Of a stretch of 64,000 bases of DNA, positions 1-64,000 are shown piece after piece (the stretch's first letter is position 1; every line of letters begins with the position of its first letter). The DNA comes from a virus (Duplodnaviria; Heunggongvirae; Uroviricota; Caudoviricetes). The notes under the pieces were generated by a model. That model worked only from the letters and a program-made list of their open reading frames with translations. It was not told the DNA's origin and searched no databases. The DNA is taken from the IMG/VR virus record IMGVR_UViG_3300033076_000972, positions 43,329-107,328 of that record. One strand, 5' to 3'. The translations under genes and the position numbers were made by a program.

Positions 1-1
1 G

Positions 2-301
2 ATTAATGGTTTTGCACCACCACCAATTATTCCAACCGCAGATACCAAGCCTTGGGAAATTAAAGCTCTTGATACTAAAGAATTATGGAACGGTACGAAC
101 CCATTCACAATCGCATCATTAGAATTAATTTCAGTTTCAATGGGATGTGAATCATCAAAAGGTGGTCCCGTTACAGGTGGTGTTGTTCACCATTCTTATT
201 GGGAAGCAGGAATTTTAGATAAAATTGCCGAATATTGTGAAGACGATGTAAAAGCGTTAGTAGACCTAATCGAAAAATTTGATAAATTACAATATGTTTA
301 A
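2..301 (+). CDS. DEDDy-type 3'-5' exonuclease-like protein, C-terminal fragment (5' end lies outside the window)
   Basis: Frame is open from the window edge to TAA at 299-301. The C-terminal YCEDDVKALVDL resembles the Exo III (Y-x3-D) motif of Klenow/DnaQ-type proofreading exonucleases. Confidence 0.3.
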   Translation: MNGFAPPPIIPTADTKPWEIKALDTKELWNGTNPFTIASLELISVSMGCESSKGGPVTGGVVHHSYWEAGILDKIAEYCEDDVKALVDLIEKFDKLQYV

Positions 302-890
302 AAATTTAAAACAAATGAATAACTTAATTTCTGAAATGAAGAAATTAACTAATGACCCCGACGCATTAAAAAACCCACAAGCCATGATGGACTCTATGGG
401 TATTAACCAAGAAGAATTGGAAAAACAATTATCGGGTCTGTTGTCCAAAAAAGCAACATTAAAATATACTAAAATACACCCTGAATCTGTTGACCCAAAG
501 TATAATTACGAAAGTGACTCAGGATTTGATTTACATTCAACAGAGGATATTACTGTAGAAGGACTAGGTAGAGCGTTGGTTCCAACAGGATTAAGGTTTG
601 ATATTCCAATGGGTCACGAAATACAAGTTAGACCAAAGAGTGGTTTAGCATTAAAAGAAGGTTTAACAGTTTTAAACACACCGGGAACTGTTGATGCCGG
701 ATATGATGGAGAAGTTAAGGTTATTATTTACAATACAAACCCACAGTCATATCAAGTAAAAAAAGGACAAAAAATTGCACAAGCTGTTTTATGTCCGGTA
801 TTAAATGGTAAATTTGTAACATTACACGAAGTAGTTGAATTAAATGAAAAAGAACGAGGCTCAAACGGATTTGGTTCCACAGGAATCTAA
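294..890 (+). CDS. dut: dUTP diphosphatase (dUTPase) with an N-terminal extension of about 55 aa
   Basis: Canonical dUTPase motifs are present: SGFDLHS (motif 1), GTVDAGYDGEV (motif 3), and a C-terminal RGSNGFGSTG (motif 5). The ORF track starts at TTG 279; the first ATG is at 294. Confidence 0.9.
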   Translation: MFKNLKQMNNLISEMKKLTNDPDALKNPQAMMDSMGINQEELEKQLSGLLSKKATLKYTKIHPESVDPKYNYESDSGFDLHSTEDITVEGLGRALVPTGLRFDIPMGHEIQVRPKSGLALKEGLTVLNTPGTVDAGYDGEVKVIIYNTNPQSYQVKKGQKIAQAVLCPVLNGKFVTLHEVVELNEKERGSNGFGSTGI

Positions 891-1266
891 TATCAGTCCA
901 GTATTACCTAACGGTGTTAAAAACTACTTGATTGATATTGATGGTACCATCACAGAAGATGTACCTAATGAAGAACCAGAACGTATGGCAACTTGTTTAC
1001 CATACAAAGGTTCTGTTGATATGATTAATTCTTGGTATGATGAAGGAAATGTTATTACTTTCTTTACTTCAAGAACCAATGAACATGAAGTAGTTACCAA
1101 ACAATGGTTAGATAAACACGGTTTTAAGTACCATTATTTATTACTTAATAAACCAAGAGGTGGAAATTATCATTGGATTGATAATCACATTGTCAGAGCA
1201 ACTCGTTATGACGGTAAATGGAGTGAATTAGTTAAGAAAGAACACACAATAGAAGTATTTGAATAA
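844..1266 (+). CDS. HAD-superfamily phosphatase, possibly a nucleotidase or a Pnk-like 3'-phosphatase domain
   Basis: LIDIDGTITED matches the DxDGT HAD motif I. Its size and position next to dUTPase fit that reading. The annotated start overlaps dut by 47 nt, so the true start is uncertain. Confidence 0.55.
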   Translation: MKKNEAQTDLVPQESNISPVLPNGVKNYLIDIDGTITEDVPNEEPERMATCLPYKGSVDMINSWYDEGNVITFFTSRTNEHEVVTKQWLDKHGFKYHYLLLNKPRGGNYHWIDNHIVRATRYDGKWSELVKKEHTIEVFE

Positions 1267-2906
1267 TGATTACAATTGGATATAGTACCCGAAGTTCAAA
1301 ACCTGAACTACAAGAATATTTTAAAAAAACTTGTGGTGTAAAAAATATACAGGTTATTGAAAAAGTTAACCCAAATGGTCAGTCGTTAACTGACGTTTAT
1401 AACGATATTTTAAATGAATCTGAAAATGACATTGTTGTACTTTGTCACGATGACATTTATTTTGAAAATAAAAGTTGGGGTTTTAAATTAATTGAGCACT
1501 TTAAAAAAAGTGATTACGGTATTTTAGGTGTTGCCGGGTCAACTTCGTTACCAAAGTCAGGGATGTGGTGGGAAGACCGTCGTAAAATGGTTGGAATTGT
1601 AAATCACGAACATGAAGGTAAGAAATGGGAATCAAAATACTCAAATGATTTAGGTAACAAAATTTATCAAACAGTATTGATTGATGGATTATTTATGGTG
1701 ATTAACAAGAGTCGTATTAAAGAAAATTTTGATACATCAGTAAAAGGTTTTCATTTATACGACGTTGATTTTTGTTTTAGAAATTATTTACAAGATGTTA
1801 AAATTGGTGTTTTATTTAATATTAGAATTACTCACAAATCTATTGGTATGACCAATGAGCAATGGGAGTTAAATCGACAAGAGTTTTCAAATAAGTATAA
1901 AGATAAACTACCAATTAAAATTAAAAAAAATAAACAAGATAGATTAAAAATATTATTATCTTGTTTGAATTTTAAAACCTTTACAGGTTCCGAAGTTTAT
2001 GTTTATGAATTAGCTAAAGGTTTGGTAAAAATGGGACATGATGTAACTGTTTTATCTGAAATTGGTGGACCATTAACCGACAAAGCCAAAAACTTAGGTA
2101 TTAAAGTAAAACCTTTTAGTGAACCACCAGGTTTTAAAATGGGTGATGGAAAATGGGGAATGACTACACCAAATGGAACCGAAGTTTCCAAAGAAGGAAT
2201 GTTATATAAAATACAAGATATGAACTATGATATTATTCACGTTCAACACGAACCTGTAACAAATATGATTTTACAATTATATCCGAATATTGAAAAGATT
2301 GCCACTATTCATTCTGAAGTTATTGACTTGGAAAAACCAATAAAACATGAATCAATCAAAAGATATATTGCAATTAGACCTGAAATAAAAGAACACATTA
2401 TTGAACAAGATGGTATTGATGAAAAGTTAATTGATGTTATTTACAACCCAATTGATGAATCAAGATTTAATCAAAAAGATAATGTTGAAGAAAATGCGGT
2501 TTTATTTGTAGGTACTATTGATTATTTAAGAGAACAATCAATTAAAGATTTAGTTGAATACACAAAAGAAAATCAAATGGAGTTATGGATTGTAGGTGAA
2601 AATAAATCAAATTATTTAGACGATATTTTAATAAATTCTCACGTCAAAAGATTTACGCCGACATGGAATACTGAAACATTTGTTAGAAAGGCAAAAGAAA
2701 CCGCTGGTATTCTTTTAGGTAGAACAACAATTGAAAGTTGGATGTGTGGTAAAAAATCTTGGATTTATAATGTTGATAAATCAGGTGGAATTTTAGGTAA
2801 AGAACTTACTTCACCCCCATCAGATATTGATAAATTTTACAGCTCAACAGTTTGTGATAAATTGGTTGAGTCATATTTGAATATAATTAATGAAACTTCT
2901 AATTAA
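1266..2906 (+). CDS. Two-domain glycosyltransferase (N-terminal GT-A-like, C-terminal GT-B/GT4-like)
   Basis: The N-terminal half has a VVLCHDD acidic motif after a hydrophobic strand, as in a GT-A DxD. The C-terminal half has KILLSCLNF...GSEVYVYELAKGLVKMGHDVTVLS and a distal ...VGTIDY... block typical of the GT4 N- and C-lobes. Confidence 0.55.
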   Translation: MITIGYSTRSSKPELQEYFKKTCGVKNIQVIEKVNPNGQSLTDVYNDILNESENDIVVLCHDDIYFENKSWGFKLIEHFKKSDYGILGVAGSTSLPKSGMWWEDRRKMVGIVNHEHEGKKWESKYSNDLGNKIYQTVLIDGLFMVINKSRIKENFDTSVKGFHLYDVDFCFRNYLQDVKIGVLFNIRITHKSIGMTNEQWELNRQEFSNKYKDKLPIKIKKNKQDRLKILLSCLNFKTFTGSEVYVYELAKGLVKMGHDVTVLSEIGGPLTDKAKNLGIKVKPFSEPPGFKMGDGKWGMTTPNGTEVSKEGMLYKIQDMNYDIIHVQHEPVTNMILQLYPNIEKIATIHSEVIDLEKPIKHESIKRYIAIRPEIKEHIIEQDGIDEKLIDVIYNPIDESRFNQKDNVEENAVLFVGTIDYLREQSIKDLVEYTKENQMELWIVGENKSNYLDDILINSHVKRFTPTWNTETFVRKAKETAGILLGRTTIESWMCGKKSWIYNVDKSGGILGKELTSPPSDIDKFYSSTVCDKLVESYLNIINETSN

Positions 2907-3552
2907 ATTTCCGACAAGGTCTCGTAGAAAACAATTTTTTGAAACTTTTGATAAATACCAACAGTTTATTACTGAACCCACTACTAAATTTTTAATTACC
3001 ATAGATGAGGATGACTCAGATATGAATAATGATGAAGTATTGGCAATACTTGAGTCATATGAAAATGTAACATTTGTGGTTGGTAAGAGTAATTCTAAAA
3101 TTCATGCTATTAATAGAGATATTAATAAAAATGATGATTGGGATATTATTCTTTTAGCATCTGACGATATGATACCACAAGTTAAAGGGTTTGATAAAGT
3201 AATAAACACTTTGATGTCTTCAAATTATCCCGATACTGACGGTATCTTATTTTTTAATGACGGATTTAAAGGTCAAGAATTAAACACACTTTGTATATTG
3301 GGTAAGAAATATTATGAAAGATTCGGATACATTTATTACCCTGAGTATAAATCAACATGGTGTGATAATGAATTTATGATGGTTGGTAATATTCTTAAAC
3401 GACAAAAATATTTCCCAATGGTGATTATTAAACATGAACACCCTGATTGGGGATATGGAAAACACGATATTATACATCATAAAAATCATTCAGATTTGTC
3501 GTTTGACATGAATCTATATAAAGACAGAAAATCCAAAAACTTTTACATATGA
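2890..3552 (+). CDS. Hypothetical protein, possible GT-A-fold glycosyltransferase
   Basis: IILLASDDM is a hydrophobic strand followed by an acidic pair, DxD-like. The gene sits inside the glycosyltransferase cluster. Confidence 0.3.
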   Translation: MKLLIKFPTRSRRKQFFETFDKYQQFITEPTTKFLITIDEDDSDMNNDEVLAILESYENVTFVVGKSNSKIHAINRDINKNDDWDIILLASDDMIPQVKGFDKVINTLMSSNYPDTDGILFFNDGFKGQELNTLCILGKKYYERFGYIYYPEYKSTWCDNEFMMVGNILKRQKYFPMVIIKHEHPDWGYGKHDIIHHKNHSDLSFDMNLYKDRKSKNFYI

Positions 3553-4208
3553 AAAAAATAATTTCATTTTCATTATGGGGTGACAACCCAAAATATACAA
3601 TTGGTGCAATTGAGAACGCTAAATTAGCTAAAATAATATATCCTGATTGGGTATGTCGATTTTATGTTGGTACATCAACACCTGATGAAATTTGGGATGA
3701 ATTATATGATATGGACAATACTGAAATGATTAATATGGATATTGAGGGAGATTGGTCAGGAATGTTTTGGAGATTTTATCCTGCATCTGAAAATGATGTA
3801 GATGTTTTTATTGTTAGAGATACCGATTCAAGATTAAGTAAAAGAGAAAAACAAGCCGTTGATGAGTGGTTATCATCAGATAAAGGATTACATATAATGA
3901 GAGACCATCCTTATCACAATAGTTTAATTATGGGTGGAATGTGGGGAATGAAAAAAGGTACATTTCCTAAAATGAAAGAATTAATTGAAATTTACAAGGG
4001 TGGTGATTTTTGGCAAGTTGACCAAAACTTTCTAAATGAAATGGTTTACCCTTTATGTAAAAACAATACATTTATACATGACGAGTTTATGACATTTGAA
4101 ACTTGGAAAAAACCATTTCCAAGTGAAAGAAATGATAAAGAATTTGTTGGAGATGTTTTTGATGAAAAAAATCAAAGGCACCCCGAATATTATAAATTTT
4201 TAAACTAA
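3549..4208 (+). CDS. Hypothetical protein, possible DxD glycosyltransferase
   Basis: FIVRDTDSRL is a DxD-type motif. An ATGA overlap with the upstream gene indicates co-translation with the cluster. Confidence 0.3.
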   Translation: MKKIISFSLWGDNPKYTIGAIENAKLAKIIYPDWVCRFYVGTSTPDEIWDELYDMDNTEMINMDIEGDWSGMFWRFYPASENDVDVFIVRDTDSRLSKREKQAVDEWLSSDKGLHIMRDHPYHNSLIMGGMWGMKKGTFPKMKELIEIYKGGDFWQVDQNFLNEMVYPLCKNNTFIHDEFMTFETWKKPFPSERNDKEFVGDVFDEKNQRHPEYYKFLN

Positions 4209-4214
4209 AGAGAT

Positions 4215-4874
4215 ATGAAAACAACTGAAGAAATATTAGAAATGTTCCCAGCGAGACTGGTTGAATCAAGAAACTTTAATTACAATGGTAAAACGTATTT
4301 TCAACCATATGAAACAATTTACATAAATGGAGAAAAATTTGACGGACTTAGAAAAAATACAGACCGTGCTGAATTGTTTGATAAAATATTAGAATCAAAA
4401 AATGTTGACTATGACCGTCATTTAGACGTTGGTTCTAATTTAGGTTTTTTTGTTCACCATTTTAGTAAAAAATTTAAAACTAATAATGGTGTTGAAATGG
4501 AAAAATTTTACACAGATATGTGTAATGATATTTTATATCCTGAAATTAGTGGTAGATTCATCAACAATGATTTAAATGTTAAACCTTTAAGAGACTTGTT
4601 TTCTGAACAATTTAACGTTATCACAGCACTTTCAATGATTGAGTATATTAACGATAAATCAAAATTTGTTGAGGACTTATATAATTTAACAAAACAAGTT
4701 TGTATTGTTGAGGGACATAGTGAAGATATTAAAAAAGGATTAGATATTGTTTATGAAAACCATTTAAAATCTCAAGATTGGGAAGTTGAAAGATATTCAG
4801 AACTTACAGAAGCTGGTACTAACGCACCATCAGATTCACCGGGAAGACCTTTATGGATTTGTACTAAAAAATGA
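4215..4874 (+). CDS. Class I SAM-dependent methyltransferase
   Basis: HLDVGSNLGFFVHHF resembles the Rossmann motif I (hh-D/E-h-G-x-G-x-G) of SAM methyltransferases. Confidence 0.45.
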   Translation: MKTTEEILEMFPARLVESRNFNYNGKTYFQPYETIYINGEKFDGLRKNTDRAELFDKILESKNVDYDRHLDVGSNLGFFVHHFSKKFKTNNGVEMEKFYTDMCNDILYPEISGRFINNDLNVKPLRDLFSEQFNVITALSMIEYINDKSKFVEDLYNLTKQVCIVEGHSEDIKKGLDIVYENHLKSQDWEVERYSELTEAGTNAPSDSPGRPLWICTKK

Positions 4875-5344
4875 AAACTTTCATACCCAAAACAAATACA
4901 GTAAATAAAGACAGGATGTATTTTGTCGATAATGATGTATTCATTAAAATTGATACAAATGTTGATAGAGGTAAAAATGAATCAAAAATATTAAATGAAC
5001 TTAAGGGTTTTAAGTATGTACCACAAATTGTTGAATCGATTGAACAGAGTTCAACCCACACACTTAAAATGAATTTTATTTCAGGTGAAACTATAGAAAA
5101 TTGTATATCATTATTATCACTTGATGATAAATTAAAAATCATTAAAGACTTAACAAAAATTATACAATTTTTATTTGACAAAAATATTGTTCATGGTGAT
5201 ATAAATGAAAGTAATATTATTTTTAATTTAGAAACAAAAGAAACATATTTGATTGATTTTGAAACAGGTAAAATTGAAAATAGTATTTTTGATTTGGGGA
5301 GTTATCGTGGTTTACAATATATTATAAATTTTTTTAAATTATGA
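4871..5344 (+). CDS. Small protein-kinase-fold phosphotransferase (APH / choline-kinase / Kdo-kinase-like)
   Basis: Catalytic-loop IVHGDINESNIIF (HGDxxxxN) and LIDFE (DFG-like) motifs are present. At 157 aa it is shorter than typical kinases. Confidence 0.45.
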   Translation: MKTFIPKTNTVNKDRMYFVDNDVFIKIDTNVDRGKNESKILNELKGFKYVPQIVESIEQSSTHTLKMNFISGETIENCISLLSLDDKLKIIKDLTKIIQFLFDKNIVHGDINESNIIFNLETKETYLIDFETGKIENSIFDLGSYRGLQYIINFFKL

Positions 5345-6012
5345 AAATTAAAGATTATCTAAAAAAAGATTTTATTGAGGAGTGTTTATCATTCTTTGGT
5401 GAAAGTGTTAGTGAAATATTAAATGAGGATGTTGATGAGGTTTTATTACATTCGATGAATTTAAGACCTGGTGATTCTTTTTCGTTTTATTCACTTCCGT
5501 TATATGTTGTGGTTAGGATGATAAAACCTGAAAATATTATTGAGACGGGTACACAAAATGGTGGTTCGGCACAAACAATGTTATATGCCTTACACAAAAA
5601 CGGAAAGGGTACATTACATTCAATTGATTCAGGTAATGTGTCAACTGATAATACACATGTCATAACAATTGGTTTACCAGGTGAAAAAATAACAAAATTT
5701 TTAAAAGAAAGATGGAAATTACATTTAGGATTTTCATACGATGTTTTAAGACCTTTATTGGATGAAATAAAAACTGTTGACTTATTTTTTCATGATTCTG
5801 ACCACTCAAAAAAATGTATTGAGTTTGAATTTTCCGAAATAATAAAAAATATAACCAATACATCATTAGTTGGTTTACATGACCATTATGACCAGTGGGA
5901 TTCTAAATCAATTCTTAATGGATTTGAACAAATATTTGCAAAAACAAGACCAAACCAACATTTAGTAAATGGTGAATATCACAATGTATTAAGACTATGG
6001 AAAAGAAGTTAA
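5341..6012 (+). CDS. TylF/MycF-type or CmcI-like SAM-dependent O-methyltransferase
   Basis: IIETGTQNGGSAQTM matches the E-x-G-x-x-x-G-x-S signature of macrocin-O-methyltransferase-family enzymes. Confidence 0.5.
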   Translation: MKIKDYLKKDFIEECLSFFGESVSEILNEDVDEVLLHSMNLRPGDSFSFYSLPLYVVVRMIKPENIIETGTQNGGSAQTMLYALHKNGKGTLHSIDSGNVSTDNTHVITIGLPGEKITKFLKERWKLHLGFSYDVLRPLLDEIKTVDLFFHDSDHSKKCIEFEFSEIIKNITNTSLVGLHDHYDQWDSKSILNGFEQIFAKTRPNQHLVNGEYHNVLRLWKRS

Positions 6013-7079
6013 ACGTAATGCATTATGTTGGCGGATTAAATTACGCAGGTACAAATCGAACTATGGAAAGATTTGTACGAGAAATGGATAAAAATAAATT
6101 TAATGTTTACGTTTTATATAATGAGGTCACAAATGAATTGTATAATCGAACTGATGAATTATCTCGATTAGAGTATTTTAAAAACATTCCAAACATAACT
6201 TTAGTTCCATATAAAATGTGGGACAGGGATGCTGAATACTATTCACCAAATAACACTGATTTTTTTGAAGTTATTTCATCTTTACCTGAAAAAATTGATA
6301 TTTTTCACTTTCACAGAAGTGGTCACACTGAATGGCCAATAACACCAAAGACTGTTAATTTATTTAATAAAGTTGTTGAAACTAATATATTTGCTAGTAG
6401 TGATAATGTAATAAATTTGGATTTATCATTATGCGTGTCAAACCATATTTACTCAAGAAAATCAAATAAAAATAATACCAAAGTATTATACAATGGTATT
6501 GAATTACCTAAAACAGACAAAAATTTACGAGATAAATTAGATATATCTAATGATACATTTGTTTTTGGTAGAATTGGTCGAGATAGTAATTTTACTGATA
6601 TTGCGCTAAAAGCATTTAAAGAAGTTGAAGACAGAAGGGCAAATGTTAAATATATAATTGTAAATCCTTGTAGTAACACAAAAGAATTTGTTTCTAATAA
6701 TAACATTAAAAATGTAATTTTTTTAGACAAAATAATTGATGATGTTGAAATATCAAAATTTTTCAACACAATTGATTGTTTGGCCCATTATAGGTCAGAT
6801 GGTGAGTGTTGTCCTGTTAACATACAAGAATCCATGATTCATGGAAAACCTGTTATATCACACACATCAAATACATTTAATGGACAGGCTGAAATTATAT
6901 CTGATTGTGGTTTTGTGACCAACAACAGTTATGAATATTTTGCAAAGATGATGACACTTATTGATGATAAAAATTTATATCAAGAATTATCCAAAAAATC
7001 ATTTGATTTGGCAAATTCAACATATAGAATTGATGTGATTACAAGACAACTTGAAAATTATTATTTAGAATTGTTTTAA
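5997..7079 (+). CDS. GT-B (GT4-family) glycosyltransferase
   Basis: The C-terminal YRSDGECCPVNIQESMIHGKPVISH fits the E-x7-E / EAMA-G-PVI motif of retaining GT4 enzymes. Confidence 0.65.
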   Translation: MEKKLNVMHYVGGLNYAGTNRTMERFVREMDKNKFNVYVLYNEVTNELYNRTDELSRLEYFKNIPNITLVPYKMWDRDAEYYSPNNTDFFEVISSLPEKIDIFHFHRSGHTEWPITPKTVNLFNKVVETNIFASSDNVINLDLSLCVSNHIYSRKSNKNNTKVLYNGIELPKTDKNLRDKLDISNDTFVFGRIGRDSNFTDIALKAFKEVEDRRANVKYIIVNPCSNTKEFVSNNNIKNVIFLDKIIDDVEISKFFNTIDCLAHYRSDGECCPVNIQESMIHGKPVISHTSNTFNGQAEIISDCGFVTNNSYEYFAKMMTLIDDKNLYQELSKKSFDLANSTYRIDVITRQLENYYLELF

Positions 7080-7080
7080 A

Positions 7081-7776
7081 ATGGAAAAATATATTAGAAT
7101 GGATGATTACCCTCATGGTATGCCAAATTACAGACCAAATTACAAAGAAATAGTTACCGAGTGGGTTAATATATTTGAAAAATATAATATAAAATACATT
7201 TTAGGTGTGACACCACTTTTATTAAAAATGGATGACATACCCCTACTTCAAAAGATTATTAAAAAAGGTAAGATAGTAATGCACGGATTTAACCATAAAT
7301 TTGACCACCCTGGTGATTGGAATACCATTGTTGATACATGGGAACATGGCGGTGAGTTTATGAATATGAGTGAGAATAATATTGATATAAAATATAATCA
7401 ATCAAATAAAATTTTATCTATTTTTGATTCATATGATTCATCACATTTTATACCACCATTTAATTGTCTAACTCAAAATTTAATAAACGTTTTGTCTGAA
7501 AAAGGTGTCAAATACATTCACACTTGTGATAAAGAATACGATGAGTATAATTACAAAAATTTAGATTTTAAAAACATAACCCCAATCATATCAAAATATC
7601 ATAAAGGGTACGACCATGTACACGAAGTAACTAAAAGAATTGGTGGTGATATTGGACAGATTACCCTACACTGGATTTTTGATTCTAATTTTAATGGGTG
7701 GATAAACAATTATGAAAATTTTGCAAAAATATTAAATGAAGATACTGATTATACAGGAGAATGGCAGACACCCTGA
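7081..7776 (+). CDS. Hypothetical protein
   Basis: Long ORF in the co-oriented block. No confident motif found. Confidence 0.5.
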   Translation: MEKYIRMDDYPHGMPNYRPNYKEIVTEWVNIFEKYNIKYILGVTPLLLKMDDIPLLQKIIKKGKIVMHGFNHKFDHPGDWNTIVDTWEHGGEFMNMSENNIDIKYNQSNKILSIFDSYDSSHFIPPFNCLTQNLINVLSEKGVKYIHTCDKEYDEYNYKNLDFKNITPIISKYHKGYDHVHEVTKRIGGDIGQITLHWIFDSNFNGWINNYENFAKILNEDTDYTGEWQTP

Positions 7777-8596
7777 AAACCGAGAATTTAGAGAGTGTTT
7801 CAACTTACAAAGAGCACTTTTAAGAAAAAATATTGATGTCATTGTGTGGGGGTTGGGTCATGAAAACTTTAACACACCTTTTCAAGAAATAATAAAAGAT
7901 ATTGACGTTATTATTCTTTTAGAAAATTACGAATCAAATGGTTGGTTGCCAGATTTAAGTAATCTTAAAATATTGAAAGTATTTTGGAGTATTGATTCGC
8001 ACATGGTTCCAATGAATCACATCACAACTGTGGTTAAAAATAAAATAGATATTGTCTTAAACGCCATAGAATCACACCAAAATTATTTTAAAACATCAAA
8101 AACTTTTTATTTTCCAAATGCGTACCCATCTGATTTAATACAACCAATCAATGGGATTGAGAAAAATATATTTTTAGGATTTTGTGGCTCATTACTTAAT
8201 CGTAATGATATTCTTAACTCATTAGAAACCAAATTTAATTTAAAAAGAGATATTTGGAAATTGGGAAATGAAATGGTAAAAACAATAAACGGATATAAAA
8301 TCCATTTCAATAAAACGTTGTCAAATGATATTAATTACAGAATTTTTGAAACAATGGGATGTAATACTTTAATATTAACTAACAACACCGAAAATATTAA
8401 CACATTTTTTAACGATATGGAAAATGTTGTTGTTTATAACAATGAACCTGAATTGTTTGAGAAATTAAACTTATTATCATCTAACGATGACTTAATTAAA
8501 AAAATTAGTAACTCAGGATATGAATTAGTTAAAAACAATCACACGTATGATAATCGTGCGGATGTTTTACTTAAAATAATTAACGATTACATTTAA
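7736..8596 (+). CDS. Hypothetical protein with a GT-B C-terminal-like tail
   Basis: The C-terminal region (…NEPELFEKLNLLSSNDDLIKKISNSGYELVKNN…) resembles the terminal helix region of GT1/GT4 enzymes. Confidence 0.35.
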   Translation: MKILIIQENGRHPENREFRECFNLQRALLRKNIDVIVWGLGHENFNTPFQEIIKDIDVIILLENYESNGWLPDLSNLKILKVFWSIDSHMVPMNHITTVVKNKIDIVLNAIESHQNYFKTSKTFYFPNAYPSDLIQPINGIEKNIFLGFCGSLLNRNDILNSLETKFNLKRDIWKLGNEMVKTINGYKIHFNKTLSNDINYRIFETMGCNTLILTNNTENINTFFNDMENVVVYNNEPELFEKLNLLSSNDDLIKKISNSGYELVKNNHTYDNRADVLLKIINDYI

Positions 8597-8605
8597 AATT
8601 AAATT

Positions 8606-9355
8606 ATGGATAATAAAAAACCGAGAAGAAAACCTACAGTATCTGTAGAAGACGTAAATCAACAACATAAATCAAAAAAAGAAATTATCAGTACTTTAAT
8701 AAAAAAGAAAACAAAAGATAAATTTTTGTCTAACAGTCAAAGAGAGTATTATGATATTTTACAAAATAGTCAAATAACAATTTGTTCAGGACCTGCAGGT
8801 GTTGGTAAATCATACATCGCAATGAAAGCGGCTGTTGATTTATTGGCAGACCCAAACAATTCTTATGAAAAATTAATTATTGTTAGACCTGCGGTTGAAG
8901 CAGAAGAAAAATTAGGTTCTTTACCTGGTAATGTTGAGGAAAAATTGGACCCGTACATTTTCCCGTCTTATTACCTTTTGAATAAAATTATTGGTAAAGA
9001 TGTTAGAGAAAAATTAAAAGACTTAGAAATTATTGAGGTGTTCGCCTTGGCATATATGAGAGGTATGAACATTGATAACTCAATTCTTATTTTTGAAGAA
9101 GCTCAGAACTGTACACCAAAACAAATGAAACTTCTTATGACAAGAATAGGATTCAATAGTAAATTTTTCATATCAGGAGATTTAGAACAAACTGACCGAT
9201 ATAAAGATAAAACACAATCAGGATTGTGGGATGCATTGGGTAAATTCAAAGACATTGAAGATATTGGAACTTTTACATTTAAAGATTCTGACATTGTAAG
9301 AAATCCAATAATAACTAAAATATTGAAACAATACGAAGATGAAGTTCGCTTTTGA
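8606..9355 (+). CDS. phoH: PhoH-like ATPase
   Basis: Walker A GPAGVGKSYIAMKAAVDLL is present, with an overall PhoH layout including a downstream EEAQNCT Walker B region. Confidence 0.85.
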   Translation: MDNKKPRRKPTVSVEDVNQQHKSKKEIISTLIKKKTKDKFLSNSQREYYDILQNSQITICSGPAGVGKSYIAMKAAVDLLADPNNSYEKLIIVRPAVEAEEKLGSLPGNVEEKLDPYIFPSYYLLNKIIGKDVREKLKDLEIIEVFALAYMRGMNIDNSILIFEEAQNCTPKQMKLLMTRIGFNSKFFISGDLEQTDRYKDKTQSGLWDALGKFKDIEDIGTFTFKDSDIVRNPIITKILKQYEDEVRF

Positions 9356-9950
9356 TACCGATGAAGTTTTAAGGGATACTCTTTCCAAAATAAAAGCAAC
9401 TTATGAAAAGTTTTTTATTGAGGATTATGTATCTGAAGAAGGTGAAGAAGAATTTGAATACAAAATTATAGAGCCAATTACGACTCATAAATTTTCAGAT
9501 TACTTTTTATTTCCATCTGAAAGTGATTATATAAATTTTTTATATTTGGATTTTCCTATGAATATTTTTGGTCACGCACCATCAATATCCGCAAATACAT
9601 TTAACACATTTTCTGAAATACAAAAAAATGTTTTATCAAAAAGAGATAAATTAAGTGTTATTGGTATGGGTATTGCTAAAACAAAACCAGCATCATTATT
9701 TTTTTATTCAAAATATGGGATGGAAGTAGATAACATACTTTTTTATAATAAAAAAACTATAAAAAACATATGGTCAAAATTCGATGTTATTGTTACTGCA
9801 AATCCTGATTTACTTGAAATTAAACCAAAAAATAAAATTTCAATCAAAATAAACACTGAATATAACCAAGATTATGAATCTGATTTTTCAATTGATTCTA
9901 TAGAAGGTTTTACTTCGGTATATAATCAATTAAAATTAAAACATGTTTAA
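9339..9950 (+). CDS. Hypothetical protein
   Basis: ORF in the co-oriented block. Confidence 0.5.
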   Translation: MKFAFDTDEVLRDTLSKIKATYEKFFIEDYVSEEGEEEFEYKIIEPITTHKFSDYFLFPSESDYINFLYLDFPMNIFGHAPSISANTFNTFSEIQKNVLSKRDKLSVIGMGIAKTKPASLFFYSKYGMEVDNILFYNKKTIKNIWSKFDVIVTANPDLLEIKPKNKISIKINTEYNQDYESDFSIDSIEGFTSVYNQLKLKHV

Positions 9951-10209
9951 TATACTTGGTGAAAAATATCACATTGATTTTCAAAAAATTGAAGATTTAA
10001 TTACAATAAAACAAACCGAATCTGGTGACACTGAACAAAACGTAAGTATTGTTAAGTTTGAACTAATTAAAACTATGTTAGATGTTGTCTTATCAGAATC
10101 AGGAGACATTGATGAGAAGATGGGAATGAAAGGGTCAAATGACTTAACTCTTCCCTTTAAATTTGCTTTTAATACATTATTAAGATACGGTATAATACAA
10201 ACATTATGA
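9943..10209 (+). CDS. Hypothetical protein
   Basis: ORF with overlapping start and stop relative to its neighbours. Confidence 0.45.
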   Translation: MFNILGEKYHIDFQKIEDLITIKQTESGDTEQNVSIVKFELIKTMLDVVLSESGDIDEKMGMKGSNDLTLPFKFAFNTLLRYGIIQTL

Positions 10210-11261
10210 ACACAGAACTTATAACAAAATTAGAATTATCAGTTAGTAATCTGAAAAATAAAAAATCAAGAATATATTTTTTAGTTCAGGATACTAAGGG
10301 GAATGCCAAAGCCTCAATTAGAGTAATTTATGAAATGGCTTACCATCTTTTTGAAAGTGGTTATAACGCAATTATTATGCATGAACAAAGTGATTACAAA
10401 GGGGTATCATCTTGGTTGGATGAAAAATATATGAGCTTACCTCACAGAGCAATTGAGGGTCAAAACTTAGAAATTTCACCTGAAGATTTAATGATAATAC
10501 CTGAACTTTATGGTCATGTGATGGAACAAGTTTCCAAATTCCCATGTGGTAAAATTGTATTTTGTCAATCATACGATTACATTATGGAGACATTAAGTCC
10601 AGGTGCATCTTGGTCACAATACGGATTTTTAAAATGTATTACAACAAGTGAGGAGCAAAAAAATTACTTAGAAAAAGTAATGAAAAATGTTTCATTTGAT
10701 GTTATCAAACCAACAATATCAACTTGTTTTGAAAAGAAATCAGTACCCGCAAAACCAATAGTTTCGGTGCACACAAGAGACCAAAGAGACACAATGAAAT
10801 TAATTAAAACTTTTTATCTTAAATACCCACAATTTAGATGGGTCACTTTTAGAGATATGAGAGGTTTAAGTGAATGGGAATTTGCAACAATATTAAAAGA
10901 TTCGTATGTTTCAGTTTGGGTCGATGATGTTTCAGGATTTGGTACATACCCATTAGAGTCAATGAAAACTGGTACACCTGTTATTGGTAAAATACCAAAT
11001 TTAAAACCTGAATGGATGGATGAACATAATGGTATTTGGACTAACGACGTTATAAATATGGTAGACGTATTAGCTGAGTTTACTCAGAATTGGTTAGAAG
11101 ATAATATTTCTGAAAAATTGTATGAATCAGGTTACACCACCGCTGAAAAATACTCAAACCAAGACGAATTTAAATCTGAAGTTTTAAAAAACTTTTCATT
11201 ATATATAAACACAAGATTAGCAAATTTTGAATCACAATTAGAAAAATTAAAGGCAGAATAA
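10206..11261 (+). CDS. GT-B (GT4-like) glycosyltransferase
   Basis: VSGFGTYPLESMKTGTPVIG matches the EgFGlvxlEAMaxGxPVI motif of the GT4 C-lobe. Confidence 0.5.
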   Translation: MNTELITKLELSVSNLKNKKSRIYFLVQDTKGNAKASIRVIYEMAYHLFESGYNAIIMHEQSDYKGVSSWLDEKYMSLPHRAIEGQNLEISPEDLMIIPELYGHVMEQVSKFPCGKIVFCQSYDYIMETLSPGASWSQYGFLKCITTSEEQKNYLEKVMKNVSFDVIKPTISTCFEKKSVPAKPIVSVHTRDQRDTMKLIKTFYLKYPQFRWVTFRDMRGLSEWEFATILKDSYVSVWVDDVSGFGTYPLESMKTGTPVIGKIPNLKPEWMDEHNGIWTNDVINMVDVLAEFTQNWLEDNISEKLYESGYTTAEKYSNQDEFKSEVLKNFSLYINTRLANFESQLEKLKAE

Positions 11262-11263
11262 TT

Positions 11264-12073
11264 ATGGAACCAATATTAGATATTTCAGTTATATTACCAA
11301 TCGCATCGTCATTTGGAAAAGATTTTGATGAGTTGTTTGAAAAAGCAATTCAATCAATAAAAAAACAACAGGTAAAAATAAATGAATTAATTATTGTTCA
11401 TTCGGATGAAGAATCATTATGTAATAAATTAAACACATTTGATTTTGGTGATTTAAATGTTGTTAAAATTTTAAATGATTCAAAAGATACTGATTACGCA
11501 TCTCAAATTAATTTAGGTATTAAAAACGCTAAATCTACATGGGTTAGTTTTTTTGAACATGATGATGAATATGCGTTTATTTGGTTTAAAAATGTTGCGG
11601 AGTATATTAATTTTCATCCCGAATGTGATGGTTTTTTACCAATTGTCGTTGATGTTAATGAACAAGACATGTTTGCCGGATATACAAATGAAGCAACATT
11701 TGCAGCGTCATTTAACTCCGAAATTGGAATTTTAACTAACGAATTATTAAATCAATATCAAAACTTCCAATCAAGTGGAATGGTGGTTAAAAAATCAGTG
11801 TTGGACAATTTTGGTGGGTTTAAAAAATCAATGAAATTAACTTTTGTTTATGAATTTTTACTTAGATTAACATATAATTCTGCAAGAATTATGACTATCC
11901 CAAGATTAGGATATAAGCATGTTAATATGAGAGAATCTTCTATTTTTTGGAATTACAAAAACGGAAAAAATATTCTAACAGATAATGAAGTTAAATTTTG
12001 GGTAGATACGGCCAAAAAAGAATATTTTTTTACAAATGACCGTAACATAAAATACGAAGAAACCAATAGTTAA
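11264..12073 (+). CDS. GT2-family (GT-A) glycosyltransferase
   Basis: The N-terminal DISVILPIAS is a typical GT2 start. FFEHDDEYA provides a DxD-like motif. Confidence 0.55.
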   Translation: MEPILDISVILPIASSFGKDFDELFEKAIQSIKKQQVKINELIIVHSDEESLCNKLNTFDFGDLNVVKILNDSKDTDYASQINLGIKNAKSTWVSFFEHDDEYAFIWFKNVAEYINFHPECDGFLPIVVDVNEQDMFAGYTNEATFAASFNSEIGILTNELLNQYQNFQSSGMVVKKSVLDNFGGFKKSMKLTFVYEFLLRLTYNSARIMTIPRLGYKHVNMRESSIFWNYKNGKNILTDNEVKFWVDTAKKEYFFTNDRNIKYEETNS

Positions 12074-12828
12074 TGTTATTAGCTGAAGAAATTCAAAGTG
12101 GAACTACCGAGTCCTTAGAATCAAAACGCAGTAAAAAAGTTAAGTCAAATAATTACTTTGACGTAAGAGAAGAAACTGCGGTTGTTATGTTTTTACAGGC
12201 AGAGACAATGAAAGAAAGGAACGAAATCTACAATGAATTTTTAAAAAAACCAATTGAGAAAATGGTATCTTCAATTATTAGAAGATACAAACTATATAGG
12301 AAAGATATGTCGTTTGAGGAAATCTTAAACGACACTCATTCTTTTCTGATTACCAAGTCAGACAAATTTATACCCGACAAAAATAAAAAGGCTTACTCTT
12401 ATTTTGGTACAATCTGTAAAAATTATTTGATGGGTCAAATAATTAAAGACCAAAAAGATACAAATAGAAAAGTATCATATGAAGATATATCATCTAGTTT
12501 AGAGGAAAGACCTGATTTGGTTTACTATATTGAAAATGATGTTGTTGAAACCGACAAAATAATCATGGATTATATTGGTCAACTAAAGTCTTTTATTGAG
12601 TCGTCATCTTTAAATGAAAATGAAGTAAAATTAGGTTATGCCTTATTAGAGTTATTTGAAAATTATGACAGTATTTTTGTAGGTAATGATAATAAAAAAT
12701 TTAATAAAAATTTAGTATTAATGTCTATCCGTGAGATGACAAATTTATCGACAAAGGAAATTAGGTTAAGTATGAAAAAGTACAAAAAACTATACTTTGA
12801 TTTTGTTAAAAACATTGATAACAGATAA
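12073..12828 (+). CDS. Hypothetical protein (weak sigma-factor region-2-like stretch)
   Basis: The segment EIYNEFLKKPIEKMVSSIIRRYKLY loosely resembles sigma-70 region 2.1-2.2. This is not conclusive. Confidence 0.3.
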   Translation: MLLAEEIQSGTTESLESKRSKKVKSNNYFDVREETAVVMFLQAETMKERNEIYNEFLKKPIEKMVSSIIRRYKLYRKDMSFEEILNDTHSFLITKSDKFIPDKNKKAYSYFGTICKNYLMGQIIKDQKDTNRKVSYEDISSSLEERPDLVYYIENDVVETDKIIMDYIGQLKSFIESSSLNENEVKLGYALLELFENYDSIFVGNDNKKFNKNLVLMSIREMTNLSTKEIRLSMKKYKKLYFDFVKNIDNR

Positions 12829-12853
12829 AATCTGTTATTAAATATTTATAAGT

Positions 12854-13231
12854 ATGTCAAGACCTAAGAAAAAAGAAATATCGTTAAATAAAGAATCTGT
12901 ATTATCTTTAATGCAAGAAATTTATAATGAGCTTGTTGAACAAAGAGCAACTGCATTAAGAATTCAAAACAAAATGTTGGCATTAATGAAAGACACTTCC
13001 GACATGGCGGTTATTGGTCCAATCATTAAAGAACAACAAAAAATAATTAACGACACTGTTGAAAAAAAGTTAACTTTATCCAAACTACAATCAACTGTTT
13101 GGGACAAATCACAACAAAAAAATAATGATGAAAACTTCTCAATATCTGATATTGATGATACATTAATTCAAGACTTACTTAAAAAAGACATTTCAAACGA
13201 AGGTTCAGACGGGTATAAACTTAATAAATAA
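12854..13231 (+). CDS. Hypothetical protein
   Basis: ORF. Confidence 0.5.
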   Translation: MSRPKKKEISLNKESVLSLMQEIYNELVEQRATALRIQNKMLALMKDTSDMAVIGPIIKEQQKIINDTVEKKLTLSKLQSTVWDKSQQKNNDENFSISDIDDTLIQDLLKKDISNEGSDGYKLNK

Positions 13232-13240
13232 TTTAATGTT

Positions 13241-15406
13241 ATGGCTGAAGAAACACCTTCCGAAGGACACAAAAAAGTTAGGAAAAAAATTAATGTTTAT
13301 AAAACCGCTGTAGACATTAATAAAAAACAAAAAGAGATTAAAAAAAAGGTTGAGAAAGGTGAATATGATTCAGTTGTCAACCAAGTTGAGGGTAAATTTA
13401 AAAAAGATTTACAATCATACAGTGAAAAAGTTAAAGACAAACAAAAACATTTCACTGAGGCTGCAAAAAACCAGCTTTCCCAACTTATTGAGACATTTAA
13501 AATGTCAGTATCAAGTGGTGAGGACTCAAGCACTAATTCACAAACAGATACTAAACAATTAGATAATTTAAAAACACAACTATCCGAAAAAGAGTCTTTA
13601 CTTGCACAGGCAAAAAAAGATAAAAATCAGGGTAATATTGATTTGTACCAATCTGAAATTAACGATTTAAATAAAGAAATCAACCAAATTAATTTTAGTA
13701 ATTTTAAAAGTGATAGTGCTAAAAACGCAACAGAAGCACTTAGAAATACATTTATACAAACAGTTAATAGAACCAAAGAAAAACTACAACAAGTTTTATT
13801 TAATGAAACCGTTTCAGCCTTAGGATGTTCACAAGAACAAAATTACGAAACTAACAAGCCAATCTATATTAAGGTTGCTAGTATTGATATTTTTGGTAAA
13901 ACATTACAAACCAATCCAAATGAATCACCAGGTAAATACATTTACGAAGTTAAACCATTCTCACCGAGAAAACAACCTTATTCATTTAACCGAGAATTAT
14001 ATAATAGATTACAAAACCCTGGTAAAAGTTACAAAACTGAATACAATGTAAACTTTTTGGGTTCAACAGCACAAGATTTATTTAATATCACTTATGTTAA
14101 AGACCCAATACCTGTTGGTAAACCACAGTTATATGGTGATTATTATAAAGTAGAATTATCACCAAGATTAACGGGTGTTAAAGTTGTTGATTTTTTAAAT
14201 GATTATTATAATACAATTGACATTTTAAATTTCAATGAATTATATTGTAATGTTTTAAATTTATTAACGGGAGCCGTTTCAATGAAACTTAGTATTGGTG
14301 AAGATGATGCTAGAAAACAAACTGAATTTGAAAAAATATTACAAAGAATATTGGGTTTGTGTTTTGATAATCGACAAGAAATTGATGTAAGTGGTACTGG
14401 AAAACTTGATGCTTTGGACCAAATAGATGATAGTTTCTTTGTTTTAAGCCCAAAAGAAATGGTTGAGGTTGAAAACAAAGTTAAAAACATATTAGAAAAA
14501 GTTGTTCAATATAGAGATTGTGGTACTTTGTCATTACCTGTTAATGTTGATGCGAATTTATCATTATTAGATAAATTTTTAACTGATGGTGTAAACGCTT
14601 CTAATGCTGACAAATACGCTCAAGATTTAATTGATGGTATAACAAAGAATCCTGAGTGGAAAATCCCAACAAACATTGATATACAGTTAGCGGTTAATAC
14701 AGAATTTTTAAACTTAATACCAATTGCAATTACAAATTCATTATTGTCACCAAAGCATTTATTTCCTTTAATGGTAATGGCAAAGGCGTTACAAAATGAA
14801 TTTGTTGATAGTATTGAAACGTTAGAAGATTTTTTACGTGAATTTAAAAAGTTTATTATAAACCTACAATCAAAAATATCCGCAATATTTGTTGAGGAAT
14901 TAGTAAAACAAATTCGTAAAAATATTAAAGAGTTAATGCAATCAATTGTTCAACAAACAACAAATGAACTACTTGATAAAAAATCAAAAATTATTTTAGC
15001 GAGTATAAATTTGGCATTAACGTTAGCATCTGCAATTGAAGATTATAGAAGATGTAAAAGTGTAATTGACGAGTTACAAAAAATGTTACAATTAGCACTT
15101 CAAATAAGAAGTTTAACAGGGGGTAGTATTCCACCGTTAATTAATTATTTGGCTAATTTAAAACCAGGAATGTCACCAACATCTATGTTAACAAGATTTA
15201 TAGATAAGTTAGAAGAAGCTGGTGTACCAACGGGTGATTTACCTGACGGTAGTCCAAATTTAGGTATTATAATTCAACAGTCTTTTAATCAAACATTAAT
15301 TGATGAAATGGCTGAAAATGGAAAAACGGAAGTAACCATAACAGGTATTGAAGTTGGCGATTTATCGGCAAAAGGATTTACCAAAGTATCAGGAAATTTA
15401 CTATAA
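13241..15406 (+). CDS. Large coiled-coil protein, probably virion- or tail-associated
   Basis: 721-aa ORF, Lys/Glu-rich heptad-like N-terminus, first gene of the large-protein block. Confidence 0.45.
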   Translation: MAEETPSEGHKKVRKKINVYKTAVDINKKQKEIKKKVEKGEYDSVVNQVEGKFKKDLQSYSEKVKDKQKHFTEAAKNQLSQLIETFKMSVSSGEDSSTNSQTDTKQLDNLKTQLSEKESLLAQAKKDKNQGNIDLYQSEINDLNKEINQINFSNFKSDSAKNATEALRNTFIQTVNRTKEKLQQVLFNETVSALGCSQEQNYETNKPIYIKVASIDIFGKTLQTNPNESPGKYIYEVKPFSPRKQPYSFNRELYNRLQNPGKSYKTEYNVNFLGSTAQDLFNITYVKDPIPVGKPQLYGDYYKVELSPRLTGVKVVDFLNDYYNTIDILNFNELYCNVLNLLTGAVSMKLSIGEDDARKQTEFEKILQRILGLCFDNRQEIDVSGTGKLDALDQIDDSFFVLSPKEMVEVENKVKNILEKVVQYRDCGTLSLPVNVDANLSLLDKFLTDGVNASNADKYAQDLIDGITKNPEWKIPTNIDIQLAVNTEFLNLIPIAITNSLLSPKHLFPLMVMAKALQNEFVDSIETLEDFLREFKKFIINLQSKISAIFVEELVKQIRKNIKELMQSIVQQTTNELLDKKSKIILASINLALTLASAIEDYRRCKSVIDELQKMLQLALQIRSLTGGSIPPLINYLANLKPGMSPTSMLTRFIDKLEEAGVPTGDLPDGSPNLGIIIQQSFNQTLIDEMAENGKTEVTITGIEVGDLSAKGFTKVSGNLL

Positions 15407-15603
15407 TGGAGCCAAGTAAAATTAAAGAAGTTATTAGTGACCCAAAAAACCAGTCAAATACTGTTTTGATTGAAAGTTTGGATTATTTATCAAACGAACA
15501 TGAAGAATTAAAAAACACGATATTAAAATTGACTTACCATTTGGATGAAGTTGAATTTTCATATAATAAAATTTTGGAAGAATATAAAAATAGAACCAAA
15601 TGA
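15406..15603 (+). CDS. Small hypothetical protein
   Basis: TAATG overlap upstream and ATGA overlap downstream indicate translational coupling. Confidence 0.45.
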   Translation: MEPSKIKEVISDPKNQSNTVLIESLDYLSNEHEELKNTILKLTYHLDEVEFSYNKILEEYKNRTK

Positions 15604-17159
15604 TGGATGATGTAAAACACCACTCCTCGTTACCCAAAAAGTATACGCAAGTTGTTAACTACGGAAAAGTAGTTAGTAATAATGACCCTATGAATTTAGG
15701 TAGGATTAGGGTGGAACCTGTTGCGTGGCAAAACGAAGACCAATACAGTGCATTTAAAGGGACTTTTGGTCAACCACTAACTGAAAAAGATTTTTGGAAA
15801 ACTCAGGACCCTTTTGTTTTCATGCCGTTATTACCTATATTTGTTTACCAAGTACCAAAAGTTGGTGAATATGTTCACGTAATATATTATAACACTGAAT
15901 TACAAGATAGAAATAAATTTTATATTCAAGGTGTTTTTTCAAGTCCAAATAATACAAAATTTGAACCTTATGATTCTTCATTAGCATTTACAGCAAAAGG
16001 TGAAAGAAACGCTTTACCAAACAATATTAGAAATATTAATGGTGATTACATCAATGTTGAACAAGTTGGTCTTTATCCTGACGTAAATACAATTGGTTTA
16101 TTAGGTAGATATAATTCAGATATTTTACTTCCTGAAAATGGTGTTGTTTTAAGAGCAAATACTATTTTAGATGGTTCTGACCAATTAAACCCAACCTTCA
16201 ATAAAAAACATAGTTTTGTTTCTTTACAAAAATACCAATCCAAAAATGTGGACAATGGTAACACAACATATTTTGAAAACAACAAAGTTGTTCAAAGAGT
16301 TAAATACTTGGTCGAATACAATGTTTACGGTGGTTTGGGTACTTTGACAGGAAACTATTCAGCGTATGCGTATGTTTACAAAATTTCAGAGTATCAACCA
16401 GTATACACTAATAGTGTTGATAATACATGGTATGAATTTCCTGAGGTTTCTAAAATAGGTCCAATATATAAAGAAGATTACACATTTAAAAGTTTTGATG
16501 ATGTAGTAACAGGAATTAATAATTTAATTCAAAGAGTTAATAGTGGTAAATTTTTAGTTGGTAACACACTAATAAATGATGTTTTTCCTTTTGTTTTTCA
16601 ACCTGAAAAATCACTATTTGACAAATATAGTTTAAACACAATTACTGATGTTACCGAATCTATAAATGCACAAAGATTTATATCTGCAGTTCACTTAAAT
16701 AAAACCGATGCCAATGTAGGTTTGGGATTAGTTTCAAAACAAGGTGAATTAGGACCCCTAACCGAACTTAAATCATTTGATGTTCCAAATATAACAGTTG
16801 AGCCAAATCCAATAACTTATGGTATTAATGTTTCAGATATATCATTTTGGTTATCACATGATTCACAAATTCCCGGTACAAATAAAATTGATTTTGATAC
16901 CGCAAATTTTTCAGGAAACTCACTTGCGCAAGATTTTGTCGAAAACTCAATATTACCAAATACCAATTCTATGGTAAGGGGAGAACAACTTTTAAACCTT
17001 ATTGAATTAATTGTTAAATACTTAGTAACACACGTTCACCCATATCACGGGATGGGTCCAAATCCAGTTTCTTTGGATGGAACACAATCACAAAAAATAC
17101 TTGCAGAATTATTTAATGCAACTGAAACAGTTTTAAATAAAAACTTACGAATTAATTGA
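15600..17159 (+). CDS. Hypothetical structural protein
   Basis: 519-aa ORF. Confidence 0.45.
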   Translation: MMDDVKHHSSLPKKYTQVVNYGKVVSNNDPMNLGRIRVEPVAWQNEDQYSAFKGTFGQPLTEKDFWKTQDPFVFMPLLPIFVYQVPKVGEYVHVIYYNTELQDRNKFYIQGVFSSPNNTKFEPYDSSLAFTAKGERNALPNNIRNINGDYINVEQVGLYPDVNTIGLLGRYNSDILLPENGVVLRANTILDGSDQLNPTFNKKHSFVSLQKYQSKNVDNGNTTYFENNKVVQRVKYLVEYNVYGGLGTLTGNYSAYAYVYKISEYQPVYTNSVDNTWYEFPEVSKIGPIYKEDYTFKSFDDVVTGINNLIQRVNSGKFLVGNTLINDVFPFVFQPEKSLFDKYSLNTITDVTESINAQRFISAVHLNKTDANVGLGLVSKQGELGPLTELKSFDVPNITVEPNPITYGINVSDISFWLSHDSQIPGTNKIDFDTANFSGNSLAQDFVENSILPNTNSMVRGEQLLNLIELIVKYLVTHVHPYHGMGPNPVSLDGTQSQKILAELFNATETVLNKNLRIN

Positions 17160-17171
17160 TATTTATATATA

Positions 17172-18665
17172 ATGTCAATACACAAATCGTACTTCAATAA
17201 GAATAATACTATTATTTACAATAGTTCTGGAAATACAGGACAAAATCCTGTGACTGAATTATTTTTTGGTAGAACTGAAAATGTGTTATCAACACCGGGA
17301 TACTCAAGATTTATTTTTAATGTTGACTTAACAGAATTACAACAAAAAATTGCGGATGGTGTTGTATACACAGGTAGCCCAATGACTCATAAATTAAAAA
17401 TGACCAATACTATCATGTTTAATTATGAGTTATTAAACACAACAACATCTGATAATAGAAGAAGAGCAACAGCTTTTGATTTATATCTATTTAGAATACC
17501 TAAAGTTGGTGCTGTTGCACAAACATGGGATGAAGGTGTTGGATATGATTACTATGATAATAATACTCAAAACACATCAAATTCAAGTTTGACATCAAGA
17601 AATTATCGAGATAACGATAAGTCATATTCAAACAGACCTTCAAATTGGTATAGAAGAAGTATTTCAAACGCTTGGTCAACACCTGGAATATATTACAATG
17701 ATAATAGTGGTACAGGTACATCTGTAAACTATTCAGCATTAACACAAGTTGACTTTCAACATTTTGAATTTGGTAATGAAAATATTGAATTCGATATGAC
17801 AAATGAAATTAATAGTATATTGACCGGTGCAACAACAGGAGTATCTGGTTATATTATTGCATTTGCCCCTGATTTAGAAAATTTAACAGGTTTAACAGAA
17901 AATTACTCAGTCGGTTTCTTTACTAGACACACACAAACATTTTACGAACCATATTTAGAAACAACATACGATGATTTAATTTTAGATGATAGAACCGCAT
18001 TTTATGAAAATAAAGTAAATAAATTGTATCTATATTCATATATCAACGGAACCCCAACTAATTTTGATTTTAACCCCAAAGTAAATATTGCCGATGCTAA
18101 TGGTGATTTAATATCATCATTAACTGGTTTGACAACTGTTAGACGTACTGAAGGTGTTTATGAGTGTACAATTCCAATAATGACAGGGTACACAACACCA
18201 TGTCAATTTAGTGATATATGGAGTGGTGTAACAATTAATGGTGTTTCATTAGGTGACATTACTAATGATTTAATATTAAAACCAGCGTCAGAATATTATA
18301 TTGTAGGACCCGTAGCTAAAGACCCTGTATTATATGGATTTGATTTCTCAGGTATCAAACAAGATGAAAAAATATTAAACACGGATATTCGTAAAGTTGT
18401 CGTTCAAATTAAACAAGCATATACATCTAATGTGATATACCCTAATTTTAAAGCGTATTATAGAATATATGTTAAAGAAGGTACAACCGAAGTTTTAGTA
18501 CAAGATTGGACAAGAATAAATCAAACACCTAATGAATATTATTTTATGTTTGACACTAGAGACAAAATCCCTAATGAATATTATGTTGATATCAAAGTAT
18601 TAACTTCAGGTGAAGTAGATACTTATAAAAGAGAATTAAAATTTCAAATAGTTAATCAAAAATGA
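17172..18665 (+). CDS. Hypothetical structural protein (Asn/Thr/Tyr-rich, fibre-like)
   Basis: 497-aa ORF with a beta-rich composition. Confidence 0.45.
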   Translation: MSIHKSYFNKNNTIIYNSSGNTGQNPVTELFFGRTENVLSTPGYSRFIFNVDLTELQQKIADGVVYTGSPMTHKLKMTNTIMFNYELLNTTTSDNRRRATAFDLYLFRIPKVGAVAQTWDEGVGYDYYDNNTQNTSNSSLTSRNYRDNDKSYSNRPSNWYRRSISNAWSTPGIYYNDNSGTGTSVNYSALTQVDFQHFEFGNENIEFDMTNEINSILTGATTGVSGYIIAFAPDLENLTGLTENYSVGFFTRHTQTFYEPYLETTYDDLILDDRTAFYENKVNKLYLYSYINGTPTNFDFNPKVNIADANGDLISSLTGLTTVRRTEGVYECTIPIMTGYTTPCQFSDIWSGVTINGVSLGDITNDLILKPASEYYIVGPVAKDPVLYGFDFSGIKQDEKILNTDIRKVVVQIKQAYTSNVIYPNFKAYYRIYVKEGTTEVLVQDWTRINQTPNEYYFMFDTRDKIPNEYYVDIKVLTSGEVDTYKRELKFQIVNQK

Positions 18666-19372
18666 AAAATATAAATGAATTAGACGTGGCAAGTATGTTA
18701 AAAAACCTTGCTGGTGACACAGCTAGAAATGTATTAACAAGTATTCCTGGTCTTGGTACTGCGGTTGGTGTTGGAGCGTCTGTAAAAAATTACAGTGAAT
18801 TAAATGATGATTTAGATAAATACAAAGAATTAAAGGCTAGTATTGTTGATGGTGAAGATATGAATCCTGATACGTTTGAAAAGTTACTTGATGTACAAGA
18901 CGAATTAGAAGTTGATTTTATTGATTTATTACAATCAATCGCAGGTATTACTAGTATTCCTGGATTAGGGTTTGTTGCTCAGGGATTAGGACCATTATTA
19001 GTTAAATTAAGTATTGAGGAAATACTTGAAAAAATTAGTGATATTGTTCCAATTGATAAAGATGTAGAAAAATCTGTTATTCCATATTTAGCAGCAATTA
19101 AAGATATTGAGGATTTAAAAATTAAATCTAAAGAATTAGAACCAATTGCCAAAGATGCGGATAAATTTATGGACCAAATGTTGGAAAAAACAAATTTGGA
19201 AGAGGGGAGAAAAAAAACAGGAACTAAATTATGTTCTCGTGGTAAATCAGCAGCTAAATCAAAATTTGATGTATATCCATCAGCATATGCCAATGGTTAT
19301 GCAATTCAAGTCTGTAAAGGTAAAATTAAAGGATTAGACGGAAAAAAAAGGTGTTCACCACCATATTGTTAA
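18662..19372 (+). CDS. Hypothetical protein
   Basis: ORF ending at a bidirectional terminator. Confidence 0.45.
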   Translation: MKNINELDVASMLKNLAGDTARNVLTSIPGLGTAVGVGASVKNYSELNDDLDKYKELKASIVDGEDMNPDTFEKLLDVQDELEVDFIDLLQSIAGITSIPGLGFVAQGLGPLLVKLSIEEILEKISDIVPIDKDVEKSVIPYLAAIKDIEDLKIKSKELEPIAKDADKFMDQMLEKTNLEEGRKKTGTKLCSRGKSAAKSKFDVYPSAYANGYAIQVCKGKIKGLDGKKRCSPPYC

Positions 19373-19378
19373 GAAAAT

Positions 19379-19408
19379 AAAAAAAGGGGTTTTAAGACCC
19401 CTTTTTTA
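19379..19408. terminator. Bidirectional intrinsic terminator
   Basis: AAAAAGGGGTTTTAAGACCCCTTTTTT sits between convergent genes. Confidence 0.7.
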
Positions 19409-20105
19409 ATGTATATAAAACAGTATTAACCCATCGTTTTGTTTCATCACCACCTAATAAAAGATAATTTAATTTATCTTTTGTTGATTCTGAAATTAAA
19501 TTATTATTTAATAATTCGCTCAACTCCATAATCATTTTTTCAGTAAATGGTACTCTATTATAAAGGTTTTTTATTGTTGATAAATTTTCTGTAATTTTAT
19601 TTTTTTTAGCTTCGTATAATATTTTACCTGCCAAATTTACTAATTTAATTGGTGGTAAAAACTCAACAGACTCTTTTCTTGGTTTATAAGATGAATATAC
19701 AGGTGTTTGTCCTTTACCTGATTGAGTATCTTTCTTTTCAGCCTTTCTTTTTTTAGCACACGCTGATTTTTTTTGTGAATCACTCATTTTAGATGCCACA
19801 CTTTTTGCTCTACACTTAGGATACCCTTTCGGGTCAGCATCAGGTCTTCCGCATGGTGGATGTTTTCCATCAACTTTTCTGCAAATATTAACCCAAGGCC
19901 CCTGTGGTTGTTTTGACCCTTTTGGTTTTTTCTTAGTACCAAACCATACCGCCAAATCTTCATTAAGAATATCTTCGACTTGTACTTTATTATTATTCAT
20001 TTTTTTACGATTATTATATAAATATCTAATTATGATTAATAACACACAAAAACTATTTGATTTTTTACAGTATAATTCTAATGAAGAGTTTGAAAAGATA
20101 ATCAA
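19392..20105 (-). CDS. Basic Lys-rich hypothetical protein
   Basis: ORF; its stop lies inside the terminator hairpin. Confidence 0.45.
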   Translation of the reverse strand: MIIFSNSSLELYCKKSNSFCVLLIIIRYLYNNRKKMNNNKVQVEDILNEDLAVWFGTKKKPKGSKQPQGPWVNICRKVDGKHPPCGRPDADPKGYPKCRAKSVASKMSDSQKKSACAKKRKAEKKDTQSGKGQTPVYSSYKPRKESVEFLPPIKLVNLAGKILYEAKKNKITENLSTIKNLYNRVPFTEKMIMELSELLNNNLISESTKDKLNYLLLGGDETKRWVNTVLYTLKKGS

Positions 20106-20259
20106 CTCAATAGAAAAAGAACAATCTTTATTTTATATAATACAAGGAATTAAATCAGCATATAAGAGGGGTTGTTTTACTTTAGAAGAATCCGAAATTA
20201 TTTCAAAATCTATCCGTGTGTTAAGTACACCTGAAAAACCAAAAACTGAAGAAGCATAA
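20032..20259 (+). CDS. Small hypothetical protein
   Basis: 75-aa ORF, not antisense to any other gene, followed immediately by a terminator. Confidence 0.35.
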   Translation: MINNTQKLFDFLQYNSNEEFEKIINSIEKEQSLFYIIQGIKSAYKRGCFTLEESEIISKSIRVLSTPEKPKTEEA

Positions 20260-20290
20260 AAAAAAGGGACAATTTCTTGTCCCTTTTTTA
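20258..20290. terminator. Bidirectional intrinsic terminator
   Basis: AAAAAAAAGGGACAATTTCTTGTCCCTTTTTT. Confidence 0.7.
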
Positions 20291-20306
20291 TTACCTTTAG
20301 AAAAGA

Positions 20307-22136
20307 TTATCTCAATTCTCTCAAGTCAAACGTTCTAACGCCATCAACTGTGATTTTACCGTAGAAACGGTTGTTCACCATCTTCTTAGCGTATCTTGTC
20401 ATGATACCTTTGATAGGTGTGAAGTTGAATGGGTTATACATTGTTGGAGTTAATTGTAATGGTACGTATGGTGCGTACACATAACCTGTATCTAACAACG
20501 AGTTACCTTTGTGACCCAACAATACTGTGTTTGGTGGGAAATAAGGGTCTCTGTAAACTTGGTATCTACCAGCCAAAGTACCAACTCTTTCAATACCCAT
20601 GTTGTATTGGTCTTGCTCAGGAGCTGCATTTGATACGTGGAAGTATTCCAAATCATCAAAGATTGCACTGATTTCAGAAGAAACAACAATCCAGTTAGCT
20701 CCACCTCTCAATGTTGATTTGTGGATTTGTGCTGAAATTTGGTTGATTGCTGTAATCAATGTTTGGTTCCAATCTTTTTGAGTGTATTGTGTTAATGGAT
20801 TAGCAGATGTACCTCTCTTCCATCCGTTGTAATCCCATCTCAATGACCATGCCGCACCTTTTCTCAAATCTCTCAAGATTTCTCTGTCGATTTCAGCCGC
20901 AACTTGCTCAGACAATAAAGCTGTCAATTCAGCTTCAGCGTCGATGTTGTGGAATGCTGCAACGTCTTGTGCCATTTCAGGTGACCATTGAGCTCTTAAT
21001 TTTCTTTCAGTTACAGAAACTGTTACTGACTGAAGGTCAAATGATACTTCACCAATTTTATCTTCAAATTCTAACTCTTCGTATCTTCTCCAAGTCGCCA
21101 AGAAAGGAGCTTGAGCCAAAGTACCAATTGTTTGAGTTGTGAAACCTGAATAACCATCTAATGAACCTGCACCAATAGCACATGGTACTTGAGTGTCAAC
21201 TTCTAAGTAGATGATACCTTCTTGACTACAGATATTATCATAAGTACCACCGTTACCTAATGAATCAAATGTAGCTGTTGATTGTGTACCATATTGTACT
21301 ATACCTTTACCGTATTTTTGAGTAACAACTCTAAACAACAATGGACCAGTACCTAAAGAAGTACCGTTAGTTGTTCCTGTGAATCCGTTACCTGCCAAAC
21401 CAGTACGAACTGTGATTTGTAATGAAGATAAGAATTCTTCAGTATCCATTTCGTTACCGCTTGGGCCAATTAATTTACCTTCACCAGCAGTTGCAAAACC
21501 TGACATAGCAAGTAATACTTTTCTATATTCAGTTGTTTGTGTGTATGCACTAGGTACTAAATCAGAACCACTCCATGCAACTGTACCACAGTTAGAAGTT
21601 TCAGCACTGAATCTACCTTTTGAGTAGTCAAATAAACCTGGTGGGTCTAATGCTGGTTCGTTACCTTCGTAGAATCTGTCATACAAATTCTTGTCAGTAG
21701 CTTGGTTGTAACCTGCAGTTGCAGATGCTGGACCGTTTGGTGCTCCATAAGGTGCGTAGTGTGTACCACCCGCAGTTGGGTCAGTCAAGTTAGGGTCGTA
21801 AGCCTGAATTTTAGGTACGAAGTAGAACAATTTACCGATAGGTAAGTTCATTGCTTGTACAGAAACGATGTCGTTAGCTAACAACTTAGAGAAAACTCTT
21901 CTTACGATTGGAAATACAACCGTTTCGAAAGAACCGTCTGAAGATGTAGTAGCAGCTTCGTTGATTAAGTGTGATGCTTGGTTTTCATAAAGTTGAGCGA
22001 TGTTTTCTTTAACATGACCTCTCAAACCTTCCAAGAATCCTAATTTGTCCCATTTGTTAATAGTATCTTCTTTGATAACTTTAAGGTGCTTAAGACCGAT
22101 GTTACCAACAAGACCTGATTCTAATAATGCTCCCAT
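20307..22136 (-). CDS. Major capsid protein candidate
   Basis: 609 aa with strongly biased, high-expression codon usage. It is the last gene of the terminase-portal-protease-scaffold series and sits immediately after the acidic scaffold gene. Confidence 0.65.
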   Translation of the reverse strand: MGALLESGLVGNIGLKHLKVIKEDTINKWDKLGFLEGLRGHVKENIAQLYENQASHLINEAATTSSDGSFETVVFPIVRRVFSKLLANDIVSVQAMNLPIGKLFYFVPKIQAYDPNLTDPTAGGTHYAPYGAPNGPASATAGYNQATDKNLYDRFYEGNEPALDPPGLFDYSKGRFSAETSNCGTVAWSGSDLVPSAYTQTTEYRKVLLAMSGFATAGEGKLIGPSGNEMDTEEFLSSLQITVRTGLAGNGFTGTTNGTSLGTGPLLFRVVTQKYGKGIVQYGTQSTATFDSLGNGGTYDNICSQEGIIYLEVDTQVPCAIGAGSLDGYSGFTTQTIGTLAQAPFLATWRRYEELEFEDKIGEVSFDLQSVTVSVTERKLRAQWSPEMAQDVAAFHNIDAEAELTALLSEQVAAEIDREILRDLRKGAAWSLRWDYNGWKRGTSANPLTQYTQKDWNQTLITAINQISAQIHKSTLRGGANWIVVSSEISAIFDDLEYFHVSNAAPEQDQYNMGIERVGTLAGRYQVYRDPYFPPNTVLLGHKGNSLLDTGYVYAPYVPLQLTPTMYNPFNFTPIKGIMTRYAKKMVNNRFYGKITVDGVRTFDLRELR

Positions 22137-22171
22137 TTTTTAAAATATTTAGTTTGTTTTTAGTTTATTTT

Positions 22172-23452
22172 TTATTTATTCATTTTTGACATAAGGTCCT
22201 TCATTCTTAAGAATTGTGGATTTTCATATGTCTTGTTTTCAACCAAATTAGTTGAACCTTTAGATGGTGTTCTATCAATGTTTTCAACGATAGATTCTTT
22301 AACCATTGGTTTTTCAACTGAACCTAATTCATCTTTAATAGTTTGATAAAGATTTTTAGATTCTTTGATTGTTTCGACGTTGTCAAAACGTCTCATAATA
22401 TTTATTTTTTCTTGTTTTGTAGTTGTATGTTCTGTAAACAATCTTGTTGCGTAAGCCAAGTTAGAATTGAAAACAGCTACTTCATTTAATTTTTCTCTGA
22501 AAATATTTAATGCTTTTCTGTATTCTTCATTTTTAGCTCTCAACTTTTCAACTTCTTCTTGTAAAGCGTCATTTGTAATAACTTTCATTTTTGGAAGACC
22601 TTTTCTTTTTGGGAAATTTCTACTTCCATTACCTAAAGTTCTTGCTGCTTCTTTTGTTTCAGTTTCTTTTGTTTCAACTTCATCTTCTTCACCTTCCTTG
22701 AACTCAAATTTCTTAGGACCTTTGAAACTTTCTTTGTGTTGTTTCATGTCTTCTTTAAAACCTTTCATGTTCACTTTACCTGAAGGAGTTTCAGATTTAG
22801 CTTTTCCCATACCCATACCTTTTGGTTTAACCATCATACTAGATTCCGTTACTGTTGATTCATCTTGTTGGTCGTCATCATCGTCATCGTCATCGTCGTC
22901 ATCATCTTCACCTAATTCAATTTCATAAACAATTTCCTCATCAATTGATTCATCCATATCATCATCTTTATCGTCATCATCTGACTCTTCTAATGATTCC
23001 ATCATGTCTTCGTCTTGGAAAGTAATTTTGTCTACATCTAAATCGTCACCAGTCTTTTTAATGATTACACCGTCATTATCGCCCATACCATCAAGTACTG
23101 CCATAATTTCTTCCATAGATGCTCCCGTCATATCTAACGGTTCTAGTTCATCATCATCTTCCATTCCCATGTTGTCCATGTTCATAGAATCTGAATCATC
23201 AGACATATCATCACCCATAGGTTCTTCAATGCCCATAACCTCCAATGAATCTTCATCTTCAGTAACTTCCTCGTTACTCCAAGATTCATCTTCAGTGCTC
23301 TTCTCAGCCTCTTCAAGAGACTCTTTTACTAACTCTTCGATTTCTTCCTTCATTGTAGAAGCAAGTATTCCCTTTGCGTTTTCGGTAACAACCTGTTCCA
23401 AATTTTTCATTTGTAACAATGCTTCCTCAACTAATGATTTTTTTTCGCTCAT
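22172..23452 (-). CDS. Scaffolding / prohead core protein (highly acidic)
   Basis: Long Asp/Glu runs (D13 and others), a coiled-coil C-terminus, and a position immediately upstream of the capsid gene. Confidence 0.55.
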   Translation of the reverse strand: MSEKKSLVEEALLQMKNLEQVVTENAKGILASTMKEEIEELVKESLEEAEKSTEDESWSNEEVTEDEDSLEVMGIEEPMGDDMSDDSDSMNMDNMGMEDDDELEPLDMTGASMEEIMAVLDGMGDNDGVIIKKTGDDLDVDKITFQDEDMMESLEESDDDDKDDDMDESIDEEIVYEIELGEDDDDDDDDDDDDQQDESTVTESSMMVKPKGMGMGKAKSETPSGKVNMKGFKEDMKQHKESFKGPKKFEFKEGEEDEVETKETETKEAARTLGNGSRNFPKRKGLPKMKVITNDALQEEVEKLRAKNEEYRKALNIFREKLNEVAVFNSNLAYATRLFTEHTTTKQEKINIMRRFDNVETIKESKNLYQTIKDELGSVEKPMVKESIVENIDRTPSKGSTNLVENKTYENPQFLRMKDLMSKMNK

Positions 23453-23533
23453 TTTTTGTGCAATAAAATATTTTTATTTACACTATAAATATGCCCTTAA
23501 TCAAAAAAATCTTAAATGGTGATATAAATAAAA

Positions 23534-23559
23534 TAAAAAAACCCGATTTCTCGGGTTTT
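23534..23559 (-). terminator. Intrinsic terminator
   Basis: CCCGATTTCTCGGG hairpin flanked by A and T runs. Confidence 0.5.
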
Positions 23560-23562
23560 AAG

Positions 23563-23772
23563 TTAATCAAAAACTTCGTCAATTTTACTTTCACTGACTG
23601 ACGTTATTCGCCAATCGTGTTGAAATCCTGTAAACTTTTTTGTTACTTTGGCTTCAACATCTGTTACACTGTAACCTTTAACCAATTTTTCTTCTCTTAC
23701 TTTTTTGATTTTTCCTGAGTTCTCATCAATCAAATCATACTGAATTTTTGCTACAAAATATTTTTCGTCCAT
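23563..23772 (-). CDS. Small hypothetical protein
   Basis: 69-aa ORF. Confidence 0.4.
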   Translation of the reverse strand: MDEKYFVAKIQYDLIDENSGKIKKVREEKLVKGYSVTDVEAKVTKKFTGFQHDWRITSVSESKIDEVFD

Positions 23773-23782
23773 AATAATAATT

Positions 23783-24505
23783 TTATCTATATCCCAAAAA
23801 ATCGTTCAATTTTCCCATTAAGTCAAGCGATTTACCCAAACCACCATCAATTCTTCCTTCTTCTTTTGATTTTTTTTCTTCTTCAAGATTTTCATCGTAT
23901 TTGTGACGGTCATCTTTATTAAGGAATAGATATGCACCAGGAGTGGACGGATTCATAACCAAGTCAAAACAAATCATTTCATAATCTTCTTGGACTTCGT
24001 TGTGTTCACCTTTTTTTGCCAATGAACCAACACCACGTGAAGATACACCCATAGTAACACCTTGTCTCATTAAGTTTGCTGCAACATCTCCTTTAGATGA
24101 TACAACACCTCTTTCGTGAAAACCTGGTGTTGTTAACAATCTTAGTTTACCCATAAGAACATTATCATCCCACCAAATATCATCAATAATGTGTGACACT
24201 CTATCTAAATCAATTAAAGATGATTCAGGGTGATTTAATTCTGAGGTTGCTAAACCTTTAGCAATTGTTTTCTTATATTTTTCAGCTTCTCTTTTAAGAA
24301 TCTTTTCAGGGTATACACGACCATTTCTATTTGGTACACCATACTTTTGTAATGTTGCATAAAATACAAATGGTTTAGAATGGTCTAATTGTGTTTTTTG
24401 TTCATTAACAAAATCATTATCTACGGCATTTTTCATAGATATATGACCTGCATCATATTCTATTAATATTCCTTTACCTATTTCATTCGGTTTGAGTATC
24501 TTCAT
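23783..24505 (-). CDS. Prohead maturation protease candidate
   Basis: Sits between the portal-side genes and the scaffold, as T4 gp21 does. Contains His- and Ser-bearing segments (NHPESS, GVSSRGVGS). Confidence 0.35.
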   Translation of the reverse strand: MKILKPNEIGKGILIEYDAGHISMKNAVDNDFVNEQKTQLDHSKPFVFYATLQKYGVPNRNGRVYPEKILKREAEKYKKTIAKGLATSELNHPESSLIDLDRVSHIIDDIWWDDNVLMGKLRLLTTPGFHERGVVSSKGDVAANLMRQGVTMGVSSRGVGSLAKKGEHNEVQEDYEMICFDLVMNPSTPGAYLFLNKDDRHKYDENLEEEKKSKEEGRIDGGLGKSLDLMGKLNDFLGYR

Positions 24506-24528
24506 ATCAAAATATTTATTGATAAATA

Positions 24529-24987
24529 TTAAGAAATCTCAAAGTTTTTATTTTTTAACTTGCTTTTAGAATATTGAATAGTAAAATATTTTGTTTTCTC
24601 TAAAACATTATCATGAACTTCCTTTAAAATACGATTAAGTTCTTTTGATAATTCATCTGATTTGAAGTCGATATCTTGTTTGGTAAAAAAAGTTATTTCA
24701 AGATTTAGAAAACTTGCCTTGTCAACTTTAATTCCACTTGTTCTTAAATCTAAATCAACTATAAAATGTTCTCTAAATAATGACTTATTATATATTTCTA
24801 AAATTTTATGTTTAATACTTCGAGATATTGTACCCACGACTCTTTCCCAATTATCTCTTTCTTCGGTTGGTTTTACCCATGTTTGTAATACTAAATAAAT
24901 TGATTTTAATTCTGTAGCATCTACACTACCATAATAACATTTAGCATCTTGGAATAAATCCAATTTTGATGTTTTCCCTTTTTTCAT
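24529..24987 (-). CDS. Hypothetical protein
   Basis: ORF. Confidence 0.45.
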   Translation of the reverse strand: MKKGKTSKLDLFQDAKCYYGSVDATELKSIYLVLQTWVKPTEERDNWERVVGTISRSIKHKILEIYNKSLFREHFIVDLDLRTSGIKVDKASFLNLEITFFTKQDIDFKSDELSKELNRILKEVHDNVLEKTKYFTIQYSKSKLKNKNFEIS

Positions 24988-25098
24988 TCTTTTTCATTTG
25001 TGTAATGTTTATTTCTTAGTAAAAATATACTAAAAAAAAACTTATTAACAAATTTATTTTTTTTCCTATATTTATATCAATAACACATATTTTTTTAT

Positions 25099-25293
25099 AT
25101 GATAAAAATTATTATTCAAAAGGGTGAAAGTTTAGATAAAGCCTTAAAACGTTACAAGTACAAAGTCATCAAAACAAAACAAATTGAAGAACTTCGTGCA
25201 AGACAAGAGTTTGTTAAAAAAACAACTGTCAAAAGGGAACAAATGAAAAAGGCTAAATACAAACAACAAATAGCTCAAAGTAACATTGACTAA
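25099..25293 (+). CDS. rpsU: Ribosomal protein bS21
   Basis: MIKIIIQKGESLDKALKRYKYKVIKTKQIEELRARQEFVKKTTVKREQMKKAKYKQ matches the bS21 signature (KALKRFKRK…ELRxRQ(Y/F)(F/Y)xKP-like), has the right length (64 aa), and is Lys/Arg-rich. Confidence 0.8.
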   Translation: MIKIIIQKGESLDKALKRYKYKVIKTKQIEELRARQEFVKKTTVKREQMKKAKYKQQIAQSNID

Positions 25294-25320
25294 TATTTAT
25301 TGGTAACAAATACCAAGAAT

Positions 25321-25560
25321 ATGAAAAACTTTATCATGAATTTACTAGGAAACGGTTCAGACGTTTCATCAAAAAGATTTGCATCTTTATTCACTTTATT
25401 AAACGTAATTATTTTAGCATATGTTGCAACATTTACATCTAAAGATGGTGTAACACCTGAATATATGTTTGATGCACTTTGTTTAATCGCTGGTGGTGGA
25501 TTGGGTCTTACAGTTGTTGAGAAGATTTTCTCAAAAGGTTCAGACAAAAAAGCTGAATAA
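25321..25560 (+). CDS. Small membrane protein
   Basis: Two hydrophobic helices, a terminator directly downstream, and co-transcription with rpsU. Confidence 0.45.
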   Translation: MKNFIMNLLGNGSDVSSKRFASLFTLLNVIILAYVATFTSKDGVTPEYMFDALCLIAGGGLGLTVVEKIFSKGSDKKAE

Positions 25561-25561
25561 C

Positions 25562-25591
25562 AAAAAACCCCTCTTTTGAGGGGTTTTTATT
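25562..25591. terminator. Bidirectional intrinsic terminator
   Basis: AAAAAACCCCTCTTTTGAGGGGTTTTTATTTT. Confidence 0.7.
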
Positions 25592-26317
25592 TTAAAGTCC
25601 TTCTGACAACTTTTTAAGTTTGTAGTATGATAATGAATCAATTGGTGTTGATTCAATCCTCATTTTTGTCTCATTTAATTTCTTATTGGTATCTTCGTCA
25701 CTTTCATTAATATTTGAAAGTTTTCCTAAAACTTCAACCTTTAATCTTTCAATACCTTCTGTCAATTCTTCTTGTGACATTCTTAATATTGATTTTAACT
25801 CAAATAACTCAGATTCACTTAATTGTGAATATTCTTTTGCAAATGTGTCAGCAGCCACACCAAACATTGATTCTAATGGGATGTTAACAGATTCCGTAAT
25901 TGTTGATTCCTCTTTTGTTTCAGTCATTAACTTCCACATTTGTTTTCTTGATTCAACTAATTTAATAAAATCATCAGCTGTTTTTGCAAAAATCATATTA
26001 TCTAATAACTCATATTGATTTTCAACACCTTCACCTAAAGTTTCCACCCAAGCATCAAATTGTTCAAATTCACGTTTGTTGTTATTGATTGTTGATTTAA
26101 TGTTATCAACTGAAAGTCCTAAAAATTCTTTAGCAACTTCCTCGTTCAATCCTTTAGTTTTCATTAAAGTACCGTACTCAACGTATAGTTCACCTACGGC
26201 TTTATTATCTTTAATGAAATCTCTAAATTCTTTTATAATTTGTTTGAAATCTTCAGTTTTATATGTTTTAACCAAAGAATTTTCAACAATACTTTTTAAT
26301 AATCCAAAATTTCTCAT
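25592..26317 (-). CDS. Hypothetical protein (prohead core protein position)
   Basis: ORF between the portal and protease candidates. Confidence 0.4.
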   Translation of the reverse strand: MRNFGLLKSIVENSLVKTYKTEDFKQIIKEFRDFIKDNKAVGELYVEYGTLMKTKGLNEEVAKEFLGLSVDNIKSTINNNKREFEQFDAWVETLGEGVENQYELLDNMIFAKTADDFIKLVESRKQMWKLMTETKEESTITESVNIPLESMFGVAADTFAKEYSQLSESELFELKSILRMSQEELTEGIERLKVEVLGKLSNINESDEDTNKKLNETKMRIESTPIDSLSYYKLKKLSEGL

Positions 26318-26330
26318 ATCAATAAATATC

Positions 26331-28169
26331 TTAACTATTTAATAGTTCATTTAATTTAGTTTCAATCTCATTAATTGAAGTTCTACCTTTTGATAAATCG
26401 ATTTCATCTCTTCCGCTAATTAAATCATCTTCCAAAATTAAATTCAAATCATTCATTCTACTTTCAGGTGTAACCTCACCTCCTGCTGGTGGTTCAGGTG
26501 TCTCAGGTGCTTCAGGAGCTCCACCTTCTTCAGGTCCTCCTCCTAATCCACCTAAACTACTCATACCTCCTGATGGTGGTCCTCCACCCATTTCTTCACC
26601 TTCTGCTGGCGGTGTTGCAACCTCACCAGGTTTTTTACCGTATAATCTATCAATGTTATCAAATATACCTGTATGAATAATAACCTCAGGTGTTTTTTGT
26701 AATTCAGCTCCAACCGCTTTTTCAATTCTTTGTTGTTGGATATCCAATTTGATTTCTTCGTCAGAGAATCCAAGAATATGTTTTTTAGCCCATGTTGTTG
26801 ATACCGCCTGAATACCATTACCAGGGTCAGCAACCGCATCTTTATAAAGAAGAATTTTTTCTTTCCAATTCTCAATCTTTAACAAATCTGCTTGAGTTGA
26901 TGGGTTTGTTAATCCTAATGTAAAGTTTGTTAATTCATCTTCAAAACCAAGTATAAATAAGTGAATAATTGCAATCTTATTTAATTCTTGAATCATTGAT
27001 TTTTGAATTCTATTAATTGTTCTTGCAAAACGAATATCTTGTAATGCTAAGTTCTTCCCATCACCAACAACCTCTTCAAAACCTAAGAATGCTTTTGGTA
27101 CACGAAGAGCTGTCAATAATTTCTTTTGGATATATTCAATATCCGCAATTTCAGAAAGGTTTTGCGCTCCCGCTAAAGTTTCAATTGGACTTGTTTGTGC
27201 TGGGTCACGAACAGGGATAAAATAATCTTGGTCAACCGCCATTTGGTTCATACGTAAATCTACGTTACCTGTCTTTGAGTCAACAACTTGGTCTCTCTTA
27301 AACTTATTGGCAATTCTTTGGATATATGGTTCGACATCCTTATCATCCATATTACCAACATAAACTTTAAATACACGTCTTTCAGGTGCTCTTGATGTTC
27401 GATAAACCAACATCGCATCTTCAGATAATAATAATTGTTTCCAAGTACGTCTTGCTTTTTCCAACATTGATGTACCATAAGGAAGTTTTCTATCATCACC
27501 TAACAAACGGAAATGTGCTACCTCCCAAGTGTTCATTTCCATATCTTTTACTTTCCATACGAATTTCAAAGATTTGGCATCTTCAACAGTATTGTGAGCA
27601 GGTTTGATTTTCATACCACGTTCCAAACGTTCAATTTCAATATTTGGAAGTTGTTGACAACCCATAATACCCTTTTCAGAGTCTAATTTTAAATAAACGA
27701 AGTTATCACCGTACTTACATGTGTTTCTTGTCCACATAGGTAAGTTAGTGTTAATATCCAATCTGTTATTAAATAAATCCGCTAATATTCCCTTAATTCT
27801 ATTTGATTCAGAATAGATTTGTAAAATAAACCCATCTTCATTTGTTGTTGTAGATTCCTCAGCGTAGATATCAAGAGCGGCAGAAATCTCAGGGGTATAT
27901 TCCATACTCTCGTAATCGTAGTATGATGCCAATCTTGTTGGTTCGTAATAAATTGCTTGAGAATATAAATTATTTTCAATCTTACCCCACTGTTGACCAA
28001 GATACATTGTTTGTTGAGCTTGGAGTTTTTCCTTCTCGTATTCTTGTTTGTCAGTGGTTTTTAATAATTCTTTTTTGTCAAATTTATATACTGGAGGCTG
28101 TTGACCCAAAGTTGAGTCGGGACCAAAGACTTTTGTAAGTCGTTGCCATATGGTTAAATTATCTGCCAT
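26331..28169 (-). CDS. Portal protein candidate
   Basis: 612 aa, immediately downstream of the large terminase, with a Gly/Pro/Glu-rich disordered region and a C-terminal tail. Confidence 0.55.
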   Translation of the reverse strand: MADNLTIWQRLTKVFGPDSTLGQQPPVYKFDKKELLKTTDKQEYEKEKLQAQQTMYLGQQWGKIENNLYSQAIYYEPTRLASYYDYESMEYTPEISAALDIYAEESTTTNEDGFILQIYSESNRIKGILADLFNNRLDINTNLPMWTRNTCKYGDNFVYLKLDSEKGIMGCQQLPNIEIERLERGMKIKPAHNTVEDAKSLKFVWKVKDMEMNTWEVAHFRLLGDDRKLPYGTSMLEKARRTWKQLLLSEDAMLVYRTSRAPERRVFKVYVGNMDDKDVEPYIQRIANKFKRDQVVDSKTGNVDLRMNQMAVDQDYFIPVRDPAQTSPIETLAGAQNLSEIADIEYIQKKLLTALRVPKAFLGFEEVVGDGKNLALQDIRFARTINRIQKSMIQELNKIAIIHLFILGFEDELTNFTLGLTNPSTQADLLKIENWKEKILLYKDAVADPGNGIQAVSTTWAKKHILGFSDEEIKLDIQQQRIEKAVGAELQKTPEVIIHTGIFDNIDRLYGKKPGEVATPPAEGEEMGGGPPSGGMSSLGGLGGGPEEGGAPEAPETPEPPAGGEVTPESRMNDLNLILEDDLISGRDEIDLSKGRTSINEIETKLNELLNS

Positions 28170-28206
28170 CCTTTAAAATATAGTATCTTTTTTTTATGAA
28201 TAAACT

Positions 28207-29976
28207 TTATCTTCTACCGAATAACCATAAATACTGTTCATAATCCTTTTTTGTTGGATTTGATGAAAAAGTATCATTATGACTTGATGGTGATAAAACA
28301 GGAATACCAGGATGAAATTGTGTTATTTCTCTGTTTGTACTATCATCGGCAACAGTCCAAGAACTTAACATGGCTTTAGTTTGTTCATTAACTTTTTCAA
28401 GTTGATTATAAGCGTTTTGACCTACATATAAAGCCATTGATATTGACATAATTAAATCATCATGATGTCCTTTCATGTGGTCAGGTCTTCCGTTCATATA
28501 CACAAACGTATTCATTTCACCAAGTAATCTTTGTGAATACAATTTAAATCCGTGTCTTAAAGCTTCCTCAAATGCTGATATAATTTGAACCCTTTTACTG
28601 TTGAAGTTAATACCTGGTATTTTTTCGTTTGACTTAACTGTTGATTCCCAAATATTTCCATAATTGATACCATCAACATATAAATTTTTATATCCCATTT
28701 CTTGTAACTTTCTTGATGTAGATACACCCATACCACCTGTGATATCAATTACAATAAATGCATCATAATAATTTCCCCACTTATATGCAATTTCAGCTGC
28801 AACATCAGGAGGTAGTTTTCCAACATATTCAGCAACTTGTTCTCTTTCATCAAAATCAATAACTTGAAACGATGTAAAGTCTTCTGAATCACCTCTTGAT
28901 ACGTCCATACCCATAATGTATCTGTGTCCAACAACTGGTTCTTTCCAAATCCACAATTGATTCTGAACCATCTTTGATTCAGGATGACGAACCATTTCAG
29001 TTCTAATTTTGTCGGTTAATTGTGCGTCAAACACGTTATCACCTGAACCCAAAAAGTTACATTCCAATTCCTGAGAAATTTTTCTCTTATCAAACTTTAA
29101 CTTTTTAGCCATGGTTTCAAACCAAGTAGAACTTACTTTGTAACCATCATCCATCAATTTTTTAAACTCATCAAAATTTCTCTCACTTTGTGGAATACCT
29201 TCATAACTTATAATTTCAGGGTTAGGATATTCTTCACGATTCAAAAAATAATGTATAATATCTTTAACCTTAATAAAATATAAATCTTTAGTATATCTTG
29301 GGTCTCTCCACCAAAACATTTCAGTAATCTTGAAATTATTCATCGCCTTTACAGCTTGTTCATAGATACTGTAATAAATTGCGTCATATCCATTCGGTGT
29401 GGAAATAACAATAACTTTACCACCTGTAGAAAGTGAAGCCATACAAGCTGCCCAGAAATCATCACCAGCCTCAATATACGCCGCCTCGTCAAATATTAAC
29501 ACGGTAGGGGTATAACCACGAAGTGCGTCATTTGACGTTGCAACGGCTTTAACCTCACAACCATTACTTAATTTCCAATGTCGAGCAGCATTTTTTTCGG
29601 TGGAAAATGTAACTCCCATCCATGCTGGCCATTGTTCTGTAAATTGTTTAATTTTATTTGCAAATTCAACAGATGTATCTAACTTGTTTGCAATAATCAA
29701 AATTTTCTCAGGTTTTTCTTTTTTAGCAAAAACCAATTTTTTTGAACTCCAAGCAGCAGTTACTGTTGATACACCCGCTTGACGATACTTTAAAGCAATG
29801 TTTTCTTCGTAGTTGTCATAATCTTCAACTAACTGAATTTGGTCGGCAAATAAATCTAAGGGAACGTATTTTGACTGTGTATTGTCATACGTTTGTAGAT
29901 ATGTTCTTAAAGCATATGGTGTGTTTCTTACACACTTGGCATATTCTATAAGGGCTTGTTCTTTTGTGATACTCAT
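28207..29976 (-). CDS. terL: Terminase large subunit
   Basis: N-terminal ATPase with a Walker A-like YRQAGVST and Walker B VLIFDEAAY. A C-terminal nuclease-sized domain is present; total 589 aa. Confidence 0.8.
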   Translation of the reverse strand: MSITKEQALIEYAKCVRNTPYALRTYLQTYDNTQSKYVPLDLFADQIQLVEDYDNYEENIALKYRQAGVSTVTAAWSSKKLVFAKKEKPEKILIIANKLDTSVEFANKIKQFTEQWPAWMGVTFSTEKNAARHWKLSNGCEVKAVATSNDALRGYTPTVLIFDEAAYIEAGDDFWAACMASLSTGGKVIVISTPNGYDAIYYSIYEQAVKAMNNFKITEMFWWRDPRYTKDLYFIKVKDIIHYFLNREEYPNPEIISYEGIPQSERNFDEFKKLMDDGYKVSSTWFETMAKKLKFDKRKISQELECNFLGSGDNVFDAQLTDKIRTEMVRHPESKMVQNQLWIWKEPVVGHRYIMGMDVSRGDSEDFTSFQVIDFDEREQVAEYVGKLPPDVAAEIAYKWGNYYDAFIVIDITGGMGVSTSRKLQEMGYKNLYVDGINYGNIWESTVKSNEKIPGINFNSKRVQIISAFEEALRHGFKLYSQRLLGEMNTFVYMNGRPDHMKGHHDDLIMSISMALYVGQNAYNQLEKVNEQTKAMLSSWTVADDSTNREITQFHPGIPVLSPSSHNDTFSSNPTKKDYEQYLWLFGRR

Positions 29977-29993
29977 CCCTTATAAATACTCCG

Positions 29994-31325
29994 TTACTTG
30001 GTTGGCGGAGTATCTATACCTAAATCGCTTAGGAAACTTAGGTCAATATCATCGTCATCATCGTCTTTTGACGGATAACCCATAGTATCGTCATCATCAT
30101 CTTCCTCATAGTTTGAACTACCCAAAATTTCTTCCAAATCTTGTTTATTAAGTTCATCAATGATTTGGTCGGCAATACGTTCCATTTCAGTATACGCAGT
30201 TGCATCACCTTTATTAACTCTTTGTGCTAAAGATGTGAATTTGTTTTTTGGTAATTTAGAAAATTCTCTAAAAATTAAACTCTGAACAATTTTCATGTTA
30301 TCTTCTAAAACTTTTGCAGGATATGATTCTAACAATTTTTCCCATAAATAAGTTCCTGTGATGATATCAAAAATTTCATTTACTAATGTATCTGCGGTTT
30401 GTTTAACCATTTGAGCCTGAATTGGGTCAGTAGGTAAAGAAGCGGCTCCTAATATATCGTAATAACCTTTAATTAATTCATGAACTAAGATTGGAAACAT
30501 AACCGCCTTTGCTTTAACAACAAAGTTACCTGTATATTCACCATCCTCATCTTGCTCCATTTCAATCTCTTCAGAACCACCCATATTTTGTCCTGATGCA
30601 GCCATTTGTTGAACCATTTGTGGTGGTAATAACCAATACAAATAATCATTCATAGCCATCAAAGCTCCATATTTGTCAGTAATACCAGGTTCCATCTCTT
30701 CTAACCCATCTCTAATTAATTCAAACATAAAATGACCTTTTTTAGCTGCTCCTTGAATAATTGCGTTCATAAATCTACGTTTAGCAACCATGTAATCGAA
30801 GTTTTCAAACGCATCTACAAATTCTTCCAAATCCTCACCAGAATCCTCAAACGCTAATTCAATATCTTCTGATGAAAATTCTTCAGGTTCTGCTTGGAAA
30901 TTTTCATTTCCTGTTTCACCCATCCCAACTAACTTAGGGTCAAATTTAATAAATTCGGCATATTTTGGGTCAACTAACTCTTTAGAAACTAAGTCTTTTG
31001 CCATTTGTTCAAGTTGTTCTTTTCTTGAACTTTCAAATTGCATTACTTCACCAAAAAGTCTCATCATCATCATTTGAAGACCACCCATGTTGTTAGGTAC
31101 ATTCATACCCAAATATCTTTCAAGTTTTGAAACAACATCTCTAAATCTTTTTGAAGCTGCAATCTCCTCAAATGATTGTCTATCACCTTCACCTTTCTTT
31201 GGTATAAAAGGACTGTTTGAAAGTGGCGTTTCACCTCTTTCAATAGCTCTTTTTAAATCAGGGTTCATTCTAAAACCACCTGGCTCATCAATAGGAGCTT
31301 CAAATATATTATTCTTGTTTTTCAT
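29994..31325 (-). CDS. Hypothetical protein with an acidic C-terminus
   Basis: 443-aa ORF ending in EEDDDDDTMGYPSKDDDDDDIDLSFL. Confidence 0.45.
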   Translation of the reverse strand: MKNKNNIFEAPIDEPGGFRMNPDLKRAIERGETPLSNSPFIPKKGEGDRQSFEEIAASKRFRDVVSKLERYLGMNVPNNMGGLQMMMMRLFGEVMQFESSRKEQLEQMAKDLVSKELVDPKYAEFIKFDPKLVGMGETGNENFQAEPEEFSSEDIELAFEDSGEDLEEFVDAFENFDYMVAKRRFMNAIIQGAAKKGHFMFELIRDGLEEMEPGITDKYGALMAMNDYLYWLLPPQMVQQMAASGQNMGGSEEIEMEQDEDGEYTGNFVVKAKAVMFPILVHELIKGYYDILGAASLPTDPIQAQMVKQTADTLVNEIFDIITGTYLWEKLLESYPAKVLEDNMKIVQSLIFREFSKLPKNKFTSLAQRVNKGDATAYTEMERIADQIIDELNKQDLEEILGSSNYEEDDDDDTMGYPSKDDDDDDIDLSFLSDLGIDTPPTK

Positions 31326-32278
31326 TATTTTAATGTATACCCCATAGAGGTGAATGTGTTATAGCTTAACCATTTTGGTCCCTTAGCCTTTGGATTTGGT
31401 TTTTGTGCTGGTTCTATTTTAAATGGATTTTTCTTACCAGGTGCTTTACTTGGTGTTTTTGTTGGAGTTTTAACAGGTGCTTTTGTTGGTGCAGGTGCTC
31501 CAACTCCCGCTTCAGTCATTTCAGCCTTTGGATTTGGTTTTTGAGCCGGCTCAATTTTAAATGGATTTTTCTTACCGGGTTTTACTTTTTCACCTGGTTT
31601 AACAGTAGGAACCTTTGTTGGTGCCGGAGCCGATTTTGTTGAACCTTCTAACATTTCCATCAATTTTGATTTAGTTATATGTTCAGGTATATGCTTTTCA
31701 ACTAACTTTGTCAAGCTCTCCTCTAATTCTTTAACGTCTTTCTTCTTTTTTTCAGGTAATTTACTAAAATCAGTATCGGCAGAAAACTCTTTAGCCCATT
31801 TACACCATTTTTTCTTGGCCTTTTCAGTTCTTGAATTTTCACATTTTGCCCAAAACAATTTTTGTTGTGCTTTTGATTGGAATTTTTCAGTCACTTCCAT
31901 TTCTTTCATCATACTTCTATCATTTCCACTGTCATCATCCATTCCATCATTTGGCATATCATTCTCATCATCAGGTGATAATTGACCTGTTACTTTTGTT
32001 GTGTAGTATTCTTCTTCAGAATCATCTCCTTCGTTTTGTACTGTAATTCCACCATCAGGATTAGGTATAATAGCTTTACCACCAGGAATTGGCATTCCTT
32101 TTTGTCTCATCGCTGAAATTTCAGAACCTGTATATGTTGTTGATGTGGTTGTTTTTGTTTGTGCCTCAACCAATCTTGTATATAATAAACCAATCTGAGA
32201 TTCATTCAAACCTCTTAAGGTATTATAAGTAAAACCATTACTTATTAATTTTTCTATTTTTGAGCCAATGTTAGACAT
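31325..32278 (-). CDS. Hypothetical protein carrying an internal 18-aa duplication
   Basis: GKKNPFKIEPAQKPNPKA occurs twice, from a direct DNA repeat of about 58 nt. Confidence 0.45.
   Translation of the reverse strand: MSNIGSKIEKLISNGFTYNTLRGLNESQIGLLYTRLVEAQTKTTTSTTYTGSEISAMRQKGMPIPGGKAIIPNPDGGITVQNEGDDSEEEYYTTKVTGQLSPDDENDMPNDGMDDDSGNDRSMMKEMEVTEKFQSKAQQKLFWAKCENSRTEKAKKKWCKWAKEFSADTDFSKLPEKKKKDVKELEESLTKLVEKHIPEHITKSKLMEMLEGSTKSAPAPTKVPTVKPGEKVKPGKKNPFKIEPAQKPNPKAEMTEAGVGAPAPTKAPVKTPTKTPSKAPGKKNPFKIEPAQKPNPKAKGPKWLSYNTFTSMGYTLK
31385..31580. repeat. Two copies of a ~58-nt direct repeat separated by ~80 nt
   Basis: AGCCTTTGGATTTGGTTTTTG…AAATGGATTTTTCTTACC occurs twice. Confidence 0.75.
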
Positions 32279-32675
32279 GTGTTAAATTCTTTTCAAATGT
32301 TAATATTATATCCCTTTCATATAGTTTTGACATAACATCTTCTTCACTATCACCATAATGAAAAACTAATCTTGTATCGTCTTCATTATAGTATTCATGT
32401 TCGATGTCCTCCCACGACAATGCGATAACTTTATCAACAGCATCATAGAAAGAAAAAAAGTCAGAGTTCTGAATAACGTTAAGTTTTATTTTATCGTTTT
32501 TTAGAACTCCAACTTTAGTTATATAATCTATATGAGGGGGTTGTGGATTTCCACCAGCTGGCGTTGATTCCCAATCCTCACCACTTACGTCTTCGTTGTT
32601 TGAGAATATAAACTCATAAAGGTTGTCACCTTTAAAGTTCGGACCTAACTCATTTACGAAAACTAAACGGTTCAT
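32271..32675 (-). CDS. Hypothetical protein
   Basis: ORF. Confidence 0.45.
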   Translation of the reverse strand: MNRLVFVNELGPNFKGDNLYEFIFSNNEDVSGEDWESTPAGGNPQPPHIDYITKVGVLKNDKIKLNVIQNSDFFSFYDAVDKVIALSWEDIEHEYYNEDDTRLVFHYGDSEEDVMSKLYERDIILTFEKNLTHV

Positions 32676-33907
32676 AGAATCTCACCTTTTGGAGAAACCT
32701 TGATTTGTTTTCCCTCGTTTTCAAATACTAAGTTTTTCAAGTTAGTTTTACCAATGAATTTAGCGTTTTCATTTTCTCTTAAGATAAATTCAGATGTTAA
32801 TTCTTGTTCAATAGTTTCTGAAAGATTTTTAACTTCATCCATAACACTAACTTTGTTTATTTTTTTCTTAATATAAGTTTGTACTTTTTTTGATTCGTTA
32901 AGTTCCTTTTCTTCAGGTGTCTCAACAAAATATTTAGATAAAATTTTGTCAACTTTAGATTCAGTAAAAATACCATCCATAATTGCATTTATTTTACCCA
33001 TGTGTCTGTCTTCACCTACTTCAGGTTCAGCAGTAATTTCACCACCCATATCTAAATCAGAAGTGTCAGGTTCAGTCGGTTCCATACCAATCTCGTCATA
33101 ATTAGAACCTTCTTCACCCCCTTCCTCACTTTCGAATCTTGATAAGATATCTTCCTTATCAGTTTCGTCTAACAAATTCAAATCTACGGCAGATAAGATT
33201 GAATTTAAGACATATTTTACATCTTCAGATGTCATTTCTTGTTCAGATGCATAAGCTCTTAATTTTTGACCTAATTTACCTGTCAATTTTTGAACTTGTT
33301 TTAATGTAACAGGTCCTTCATCACCTTCACCACCCATTGGTTCATCCATTGATGGTTCGTCCATTGCTGGTTCGTCCATTGATGGTTCATCCATTGATGG
33401 TTCGTCCATACCCATATCATCACTTGGTGGTTCAGGAGCAACATCATCACCCACAGGTGCTGGTGCTGGTTCAGGAGCCGGTGCAGGTGCAACAGGTGCT
33501 GGTGCCTCAGGAGCAGGTGCTGAAGATTTTGGTGTTTTCAAAACAAACTTTTTTTGTTCACCAAATAATTCAGTACCTTGTTCATTCTCAGTCAATCTAT
33601 TTAGTTCACCCGCAATTAAATTTAATTTCTTTAATGCTTGTGAATAAGATGAATGATATTTTCTATTTTTCATTGGGTCAATGTAATCCAAAGTAGATTC
33701 ATCAATACCTTTTTTAATGATGTATCCATTTCTTTCTTTAACAATACCATACACATTACCATCAGCAAGTATTCTAGTATAATCAGTTGTTTCATTTACA
33801 TTGATTTCTTGTTTAGGTGCTTCACCGTATCTTGCAATTTCCATTATTCTTGCAATTTTATCGGCTCCTTGAAGTTTTTCACTACCTATTGGTTTTAAAT
33901 CTGCCAT
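32672..33907 (-). CDS. Hypothetical protein with Pro/Ala-rich and (M/S)DEP(S/A) pentapeptide repeats
   Basis: PAPEAPAPVAPAPAPEPAPAPV, and DEPSMDEPSMDEPAMDEPSMDEP from 15-nt tandem repeats. Confidence 0.45.
   Translation of the reverse strand: MADLKPIGSEKLQGADKIARIMEIARYGEAPKQEINVNETTDYTRILADGNVYGIVKERNGYIIKKGIDESTLDYIDPMKNRKYHSSYSQALKKLNLIAGELNRLTENEQGTELFGEQKKFVLKTPKSSAPAPEAPAPVAPAPAPEPAPAPVGDDVAPEPPSDDMGMDEPSMDEPSMDEPAMDEPSMDEPMGGEGDEGPVTLKQVQKLTGKLGQKLRAYASEQEMTSEDVKYVLNSILSAVDLNLLDETDKEDILSRFESEEGGEEGSNYDEIGMEPTEPDTSDLDMGGEITAEPEVGEDRHMGKINAIMDGIFTESKVDKILSKYFVETPEEKELNESKKVQTYIKKKINKVSVMDEVKNLSETIEQELTSEFILRENENAKFIGKTNLKNLVFENEGKQIKVSPKGEIL
33340..33412. repeat. 15-nt tandem repeat (GGTTCRTCCATTGMT x ~5), in-frame within the Pro/Ala-rich protein
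   Basis: Seen directly in the sequence. Confidence 0.8.
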
Positions 33908-33933
33908 TTTATATATTTTTTAAGTTTTATCTT

Positions 33934-34434
33934 TTATGAGTTTAGTCCTCCAAATCCACCTAATTCTACCGCTCCTCCTTGTGGTGCAATTCCTCTTTGA
34001 TTTCCCATAAACATAGGGTTATTTGTGTTGAAAGTTACAACACTTCCATCCGTACTTCCTGTGCCTGGTACATAACCAACAATAGGTTGATTATAAATGT
34101 TTACAGGTGCAGTTCTTGGATAGTTTGAAGGTGTAGGAGTAATAGTAGGTGTTATTGTTGGTGTAACCGTAACAGTTGCAGTTGGAGTTATTGTTGGTGT
34201 TTGAGTTACTGTTGGTGTAACTGTTTTGGTTGGCGTAAGAGTTGGTGTAACAGTTCTAGTTGGTGTAATACTTGGTGTTACACTAATTGTAGGAGTTACA
34301 GTTGGTGTTGGTGTTTTTGTTGCGGTAACACTTGGGGTTGGCGTTTTTGTTGGCGTAATACTTGGTGTTACGGTAATTGTTGGGGTTACCGTAGGTGTTG
34401 GTGTAGGAGTAGGTGTCGGTGTTTCGGTCGCCAT
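33934..34434 (-). CDS. Pro/Thr-repeat (mucin-like linker) protein
   Basis: About 115 residues of (T/V/I/S)P T repeats, then a C-terminal folded region of about 50 aa. Confidence 0.45.
34140..34420. repeat. Degenerate 6-9-nt Pro/Thr codon repeats (GGTGTn / GTTGGn)
   Basis: Seen directly. Encodes TPTxTPT on the - strand. Confidence 0.7.
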
Positions 34435-34465
34435 GATAATTTTTCTTTATAAATATGTTATTATA

Positions 34466-35221
34466 TCAAAATAATTCATCTTCCTCTAAAGAAAGACGTT
34501 TATCCATTAGTTCATTTTCAAAATCAAATAATTTTTGAAGGTATCCATTTCTTCTTAAAACTTTAAATGTTAAATTTTCATACGAATATTCACCTTCTTT
34601 TTCTAACCCACTTGTTCTATATTTTTTAATCTTATCTTTGACTTTTTTAATCATTTCTTTGGCATCATCCAATTCTTCATCTTCAGCATTATTGATTACA
34701 GTATCAATAACATCTTGCATTTGACCTACTTTTTGAATCAAAATATCTTTATCAATATGAACGTCTTCTTCTTTTTTTGGAACGGTTTCCCATTCATCGT
34801 TCATAACTGAATAAACTCCTGATGAAAAATGAGCCTCGTTTGAATCTTGAATATATAACTCAACTTCAAATCCTCTAATTGTAATATTGTGTGAAGAATT
34901 AAATAAGGTTTTTTTTAATTTGAATAATTCAGAGTATAAATCTTTTTGTTCACCAAAATCTTCAAAATTTACAATAATATGTAAATCAACATCTGAATAT
35001 TCTGACCAATTGTAATTACATAGTGAACCCGTCATGATGATATCTTGAACAAACATATCAACATTAACAAATTTGATAAATTCTTCCGCAATTTCTTGTA
35101 GTTGGTCTCTAATCTCCAACTTCATGTGTGATTCAGGCGCATTGTCAGGATTTACCCATATCTCAGGGTTTAATTCTTCCTGTACACCAAAACTGGTGAT
35201 GATTTTTTCCAAGTCTTTCAC
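34466..35221 (-). CDS. Nucleotidyltransferase-fold protein (Pol-beta superfamily)
   Basis: MTGSLCNYNWSEYSDVDLHIIV matches the minimal nucleotidyltransferase signature hG-S-x9-13-D-h-D/E. Confidence 0.4.
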   Translation of the reverse strand: MKDLEKIITSFGVQEELNPEIWVNPDNAPESHMKLEIRDQLQEIAEEFIKFVNVDMFVQDIIMTGSLCNYNWSEYSDVDLHIIVNFEDFGEQKDLYSELFKLKKTLFNSSHNITIRGFEVELYIQDSNEAHFSSGVYSVMNDEWETVPKKEEDVHIDKDILIQKVGQMQDVIDTVINNAEDEELDDAKEMIKKVKDKIKKYRTSGLEKEGEYSYENLTFKVLRRNGYLQKLFDFENELMDKRLSLEEDELF

Positions 35222-35241
35222 ATTAATAAATACAAAGAATA

Positions 35242-35484
35242 TTACAATTTTTTGTATTTATAATTTTTACTGATTTCAGTGGTGAAAAATTTACCTTGAG
35301 ATTCGGTTAATCTGAATTGTGCGTAAACTTTGTGAGGTACATTTTCATACTCATACTTGGTACCATTTTTAAATGTAACAACCATTTTTTCGGTTGACAT
35401 ATCGTATTGTGATTCTGTGATGTTTGATGATTCAATTACATTGTAAATCATCATTCCTTTGATTTCTTCTTTTAAAATTGCCAT
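35242..35484 (-). CDS. Small hypothetical protein
   Basis: 80-aa ORF. Confidence 0.4.
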   Translation of the reverse strand: MAILKEEIKGMMIYNVIESSNITESQYDMSTEKMVVTFKNGTKYEYENVPHKVYAQFRLTESQGKFFTTEISKNYKYKKL

Positions 35485-35496
35485 ATTAATAAATAC

Positions 35497-35529
35497 AAAA
35501 AAACCCCTACTTTGTGTAGGGGTTTTTAT
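35497..35529. terminator. Bidirectional intrinsic terminator
   Basis: AAAAAAACCCCTACTTTGTGTAGGGGTTTTTATTT. Confidence 0.7.
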
Positions 35530-35988
35530 TTAGGATTTTATTTTATTTATTTTATCCCTTAATTTTATCGACTCTTCAAAATTTTGTTCTTTAATTGATT
35601 TGTCAAGTTGTGATTGTAATTCAGCAATCTTATCTCTATTAGATTCAATCTTTTGAATTTTATCTCTCAATTCACAAGCCTTTTCAAATTCCTGTGTCTC
35701 AATCGCATTTTCTAATTCTCGTCTTAATGAAGTTAATTCATTACTTTCTTTAGGTGATTTTGTTTTTGGTCCACCATAAGATGTTGTAGTAATAACGTAC
35801 CTAAACATTCCGTTTGGTGATGTGTACGTTTCTGTTTTCCATTCACCATTTTCATCTGAACCTTCTTTAATTTCAGATTTTTCATGTGAGATTGATGAAA
35901 ACTCTCGGTCTACTGAACCCAACATTTCATCCAATTCATCCATCATTTCTTTTAAACTTTTTCTGTTTCTTCCAAATAAATCAAACAT
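35530..35988 (-). CDS. Protein with two UVR motifs (UvrB/UvrC-type; also found in the ClpC M-domain)
   Basis: EFEKACELRDKIQKIE and a second EESIKLRDKINKI coiled-coil UVR-like motif. The gene is transcribed divergently from the Clp ATPase gene. Confidence 0.45.
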   Translation of the reverse strand: MFDLFGRNRKSLKEMMDELDEMLGSVDREFSSISHEKSEIKEGSDENGEWKTETYTSPNGMFRYVITTTSYGGPKTKSPKESNELTSLRRELENAIETQEFEKACELRDKIQKIESNRDKIAELQSQLDKSIKEQNFEESIKLRDKINKIKS

Positions 35989-36132
35989 ATTTTTTTTTCT
36001 TATTTTTTTAGTTTATCTTTGTAATTCCAATTATACAAAATTATGCCAAATAAACAATACTGACTTTTTGTCATATCAGTATGACATTTTGACATTATTG
36101 ATAAATTAGAATAAAAACTTATACTTTAACAT

Positions 36133-38217
36133 ATGATTGAATCACAAGACCAAAACGAAAAAATGGGTGGAAACCGAAAAGGTAAAACAGATACTATTAA
36201 CTCTAAAACACCGGTTTTAGATAATTTTTCTCGTGACCTTATTAAGTTAGCCAAAGAAGGTAAACTTGACCCTGTAATCGGTAGAGAGCATGAGATTGAA
36301 AGGTTGGCTCAAATTATATCAAGAAGAAAGAAAAACAACCCTATTCTTATAGGTGAACCTGGTTGTGGTAAAACCGCAATTGTTGAAGGTTTAGCAATGA
36401 AGATTTTTCAAGGGGATTGTCCACAAAATTTAATAGATAAACGAATTGTAAGTTTAGATATGACTTCTATTGTTGCTGGTACAAAATATCGTGGACAGTT
36501 TGAAGAACGTATTAAAGTTATTTTGGATGAATTAAGTGATAACCATGATGTTGTTGTGTTTATTGATGAAATACACACCATTATTGGTGCTGGTAATTCA
36601 TCAGGTTCATTAGACGCATCAAATATCTTCAAACCAGCTCTTGCACGTGGAGAACTCCAATGTATTGGTGCCACCACATTAGATGAATACCGTGAACATA
36701 TTGAAAAAGATGGTGCGTTAGAACGTCGTTTCCAAAAAGTTCACGTTGACCCAACATCAATTGAGGATACAATTAAGATTATGTACCGTGCTAAAGAAAA
36801 TTATGAAAAACATCATAAGGTTCATTTTAGTGATGAGGTAATCAAAACTTGTGTTATCTTGGCAGACCGTTATATTACTGACCGTGAGTTTCCAGATAAA
36901 GCAATTGACATTATGGATGAAGTTGGCGCAAGATGTCAAATCAATGTAACAGTTCCTGAAATTATTGAAAAACTTAAAGAAGAAGCGAACCAAATAAAAG
37001 AACGTAAAGTTGAAGTAGTTAGAAGTCAAAAATATGAAGAGGCTGCCGAACTACGTGATATGGAACGTAAAGTGTTGAGTCGTCTTCAAGAAGAAAAAGA
37101 AAAGTTTGAAAAGGAACGTTTAACCAATAAAAAAGAAGTTAGTGAGGAAATGGTTTATGAAGTTGTTGCTCAAATGACAAAAATTCCAATTTCAAAACTT
37201 TCACAATCTGAATCAGAATCATTGATTAATTTGGAAGAAAATTTAACAATGTCTGTTATTGGTCAAGAAGATGCTGTGTCTAAAATATCAAGAGCAATTC
37301 GTAGAAACCGTGTTGGAATTAAAGACCCAAACAAACCAATTGGTTCATTTATTTTCTTGGGTTCAACAGGTATTGGTAAAACACATTTGGCAAAACAATT
37401 GGCTAAAGAAATTTTTGGTAGTACAGATGCGTTGATTCGTGTTGACATGTCAGAATACCAAGAAAAGTTTACTATGACTAGATTGGTTGGTTCTCCTCCA
37501 GGTTACGTTGGTCACCAAGAAGGTGGACAATTAACTGAACAAGTTAAGAACAAACCTTATTGTGTTATTTTATTTGATGAAATTGAAAAGGCACACAAAG
37601 ATGTATATTCATTGTTACTTCAAGCAATGGATGAAGGTCACTTAACTGACGGACTTGGTAGAAAGATTAATTTCAAAAACACATTGATTATTATGACATC
37701 TAACATTGGCGCCAGAAAAGTTCAAGATTTTGGAACAGGTGTTGGTTTTGGTACTCGTTCTAAAAATGAAAAAGAAAGTGAGATTAAACAAATGATGGTT
37801 GAAGATGAACTTAAGAAATTTTTCCCACCTGAATTTTTAAACCGTGTTGATGATGTTATTTTCTTTAATCCACTTAAAGAAGAAGAAATTAAACAAATTG
37901 TTTCTTTGGAAATTTCAAAACTTACAACACGTTTGAAATCTATGAATTATGATATTGCAATTGGTGAGTCTTTAATCAAACAAATTTCTGATATTGGTTT
38001 TGATGAGAAATTTGGAGCTCGTCCAATCAAAAGAGCAATCCAAAATCAAATCGAAGATTTTATCTCTGATGAAATTTTAAAGAAGAATATTCTTCCTGAC
38101 ACAGTTTATTTCTTGGACTTTGTAGATGACAAGGTCCAAATAAATGAAAAAACATCAGAGTTACCTGATGTTTCAGAAAAACCAAAAAGGGGTAGAACAA
38201 AAAAAGGGGTCAATTAA
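36133..38217 (+). CDS. clpC: ClpC/ClpA-like two-ring AAA+ unfoldase that lacks the Clp_N domain and has a VGF ClpP-docking loop
   Basis: D1 carries GEPGCGKTA and [13 protein letters not shown] motif ([15 protein letters not shown]) sits in the linker. D2 carries [12 protein letters not shown] and [12 protein letters not shown]. The segment [10 protein letters not shown] contains the (I/V)GF tripeptide, and the sensor-2 GARP(I/L)KR is present. Confidence 0.9.
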
Positions 38218-38230
38218 GACCCCTTTTTTT
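38199..38230. terminator. Bidirectional intrinsic terminator
   Basis: AAAAAAAGGGGTCAATTAAGACCCCTTTTTTT. Confidence 0.7.
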
Positions 38231-39068
38231 AATCCCATAACATCCATCGTTCAGTTTTAGGTTTGTGTTCGTGGAATGTGTTACCCAAACTTTCAATCAT
38301 TTGTTTAACCATTTCAATTGCGTTGAACACATCTTCAATAACAACATACTCATTTGGTGTGTGGTAATTGTAATAACCACAAGATACATTCAAACAAGCA
38401 ATGTTAAATTTTGATGCAATTTGTGAAACGTCGGTGTACGGGTGTTTCATCAATTCATGTTTGTCTCCAAAATGTTCTTGAAGCAAAGGTCCAACCTTTT
38501 CAAAGAAAGGTGAATTACGGTCAAAAAGTTTTACACCCCAACAATATTCAGTTACCATCCAAGATTCGGGAGCATCAAACTGAATGCAGTAACCAACGTT
38601 AGAGAAAAACTCAGGACTTGCTTTTCTTGAACCATGACAACCTGTTTCTTCAGATACGAAGAAAGCGGCTTTAATTACTGGTAGTTGTTCAAGGAGATTC
38701 AAACATGAGTAGACACCACATTTGTCATCACCACCAATTCCTGTTGGGTGACCAGTCACAGCCTGGTAAGCCTTAAAAGAATCTTTTAGTTCCCCATAAA
38801 CATTTGGGAGTTGTTCTTCCTCTACAACCATTTCGGTAATCGAGTGTACGGTGTCCGTATGTGAAATTACACAAGGATAGATATCCGCATCACCTTTAGT
38901 GACATAAACGTTACCAAACTCATCGATTGTGTGGTTGTATCCTTTTTCAGTAAAATACTTGTCAAGATACTCAATCATAAGAGTTTCTTGATAAGTTTTA
39001 GTCGGAATAGAAAGGACTTCTTTTAGGTGTTGTATTTTTTCTGGTGTCATTTGACCACAAAGATACAA
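38229..39068 (-). CDS. M20/M28-like zinc metallopeptidase (short form)
   Basis: Metal-ligand motifs are ISHTDTVH (H-x-D), GIGGDDKCG (G-x-x-D-D-K-G) and SEETGCHGS (EE-G). Confidence 0.5.
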   Translation of the reverse strand: MYLCGQMTPEKIQHLKEVLSIPTKTYQETLMIEYLDKYFTEKGYNHTIDEFGNVYVTKGDADIYPCVISHTDTVHSITEMVVEEEQLPNVYGELKDSFKAYQAVTGHPTGIGGDDKCGVYSCLNLLEQLPVIKAAFFVSEETGCHGSRKASPEFFSNVGYCIQFDAPESWMVTEYCWGVKLFDRNSPFFEKVGPLLQEHFGDKHELMKHPYTDVSQIASKFNIACLNVSCGYYNYHTPNEYVVIEDVFNAIEMVKQMIESLGNTFHEHKPKTERWMLWD

Positions 39069-39076
39069 AAAATATT

Positions 39077-41227
39077 TTAAACTTCAAAAAGTTGATAATT
39101 TTTTAATAAAGAAATTAGTTGTTCAAAAGTTAATGTGTATTTATTAACCTTTGCTGAAAACCCATTAGTTTTTTCAATTTTGACAATTATTGAATTATCG
39201 GGCTCAACACCCAAAACTGTAATACCAGTATCCTTCAATGTTGGTATTTCTTTTTTAACATTAAATCCAATTTTATCAATAATATATGAAACAATTTTCT
39301 GATATTCTTCAATATCATCAAATACACCATCTTCTTCATCAATTAAATTTTCATATAATTCATCTAATAATTTTTCGGATTCAGAATTAAACCCTACGTT
39401 AAAAGTATCATAATCTCTATATTCATAGAAATTATCAAAGATGTCAGGTACTGAGATTTTTGAATCAATCGCTTCGGTAATAACGGCTCTAATTGATTTT
39501 TGTGGTGAACCATATTTTTCATAAAGTGATAACATATTGTCAACCGATGTATAATATTTACGAAAACAAACTTTGGGTTCAATATCAATTGGTTCTAAAG
39601 CATTACAATATTCATCATTAACCGCCGCCTCAATTCCAACTGTATATGCATCATCGGTAGCATATTGATATTCATCTGTCATCCCATCTTTGAACTTTTC
39701 ATGAGCACTTAAAACTTCAGCACATTTAGAATAATAATCACCCGTATAATTTTCCATCAATTCATCTTTTTGTAGAAATAATTGTGGCGAAATTATTTTG
39801 ATGATTTTATCCAATTTTTCTTTATTTTCTTCATTTAAAGATGATAAAACATAACCTTCCTTCCAATCTTCTTCTGCCATATAAGAATCCGTCCATTCAG
39901 TTTGTCTACCATAACTATTACCGGCAAATGATTCTAACTGAGATATTGTGTATTCGTACAGTTGGTGTTTAAACAATTTAAAATAATCTTCAGGGTCGAA
40001 AAGTAACATAACATTTCCGTCAACAATTTCAAAAGTTTCTTCATCACTTGTAATATTAAATGATGTGTCTGTTTTACCGTTTTTATAATTAATTAACGCT
40101 TGGTAGTCAGTACCACCTATGTTTAGAATATTACTTAATATTTCATCCATTCCTGGCATTGAGGCGTATAACACATCAAAATTTGAACGGTTGTCTTGTT
40201 GGTCCCAAACCTCAGGTTTTCCACTTTCAGGTATTCTAATTGCAAATTTTGAATTCCTTAAATTAGTTCCTTTTTTGTTTATCACATAAACAAATTTTGA
40301 ATTTCTGATATAGTCATCAAAATATCTTGAACTATCTCTTGATGCAACACACCATTTTGTTTCAGCACCATAAACACAAGACGCTTGGTGAGTCATTGGT
40401 TGAACAATCAAATATTTTTGGTCTTCATATAATTTTTTAGATTCATTTTTTGCTTTTTTAAGCTCGTCAGTTGTATATGTTCTTTTTTTGATTTGTCCAT
40501 AAAATTCTCTTATAGAATTTACGTCAGGATATGAATTGATGTCTTTTGGAGCTTTAACAATTTTATCGTATGACAAAGCAAAATTTTCCAAATCACCTCT
40601 TTTTAATCTCGCAGCCAATTCTTCGGTATCTTTTTTAGAAACTCTTCTATCGATAAAACTCATCATATCACTAACCTGAGCCATTGAATTTAAAAAACTA
40701 ATCCAATCAAGTTTTCCCAATTGTTTGCCTTGTGCTAATACCCATGGCAAATATTTTTTTGTTGGACTATTGTCACGAGCCCAAAGAGAGTCAAATATTT
40801 CTTTTTTTAAATTTTCATCATCAACATCCTTTCCCCAATCAATATCCAACTTTTTAAATTCATCAAACAAATCAGATTGTTTGTCTTCTTTAATTAACCC
40901 TTCAAAAAGTGTTCTAAGGTCTTCAGCAGGACCATTAAGGATTACGTCAATATAATGTGATGTTTCTTCAGGTTGGTCTTCTACACTACCCACAAATTCA
41001 GTTTTATCGTTAAACTCACAGTAGATACCACCATCATAAGTAATTGTCAAAGTAAAAGTTATTCCATCTCCTTCAATAACATATTGTTCAGTTCCAACAT
41101 CCATTGACTCATCATACACACATGAAATTCTTTCCGGTACAAAATTAAATTTTTCCAAAATTTCTTGTACTTTTGATATATATGAAAAATATGAGGCGGG
41201 TTGTCCGAAATAACTTATTTGTTTCAT
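39077..41227 (-). CDS. Large hypothetical protein (716 aa)
   Basis: ORF with no motif I could assign. Confidence 0.5.
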   Translation of the reverse strand: MKQISYFGQPASYFSYISKVQEILEKFNFVPERISCVYDESMDVGTEQYVIEGDGITFTLTITYDGGIYCEFNDKTEFVGSVEDQPEETSHYIDVILNGPAEDLRTLFEGLIKEDKQSDLFDEFKKLDIDWGKDVDDENLKKEIFDSLWARDNSPTKKYLPWVLAQGKQLGKLDWISFLNSMAQVSDMMSFIDRRVSKKDTEELAARLKRGDLENFALSYDKIVKAPKDINSYPDVNSIREFYGQIKKRTYTTDELKKAKNESKKLYEDQKYLIVQPMTHQASCVYGAETKWCVASRDSSRYFDDYIRNSKFVYVINKKGTNLRNSKFAIRIPESGKPEVWDQQDNRSNFDVLYASMPGMDEILSNILNIGGTDYQALINYKNGKTDTSFNITSDEETFEIVDGNVMLLFDPEDYFKLFKHQLYEYTISQLESFAGNSYGRQTEWTDSYMAEEDWKEGYVLSSLNEENKEKLDKIIKIISPQLFLQKDELMENYTGDYYSKCAEVLSAHEKFKDGMTDEYQYATDDAYTVGIEAAVNDEYCNALEPIDIEPKVCFRKYYTSVDNMLSLYEKYGSPQKSIRAVITEAIDSKISVPDIFDNFYEYRDYDTFNVGFNSESEKLLDELYENLIDEEDGVFDDIEEYQKIVSYIIDKIGFNVKKEIPTLKDTGITVLGVEPDNSIIVKIEKTNGFSAKVNKYTLTFEQLISLLKNYQLFEV

Positions 41228-41246
41228 TATAAATAAATACTTTGAT

Positions 41247-41277
41247 TTGGCAGTTTGAGATAATATTTATATCTTTG
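41247..41277 (+). promoter_or_regulatory. Bacteroidetes-type sigma-A promoter (TTG-N20-TATCTTTG) upstream of the tmRNA
   Basis: TTG at 41247-41249 and TATCTTTG at 41270-41277 match the Bacteroidetes -33/-7 consensus TTG / TAnnTTTG. Confidence 0.5.
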
Positions 41278-41381
41278 TATAACAAATCAGGAATAACCGT
41301 AAAAATGTACCTGAAGTGAGGATACCAAAGAGTATCACACCAAACGGTTGGGAGTTTCTGAATTATGTTCTTTGAAAATAT

Positions 41382-41765
41382 GGGGATGAATGGAATCGAC
41401 AGGTATTGTTGATTGATGGATGCACGTATGAGCTGAGTTAACTCATTAAAAACTGATTTAAAAAATTAGACGGCAACGTTTTGAACAAAATGGCAGCTAT
41501 CGGTTTAATCCGTGAAGATGCTTCTGTATTAGCTTAATTGTTAGTACAACTCAGGTCGGGGGACATATAACCTAGGAACAGAAGTCTTGAGAGATGTGGT
41601 TTCTATCTTAAAAGAAACAAGTGGAGGATTAGTTCTCAGTAAACCGAACCACTATAAAATAAGGGAATTGTGAAGTTCGGAACATTAGCAAATGTTGACC
41701 TAAACGTGTAGTATCTATTGGTTAAGGTAGACTGGACGAGGGTTCGATACCCTCCATCTCCACCA
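41382..41765 (+). ncRNA. ssrA: tmRNA (SsrA), phage-encoded, with the CCA encoded in the DNA
   Basis: The 5' end GGGGATGAATGGAATCGACAGG aligns with E. coli GGGGCUGAUUCUGGAUUCGACGGG. The 3' end GGACGAGGGTTCGATACCCTCCATCTCCACCA aligns with GGACGCGGGUUCAACUCCCGCCAGCUCCACCA. A 7-bp acceptor stem (GGGGATG/CATCTCC, one G-U pair) and a T-arm GAGGG-TTCGATA-CCCTC are present. Upstream of the tag, AAAAAUUAGAC is followed by the resume codon GGC at 41472, giving the tag GNVLNKMAAIGLIREDASVLA and a TAA at 41535. Confidence 0.8.
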
Positions 41766-41771
41766 AATTAA

Positions 41772-41800
41772 AGTGGTCAAATTTGACCACTTTTTTTTTT
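41772..41800 (+). terminator. Intrinsic terminator after the tmRNA
   Basis: AGTGGTCAAATTTGACCACT hairpin followed by T10. Confidence 0.75.
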
Positions 41801-41856
41801 GTAAATTAGAAAAATTGTCGTATCTTTGTATTGTTAATCACTACCACTATGACAAC
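41791..41856 (+). repeat. Direct repeat copy 1 (T-run + promoter + 5' gene start), about 65 nt
   Basis: Near-identical to 42331-42395, with three mismatches. Confidence 0.8.
41799..41828 (+). promoter_or_regulatory. Promoter TTG-N19-TATCTTTG (duplicated cassette, copy 1)
   Basis: TTG at 41799 and TATCTTTG at 41821-41828. The ATG at 41849 is about 14 nt from the predicted TSS. Confidence 0.55.
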
Positions 41857-42310
41857 AAAAACAAACATCAACTCAATCATAACTCTCACTGAAGGCGTAA
41901 TGTCAGGAGACGTATTCTACGGTTCTTTTAACACCGTACCTAAAGACAAAAAAATCACCGTAATGGTTTCCAACCACATCAAAGATGTCAACAAAGAATA
42001 TGAATTCCGTATCGCAGGAAAATGCAAGGCAGGTTTCATCAGCATCCATGATACCAAAGGAACTCCTCACAGTATCATCGCAGGATACAAGAAAAACGCT
42101 TTGGTTAATATCCAAGTAAAATCTGAACACGGTCATTGGATGAACGTATTCACCACTAAGGGTAGCAAGTGGTACGGAATTGACAAAGGGTTCTTAGAAG
42201 TGTTGACCGTAGGTGATATGAGACAGTCTTTCCCTGACATGTGTGACTCAAACATTTGGCAGTCGATGGGAGCTCAAACTTGGGCTGATAAAGCTTTCAC
42301 CCAAAATTAA
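41849..42310 (+). CDS. Hypothetical protein, paralog A (153 aa from the ATG)
   Basis: The ORF track starts at TTG 41831, inside the promoter; the first ATG is at 41849. Its N-terminus is shared with paralog B. Confidence 0.55.
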   Translation: MTTKTNINSIITLTEGVMSGDVFYGSFNTVPKDKKITVMVSNHIKDVNKEYEFRIAGKCKAGFISIHDTKGTPHSIIAGYKKNALVNIQVKSEHGHWMNVFTTKGSKWYGIDKGFLEVLTVGDMRQSFPDMCDSNIWQSMGAQTWADKAFTQN

Positions 42311-42311
42311 A

Positions 42312-42339
42312 AATTTCCCTCTTCGGAGGGATTTTTTTT
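42312..42339 (+). terminator. Intrinsic terminator
   Basis: CCCTCTTCGGAGGG hairpin followed by T8. Confidence 0.75.
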
Positions 42340-42395
42340 GTAAATTAGAAAAATTGCCGTATCTTTGTATTGTTAATCACTACCACTATGACAAA
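42331..42395 (+). repeat. Direct repeat copy 2
   Basis: Near-identical to 41791-41856. Confidence 0.8.
42338..42367 (+). promoter_or_regulatory. Promoter TTG-N19-TATCTTTG (duplicated cassette, copy 2)
   Basis: TTG at 42338 and TATCTTTG at 42360-42367. Confidence 0.55.
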
Positions 42396-43128
42396 CACAA
42401 CCACTAAACTCAACGCTAAAATCAGAAACTACAACGGTAAAAACGACTTCATCATCAAAATGAAACAAGTCGTATTCCAATACGGAGGTCTAACTGAAAA
42501 ACAAGCCCAAGTCGCAGAAAAAGCCTTGGCAGAACCAACAAAGGTTGAAACTCGTTTTCTTCCTGACAATATGAGAAGAATCGCCGACTACGCAGGTGAA
42601 AACACATTTGTGTTGGATGTGAAAGGTAAATTCCTCAAATACGGTACCTTGTCAGACGCACAAGTAACCGCAGCCAACAAACAAATCCAAAAAGAAGAAG
42701 ACGCCAAAAACCGAATGGACGTGAACATCGACGTAATTGGTGAGACAATCGTGGTGGGTCGTAAAACAGGTGAAGATTTGAAAAAACAAAAAGGTTTGGA
42801 ATTTAACCCCTTGTTGTTGGATATCACTGAGGTTATGACCTTAACCGCAAAAGCAGTGAAATTCAAAGGTAAGTTGACAACCAAAAACTGTGGTGTATGT
42901 AAATCATGTGGTCGTACATTGACCGATGAGTTCTCTCGTCTAACAGGATACGGTAAGACATGTGCTAAACACTTGAAAGTTGAGTACATCAAAGACAAGT
43001 CTGAAGTTGAACGTTTCAATAAAGATGTCCTTGCAAGAATCGAGGAAATTGGTGAAATGGAATTTTGGGTTCCTCGTCGTCAAATCAAAGTGTGGAACGG
43101 AGTTTCAGCAATGTTGTTGAAATTTTAA
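42388..43128 (+). CDS. Hypothetical protein, paralog B, with a C-terminal Cys cluster
   Basis: First ATG at 42388. The N-terminus MTNTTTKLN parallels paralog A. The C-terminus has CGVCKSCGRTL…CAKH, a CxxC…C…C zinc-ribbon-like arrangement. Confidence 0.55.
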   Translation: MTNTTTKLNAKIRNYNGKNDFIIKMKQVVFQYGGLTEKQAQVAEKALAEPTKVETRFLPDNMRRIADYAGENTFVLDVKGKFLKYGTLSDAQVTAANKQIQKEEDAKNRMDVNIDVIGETIVVGRKTGEDLKKQKGLEFNPLLLDITEVMTLTAKAVKFKGKLTTKNCGVCKSCGRTLTDEFSRLTGYGKTCAKHLKVEYIKDKSEVERFNKDVLARIEEIGEMEFWVPRRQIKVWNGVSAMLLKF

Positions 43129-43143
43129 TAAGAATAAAAAACA

Positions 43144-43179
43144 GATAAGTATTTGATACTTAGGTGTCAAATACTTATC
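43144..43179. repeat. Perfect 13-bp inverted repeat (hairpin GATAAGTATTTGA / TCAAATACTTATC with a 10-nt loop)
   Basis: Seen directly in the sequence. No T-run follows it. It overlaps the upstream TTG of the HNH ORF. Confidence 0.6.
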
Positions 43180-43193
43180 ATTACACAGAGTAT

Positions 43194-43703
43194 ATGGAAA
43201 AAGTATTAGTATTAAACAGCGATTACACACCCTTGAACGTAACAACAATGCGTAGAGGATTTGTATTGGTTGATAAGGGTAAAGCTGAAGTATTGAAAAA
43301 AGATGAAAATCCGATTGTTACTACTATTGGTAATTTTGTAAGACCAATCATCATTAGATTACTCAGTTATATCAGAATTAAGAAAAACGCCAAAGACATC
43401 AAGATTTCTCGTTCAAGAGTTTATCAAAGGGACGGACATGCTTGTGTATATTGTGGAGGAAATAAGAAATTGACAATTGACCATGTAATACCAAAATCTC
43501 GTGGTGGTGATAATACTTGGGAAAACATGGTCACTTGTTGTTTTGATTGTAACTCAAGGAAGGGAAGTAAGACACCTGAAGAAGCTGGTCTTAAATTTAG
43601 GGTTCGTCCTTATAGACCTTCAGTGTTTTCTGAACTTGTTGCGGGTCGTGCTGCACATATTTGGGAAGAATTCCAACACGATTTATTTGGTTTTTCAAAT
43701 TAA
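43194..43703 (+). CDS. Free-standing HNH endonuclease
   Basis: CVYCGGNKKLTIDHVIPKSRGGDNTWENMVTCCFDCNSRKG is an HNH motif with a Cys4 zinc site. The first ATG is at 43194 (the ORF track starts at TTG 43164). Confidence 0.75.
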   Translation: MEKVLVLNSDYTPLNVTTMRRGFVLVDKGKAEVLKKDENPIVTTIGNFVRPIIIRLLSYIRIKKNAKDIKISRSRVYQRDGHACVYCGGNKKLTIDHVIPKSRGGDNTWENMVTCCFDCNSRKGSKTPEEAGLKFRVRPYRPSVFSELVAGRAAHIWEEFQHDLFGFSN

Positions 43704-43716
43704 TTTCTTATCTTTG
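43687..43716 (+). promoter_or_regulatory. Promoter TTG-N19-TATCTTTG upstream of the tRNA-Leu gene
   Basis: TTG at 43687 and TATCTTTG at 43709-43716. The tRNA 5' end is at 43748. Confidence 0.5.
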
Positions 43717-43781
43717 TATAAGAAGTAAAAATGTTCTTTGATTTAATGCTCGGGTGATGGAATGGTAGACATGAAAGACTT

Positions 43782-44474
43782 AAACGTATTTTGTATACCT
43801 AATTGATATTTATCAATATGGGAAATGAAAAATATACAAAAGAGTTTTTGGAATCTATCGTTAAAGAATGTGGGTCAATAAGACAAGTTTTAATAAAACT
43901 TGGACTTAAAGAAGCTGGTGGTAATTATCATAATATTAAAACAAGAATAAAATTGTTTGATATTGATATTACCCATTTTCACGGAATGGTTTGGAATAAA
44001 GGTAAAAAATGGTCAAAAACCAAAGATTTATCTTCTAAATTAGTTGAACACTCAACATATTCGTCAGGTCTTCCAATTAATACATATGTTTTGAAAAATC
44101 AATTGTTAAAAATTGGTATTAAAACCCACATATGTGAAAATTGTGAATCTATTGAATGGTTGGGTGTTGAAATTCCTTTAGAATTACACCACATAAATGG
44201 TAATCGGTTTGATAATCGTATTGAAAATATACAACTATTATGTCCGAATTGTCATGCTTTAACTGAAAATTATAGAGCCAAAAATATGAGTGCTAGATGA
44301 GAAATTGTCTAAGTAGAACTCCGTAAATTCGGTGAACCCTGTAAAATGGGAATACCGAGCCAAGCCGAAAGGAAGGTGTAGAGACTAGACACGGAGAACC
44401 TAAGTCAGTTGATATGGTTAAGGTATAGTCCAGACCACAAACTATAAATAGGTAACGAAAGTTATAGTGGTAAG
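43782..44474 (+). mobile_element. Group I intron (carries an HNH ORF) in the tRNA-Leu anticodon loop
   Basis: The conserved core is present: an R-like GAGACTAGACACGG (44381-44394) and S element AAGGTATAGTCC (44420-44431) form P7 (GACTA/TAGTC). A U precedes the 5' splice site and the intron ends in a G (44474). This is the same insertion site as the cyanobacterial and plastid tRNA-Leu(UAA) intron. Confidence 0.7.
43818..44300 (+). CDS. Intron-encoded HNH homing endonuclease
   Basis: CENCESIEWLGVEIPLELHHINGNRFDNRIENIQLLCPNCHALTE is an HNH motif with CxxC…CxxC. The ORF lies entirely in the 5' part of the intron, before the ribozyme core. First ATG at 43818. Confidence 0.7.
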   Translation: MGNEKYTKEFLESIVKECGSIRQVLIKLGLKEAGGNYHNIKTRIKLFDIDITHFHGMVWNKGKKWSKTKDLSSKLVEHSTYSSGLPINTYVLKNQLLKIGIKTHICENCESIEWLGVEIPLELHHINGNRFDNRIENIQLLCPNCHALTENYRAKNMSAR

Positions 44475-44526
44475 AAAATCTTTTGGGTAGTAATACCCGT
44501 GCGGGTTCGAGTCCCGCCCCGAGTAC

Positions 44527-44560
44527 TAAAAGAAAAAGGTGTCTCACGACACCTTTTCTT
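44527..44560. terminator. Bidirectional intrinsic terminator
   Basis: AAAAGAAAAAGGTGTCTCACGACACCTTTTCTT. Confidence 0.65.
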
Positions 44561-44596
44561 AGATTAAGGACCCCTCCTTTCAGTTAAATGTTTATC

Positions 44597-45235
44597 CTAT
44601 ATGGAATTCCGAATCTCTTCGGCTTTAGCATCCATTTTATCGGACACCTTTTTGAGCTCTGAACAAATTTCTCCCATCATTTTATCTTGTAAATCTCTGT
44701 GGAAATTATCATCACCCATGATTGTTTGAACTGAAGATTTAAATACCTGACCTGTTTTTGACCCTAATTCGGTGTCAATTCCTGTTGCCAAGATATTATC
44801 ACCAAAACCTTGTATCATTCCTTTAGACACTTTGTCTGTCAAAAATCTACAATCTGAAAAAAGTTTTGGAACATCTTCATCACTTACATTTTCAATTTCT
44901 GCTTTTACTGCGTTTCTTACCCAACCATCAAATTCCATTTTATCTGAAATCCAATCTGCCAATCTTGATTTAACTGTTGCAAAAAACTCACTATCAAATT
45001 CACCAAATAAACCTTGTAACATGTTGAACAAAGATTCGTTGATTAATTTGTTTGAGAAATTTTTACTTTGGAAAATATTAACTTTATGTATTGTGGTTTC
45101 TATTAACGAATCTAAATCAGAACAGTTTTTTAATGTTCCGAAATGATTGTCAAGAATTTTACTTTCAATCATCAAAGAAGTTTTGTTCTGTTTTTCTTCT
45201 AATAAAGCCCCACGCAATTTCTTTCTAAGATTCAT
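44597..45235 (-). CDS. Hypothetical protein
   Basis: ORF. Confidence 0.45.
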   Translation of the reverse strand: MNLRKKLRGALLEEKQNKTSLMIESKILDNHFGTLKNCSDLDSLIETTIHKVNIFQSKNFSNKLINESLFNMLQGLFGEFDSEFFATVKSRLADWISDKMEFDGWVRNAVKAEIENVSDEDVPKLFSDCRFLTDKVSKGMIQGFGDNILATGIDTELGSKTGQVFKSSVQTIMGDDNFHRDLQDKMMGEICSELKKVSDKMDAKAEEIRNSI

Positions 45236-45261
45236 AACAATAAATATCTGTTGTTTTGAAT

Positions 45262-46398
45262 TTATTTAGTATATAATTCAGGAATGCTGAATGGATTGTT
45301 TGTATTAATAATATATTTTTTATCCAATGGATAAAAAGTCTTTTTAATTCCAATCTTACAACGTTTAACAGCTGTTTTAGCATTTGTTAATAACTCAGCT
45401 GTAATTGCTGTATTTGGTTGGCCAGCTTTATTTCCTATATCCCAATTTTTCGCTTGTTGTATATAATAATCTAATAGTGACTTACACGCTCCTTCTGATG
45501 GTGTCCCTGTTCCAACAGCAGTTGCATAATCATTTAAATATTTTACTTCAATCGGAACCTGTGTTTGTTTTTCAGGCGATGTTGTCTTTTGTGATGATAA
45601 TGTTGAACACAAACTCTTATATTGGTCGATACTACAAATTAAATCTTGATTGATGTTACCATTATCATTTGCTAAACCTTTTTTACCTTTATAATCAATA
45701 ATAAACTTGTCAAAATCTTCAGTAAAATAAGGTGTTTCATCTTTTGTATAACCTAACGCAATTTTAATTCTTTTAATTGTGTCACCTTTTTCACCTCTTC
45801 TAATTGCATCTCCACCACCAATAATTGTGCTAATTGTTTTATTTGATGCGTCTTTATATTTGTCAGATTCATCTTCAACTCGTGGTATTCCATTTTCAAT
45901 ATATACGGTAACCAAAGGTTCATCTTTTTGTTCTAAAATTAATGCCAAACCACGAACCTTTTTTAAAAATATTGATTCATTTAAAGATTTTAAACGAGCT
46001 TGTAAATTTGGTAAATAAGAATCAATTGCTTTTTGAGTTTGTTTATCAGTTTTATATTTTGTAAGTAATTTACCATGTATTTCTAATACCGCGCCAATAT
46101 AGGCGGCCGTTTTATCATAATTTTGACCTAAATAATATTTTATTTTTTTTCCAATTTGTGGTGAATAGTAAACATTGAAAATTTCATTATTTTTAGAGTA
46201 AAAATAAAATAAGTCATTAAAATTATCAAATATTTCTTTTGCCTCATCAACAGGTTGTGTTGGTTGAGGAGGTTGTACAGGTTGTACAGGTTGTACAGGT
46301 TGTACAGGTTGTACAGGTTTATTTTTAGACGTATTAACCTTTTGAGGTTTACCTGCTTTTTTTGGTTTGTCTTCTAATAATATTTTCTCTAATCCCAT
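45262..46398 (-). CDS. Hypothetical protein with an N-terminal (PVQ)n repeat
   Basis: KPVQPVQPVQPVQPVQPPQPTQPV from a 9-nt tandem repeat. Confidence 0.45.
   Translation of the reverse strand: MGLEKILLEDKPKKAGKPQKVNTSKNKPVQPVQPVQPVQPVQPPQPTQPVDEAKEIFDNFNDLFYFYSKNNEIFNVYYSPQIGKKIKYYLGQNYDKTAAYIGAVLEIHGKLLTKYKTDKQTQKAIDSYLPNLQARLKSLNESIFLKKVRGLALILEQKDEPLVTVYIENGIPRVEDESDKYKDASNKTISTIIGGGDAIRRGEKGDTIKRIKIALGYTKDETPYFTEDFDKFIIDYKGKKGLANDNGNINQDLICSIDQYKSLCSTLSSQKTTSPEKQTQVPIEVKYLNDYATAVGTGTPSEGACKSLLDYYIQQAKNWDIGNKAGQPNTAITAELLTNAKTAVKRCKIGIKKTFYPLDKKYIINTNNPFSIPELYTK
46272..46319. repeat. 9-nt tandem repeat GTTGTACAG x5 (in-frame; encodes PVQ on the - strand)
   Basis: Seen directly in the sequence. 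Confidence 0.8.
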
Positions 46399-46403
46399 GA
46401 TAA

Positions 46404-47726
46404 TTATTCTTCAAGATATTTAAAACTGTTACCATCCTCAATGTATTTATAATCAACACCATTTACATCAGTTACTATATAAACATTACCTTCTTTTTTA
46501 AATGTTTCTTTACCTGTATAGTCAGCACCCCAATCTTTTTTGATAAATTCTTTAAAATTAAATAATGGGTCAACTTTCTGTATTTGTTTTTTACCTTTTT
46601 CCCACAATTTATTAGCCTCTTCCATTGAAATGTTTTCAGATAACGTATCTTTGATATCCGATATAAATGTTGCTGGTAACCATAATGGTGTGTAGAAAAA
46701 CTTCATACCAATTTTACTTATAAAGTAATCATGCCATTCAGCTAAAGCAACTTCTCTTTGACTGTCAGTCATTGTTTCCCATTCAGGGTACTTCGCATTA
46801 ACCCATTTTAAAAAAAGTGCTTCTTTTATTCTCAAACTCTGAATTATTGAGTACCCGCTAATTACTAACCCAATTGTAAAATACCACTGTAGTACTCCTG
46901 TCAATTTATTACCTTCAAATTTATAATTTTTTAAAAACTTAGTTATCCATGATGTTTTATAATTTGCCGGTAACTCATCATAAATTTTTTGAACATCATT
47001 GGTTAAATATGTTAAAATATTTTCATATGTAGGGTCAGATACATTTTTAATAATTTTATTATATAAACCATCTAAAAATTCTTGAGAATTTCTTTTTTTA
47101 GTTATTGTGTTAAATTGGTCTCTTGTATTTGGGTCGGTAAGTAATTCAACTAAAGCATCATCAGCATTTTTAGTTATTGTATTTTTATCAACTTTGATTG
47201 TTTCATAAGCCCATTTAAATATTTTTTTTGGTGTTAGAATTGATGGGTCGGTTAAAAGTGAGTTTGTAATTTTTTTAATATTTACAGTGTCTTCTATACC
47301 TACTTTTTTCAAAAATAATTTAAAGTCATCGTATTCAAGAGCCCCCAAATCTTTAAGTAATGGTTTGTTTGTTAATAAATTATCAACAAAAGTTGTTTCT
47401 AATTTAGTATTGCTATTTATTAATTTTAAAAATTTTGATATTGCGGCTTCGTTAGTTGAAGTTGCTAATTCAGAAACTATTTTACTAGCTCTTGCAAATT
47501 CATCATCAACATTTGTTATAGTTCTACCTAAATCAGGAAACTCAGTCAAAAAATCATCAATTGAATTTGCGAATATATTTCTTTCGGCTCTTGAAAATGT
47601 TTTAATTCCTGTTAGTACGTTATCTAATACACTTAAAACTGTTGGGAGTAATCCTTCACCTTCTGTTATCAACATCAATTCTCTATATCTTTTGATTTCA
47701 CTAATAATATTTTGTTTCATAATCAT
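46404..47726 (-). CDS. Hypothetical protein
   Basis: 440-aa ORF. Confidence 0.45.
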   Translation of the reverse strand: MIMKQNIISEIKRYRELMLITEGEGLLPTVLSVLDNVLTGIKTFSRAERNIFANSIDDFLTEFPDLGRTITNVDDEFARASKIVSELATSTNEAAISKFLKLINSNTKLETTFVDNLLTNKPLLKDLGALEYDDFKLFLKKVGIEDTVNIKKITNSLLTDPSILTPKKIFKWAYETIKVDKNTITKNADDALVELLTDPNTRDQFNTITKKRNSQEFLDGLYNKIIKNVSDPTYENILTYLTNDVQKIYDELPANYKTSWITKFLKNYKFEGNKLTGVLQWYFTIGLVISGYSIIQSLRIKEALFLKWVNAKYPEWETMTDSQREVALAEWHDYFISKIGMKFFYTPLWLPATFISDIKDTLSENISMEEANKLWEKGKKQIQKVDPLFNFKEFIKKDWGADYTGKETFKKEGNVYIVTDVNGVDYKYIEDGNSFKYLEE

Positions 47727-47744
47727 ATAAATATATTGTAAAAA

Positions 47745-49685
47745 TTATTTATTTGTTTGTGTAGTATCTGCATTAATAAATAAATTCTTTTCATCTGGTT
47801 TTAATTCAACATCAAACATACCTGATAAATCAATTTCATTATCCATGTTATTAATTGTTGTGTCTAAACCATTTGTAATTTTTTCTAAGAACGCATTATA
47901 TTTTTCTTTTGCGGTTTTTTCTTTTAATTTATTAACAATATCTCTTTTTTTCTTAATTTCATCTAAAATTTCTTCAGCATTCTTAAATTTTTTTGCGGTG
48001 AATAACTTTTCAAAATTTGTTTTTAATTGATTTCTCTCATTTTCTGTTAGGTTTTGGTCCAAAGACAATGAATTAAAGATTAAATCAAACATTTCTAATC
48101 TAGTTTTAGATTGTATTTCAGCATCATCCAATGTATCCCAAAGAGAATATAAGGCTAATCCTGTCGCACCAAGTTCCGCACCTATTTTTTGACCAATTAT
48201 ATTAGATTTAACAGGACTTAATTTTACAAGTTCTTTAATTTTATTTTGTGCGTTTGTATTTTTTACTGAATTTATTACCTTTTCTAAATTACCTGTTTTT
48301 GATAACGCATCCATTATTTTTAACTCTTCGTCAGTCAATGTTTTGAATATATTCGCAACATCACTTTTTGTAGATGCGTTTGCAAACTTTTTGGCCAAGT
48401 TTGTGGCCTCCGAAGGACTAACTTTAATACCAAATGATGCAAATGGTGTAAATGCAAGTATGGTACTCAACAAAGCTCCCGCAGAATCACCTGAATCTGA
48501 TTGTATTTTTGCAGCAACTAAATCTAAACCAAGAGATGCTAAATAAGCAATTAAATTACCTTTACCAAGTACACTAACAATCATGGAAACCCCATTTAGT
48601 ATTAAAGCACCATATTCTTCTATAAATGAGGCGTTACCATATCTTAATTTATCGTAAGGAATTAATTTATCATTTGATTTGAAATAATATTTTTTTGATA
48701 TTTCGTAATTTCCTTCGTTATTTACAAATAAATTTTTTTTCCAAATATATTCATCATATGGTGGCGGTAATATAAAATCTTTTACAGTATCTTTAATTTT
48801 ACTAAATATCCATTGATATAAATCACCATTTTTAGGTACGTTACCTGATTGATAAAGTCCTTTAGGTGAATTTGTAAAACGTCTTAATTCATCATCTGTT
48901 AATTTGGTTATGAATGATTTTTTAATTGAGTCTACCGAATTAAAATCTTCGTAAGTAAAATAACTAACTTTACTATTTTTTGGTAGGTCAACATCACCAT
49001 ATTCATTAAAGGATGCAAATTTTGTTTTACCATATTTATCATTCAATTTTTTAACCTCTTGGCAGTACTCGGGATAGTACGCACAGCTACCCAAATTTTT
49101 TTGATATTGTATAATATAATCATCCAATTCTTTTCCAGATAAACCACTCCCATATGGTGAAACCATTTTTTTGGTACCAACACCAAATTGTTTTTTTAAT
49201 TCGGCTAATTCTCTTTGATATAAAGATTCAATATTTTTAAGTTGTTCTTTTTGTTTTAAAACCGGTGCTAATTTTTCTTGTTGTTTTGGGTCATACTCAG
49301 GAAATTGTTGTTGAAATCTTCCACCTGGTCCTAAGTAGTCTGATTGAGGTATTTGAGGTTTTTCAAATTTCGGAATTTGAGTTGTTTGTGTTTTTGGCAT
49401 CTGAGAAACAATTTTATTAATGTTTCTTCCTGCCAATGCTGTTTGAATTTTATTAAAATCGGCGGTTTGTGGGTATTGATTATTTGTGATATTTGGATAT
49501 ATATCTTTTGCTGGTATGTTTGAGTTGTTAGTACCAGGGTACCCAACTAATTTACCTGATGGTGTATAATAATATCCACCTTGTTCCAATATTATTTCTC
49601 TGTTTTCAGAAAGCGTTTTTGAACTATCGTACTTCATGCGAAGTAAAATCTCATTCAATATTTCTTGTGGATTCTGATTGTTCAT
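47745..49685 (-). CDS. Large hypothetical protein with a hydrophobic central segment (possible tail or tape-measure-like)
   Basis: 646 aa. Hydrophobic stretches GALILNGVSMIVSVLG…LASLGLDLVAAKI and a coiled-coil C-terminus. Confidence 0.35.
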   Translation of the reverse strand: MNNQNPQEILNEILLRMKYDSSKTLSENREIILEQGGYYYTPSGKLVGYPGTNNSNIPAKDIYPNITNNQYPQTADFNKIQTALAGRNINKIVSQMPKTQTTQIPKFEKPQIPQSDYLGPGGRFQQQFPEYDPKQQEKLAPVLKQKEQLKNIESLYQRELAELKKQFGVGTKKMVSPYGSGLSGKELDDYIIQYQKNLGSCAYYPEYCQEVKKLNDKYGKTKFASFNEYGDVDLPKNSKVSYFTYEDFNSVDSIKKSFITKLTDDELRRFTNSPKGLYQSGNVPKNGDLYQWIFSKIKDTVKDFILPPPYDEYIWKKNLFVNNEGNYEISKKYYFKSNDKLIPYDKLRYGNASFIEEYGALILNGVSMIVSVLGKGNLIAYLASLGLDLVAAKIQSDSGDSAGALLSTILAFTPFASFGIKVSPSEATNLAKKFANASTKSDVANIFKTLTDEELKIMDALSKTGNLEKVINSVKNTNAQNKIKELVKLSPVKSNIIGQKIGAELGATGLALYSLWDTLDDAEIQSKTRLEMFDLIFNSLSLDQNLTENERNQLKTNFEKLFTAKKFKNAEEILDEIKKKRDIVNKLKEKTAKEKYNAFLEKITNGLDTTINNMDNEIDLSGMFDVELKPDEKNLFINADTTQTNK

Positions 49686-50026
49686 TATAATAACGTGTTA
49701 CCTTTCCCTCTTTTAATTCCTGATTCCCATTTAGTGACACCAACTTGATTGGCTTTACCTCTTGTCAAACCTGATTCCCATTTAGTATTACCAACAGGAT
49801 TTGCCTTACCTCTTGATACACCTGATTCCCATTTTGTAACTGATGGGTATCCTTTTCCGCCCTTTTCACTTGTTGATGTACTTGATGAAGATGAAGAAGG
49901 TGCTGACGATGATGGTGTTGATGGTTCAGGAGCAGCCGCTGGTTCAGCAGCAGGTTCCTCATCTTCTACCATCATAAGTTGTTTGATTCTTTTTAATTCT
50001 TCATTCAGCATTACCAATAAATACAA
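49685..50026 (-). CDS. Small protein with a 3x 17-aa tandem repeat (TKWESG-x3-RGKAN-x-VG)
   Basis: Comes from a 51-nt DNA tandem repeat at 49719-49871. The N-terminus is Ala/Pro/Ser-rich. Confidence 0.45.
   Translation of the reverse strand: MYLLVMLNEELKRIKQLMMVEDEEPAAEPAAAPEPSTPSSSAPSSSSSSTSTSEKGGKGYPSVTKWESGVSRGKANPVGNTKWESGLTRGKANQVGVTKWESGIKRGKGNTLL
49719..49871. repeat. 51-nt tandem repeat x3
   Basis: The CCTGATTCCCATTT… units begin at 49719, 49770 and 49821. Confidence 0.8.
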
Positions 50027-50038
50027 CGTTATTGTATA

Positions 50039-50371
50039 TTATTCGTATTCTGCAGGTGGAATTTTATCAGGGTAAACAACATAGAATTCATTTAAAAAAG
50101 ACATAAGTTCATCTTCATCCAAATATTCAGGGAACTCATTATCAAATTCTAAAGAATCATCATCAAATAACCAGTCAGTCGCTGGTGCTAAATAATCAAA
50201 CCCAAATTCTTCAAAGAAGTTGTTTTCGATTACATCGGTCCTAACCATGTCCTCTTCATCGTTCATTAATCTAAAGGTGACTTCAGTAATGTTTTCAGAT
50301 TGGTGGTAGGAAATAATTTCAACTATTTCCATTTTGTTTTGTTGCAAAAAATATTTATCTTTGCTTATCAA
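50039..50371 (-). CDS. Acidic hypothetical protein
   Basis: ORF. Confidence 0.4.
   Translation of the reverse strand: MISKDKYFLQQNKMEIVEIISYHQSENITEVTFRLMNDEEDMVRTDVIENNFFEEFGFDYLAPATDWLFDDDSLEFDNEFPEYLDEDELMSFLNEFYVVYPDKIPPAEYE
50334..50363 (+). promoter_or_regulatory. Promoter TTG-N19-TATCTTTG
   Basis: TTG at 50334 and TATCTTTG at 50356-50363, upstream of the small + strand gene at 50415. Confidence 0.45.
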
Positions 50372-50414
50372 AATATCTTAATAAATTACAAAAGACACAG
50401 TAAATCCAAAAAAT

Positions 50415-50627
50415 ATGTTATTTAAAAAAACTAAATCCGAACCAAATTTGATTGAATTTCGTAAAGCTTGCGTTGTTATTGATTCATGTAAGACATATTC
50501 ACAACTAAAAACAGCGTTGAATTATGCCAATCTTTATTACGCTAAAAATAAAGATTATGCAACTCATCAACACTTGATGAAGTTAATTGCCAAAAAACTT
50601 GAGGAAACTAAATTAGTTAAATTTTGA
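50415..50627 (+). CDS. Small hypothetical protein
   Basis: 70-aa ORF with its own consensus promoter. Confidence 0.45.
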   Translation: MLFKKTKSEPNLIEFRKACVVIDSCKTYSQLKTALNYANLYYAKNKDYATHQHLMKLIAKKLEETKLVKF

Positions 50628-51311
50628 GAATCTTTTAAACCAATTCAAAGATTCTTGGATTGATTCTTTTACTTTTTCAGGGTCTTCAATACCTTCAAAA
50701 GTATCTGTTGAACCAAATGGTCCTGGTGAATCAAACTCGTATGCTGGTTTTTCTTCAGGGTACATTTCTTCACCGTCAGCTGATAAATCTAATGACATGT
50801 CATTTTTATCATCTAATGAATAAACATCATCGTGTTGGAATTGTTCAGGACCTTTAGAATCAAAATCATAATTATCAAAGTCTAATTCTGAATAAGGTTC
50901 AGCAACTTCATTTACACCTTCGTACATTCCACCACACTCATTACAAACACCTTCATTATACATTCCACCACATTCACACATTTCATTTTCAACATAATCA
51001 AATGCTCCGTAATGTGGTTCAGCAACAGGTCCACCTGCTTTGTATCCACACTCCATACATTCACCTTCATACATGTTACCACCACACTCACATTTTTCAC
51101 CCATTGATTCATTAATACCAACGTTGGTATAAGATTTAACCTCACCTTTATTATTAACTGTTACACCGCCTTTATCACCCGCTGGGTCATAAGTGTGAAT
51201 TCTGTTATCAGGTTCAGGAAATCTTAATGTTTGATAACCATCATATGGTTTATTATGTTGGCTTAATAAGGCTTGTTTTTCTTCGTCAGAAATGTTTAAC
51301 ATGTATCTCAT
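50613..51311 (-). CDS. Cys-rich repeat protein (3x CECGG-x-MYEG-x-C-x-ECG)
   Basis: KCECGGNMYEGECMECGYKAGG, MCECGGMYNEGVCNECGGMYEG and related units suggest zinc-ribbon-like repeats. Confidence 0.45.
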   Translation of the reverse strand: MRYMLNISDEEKQALLSQHNKPYDGYQTLRFPEPDNRIHTYDPAGDKGGVTVNNKGEVKSYTNVGINESMGEKCECGGNMYEGECMECGYKAGGPVAEPHYGAFDYVENEMCECGGMYNEGVCNECGGMYEGVNEVAEPYSELDFDNYDFDSKGPEQFQHDDVYSLDDKNDMSLDLSADGEEMYPEEKPAYEFDSPGPFGSTDTFEGIEDPEKVKESIQESLNWFKRFSKFN

Positions 51312-51471
51312 ACCTAATAAATATAATAATTTTCTAAAATCTACTTGATTCTAAAATTAAACTTTATTACAATTTCATTACAGGGTTAGGGAATGGTAAT
51401 TTAAGTCTCAAAGCATCTTGGTAATTTGTAAAAGCCCTAAATTCCATTCCACCCTTTTTTAAAACTAAAAA

Positions 51472-51768
51472 ATGAACTTTAATATAGATTTGGATGAATA
51501 CGCTGAAGGAGCCATTTTATTAGATGGACTTGAAGAAGCAATTATTGGTATTGTTGAAGAATTTGGAAACGGAAGAAGGGTCTTATATTCAAAACCAAAA
51601 ATATTATCAATCCTATGTGAAAGAGATTTGATGACAATGGGTGAGGCAGAAGAATTCTATGACTATAACATTTTAGGTTTACATGCTGGTGAACAAAATG
51701 CGGTTTTCTTGGATGTAGAAATTTTACCTGAAAAAACCGATGACGGTTACAAATATTTGATTCCTTAA
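51472..51768 (+). CDS. Hypothetical protein
   Basis: 98-aa ORF. Confidence 0.4.
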   Translation: MNFNIDLDEYAEGAILLDGLEEAIIGIVEEFGNGRRVLYSKPKILSILCERDLMTMGEAEEFYDYNILGLHAGEQNAVFLDVEILPEKTDDGYKYLIP

Positions 51769-51787
51769 TTTTTTTATTGTATCTTTG
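51757..51787 (+). promoter_or_regulatory. Promoter TTG-N20-TATCTTTG; the ATG lies about 5 nt from the -7 box, which implies a leaderless or near-leaderless mRNA
   Basis: TTG at 51757, TATCTTTG at 51780-51787, and the first ATG at 51792. Confidence 0.5.
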
Positions 51788-51791
51788 TAAC

Positions 51792-52442
51792 ATGAAATTG
51801 ATTTTAGAAAAGAATCAACAATTGTTTTTTACAAGTGATACTCACTATTCACACTCAAACATCTGTCGTGCAACGACTCGTTGGAACGGTGCGGATAATT
51901 TGACTCGTGATTTTAAATCGCTTGAACACATGAATGACACATTGGTAAACAATATCAATGAAGTTGTTGGTGAAAATGACATTTTGATTCACTTGGGTGA
52001 CTGGTCTTTTGGTGGATTTGAACAAATTCAAGATTTCCGTAATCGAATTTTGTGTAAAAACATTCACTTAATTTACGGAAACCACGACCACCACATTAGA
52101 AGAAATAAAGGTGATATACAAGAGATTTTTAGTTCAACTCAAGATTATATACACTTGGATTTAAGGATTCCAAACGGTAAAGAAGTTGATAAAATGACTT
52201 TGGTTTGTATGCACTACCCAATTGCAAGTTGGGATGGAATGAACGATGGTGTAATCCACTTACACGGTCACGTTCACTTACCACCTAATTTAAGACTTGC
52301 CGAAGGTAAAGCGATGGATGTTGGTGTTGACGGAAATAATTTGTATCCTATCAACATAAAAGAAATCCGTTCTATTATGAAAGATAGACCTCACAGAAAA
52401 TTAACATTACCTAAAGACCATCACGAAAAAAGAATTGACTAA
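51792..52442 (+). CDS. Calcineurin-like metallophosphoesterase
   Basis: Motifs SDTHYSH (D-x-H), GDWSFGG (GD), GNHDHH (GNHD/E) and HGHVH (GH-x-H). Confidence 0.75.
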   Translation: MKLILEKNQQLFFTSDTHYSHSNICRATTRWNGADNLTRDFKSLEHMNDTLVNNINEVVGENDILIHLGDWSFGGFEQIQDFRNRILCKNIHLIYGNHDHHIRRNKGDIQEIFSSTQDYIHLDLRIPNGKEVDKMTLVCMHYPIASWDGMNDGVIHLHGHVHLPPNLRLAEGKAMDVGVDGNNLYPINIKEIRSIMKDRPHRKLTLPKDHHEKRID

Positions 52443-52443
52443 T

Positions 52444-52866
52444 ATGACAACTTATACATCACAAGGAAAAAACCTTTATCTATTACGTGGAGTACCAGGA
52501 GCTGGTAAATCTACATTGGCAAAACAACTTGGTTGTACTCATTTTGAGACTGACACTTATTTTATGGTAGACGGTGAATACAAATTTGACCCGTCCAAAT
52601 TAAAAGATGCTCACAAGTGGTGTCAAGATGAAGTACATAATGCGATGATTCTGAATATCACCACAGGTGAACATTCTGATATTGTAGTTTCTAATACATT
52701 TACCCAAGCATGGGAAATGGAACCATATATGGAACTTGCTAAAAGTTGGGGATATAGAGTATTTTCATTGGTTGTTGAGCATAGACACGAGGGGTCTAAT
52801 CAACACAATGTTCCCGAAGAAAAGTTACAACAAATGACTGACAGATTTGAACTTAAATTAAAATAA
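52444..52866 (+). CDS. P-loop polynucleotide kinase-like protein (5'-OH kinase candidate)
   Basis: Walker A LLRGVPGAGKSTLAKQLG resembles the T4 Pnk and bacterial Pnkp kinase domains. It is 143 aa and starts 1 nt after the phosphoesterase stop. Confidence 0.55.
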   Translation: MTTYTSQGKNLYLLRGVPGAGKSTLAKQLGCTHFETDTYFMVDGEYKFDPSKLKDAHKWCQDEVHNAMILNITTGEHSDIVVSNTFTQAWEMEPYMELAKSWGYRVFSLVVEHRHEGSNQHNVPEEKLQQMTDRFELKLK

Positions 52867-52871
52867 AATAT

Positions 52872-53699
52872 ATGATTAAAAAACTAACACTTACGATGAT
52901 GGTGTTGTTTGCCACCTTAACAGCAAACGCAAGATGTGATTGGAGTAAAGTTACTCTCCAACAATGGAATTCTGGAACTTATTACAAATGGTACTTGAGA
53001 GGTTTTGATGTTGATTCTTGTAAATCAATGACGTTCCTAATGTATGATTTTCAGACTAAAAAAATTGACACGTTGTACCAACTTAACGGTTTGTGTCAAG
53101 TATCGTTTAATGTACCTGGTACATATAAACTCTATGTCAAATTGATTGACAAATGTAACAAGTGTGATACCGCTTTGTATCGTACGGTTGAAATTCAAAG
53201 ATGGTCACCAAAGGCATCTTATTCGGGTAAATTGGTAACTTGTGATAGTTTGGTTGGTGAAATGACCAAAGTAACTACAACTGACACTTGTTACCGTTAT
53301 TATTACACATTATATCATGGTGATGAATTAGATTCACTAACTCAACAACAATGGGATACTATGAGTGAAATGGATTTAGCAGTATCATATTCTTGGAACC
53401 CAAATGATGTTCATTATTATTCTGATAATTCAAGATTGATTAAATATAAATTTCCACATAATGGTAGATTCTTATTATTAGTTCAATACTATAATACATG
53501 TAATGAACAAGATACGTTCTTTATTCGAAAATATACGATTAATTGTAATTCTATTGGTCTTACAGAGTTGAAAAAATCGGAACCTAAATTGATTGGTGTT
53601 TATGATATGATGGGTCGACCTGTTCCATATATTCGTAAAGAAGAAATTTTAATTTACCTTTATGATAATGGAACAACCAAAAAGGTATTAATACACTAA
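52872..53699 (+). CDS. Secreted Cys-rich protein with a putative T9SS type-A C-terminal sorting domain
   Basis: Signal peptide MIKKLTLTMMVLFATLTANA. The C-terminal VYDMMGRPVPY…IYLYDNGTTKKVLI resembles the Por_Secre_tail (vYDllGRkV…GvYfv) consensus. Confidence 0.4.
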   Translation: MIKKLTLTMMVLFATLTANARCDWSKVTLQQWNSGTYYKWYLRGFDVDSCKSMTFLMYDFQTKKIDTLYQLNGLCQVSFNVPGTYKLYVKLIDKCNKCDTALYRTVEIQRWSPKASYSGKLVTCDSLVGEMTKVTTTDTCYRYYYTLYHGDELDSLTQQQWDTMSEMDLAVSYSWNPNDVHYYSDNSRLIKYKFPHNGRFLLLVQYYNTCNEQDTFFIRKYTINCNSIGLTELKKSEPKLIGVYDMMGRPVPYIRKEEILIYLYDNGTTKKVLIH

Positions 53700-53720
53700 T
53701 TTTATTTATTTCAAATATTT

Positions 53721-53756
53721 AAAATCCCCCACCTTAAAAATGGGGGATTTTTTTTA
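53721..53756 (+). terminator. Intrinsic terminator
   Basis: AAAATCCCCCACCTTAAAAATGGGGGATTTTTTTT. Confidence 0.7.
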
Positions 53757-53803
53757 CACTCAGAATACCTTTTAATGACTATTATTGTCTATACTTATAA
53801 AAT

Positions 53804-56800
53804 ATGAAGAAGTTATTGCTTTTTATGATGTTCTTGTTCAGTTTCTTGACTGTACAAGCAACCCACATGATGGGTGCAGATGTTTCCTACAAATGTTTGG
53901 GAAATGGAAAATATAAAATTATTGCTAAAGTTTACCGAGATTGTAGGGGTGTGTCTATGGGTACACCATCATTTGGTGCTTATGCAGGGTTAAACGGTGG
54001 AAATGGTTGTGGTAACTATACACTAAGTGGATTATCAAGGGTTTCAATTAAAGATGTTACCACAAGATGCTCAACTACTAGTAACCCGTGTGGTTCACCT
54101 AACTCAGCGTTTGCTAATAAAGGTGTTGAGGAACACACATTTGAAGCTACGATTGATTTTAATACGTCACCATTAAATAATTTTGTTAATAAATCAACAT
54201 GTTGTGAGGTTACATTTTATGTAAATGAATGTTGTAGAAATGGTGCAATTAGTACAGGTCAAGCCTCTCAAAATTTTTATGCAACTGCAATGATTAATAT
54301 TTGTAACCTTCAGAAAATGAAGGACAAATGTAACAGTTCACCACAACTATCAAACCCACCTATTGCCTTTCTATGTTGTAATCAGCCTTGGTATTATAAT
54401 AATGGTGCCATAGATACAATAGATTATGATTCAATTTCATATAAATTAGTCAATGGACTTCAAGGTATTCCAAATAGTTCGGTATCATACGCCTCACCAT
54501 TTACCGCAAAAGTTCCCATGACACCGTATTGTGTACCACCTACAACCATAAACTGTGTGCCAAACCCAAAAACAAATCCACCGAGAGGTTTTTATTTTGA
54601 CACCACAAATGGTGATGTTATTACGACACCAACTAAATGTGATGAATCTGCCGTTATATGTGTTGAACAGACTGAATGGAGAAAAGATACGTCAGGTGTA
54701 TGGCGTGTAATTGGTAGAACAAGACGTGACATGCAAGTTTGGGTTAGGGATGATTGTGGTTATAATAAAGCACCAACTCTTGGTCCAAAGTTTACATATC
54801 AAGTTTGTGAGGGTGAAACATTAAAATTCAAAGTGGAATCTGACGATGAAACATTTACACCGTATCAAACAACTCCTGACACAACAACAATGAAGTGGAA
54901 TGCGGGTATTCCCGGTGCAAAGTTTACATTAGCAAATAAAAGTGATTGGCCTGAAAAACGTAAGTCATATGCTTGGTTTGAATGGACACCTCCGATTGGT
55001 TCAGCTTCTGATATATCATATTCATTTACAGTTACAGTTAGTGACCAACACTGTGAACCACCAGCAACATCAATTCGTTCATTCAAGATTAAGGTTAATC
55101 CAAAACCTAAATCAAAACGTAGATATACACAATTAAAGTGTGGTAGGTTTGCCATGGAAGCATATGAAATATATGCAGCATCAAGTTATTCTTGGAGTGT
55201 TAGAGATACCTTAGCGAAAGAATTATTTTACTCTTCAAAGAAAACAGATACCATGAACTATTACTATGAAGGTAAGTACATTATAGTTCATAAATTAACA
55301 AGTGCTCAGTCATGTGTAACAATTTATAGTGATACTGTTTATCTAACACAACCACCAAAAGTAATATTGGCCGATGCTGATAGTTTTGCTTGTTATGGAA
55401 CAACTTTCAATCTCAAAGCAAAAGTTATTGCGGGTAAACCTACGTTGAAATATAAGTGGAACAACGGTGATACTTTGGACTATACCACAATCAAAAACTT
55501 CAAAAAAGATTCAACATTGATGTTGGAAGTAACGGATGGTGATGGTTGTAAATTCCGTGATACAACAAAAACATTTGTTAAACCATTACCTGTTGTTAGT
55601 TTGGGTTCAGATAAAGTTATCTGTACATATGAAACTAACACATTTGATGGTCAAAACAACGATACCGTAAAATACTTGTGGAGTACTGGTGATACTACCC
55701 GTTACATGACAACTAATCTCAAGGGAATCTATTGGGTTAAAATTACTGACACCACATATATGTGTGTTAAATACGACACGGCAATATTAGTTGTGAATGA
55801 TACTGTAATATCCAATGCGGGACCAAACCAAGCAATTTGTGATAAAGACACATTCATATTAAAGGCAACACACAATCCGTTTATTTTAACTCCAACATAT
55901 ACTTGGGGTGGATTGGGTAATTTGTCAACCTATAAGTTGAAATCTGATATAACAAAATCAGCTTATATGTTTACATTGAAGACGGTGATTACTCAAAATG
56001 GTCACACCTGTGAAGACATGGATACTATTTTTGTTAGAGTTAAACCATTACCAAAAATTAGTTGGAATCCAAAACCATTAAAACCACAATGTTATTCTTA
56101 TGGTGATATTTGGATGGAACCATTCTTGGTTAAACCTCATAACTTTGGAACATATGAAATATGGAGCGGAAGCAAAAATAAAATAGGAAACATTGTTACG
56201 AATCCATCTAACGGACGATTCCTGTTCAACACCCAATCATTGGACAACAGCAAACTACAGGGAGGTAATAACTACACCACCAAAATGTATGTTAAGTTTA
56301 ATGATACAAATGGTTGTTATAATATAGATTCAACAACCCAAGTAATTTATGGTACTCCATTAATTCAGTTAAAAAGTGCAACTGTTTGTCAGAACGCTAA
56401 ATTTTTAATGATGGACAATGTGAGAGTAAGACCCGCAACCAAAAACGGTGTAAGTATGTTATGGCAGGTAGTGAGAGGACCTGCAGGTGTTGACACTTCC
56501 AAGTTATTGATGAATATCTCAACAAATTCAACACCAAACATAATGTTTTGGTTTGGCACTGGCAATTCAAATTACTATAAGGGAAAATATACATTCAGAC
56601 TTACTGTTAAAGACGTACTCACTGGTTGTCAAAGCACAGATACTGTTGACATAAACGTTGCTGGTGAACCCGTTGTTTCATTAAAACCTCTACCAATATT
56701 CTGTGAGAACTCAGGTGTGAATATCAATTTGTTTGATTATGTTGATGTCAGTTATGTTACGGGTGGAATTGTAACAAAAAAACTGTCTATTCAAGATGTT

Positions 56801-58345
56801 AACGGTGATAAAAATGACCCAAGAGTGTTGACTGATTTATCCTCAGGATTTTTCAGAACAAGTCTTGGTGTGGGAACATATAAGATTAAAGTTCTTAGTA
56901 CAATATTGGACCCTAATTATTTAGTAACATGCTCAAGAGTAGATAGTTTCGATGTTGTTATCAGTTATAAACCTGACCTCAGAAAAATAGATATGGGTTT
57001 TTGTTCTACTCGTCCTTGGCCATTTGATTTGAAAACAGTAATTACATCTGAAAGTTGGGGTGTTGTAAAAATCACTTATCCTGATGGGGAATTTTTTACA
57101 CCCACTCCAAAGGCAAAAGGGTATATTGGTGGATTTAATAATCCCTATAAATTCATGATGGTAGGTGAAAGTCAATATGGTTGTAAAGATACTGAAATAC
57201 TAAAACTCACTGTGATGAATCAACCTGAGATTAAATTTGTTCCACCATTTGTAAGTTGTGGTAAAGATACTTGGACTCTAAAATTGGATACTGCGAATAT
57301 TGACCCAGCAGTTAAATTTAGATGGGTTGTTAATACAGGTCTTTATGATACTTTAACACCTCCTGGTGGAGAAGTGATTGGTGGAAAATGGGGGTTTGGT
57401 AAAAAACAATATATTCCAGATAACAAAGATACCTCAAGGGGTTACTTCACGGTAAAATTCAAATCATGGAATGCACCTCTTTGTGCTAAAGTTATTGACT
57501 CTGTTAAAGTTTTAATAACACCTTATCCTGAACCAGACTTTATAACAACAAATGGGTGTCAACCACATTCTATAATGTTCACACCAACAGAAAAAAGAGG
57601 TATCAAATCGATGACTTATTCTTGGGGAATAAATGATACATTTTCACAAGGTGGTAATTCAAGTTGGTCAAAGACATTTACTGACGTTGGATATTACAGA
57701 ACATCTTTAAGTGCTGTCAATACAACATTTACTCCCGACAAAATATGTGGAACTGTGATTACTAAAACATTTGAGGTATATCCAAAACCATACGCAATAT
57801 TTAGTACTGACCCATTATATAAAACAACAATTGCTTTACCTAGATTTAAGACGATAAACTCATCAAGTGTTAGTCAAAATCCATTTATAACTAAATTGGA
57901 TTACAGTTGGAGTTGGGGAAAAACATTCAAAACGGGTACTGACTCTACCAAGTCACCAAACATTATATTTGGTAAAGATACAGGACTATATTGGATTAAG
58001 TTAGTAACGACTACAGATAAAGGGTGTAAAGATTCTACCATGACTCGTGTTGTTATTGGACCTGATATTATAATATTTGTCCCTGACGCATTCACACCTG
58101 ATAATGCTGGTCCAAATGAAAACAATACATTTATTCCAAAAGTTACTAATCATAAAACATTTTATATGGGTGTTTACAACCGCTGGGGTGAAAAATTGTA
58201 TGAAACAACTGACCTAACAAAAGGTTGGGATGGTAATTATTTAGGAAAATCAGCACAACAAGGGGTTTATGTATATAAAATTATTGTAACTTCAATGGAA
58301 GATAAGGTTTTTCAATATAACGGAACTTTTACATTACTTAGATAA
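53804..58345 (+). CDS. Giant secreted adhesin-like protein with a T9SS type-B (gliding-motility-associated) C-terminal domain
   Basis: Signal peptide MKKLLLFMMFLFSFLTVQA, then 1513 aa that are Cys/Thr/Asn-rich. The C-terminal FVPDAFTPDNAGPNENNTFIP…GVYNRWGEKLYETTDLTKGWDGNYLGKSAQQGVYVYKI matches the SprB-type CTD consensus (fsPNGDGiND…FNRWGekvf…gWDG…GvYyY). Confidence 0.8.
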   Translation: MKKLLLFMMFLFSFLTVQATHMMGADVSYKCLGNGKYKIIAKVYRDCRGVSMGTPSFGAYAGLNGGNGCGNYTLSGLSRVSIKDVTTRCSTTSNPCGSPNSAFANKGVEEHTFEATIDFNTSPLNNFVNKSTCCEVTFYVNECCRNGAISTGQASQNFYATAMINICNLQKMKDKCNSSPQLSNPPIAFLCCNQPWYYNNGAIDTIDYDSISYKLVNGLQGIPNSSVSYASPFTAKVPMTPYCVPPTTINCVPNPKTNPPRGFYFDTTNGDVITTPTKCDESAVICVEQTEWRKDTSGVWRVIGRTRRDMQVWVRDDCGYNKAPTLGPKFTYQVCEGETLKFKVESDDETFTPYQTTPDTTTMKWNAGIPGAKFTLANKSDWPEKRKSYAWFEWTPPIGSASDISYSFTVTVSDQHCEPPATSIRSFKIKVNPKPKSKRRYTQLKCGRFAMEAYEIYAASSYSWSVRDTLAKELFYSSKKTDTMNYYYEGKYIIVHKLTSAQSCVTIYSDTVYLTQPPKVILADADSFACYGTTFNLKAKVIAGKPTLKYKWNNGDTLDYTTIKNFKKDSTLMLEVTDGDGCKFRDTTKTFVKPLPVVSLGSDKVICTYETNTFDGQNNDTVKYLWSTGDTTRYMTTNLKGIYWVKITDTTYMCVKYDTAILVVNDTVISNAGPNQAICDKDTFILKATHNPFILTPTYTWGGLGNLSTYKLKSDITKSAYMFTLKTVITQNGHTCEDMDTIFVRVKPLPKISWNPKPLKPQCYSYGDIWMEPFLVKPHNFGTYEIWSGSKNKIGNIVTNPSNGRFLFNTQSLDNSKLQGGNNYTTKMYVKFNDTNGCYNIDSTTQVIYGTPLIQLKSATVCQNAKFLMMDNVRVRPATKNGVSMLWQVVRGPAGVDTSKLLMNISTNSTPNIMFWFGTGNSNYYKGKYTFRLTVKDVLTGCQSTDTVDINVAGEPVVSLKPLPIFCENSGVNINLFDYVDVSYVTGGIVTKKLSIQDVNGDKNDPRVLTDLSSGFFRTSLGVGTYKIKVLSTILDPNYLVTCSRVDSFDVVISYKPDLRKIDMGFCSTRPWPFDLKTVITSESWGVVKITYPDGEFFTPTPKAKGYIGGFNNPYKFMMVGESQYGCKDTEILKLTVMNQPEIKFVPPFVSCGKDTWTLKLDTANIDPAVKFRWVVNTGLYDTLTPPGGEVIGGKWGFGKKQYIPDNKDTSRGYFTVKFKSWNAPLCAKVIDSVKVLITPYPEPDFITTNGCQPHSIMFTPTEKRGIKSMTYSWGINDTFSQGGNSSWSKTFTDVGYYRTSLSAVNTTFTPDKICGTVITKTFEVYPKPYAIFSTDPLYKTTIALPRFKTINSSSVSQNPFITKLDYSWSWGKTFKTGTDSTKSPNIIFGKDTGLYWIKLVTTTDKGCKDSTMTRVVIGPDIIIFVPDAFTPDNAGPNENNTFIPKVTNHKTFYMGVYNRWGEKLYETTDLTKGWDGNYLGKSAQQGVYVYKIIVTSMEDKVFQYNGTFTLLR

Positions 58346-58346
58346 T

Positions 58347-58532
58347 ATGAAATTGATTAAAATTATTTTTTTGTGTATTTTATTAGTAGGGTGTGAAAAA
58401 GAACCAATTAACATAAACACTGAAAAACTTAAAAAATATCAAAGTGAAATTAAAACAACTCCTAAAAAAAATAGAAGAAAGTTTAAATTGGGTAAAAAGT
58501 CGTTCCATCTTTCAAAAATTCTAAAGAAATAA
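58347..58532 (+). CDS. Small lipoprotein
   Basis: Lipobox LLVGC (MKLIKIIFLCILLVGCEK), 61 aa, with a terminator after it. Confidence 0.45.
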   Translation: MKLIKIIFLCILLVGCEKEPININTEKLKKYQSEIKTTPKKNRRKFKLGKKSFHLSKILKK

Positions 58533-58535
58533 TTT

Positions 58536-58569
58536 AAAAACCCAAGATTTGATTATCTTGGGTTTTTTT
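58536..58569 (+). terminator. Intrinsic terminator
   Basis: AAAAACCCAAGATTTGATTATCTTGGGTTTTTTT. Confidence 0.75.
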
Positions 58570-58583
58570 ATTATAATAACTTC

Positions 58584-59264
58584 ATGAAAAAAAATATAAT
58601 AGGGATGATACTTTTAATCATTTTAGTAATTTTCTGTTTTATTAATATAAGTTCGAATTTATATTCAAAACCAAATTTACCAAATGATACCATAATTGTA
58701 ATACCAAAAGTTCAAGATACCGTTGTTGATATTAACGGAAAGTATGGAACTTTTATTGGTGATTCACACACATCAAATCATAATTCAGGATGGCAAGTTA
58801 TTGTTTGTAAAAAAACGGGTTTAAGAATGAACAATTTGTCTGTTTCAGGTAAAACAACAGGTTGGATGCTTGAAACTGCTAAAGTATCATTACACAAAGG
58901 TATTGATTATTGTTTTGTCTATGGTGGTGCCAATGATATGTATACAAAATCAATCACACCTAAAAGAGCGGTTTCAAATATTCAACAAATAGTTGATTTA
59001 TGTCACACATATAACATTCATTGTGTTGTTTTAACAGGTTTTGACCCGATTAAATGTACAAGAACATCAAATCCGGCTTATGGTCCAAGATACGCTCAAT
59101 TTCAAAAAATGTTAATGGATTCAATATCAGGTGCAACTGTTGTTGACACACGTGTAATTGATAGAACTGGATGTTGGGATGAATTATGTCATATGAATCC
59201 TGAAGGGCACAAAAAGATTGGGATGGAAGTAATTAAAACAATGAAATTTCATATTATCAAATAA
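58584..59264 (+). CDS. SGNH/GDSL-family hydrolase with an N-terminal signal anchor
   Basis: Block I FIGDSHT (GDS-x), block III GGANDM (G-x-ND) and block V DELCHMNPEGH (D-x-x-H). Hydrophobic N-terminus. Confidence 0.7.
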   Translation: MKKNIIGMILLIILVIFCFINISSNLYSKPNLPNDTIIVIPKVQDTVVDINGKYGTFIGDSHTSNHNSGWQVIVCKKTGLRMNNLSVSGKTTGWMLETAKVSLHKGIDYCFVYGGANDMYTKSITPKRAVSNIQQIVDLCHTYNIHCVVLTGFDPIKCTRTSNPAYGPRYAQFQKMLMDSISGATVVDTRVIDRTGCWDELCHMNPEGHKKIGMEVIKTMKFHIIK

Positions 59265-59270
59265 TTTTAT

Positions 59271-59278
59271 TATCTTTG
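59271..59278 (+). promoter_or_regulatory. -7 box TATCTTTG (no clear -33 TTG) directly upstream of the RNA ligase gene
   Basis: The motif sits 5 nt before the GTG at 59283. Confidence 0.3.
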
Positions 59279-59282
59279 TACT

Positions 59283-60317
59283 GTGTTACCTAAACTGAAC
59301 AAATATCATAATGATGGACTGTTATATAAACAGACACACCCAACATTACCGTTAACTATATGGAACTACACACCTGCGGTTCAATACGGTGAAAAATGGG
59401 ATGAAGTTACCTTGGCTTGTAGAGGTTTAGTTACTGACAACGAAGGTAATATTGTTGCAAGACCATTTAAAAAATTCTTCAATATAGAGGAAAACAAACA
59501 CACACCTACCCAAGATTTTGAAGTTTTTGAAAAAATGGATGGTTCTTTGGGTATTATATTCAAATACAATGGTGAAGTGATTTACGCAACTCGTGGTTCA
59601 TTCACATCTGACCAGGCGAAATGGATGGAAAACTACTGTAAAGAATATAACTTCAAAGATATATTAGTTGAAGGATTTACCTACCTATTTGAAATTATCT
59701 ATCCTGAAAACCGTATTGTTGTTGACTATGAAGGTCAAGAAAGATTGGTTTTACTCGGTATAATTAAAACTGAAACAGGTGAAGAAATACCGTATGATGA
59801 TATTGTGGTTGCGCCTTGGGATATTGTAGAAAAATATGATGGTATTCGGGATTATTCCGAATTAAAGAATAAAGTTTTACAAAATCATGAGGGATTTGTA
59901 GTTCGTTTTTCTAATGGAGACCGAATGAAAATCAAAGGTGAGGAATATCTACGTCTACATAAAATAATGACCAATATATCAACTACTGGTGTATGGGAAC
60001 ACTTATCAAAAGGTGGTGATATAAATGATTTACTCAAAGACGTACCTGATGAATTTTACAAGAAAGTAAAAGAATATGCGGATTTACTTAAGTATGGTTA
60101 TTATCAAGTTTCTGAATATTGTGGAAAAGCTCACGACTATTTCCGATATGGAAAGTATAATGATAGAGAAGTAGAACCAACTAAAAAACAATTTGCAGAC
60201 CACGTTATGAATTATGGTCATCCACCATATAGAGCAGTAATGTTTGCAATGTGGGATAAAAAACCTTATGATAAATTGATATGGAACATATTAAAACCGG
60301 AATTTAAAAAACTATAA
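59283..60317 (+). CDS. ATP-dependent RNA ligase, Rnl1 family (T4 RnlA-like)
   Basis: Motif I FEKMDGSLG (K-x-DGSL), motif IV HEGFVVRF and motif V MKIKGEEY. The N-terminal stretch ACRGLV…RPFKKFFNIEEN parallels T4 Rnl1 ECRGIMF…RPMEKFFNLNEN. The only in-frame start is GTG. Confidence 0.75.
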   Translation: MLPKLNKYHNDGLLYKQTHPTLPLTIWNYTPAVQYGEKWDEVTLACRGLVTDNEGNIVARPFKKFFNIEENKHTPTQDFEVFEKMDGSLGIIFKYNGEVIYATRGSFTSDQAKWMENYCKEYNFKDILVEGFTYLFEIIYPENRIVVDYEGQERLVLLGIIKTETGEEIPYDDIVVAPWDIVEKYDGIRDYSELKNKVLQNHEGFVVRFSNGDRMKIKGEEYLRLHKIMTNISTTGVWEHLSKGGDINDLLKDVPDEFYKKVKEYADLLKYGYYQVSEYCGKAHDYFRYGKYNDREVEPTKKQFADHVMNYGHPPYRAVMFAMWDKKPYDKLIWNILKPEFKKL

Positions 60318-60321
60318 AATT

Positions 60322-60591
60322 ATGCCAGATTTTACATCAGAAATTGAAATTGACGTTGAGGAGTTTTGGGACGAGTGCTCAAGACATGAACGTGAAGAAT
60401 TAGTTGACCTTTTAGAAGAACAAGGATATGTTAAAAGAGCTATCCCTAAAGGTGTTAAACCATCTCATTACACACCAAACTTAATGGAAATTGAGTGGAA
60501 TGAAACTATGGATAAGTTATCACAATTAAGATTACGAATTACTCGTGATGAAGAAGAAATTATAAAAGCATTGGTAAAAAAATATCTATGA
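60322..60591 (+). CDS. Hypothetical protein
   Basis: ORF. Confidence 0.4.
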   Translation: MPDFTSEIEIDVEEFWDECSRHEREELVDLLEEQGYVKRAIPKGVKPSHYTPNLMEIEWNETMDKLSQLRLRITRDEEEIIKALVKKYL

Positions 60592-60965
60592 GAAACTCAA
60601 AAACATATTACTCAGAAAAGAGTGAAAAAAACGAATTTTTGGAAATCTATTGGGTTAAAGATAAATACATCCCTAAAGAATACCAAGAGCTAACGGTTAA
60701 TTTAAATGGTAGTTATCACAGCTATGACATAAATAATTTTAATAGGTACACTATTGAGTCAATATCAAGAGGTTATATCCAAAATGTAACTTTTGGCGAT
60801 AAGTGGATTACCGATACTGAGTTTGTTAAAAAATTTACAAAAATATTGATACCAATCGTTGAGGAATTTAAAAAAGATGTTGAATACCGTTATTCACTTG
60901 ATGGATGGATTGGTAGAATTTTTATAGAACCTGTTGAGAATTTTTTTGACTGGTTAAAAAAATAG
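60588..60965 (+). CDS. Hypothetical protein
   Basis: ORF with an ATGA overlap. Confidence 0.4.
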   Translation: MRNSKTYYSEKSEKNEFLEIYWVKDKYIPKEYQELTVNLNGSYHSYDINNFNRYTIESISRGYIQNVTFGDKWITDTEFVKKFTKILIPIVEEFKKDVEYRYSLDGWIGRIFIEPVENFFDWLKK

Positions 60966-60981
60966 TTGTATATTTGAAGAC

Positions 60982-61239
60982 ATGTTAAAGAAATTTTATA
61001 ACCTCGAGTTTGGATTACAGATGCTAATTACAGCATTAGTACTGTTTTTCAGTAATCAACTGACAACTTATACATTAAGTATGTGTAACCTACCAAGTAC
61101 CATTATTGTAAATCTTGGATTAATTCTAACTTTTGTAATATTTTTAATTCAAACAATTGCAATCTTTGTTGGAATCAAAGCAATTATTAATTACGTAAAA
61201 CAAACAAAAACAAAAAATAACGATGAGCAATCTAACTAA
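60982..61239 (+). CDS. Small membrane protein (two TM helices)
   Basis: Hydrophobic segments ITALVLFFS and LILTFVIFLIQTIAIFVGI. Confidence 0.4.
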   Translation: MLKKFYNLEFGLQMLITALVLFFSNQLTTYTLSMCNLPSTIIVNLGLILTFVIFLIQTIAIFVGIKAIINYVKQTKTKNNDEQSN

Positions 61240-62077
61240 ACTTTTAATCGGAGTATCGGCATTGGTACTTTTGATTTTCGGATTCACAGGATGTGAACGA
61301 ATTGACGCAGGACACGTAGGTGTTAAAGTAAATCTTTATGGTGATGGTAAAGGTGTGGACGATGTAACTGAGGTTACGGGATGGGTATTGTATAACCCAA
61401 TCTCAACCAAAATTGTCGAGTTCCCAACTTACGTTCAACACAAAGAATATAAGAAAACTGAAGATGGTATTGACGAATCTTTTGTAGTAAACTCTAAAGA
61501 TGGTTCTGAATTTCATTGTTCTCCAATGGTGAACTACGCTGTAAAACGTGAGAAGGTTCCATATATCTTTGCAAAGTATCGTGTTGAGTTGGACCGAATT
61601 GAATCGGGTTTCTTGAAGACATCTATATTTGACGCATTCCGTGTGGTAGCCAACAGTTATACTGCGGACGCACTTATATCTAATCGACAGGAATTTGAAA
61701 TCAAAGTACGACAGGTATTGGAAAAACAACTCGCACCTGAAGGTTTTATATTACAACAATTTACATCAAACTTGGTTTACCCTGAAACGTTTAAAAAGGC
61801 AATTGAAGCTAAGAACAACGCAGTACAGTCGGCACTTATGGCGGAAAATCAGGTTAAAACTGCTGAAGCACAGGCAAGAATTAAAATTGCAACCGCAGAA
61901 GGTAACGCACAGGCTTTATTGACAAACGCAAGAGCTGAGGCGGAATCTAACAAGTTGAGACAACAAACTTTAACACCGTTGTTACTTCAACAAATGTGGA
62001 TTGAGAAATGGCAAGGAAGTGTACCAAGTACTGTACTTGGAAGTGGTCAAAACTTAATGTTTGGATTGAACAAATGA
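61223..62077 (+). CDS. SPFH/band-7 (prohibitin / HflC-like) lipoprotein
   Basis: Lipobox LLIFGFTGC. The IDAGHVGVKVNLYG stretch marks the SPFH domain start, and the C-terminal coiled coil AEAQARIKIATAEGNAQALLTNARAEAESNKLRQ is typical of HflK/C and prohibitins. Confidence 0.55.
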   Translation: MSNLTKLLIGVSALVLLIFGFTGCERIDAGHVGVKVNLYGDGKGVDDVTEVTGWVLYNPISTKIVEFPTYVQHKEYKKTEDGIDESFVVNSKDGSEFHCSPMVNYAVKREKVPYIFAKYRVELDRIESGFLKTSIFDAFRVVANSYTADALISNRQEFEIKVRQVLEKQLAPEGFILQQFTSNLVYPETFKKAIEAKNNAVQSALMAENQVKTAEAQARIKIATAEGNAQALLTNARAEAESNKLRQQTLTPLLLQQMWIEKWQGSVPSTVLGSGQNLMFGLNK

Positions 62078-62295
62078 TAAACGTCTATTTACCATACTTA
62101 AATGATTTCTTTGATGAAATGGAATCGGCTCAAGAATCTTGGGACAAAAAGATTGAAGAAGTCAAAAGAGAATATTTTGAGGTAACGCCAAATCTTCCTC
62201 GTAAACAAAAAAAGAGACGAAGAAAGGAATTGAATGAAGAATATCGTTTTTTGGTAAGTATAAAAGATTATCAAGCAAACATGTTTACTTATTAA
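62074..62295 (+). CDS. Small basic hypothetical protein
   Basis: An ATGA overlap with the SPFH gene's stop is preferred over the longer 62008 start. A terminator follows. Confidence 0.4.
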   Translation: MINVYLPYLNDFFDEMESAQESWDKKIEEVKREYFEVTPNLPRKQKKRRRKELNEEYRFLVSIKDYQANMFTY

Positions 62296-62334
62296 AATAA
62301 TTAACCCGAGACTTTGTTATCTCGGGTTTTTTTT
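62296..62334 (+). terminator. Intrinsic terminator
   Basis: CCCGAGACTTTGTTATCTCGGG hairpin followed by T8. Confidence 0.75.
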
Positions 62335-62351
62335 ATTATATTTGTGGTAAT

Positions 62352-62528
62352 ATGGAACTATTATATATTGTACTTGGAACGTGGATTGGAATAGTTTTTA
62401 CTTATTTTCAATGGTACAGACCTATGGATGAAAAAATCAAAAACCTTGAAGAAGGAATTCACGATTGTATTAAAGCGGGTTTGATGGGACCAACAAACGG
62501 TGGTTCTGTCGATAAAGACATGGATTAA
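62352..62528 (+). CDS. Small membrane protein (58 aa, single TM; holin-like size)
   Basis: MELLYIVLGTWIGIVFTYFQW is one hydrophobic helix, followed by a charged tail. It is below the cutoff of the ORF track, and its stop abuts the next gene. Confidence 0.3.
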   Translation: MELLYIVLGTWIGIVFTYFQWYRPMDEKIKNLEEGIHDCIKAGLMGPTNGGSVDKDMD

Positions 62529-62532
62529 AATT

Positions 62533-62994
62533 ATGATAACATTTCAGGAAATTGAACGTAAGTTTTTATTAAAACGGTTCCCACGTCTTGCAAAAATTAA
62601 TACGGTATATCAAATCGAACAATGGTACCATGCCGATGGGTTTAGGTATAGACATCAACTTGAAATCACAACCGGTGATATCAAGATATTCAAGACAAAA
62701 AAAACCAACATTTCAAAAGGGGTAAACCAAGAAGAAGAAACTATTTTAAGCCAAAATGAGTTTCAACAACTTGATTTGGCAAATTCTCTTCATATTAAAA
62801 AGACAAGAACTGTTGTAAAACACAAAGGACACAAATTAGAAATTGATAAATACGAAGGTATGAACATTGTCATTATGGAAATCGAACTTGGTGACATTAA
62901 TGAAAAATACTCACTACCAAAATATATCGAAAAAGAAATTTTATACGAGGTGACGGGTATTAAAGAATTTAGTAATAAAAGTTTAGCAGAATGA
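62533..62994 (+). CDS. CYTH-domain protein (triphosphate tunnel metalloenzyme, CyaB / ThTPase-like)
   Basis: The N-terminal EIERKFLL is the defining ExExK motif of the CYTH fold. Length (153 aa) and downstream acidic residues fit this family. Confidence 0.6.
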   Translation: MITFQEIERKFLLKRFPRLAKINTVYQIEQWYHADGFRYRHQLEITTGDIKIFKTKKTNISKGVNQEEETILSQNEFQQLDLANSLHIKKTRTVVKHKGHKLEIDKYEGMNIVIMEIELGDINEKYSLPKYIEKEILYEVTGIKEFSNKSLAE

Positions 62995-63085
62995 GAAAAA
63001 TAGTAGACAAATTCATTATTTTTTTACTATGTTTAATACCGGGACCAATAATAATGCGGTTCATAAGAAATAATAAAAAAGACAA

Positions 63086-63406
63086 TTGGTTAATATGACA
63101 AACGAAGAATGGGTTGAAGAATTGTATCATTTGGCAAATGATATTGGGGTGTTTAATGAAATGCATCCAAAAATTGATGAATTAAAAAAGAAACATAACG
63201 ATTTAAGTCACACTGAATTGGTGGAATTGGCATATATCGAGTTAAAACGAAAGTATGAAGAATCAATTTCAAATGAAGAATTGATTAAAAACTCATATAT
63301 AAAATATGCTGTTAATGAAATTACCGACAACACAATGACACAAGGTGAATTTTTAAAAAAAATAGTTACAGATAAAAAATTTAGAGCAAAACATTTACAT
63401 GAATAA
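63086..63406 (+). CDS. Hypothetical protein
   Basis: ORF. Confidence 0.4.
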
Positions 63407-64000
63407 TTTAGATAAACAATACCAAGACTTGCTCCAATCCATTTTGGATTATGGTGTAGAAAAAAAAGACCGTACAGGTACAGGAACTAAATCTATTTTT
63501 GGTTATACAATCCGTCATAAAATGTCTGATGGGTTTCCATTACTTACAACCAAGAAAATGGCTTGGAAGACAATGGTGACTGAGTTACTTTGGTTTTTAA
63601 GAGGTGATACTAATATTAAATTCTTAGTTGATAATGATTGTCATATTTGGGATGGTGATGCGTATAAAGCGTATCTAGAATGTGAAAAAAATAATTCAAA
63701 AAAAGAGTATTTAGGTAGCAAATGTTCTTTATGTGGTAATATATCGAACCATGATACGGACTATCCTAATGAATATGATACTAATTGTATTCATTGTGGT
63801 AAAGAAGATGAATGGGAACACCAATATAAAAATTTACCTTCTTTAACTCAAGAAGAATTTATCAACAAAATCAAAACAGATGATGAGTTTGCTAAGAAGT
63901 GGGGTGAGTTAGGACCAATTTATGGTAAACAATGGAGAAGTTGGGATGCTCATAATAAATACGATATTGACCCAACACCAGTAGACCAAATATCAAACCT
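63399..64000 (+). CDS. thyA: Thymidylate synthase family protein (ThyA, or a dNMP hydroxymethylase homolog), N-terminal part; the 3' end lies outside the window
   Basis: [53 protein letters not shown] and [12 protein letters not shown] are ThyA hallmarks. A Cys4-containing insertion of about 60 aa lies between them. The frame is open to the window end. Confidence 0.8.

Follow-up and report, generated by a model that had tools for sequence, protein, structure and literature searches.

How does a phage gene come to begin with GTG a few bases past what looks like a promoter, and what purpose might be served by the RNA ligase that it encodes? These questions are raised by a locus within a 64-kb window, by which we mean the whole stretch of DNA that was analysed. 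The window carries genes for a major head protein, a portal and a terminase, and derives from a tailed phage, as yet uncultured, of a Bacteroidota host; a nucleotide search of GenBank phages with this stretch recovered thymidylate-synthase similarity only. The ligase gene belongs to a known family, that of the T4-type (Rnl1) RNA-repair ligases, and is ordinary in all but the layout of its promoter and start codon. Taking the evidence together, we consider it probable that the ligase, acting with end-healing partners, repairs RNA breaks inflicted by the host and is translated from a leaderless GUG mRNA.

An Rnl1-family RNA ligase

A first-pass annotation, made by eye, had placed the open reading frame (Table 1) in the Rnl1 family, and profile searches bear this out. 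Specifically, PF09511 (RNA_lig_T4_1) matches at 78.9 bits (cutoff 28.3; E 6.7e-22), PHROG 562 matches over residues 10–343 (E 2e-75), and T4 Rnl1 is the best solved structure both by sequence (2c5u, E 3e-24) and by fold, with three T4 Rnl1 structures at the top of a Foldseek search with the predicted model (E 3e-17). No Rnl2, DNA ligase or capping enzyme family gave a better match: PF09414 (Rnl2; 18.7 bits) and PF01068 (13.5 bits) remained under their cutoffs, and with PF01068 below threshold at E 0.059 such an identity was ruled out. More than 7,800 metagenomic Rnl1 homologues exist, some sources labelling such proteins “T4 RnlA family RNA ligase”, and as one among these the enzyme itself adds little.

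The likeness to T4 RNA ligase 1 (RnlA, gp63; 2c5u, 5tt6, 9do4) includes motifs I, III, IV and V together with the residues characteristic of the Rnl1 N-terminus. The strings quoted in the first-pass annotation are present and align with the T4 protein: ACRGLV with ECRGIMF, RPFKKFFNIEEN with RPMEKFFNLNEN, and KMDGSL with KEDGSL. Within motif I, K84 is the predicted site of AMP attachment, and K84, D86 and G87 are invariant across 33 homologues. Likewise invariant in this set are E137, E203-G204 and K216/K218, which align with T4 E159, E227-G228 and K240/K242, and R47, K64 and F66, the counterparts of T4 R54, K75 and F77; mutagenesis in the Shuman laboratory reportedly found these last three T4 residues to be essential. 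There are also obvious differences, in that identity is only ~22–30%, the protein has 344 residues compared with 374 in T4, and T4 K119 is replaced by R104.

Table 1. Features of the ligase locus and of the associated genes, in window coordinates.
Feature	Position	Strand	Remarks
Second TATCTTTG box	51780..51787	+	4 nt before ATG 51792
Calcineurin-type metallophosphoesterase	51792..52442	+	216 aa; PHROG 547, E 1.9e-42; candidate 3′-end healing enzyme
P-loop kinase	52435..52866	+	143 aa; GVPGAGKS; PF13671 (AAA_33), E 1.9e-13; candidate polynucleotide 5′-kinase
Weak -33-like element, TTTC	59247..59250	+	20 nt upstream of the -7 box, in the 3′ end of the GDSL-hydrolase gene
Bacteroidota sigma-A type -7 box, TATCTTTG	59271..59278	+	Consensus TAnnTTTG / TAHHTTTG; predicted -12 to -5
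Ligase start codon, GTG	59283..59285	+	Only workable start; first base is the predicted +1
Rnl1 (T4 RnlA)-family ATP-dependent RNA ligase	59283..60317	+	344 aa; GTG start, TAA stop at 60315–60317
Rnl1-type N-terminal elements, C46-R47-G48 and R60-P-F-K-K64-F-F66-N	59415..59495	+	Alignment with T4
Ligase motif I, K84-M-D-G-S-L	59532..59549	+	Aligned with T4 K99-EDGSL
Ligase motif III region, F-E137-I-I-Y-P-E-N-R-I-V	59688..59720	+	T4 alignment; homologue conservation
Ligase motif IV (E203-G-F-V-V) and motif V (M-K216-I-K218-G)	59889..59948	+	T4 alignment; conservation
Predicted all-helical C-terminal domain of the ligase, ~residues 253–344	60039..60314	+	AF2 model; Foldseek; PHROG 562
Two small open reading frames (89 aa and 125 aa)	60322..60965	+	Packed directly 3′ of the ligase; kept there in the closest loci
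CYTH-domain protein, weak match	62533..62994	+	PF01928, E 3.9e-4, under cutoff; PHROG 6660

The C-terminal region is more divergent. An AF2 model of moderate confidence (pLDDT 76.5, pTM 0.54) places helices at residues 256–290, 301–311, 314–324 and 330–337, suggesting a counterpart of the helical T4 Rnl1 C-domain that is only distantly similar by sequence. Indeed, the phmmer alignment with T4 Rnl1 ends at residue 266, and the full-length Foldseek superposition on 2c5u (380 columns) has a TM of 0.53 with a high rmsd, as read from this moderate-confidence model. The score against the T4 RnlA equivalog (NCBIfam TIGR02308), 93.7 bits, lies far under its cutoff of 242.25 bits, so the substrate specificity of T4 RnlA should not be assumed here. 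By analogy with the family, we infer ATP-dependent self-adenylylation and sealing of 3′-OH/5′-PO4 RNA ends: K84 would attack ATP to form ligase-AMP, the AMP would move to the 5′-phosphate end of the RNA, and attack by the 3′-OH would then seal the break.

A GTG start at fixed distance from a promoter box

GTG 59283 had been singled out as the only start that fits the conserved N-terminus, and several observations agree with that choice. An in-frame TAA at 59262–59264, which is the stop of a GDSL-hydrolase gene, lies 21 nt upstream of the GTG and excludes a longer reading frame, and the next in-frame canonical starts are a TTG at codon 44 and an ATG at codon 85, inside motif I. Both were rejected as ligase starts in that invariant residues would be lost, including the catalytic lysine if translation began at codon 85. 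At the aligned codon, homologues carry either ATG or GTG; in the nearest clade every JGI-sourced member has a literal V as its first residue, and other clades have M at the aligned position. These comparisons support 59283 as the true start. The GDSL-hydrolase gene and the ligase are in the same frame, with no stop between the TAA and the GTG. A fusion of the two proteins by stop read-through was considered and set aside, because the same ligase N-terminus is found behind unrelated genes or terminators in other clades.

Just upstream of this codon is a match to the -7 box of Bacteroidota sigma-A promoters, and it lies where the first-pass annotation had put it: four bases (tact) separate it from the GTG, the G being the fifth base past TATCTTTG. 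(TATCCCCG is a mutated form of this box.) Maps of transcription start sites in two Flavobacterium species place the -7 box at -12 to -5, 4–5 nt from the start site (PMC6847099; PMC9723704), and by this rule the predicted +1 of the ligase mRNA falls on the G of its GTG. We estimate roughly that an exact TAHHTTTG would occur by chance at one fixed position at ~5e-4 per gene in DNA of 31% GC. The consensus -33 TTTG was not found 19–21 nt upstream of the box, where TTTC is present instead; this counts little against a promoter, since many bona fide promoters of F. johnsoniae have it in weak form or lack it altogether (PMC6847099). A scan of the window for sigma-70 promoters ran at chance level (68 found, 65.7 expected) and is irrelevant for a Bacteroidota system, and the first 60 nt of the ligase mRNA are predicted to fold in no unusual way (z = -0.81).

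The same layout, box then four nucleotides then start codon, recurs in 36 ligase genes (25 with ATG, 11 with GTG) that occupy 15 unrelated upstream contexts; several of these genes lie directly behind terminator hairpins, and the GTG version is found in three separate clades. In 817 kb of DNA from related phages, the histogram of box-to-start spacing has 99 cases at 4 nt compared with ~4 per neighbouring bin, and GTG starts alone give 12 at this spacing and 0–1 in the other bins. Furthermore, a logo built from 76 unique promoters of this kind is T-rich at -35/-34 and again at -16/-15, with an A-tract at -24 to -19, features that are as expected of a promoter. Within the window there are only two such cases, the ligase and the metallophosphoesterase discussed below. 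In the open-access literature that we searched, no account of such a promoter-start arrangement in phages of Bacteroidota came to light. Taken with the Flavobacterium rule, the preservation of the 4-nt spacing in 15 contexts strongly favours the leaderless reading raised in the first-pass annotation, and the ligase mRNA probably begins with 5′-GUG.

It is worth considering how else this arrangement might be read. The gap between the GDSL gene and the ligase is 18 nt, contains no terminator and separates two co-directional reading frames, so leadered read-through transcripts may also exist. Conceivably, these could be the main source of the ligase, with ribosomes re-initiating at the GTG 18 nt past the TAA and TATCTTTG being at most a minor internal promoter. 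Coupled translation does occur in some phages, in that the ligase genes of two related loci (L018/L019) have no box and overlap the stop codon of the kinase gene. However, the box is kept at exactly 4 nt in the 15 contexts, some of them after terminator hairpins with no gene that could supply ribosomes; so sharp a spike is unexpected for a re-initiation signal; and the GDSL gene, which has no recognisable sigma-A box and sits behind a strong terminator at 58536–58567, would be a poor source of early transcripts. Predominant read-through therefore seems unlikely to us. A different idea is that TAnnTTTG-N4-ATG/GTG is a translation-initiation signal on longer mRNAs and no promoter at all. The motif is immediately upstream of start codons, and Bacteroidota, which do not use Shine-Dalgarno pairing, rely on other upstream features instead (PMC6847099). 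Yet the sequence of the motif is that of the experimentally defined sigma-A -7 box, it stands at the exact distance that would put +1 on the start codon, its logo has the promoter features described above, the same box also precedes the genes for tmRNA and tRNA, whose products are untranslated, and the Kozak-like signal of F. johnsoniae is A-rich rather than TTTG (PMC6847099). We regard a purely translational signal as very improbable.

Returning to the leaderless reading, the host sigma-A RNA polymerase would recognise the box and start 4 nt past it, on the G of the GTG. The resulting 5′-GUG mRNA would also carry the two small downstream reading frames, which are probably co-transcribed with the ligase; the next promoter-like box lies past them, at 60969. 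In E. coli, leaderless mRNAs need a 5′-AUG to be translated (work cited in PMC7366714), so that efficient use of a 5′-GUG on the ligase mRNA should not be assumed. mRNAs with leaders under 10 nt are a minority in Bacteroidota hosts, at 3.7–13% (PMC6847099; PMC7366714; PMC9723704). We hesitate to make strong conclusions, but one can imagine that a large group of uncultured Bacteroidota phages expresses its whole RNA-repair set (the Rnl1 ligase, the metallophosphoesterase, the kinase and, in relatives, a cREC domain protein) and many accessory neighbours from perfectly leaderless mRNAs, which would mean that Bacteroidota ribosomes start on 5′-GUG; we give this broader proposal somewhat less than an even chance. 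If it is true, these phages may use leaderless initiation deliberately, for instance to maintain translation of countermeasure genes while host defences impair tRNAs or the canonical route of initiation.

Candidate end-healing partners and a proposed role in RNA repair

The ligase had been linked to a kinase/phosphatase pair and an intron-containing tRNA as parts of a tRNA-repair theme, and the two kinds of evidence fare differently. The pair exists (Table 1), the kinase gene overlapping the phosphoesterase gene by 8 nt. The phosphoesterase has DxH, GD and GNHD motifs that align with those of aq_1665; Pfam does not recognise the window’s own protein, and PF00149 matches 16 of its 17 orthologues. 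The mechanical caller of open reading frames took a wrong upstream TTG (51777) as the start of this gene, the real ATG being at 51792. The kinase matches PHROG 2071 and PHROG 505 (polynucleotide kinase; E 1.2e-6), and a profile of its orthologues matches T4 polynucleotide kinase (1ly1) at E 7.5e-4; a PDB search with the single sequence gave no match, a profile being needed. The likeness to polynucleotide kinases is thus weak, with E-values of about 1e-3 to 1e-6. The HAD phosphatase motif DxDxT is absent from the window’s reading frames of at least 60 aa, and the kinase is a stand-alone protein.

Linkage of these genes is widespread. Among 50 loci, the phosphoesterase is near the ligase in ~40 and the kinase in ~28, and in L018/L019 all three are contiguous. 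In relatives, a cREC cyclic-phosphate domain is a further end-healing partner near the ligase, and a CYTH protein, possibly an accessory part, adjoins the ligase or the phosphoesterase in several loci (L011, L012, L046, L024-26 and L045). Linkage with end-healing enzymes is as expected for RNA repair (PMC7824862), and together with the shared box-N4 layout it supports a heal-and-seal role. In such a pathway the metallophosphoesterase would remove a 2′,3′-cyclic or 3′-phosphate, the P-loop kinase would phosphorylate the 5′ end, and these two with the ligase would jointly repair host-inflicted breaks in tRNAs or other RNAs.

An Rnl1 fold might also serve some other main purpose, such as the attachment of tail fibres, which T4 gp63 carries out besides ligation, or a different nucleic-acid joining or adenylylation reaction. 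The annotation of PHROG 562, “RNA ligase and tail fiber protein attachment catalyst”, allows for this, as do the score under the T4 RnlA equivalog cutoff and a C-terminal domain that by sequence is only distantly similar to that of T4. Nonetheless, the catalytic ligase residues are all invariant, the ligase is encoded apart from the window’s block of structural genes, and its association with the phosphoesterase, the kinase and, in relatives, cREC over many loci is what RNA repair predicts (PMC7824862). A main role other than RNA repair is, to our minds, distinctly unlikely.

The intron-containing tRNA is also present (43748–44526), but it provides no evidence for the repair theme, which stands on the linkage of phosphoesterase, kinase and ligase in most loci. 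It is a tRNA-Leu(UAA) with a group I intron; because such an intron is self-splicing, the ligase is not needed, and a role for it in splicing this tRNA was ruled out. Default ARAGORN found no tRNA or tmRNA, and the tRNA emerged with the intron option; its anticodon call, Phe(aaa), is wrong owing to a 2-nt shift of the splice site. The intron was missed by Rfam at the gathering threshold and appears only when the 3′ core is searched alone.

Relation to known systems

It is informative to compare this gene set with characterised repair systems. As in T4, the phage encodes an Rnl1 ligase alongside end-healing enzymes; in T4, however, healing is performed by Pnkp, a fused kinase-HAD phosphatase, whereas here the kinase and a metallophosphoesterase are separate. 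The T4 ligase gene is not known to be leaderless. The proposed pathway would thus resemble that of T4 Pnkp and Rnl1, with a metallophosphoesterase in the style of Clostridium Pnkp in place of the T4 HAD phosphatase. The Pnkp/Hen1 and Pnkp1-Rnl-Hen1 systems of Clostridium thermocellum and Capnocytophaga are described as combining a P-loop 5′-kinase, a calcineurin-type metallophosphoesterase (2′,3′-phosphatase) and an ATP-dependent ligase (PMC3675462; PMC4411300). Consistent with some similarity, the profile of the phage kinase weakly matches Pnkp1 and the kinase domain of C. thermocellum Pnkp. Unlike bacterial Pnkp, the phage set consists of three separate small proteins, its ligase is of Rnl1 rather than Pnkp type, and we saw no gene for a Hen1 methyltransferase in the window. 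This conserved set of separate kinase, metallophosphoesterase and Rnl1 ligase, often with CYTH and cREC proteins nearby, in abundant uncultured phages implies that RNA-cleaving defences may be common in Bacteroidota hosts.

Among cultured phages, the closest ligases are those of Streptomyces phages (Elmer, Wofford and others), which match residues 5–343 at 36% identity, and no GenBank phage ligase exceeds 60%. The hosts of those phages belong to a different phylum with a different promoter logic. Leaderless mRNAs beginning with 5′-AUG or 5′-GUG are known from Mycobacterium, Streptomyces, Deinococcus and archaea, in which a short, constant interval separates promoter and start codon; Shell et al. 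(2015; cited in PMC6847099) reportedly described leaderless mRNAs that start at the start codon, GUG being accepted. What differs here is the promoter, which is of the Bacteroidota sigma-A type with the box TAnnTTTG. The ligase gene offers a testable case of 5′-GUG leaderless initiation in a phylum without Shine-Dalgarno sequences. For gene calling in these phages, such a box can reveal the true start, including GTG starts that would otherwise look suspicious.

The chromosomal Rnl1 genes of Bacteroidota (Arcicella, Flavobacterium, Taibaiella, Kordia and Saprospiraceae) encode proteins with 40–46% identity to the phage ligase and the same N-terminal layout. In contrast to the phage genes, predicted to be leaderless, these homologues are short-leadered: they start with ATG, their -7 box lies 16–19 nt upstream and their leaders would be ~12–15 nt. 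They also have an extra conserved motif, TGCGTA, further upstream.

Enzyme family and start codon

The window (31% G+C) carries genes for a major head protein, a portal and a large terminase, and is hence part of a tailed-phage genome. The ligase that it encodes belongs, as the first-pass annotation had proposed, to the Rnl1 family, to which it adds an ordinary new member. Specifically, it matches PF09511 (RNA_lig_T4_1) above the Pfam cutoff (E 6.7e-22; 78.9 bits, cutoff 28.3), and the strings picked out in that annotation align residue for residue with T4 Rnl1. A best match to a DNA ligase or capping enzyme, which had been named as speaking against the assignment, did not occur; in Pfam, both the Rnl2-type and the DNA ligase families score below their thresholds. 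Three T4 Rnl1 entries are the top solved structures by sequence (E ~3e-24), the phage protein family profile PHROG 562 (T4 RnlA type) covers residues 10–343 (E 2e-75), and the first structural match of an AlphaFold model (pLDDT 76.5) is T4 Rnl1, aligned over the full length (E 3e-17), with the archaeal Rnl3 and fungal Trl1 ligase domains ranking behind it. Likewise, K84, D86 and G87 (motif I), E137 (III), E203-G204 (IV), and K216 and K218 (V) are invariant in 33 homologues, as are the Rnl1-type residues R47, K64 and F66. The NCBIfam equivalog cutoff for T4 RnlA is missed (93.7 vs 242 bits), which, together with the Rnl1 matches, makes this ligase a family member but not a proven functional twin of T4 RnlA.

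Among GenBank phages there is no ligase more than 60% identical, and the closest, from Streptomyces phages, share 36% identity over residues 5–343. More than 7,800 homologues are present in a large protein database, and many metagenomic sequences among them are 70–99% identical and 343–347 aa long. Related viral contigs, 50 in number and up to 328 kb long, served for comparison. One contig of 7.5 kb binned as ‘uncultured Polynucleobacter’ (Proteobacteria; CAYYOB010000061.1, locus L051) has a ligase 79% identical to that of the window behind a Bacteroidota-type promoter box, and is probably a mis-binned phage contig.

Comparison of these sequences shows that GTG 59283 is the true start. The TAA stop of the upstream gene lies in frame 21 nt before it, and after it the first canonical in-frame starts are a TTG (codon 44) and an ATG (codon 85) that falls within motif I. 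Residues 5–39 are conserved at the protein level and are therefore translated. In the closest clade, every homologue from JGI, whose records leave the first residue literal, begins with V; in more distant clades, M occupies precisely the aligned position (MLETLNKY..., MLKELDEL...). In the DNA of 44 viral loci, the window clade and locus L038 have GTG as this codon and the others ATG, with loci L043 and L044 forming a third GTG clade.

Features of the window and of related loci
Feature	Position	Strand	Remarks
Rnl1-family ligase ORF	59283..60317	+	GTG start, TAA stop, 344 aa
-7 box TATCTTTG	59271-59278	+	four bases before GTG 59283
Calcineurin-type metallophosphoesterase	51792-52442		PHROG 547, E 2e-42; DxH, GD, GNHD motifs aligned to aq_1665
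P-loop kinase	52435-52866		143 aa
1,513-aa protein	53804-58345	+	between kinase and ligase
Small lipoprotein-like ORF	58347-58532	+	between kinase and ligase
GDSL hydrolase	58584-59264	+	between kinase and ligase
tRNA-Leu(UAA)	43748-44526		plus strand; contains intron
tmRNA gene, full-length	41382-41765	+	Rfam RF00023, 100.8 bits, E 3e-38
Near-identical repeated promoter	41791-41828 and 42330-42367	+	TTTG-N19-TATCTTTG, 'ttttttgtaaattagaaaaattg(t/c)cgTATCTTTGtattgttaatca'; upstream of ORFs 41831-42310 and 42370-43128
cREC protein	L025 7000-7437		also L020-22, L023, L026, L028, L029, L032, L037, L040, L045, L047

Promoter layout and predicted leaderless mRNA

It is the regulatory layout, not the enzyme, that is the interesting part. 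The sigma-A -7 element of Flavobacterium johnsoniae reads T-12 A-11 .. T-8 T-7 T-6 G-5, with 4 or 5 nt to the transcription start (PMC6847099), and the F. psychrophilum box likewise lies at -12 to -5 (PMC9723704). Applied to the window, these Flavobacterium positions make the G of GTG 59283 the predicted +1 nucleotide, and the arrangement of box, four nucleotides and start codon (box-N4-start) predicts a leaderless 5′-GUG ligase mRNA. A GTG start just after a -7 box had been noticed in the first-pass annotation; this GTG is the only usable start, and 36 ligase genes of related viral loci (25 ATG, 11 GTG) have the box at a spacing of exactly 4 nt from their start. Their upstream sequences fall into 15 mutually unrelated groups, in several of which a terminator hairpin comes directly before. 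In L043 (4449, +) and L044 (8100, +), where the GTG is also exactly 4 nt after the box, the ORF seems truncated, with 188 aa before a stop and the remainder of the ligase matching further downstream, which suggests a frameshift or an insertion.

The spacing was also tallied, across 817 kb of related loci and the window, wherever a box precedes the start codon of an ORF of 60 aa or more. A spacing of 4 nt accounted for 99 cases and one of 5 nt for 10; other bins had ~4 each, apart from a second, broad rise at 16–20 nt; for GTG only, 12 cases fell at 4 nt vs 0–1 otherwise. A logo of 76 unique box-N4 cases contains a T-rich -35/-34, an A-tract at -24 to -19, T at -16/-15, TAT[C/A]TTTG, and T at -4 and -1, the purine at +1 following from the restriction of the set to ATG/GTG starts. 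These features look like a promoter rather than a translation signal alone, and the box is found upstream of the window's tmRNA and tRNA genes too. At its -33 element the ligase promoter has TTTC instead of TTTG. Because the upstream gene is followed by the ligase with no terminator in between, read-through transcripts with a leader may occur beside the predicted leaderless ones. The comparative sequence evidence for the box-N4-start layout is strong, and the layout is conserved and common to the repair partners and many neighbouring genes of this phage group.

The phage genes, predicted to be leaderless, differ in this from chromosomal Bacteroidota Rnl1 homologues, which are short-leadered. 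Of the 52 homologues located on contigs of Bacteroidota genomes, many of these contigs being hundreds of kb long, nearly all start with ATG. Their box, where visible, lies 16–19 nt upstream, and the 4-nt peak is small among them. A TGCGTA motif ~45 nt upstream of the start, and ~10–12 nt upstream of a -7-like box, is conserved among these chromosomal genes (Arcicella, Flavobacterium, Kordia and others; loci L061, L065, L072, L074, L077, L079-81, L086, L087, L090, L091, L093, L094, L098, L100 and L102) and may be where a regulator or an alternative sigma factor acts to control the cellular ligase.

Within Bacteroidota, leaderless mRNAs are known but form a minority: leaders of <=10 nt make up 13% of mRNAs in F. 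johnsoniae (PMC6847099), the leaderless share is 5.5% in F. psychrophilum (PMC9723704), and 3.7% of B. thetaiotaomicron mRNAs have leaders <10 nt (PMC7366714). The searchable literature yielded no description of the box-N4-start layout in Bacteroidota phages. Leaderless AUG/GUG mRNAs as such are well known in other phyla.

Probable repair partners

Only two genes of the window have a perfect box-N4-start layout, the ligase and the metallophosphoesterase. The latter, whose orthologues match PF00149 in 16 of 17 cases, overlaps by 8 nt the kinase gene, which matches AAA_33 (E 2e-13) and the polynucleotide kinase profile PHROG 505; a profile of kinase orthologues finds T4 polynucleotide kinase (E 7.5e-4), as well as a Mucorales kinase, Pnkp1 and the C. 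thermocellum Pnkp kinase domain. The kinase/phosphatase pair claimed earlier is thus present. Among the 50 viral loci, the phosphoesterase lies near the ligase in ~40 and the kinase in ~28, and in L018 and L019 all three genes are contiguous and overlapping. In T4 a HAD DxDxT phosphatase is fused to the kinase, whereas the window contains neither a HAD DxDxT phosphatase nor a kinase-phosphatase fusion; bacterial Pnkp systems, which use a metallophosphoesterase, are closer to its arrangement. The ligase probably acts with the kinase and metallophosphoesterase in the repair of RNA or tRNA breaks.

In the window clade these two genes are separated from the ligase by an inserted block comprising a 275-aa ORF, a 1,513-aa protein, a small lipoprotein-like ORF and a secreted GDSL hydrolase (PF13472, hydrophobic N-terminus). 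The part spanning 53804–59264 occurs only in this clade and looks like a moron-type insertion; the 1,513-aa protein, found only in loci L001, L002 and L007, has a C-terminus that looks like a candidate T9SS or gliding-motility-type sorting domain. The GDSL gene has a strong terminator just upstream (58536–58567) and no sigma-A box.

In the viral loci, a CYTH-domain protein often adjoins the ligase or phosphoesterase, and 13 related loci have, near the CYTH, phosphoesterase and ligase genes, a protein with a cREC_REC (cyclic-phosphate processing receiver) domain (PF20274, E 1.2e-21). This protein is absent from the 64-kb window; it has a box-N4-ATG start where checked (e.g. L025, L026, L028, L045, L047). 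Gene combinations of this kind are described in comparative work on phage RNA repair (PMC7824862). In L029 (8110, +), the phosphoesterase GTG lies exactly 4 nt after the box.

RNA genes and other start codons

With its intron option, ARAGORN called the interrupted tRNA Phe(aaa), with a 691-nt intron. If the splice site is shifted by two bases, the anticodon stem (aaaga/tcttt) pairs perfectly and the loop reads CUUAAAA; the gene is hence a tRNA-Leu(UAA), which the long variable arm fits, with an intron of roughly 693 nt between U34 and A35. This is the site classically occupied by the tRNA-Leu intron of cyanobacteria and plastids, found here in a phage of Bacteroidota. Its 3′ portion matches RF00028 (group I; 35.4 bits, E 1e-7, core 44280–44455), and an ORF within the intron (43803–44300) has a weak HNH match. 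Group I introns self-splice, and the tRNA gene is therefore not evidence for a ligase-dependent pathway. The observation in the first-pass annotation and most of its interpretation stand; of its tRNA-repair theme, the linkage of kinase, phosphoesterase and ligase holds, and the intron-containing tRNA falls away as support. A TATCTTTG box lies upstream of this tRNA gene at 43709 and another at 41270, ~100 nt upstream of the tmRNA gene, which ARAGORN did not detect.

The two ORFs behind the repeated promoter, the second with a DUF6011 match, probably have their true starts further downstream, because the box lies only 2 nt before the listed TTG. Similarly, mechanical ORF calls pick TTG or GTG within or upstream of the box at 51777, 62500 and 38229–39068 (-), where box position and orthologues indicate a downstream ATG as the real start: 51792 for the phosphoesterase, 62533 for the CYTH protein, and, on the minus strand, an ATG 7 nt after the box at 39065.
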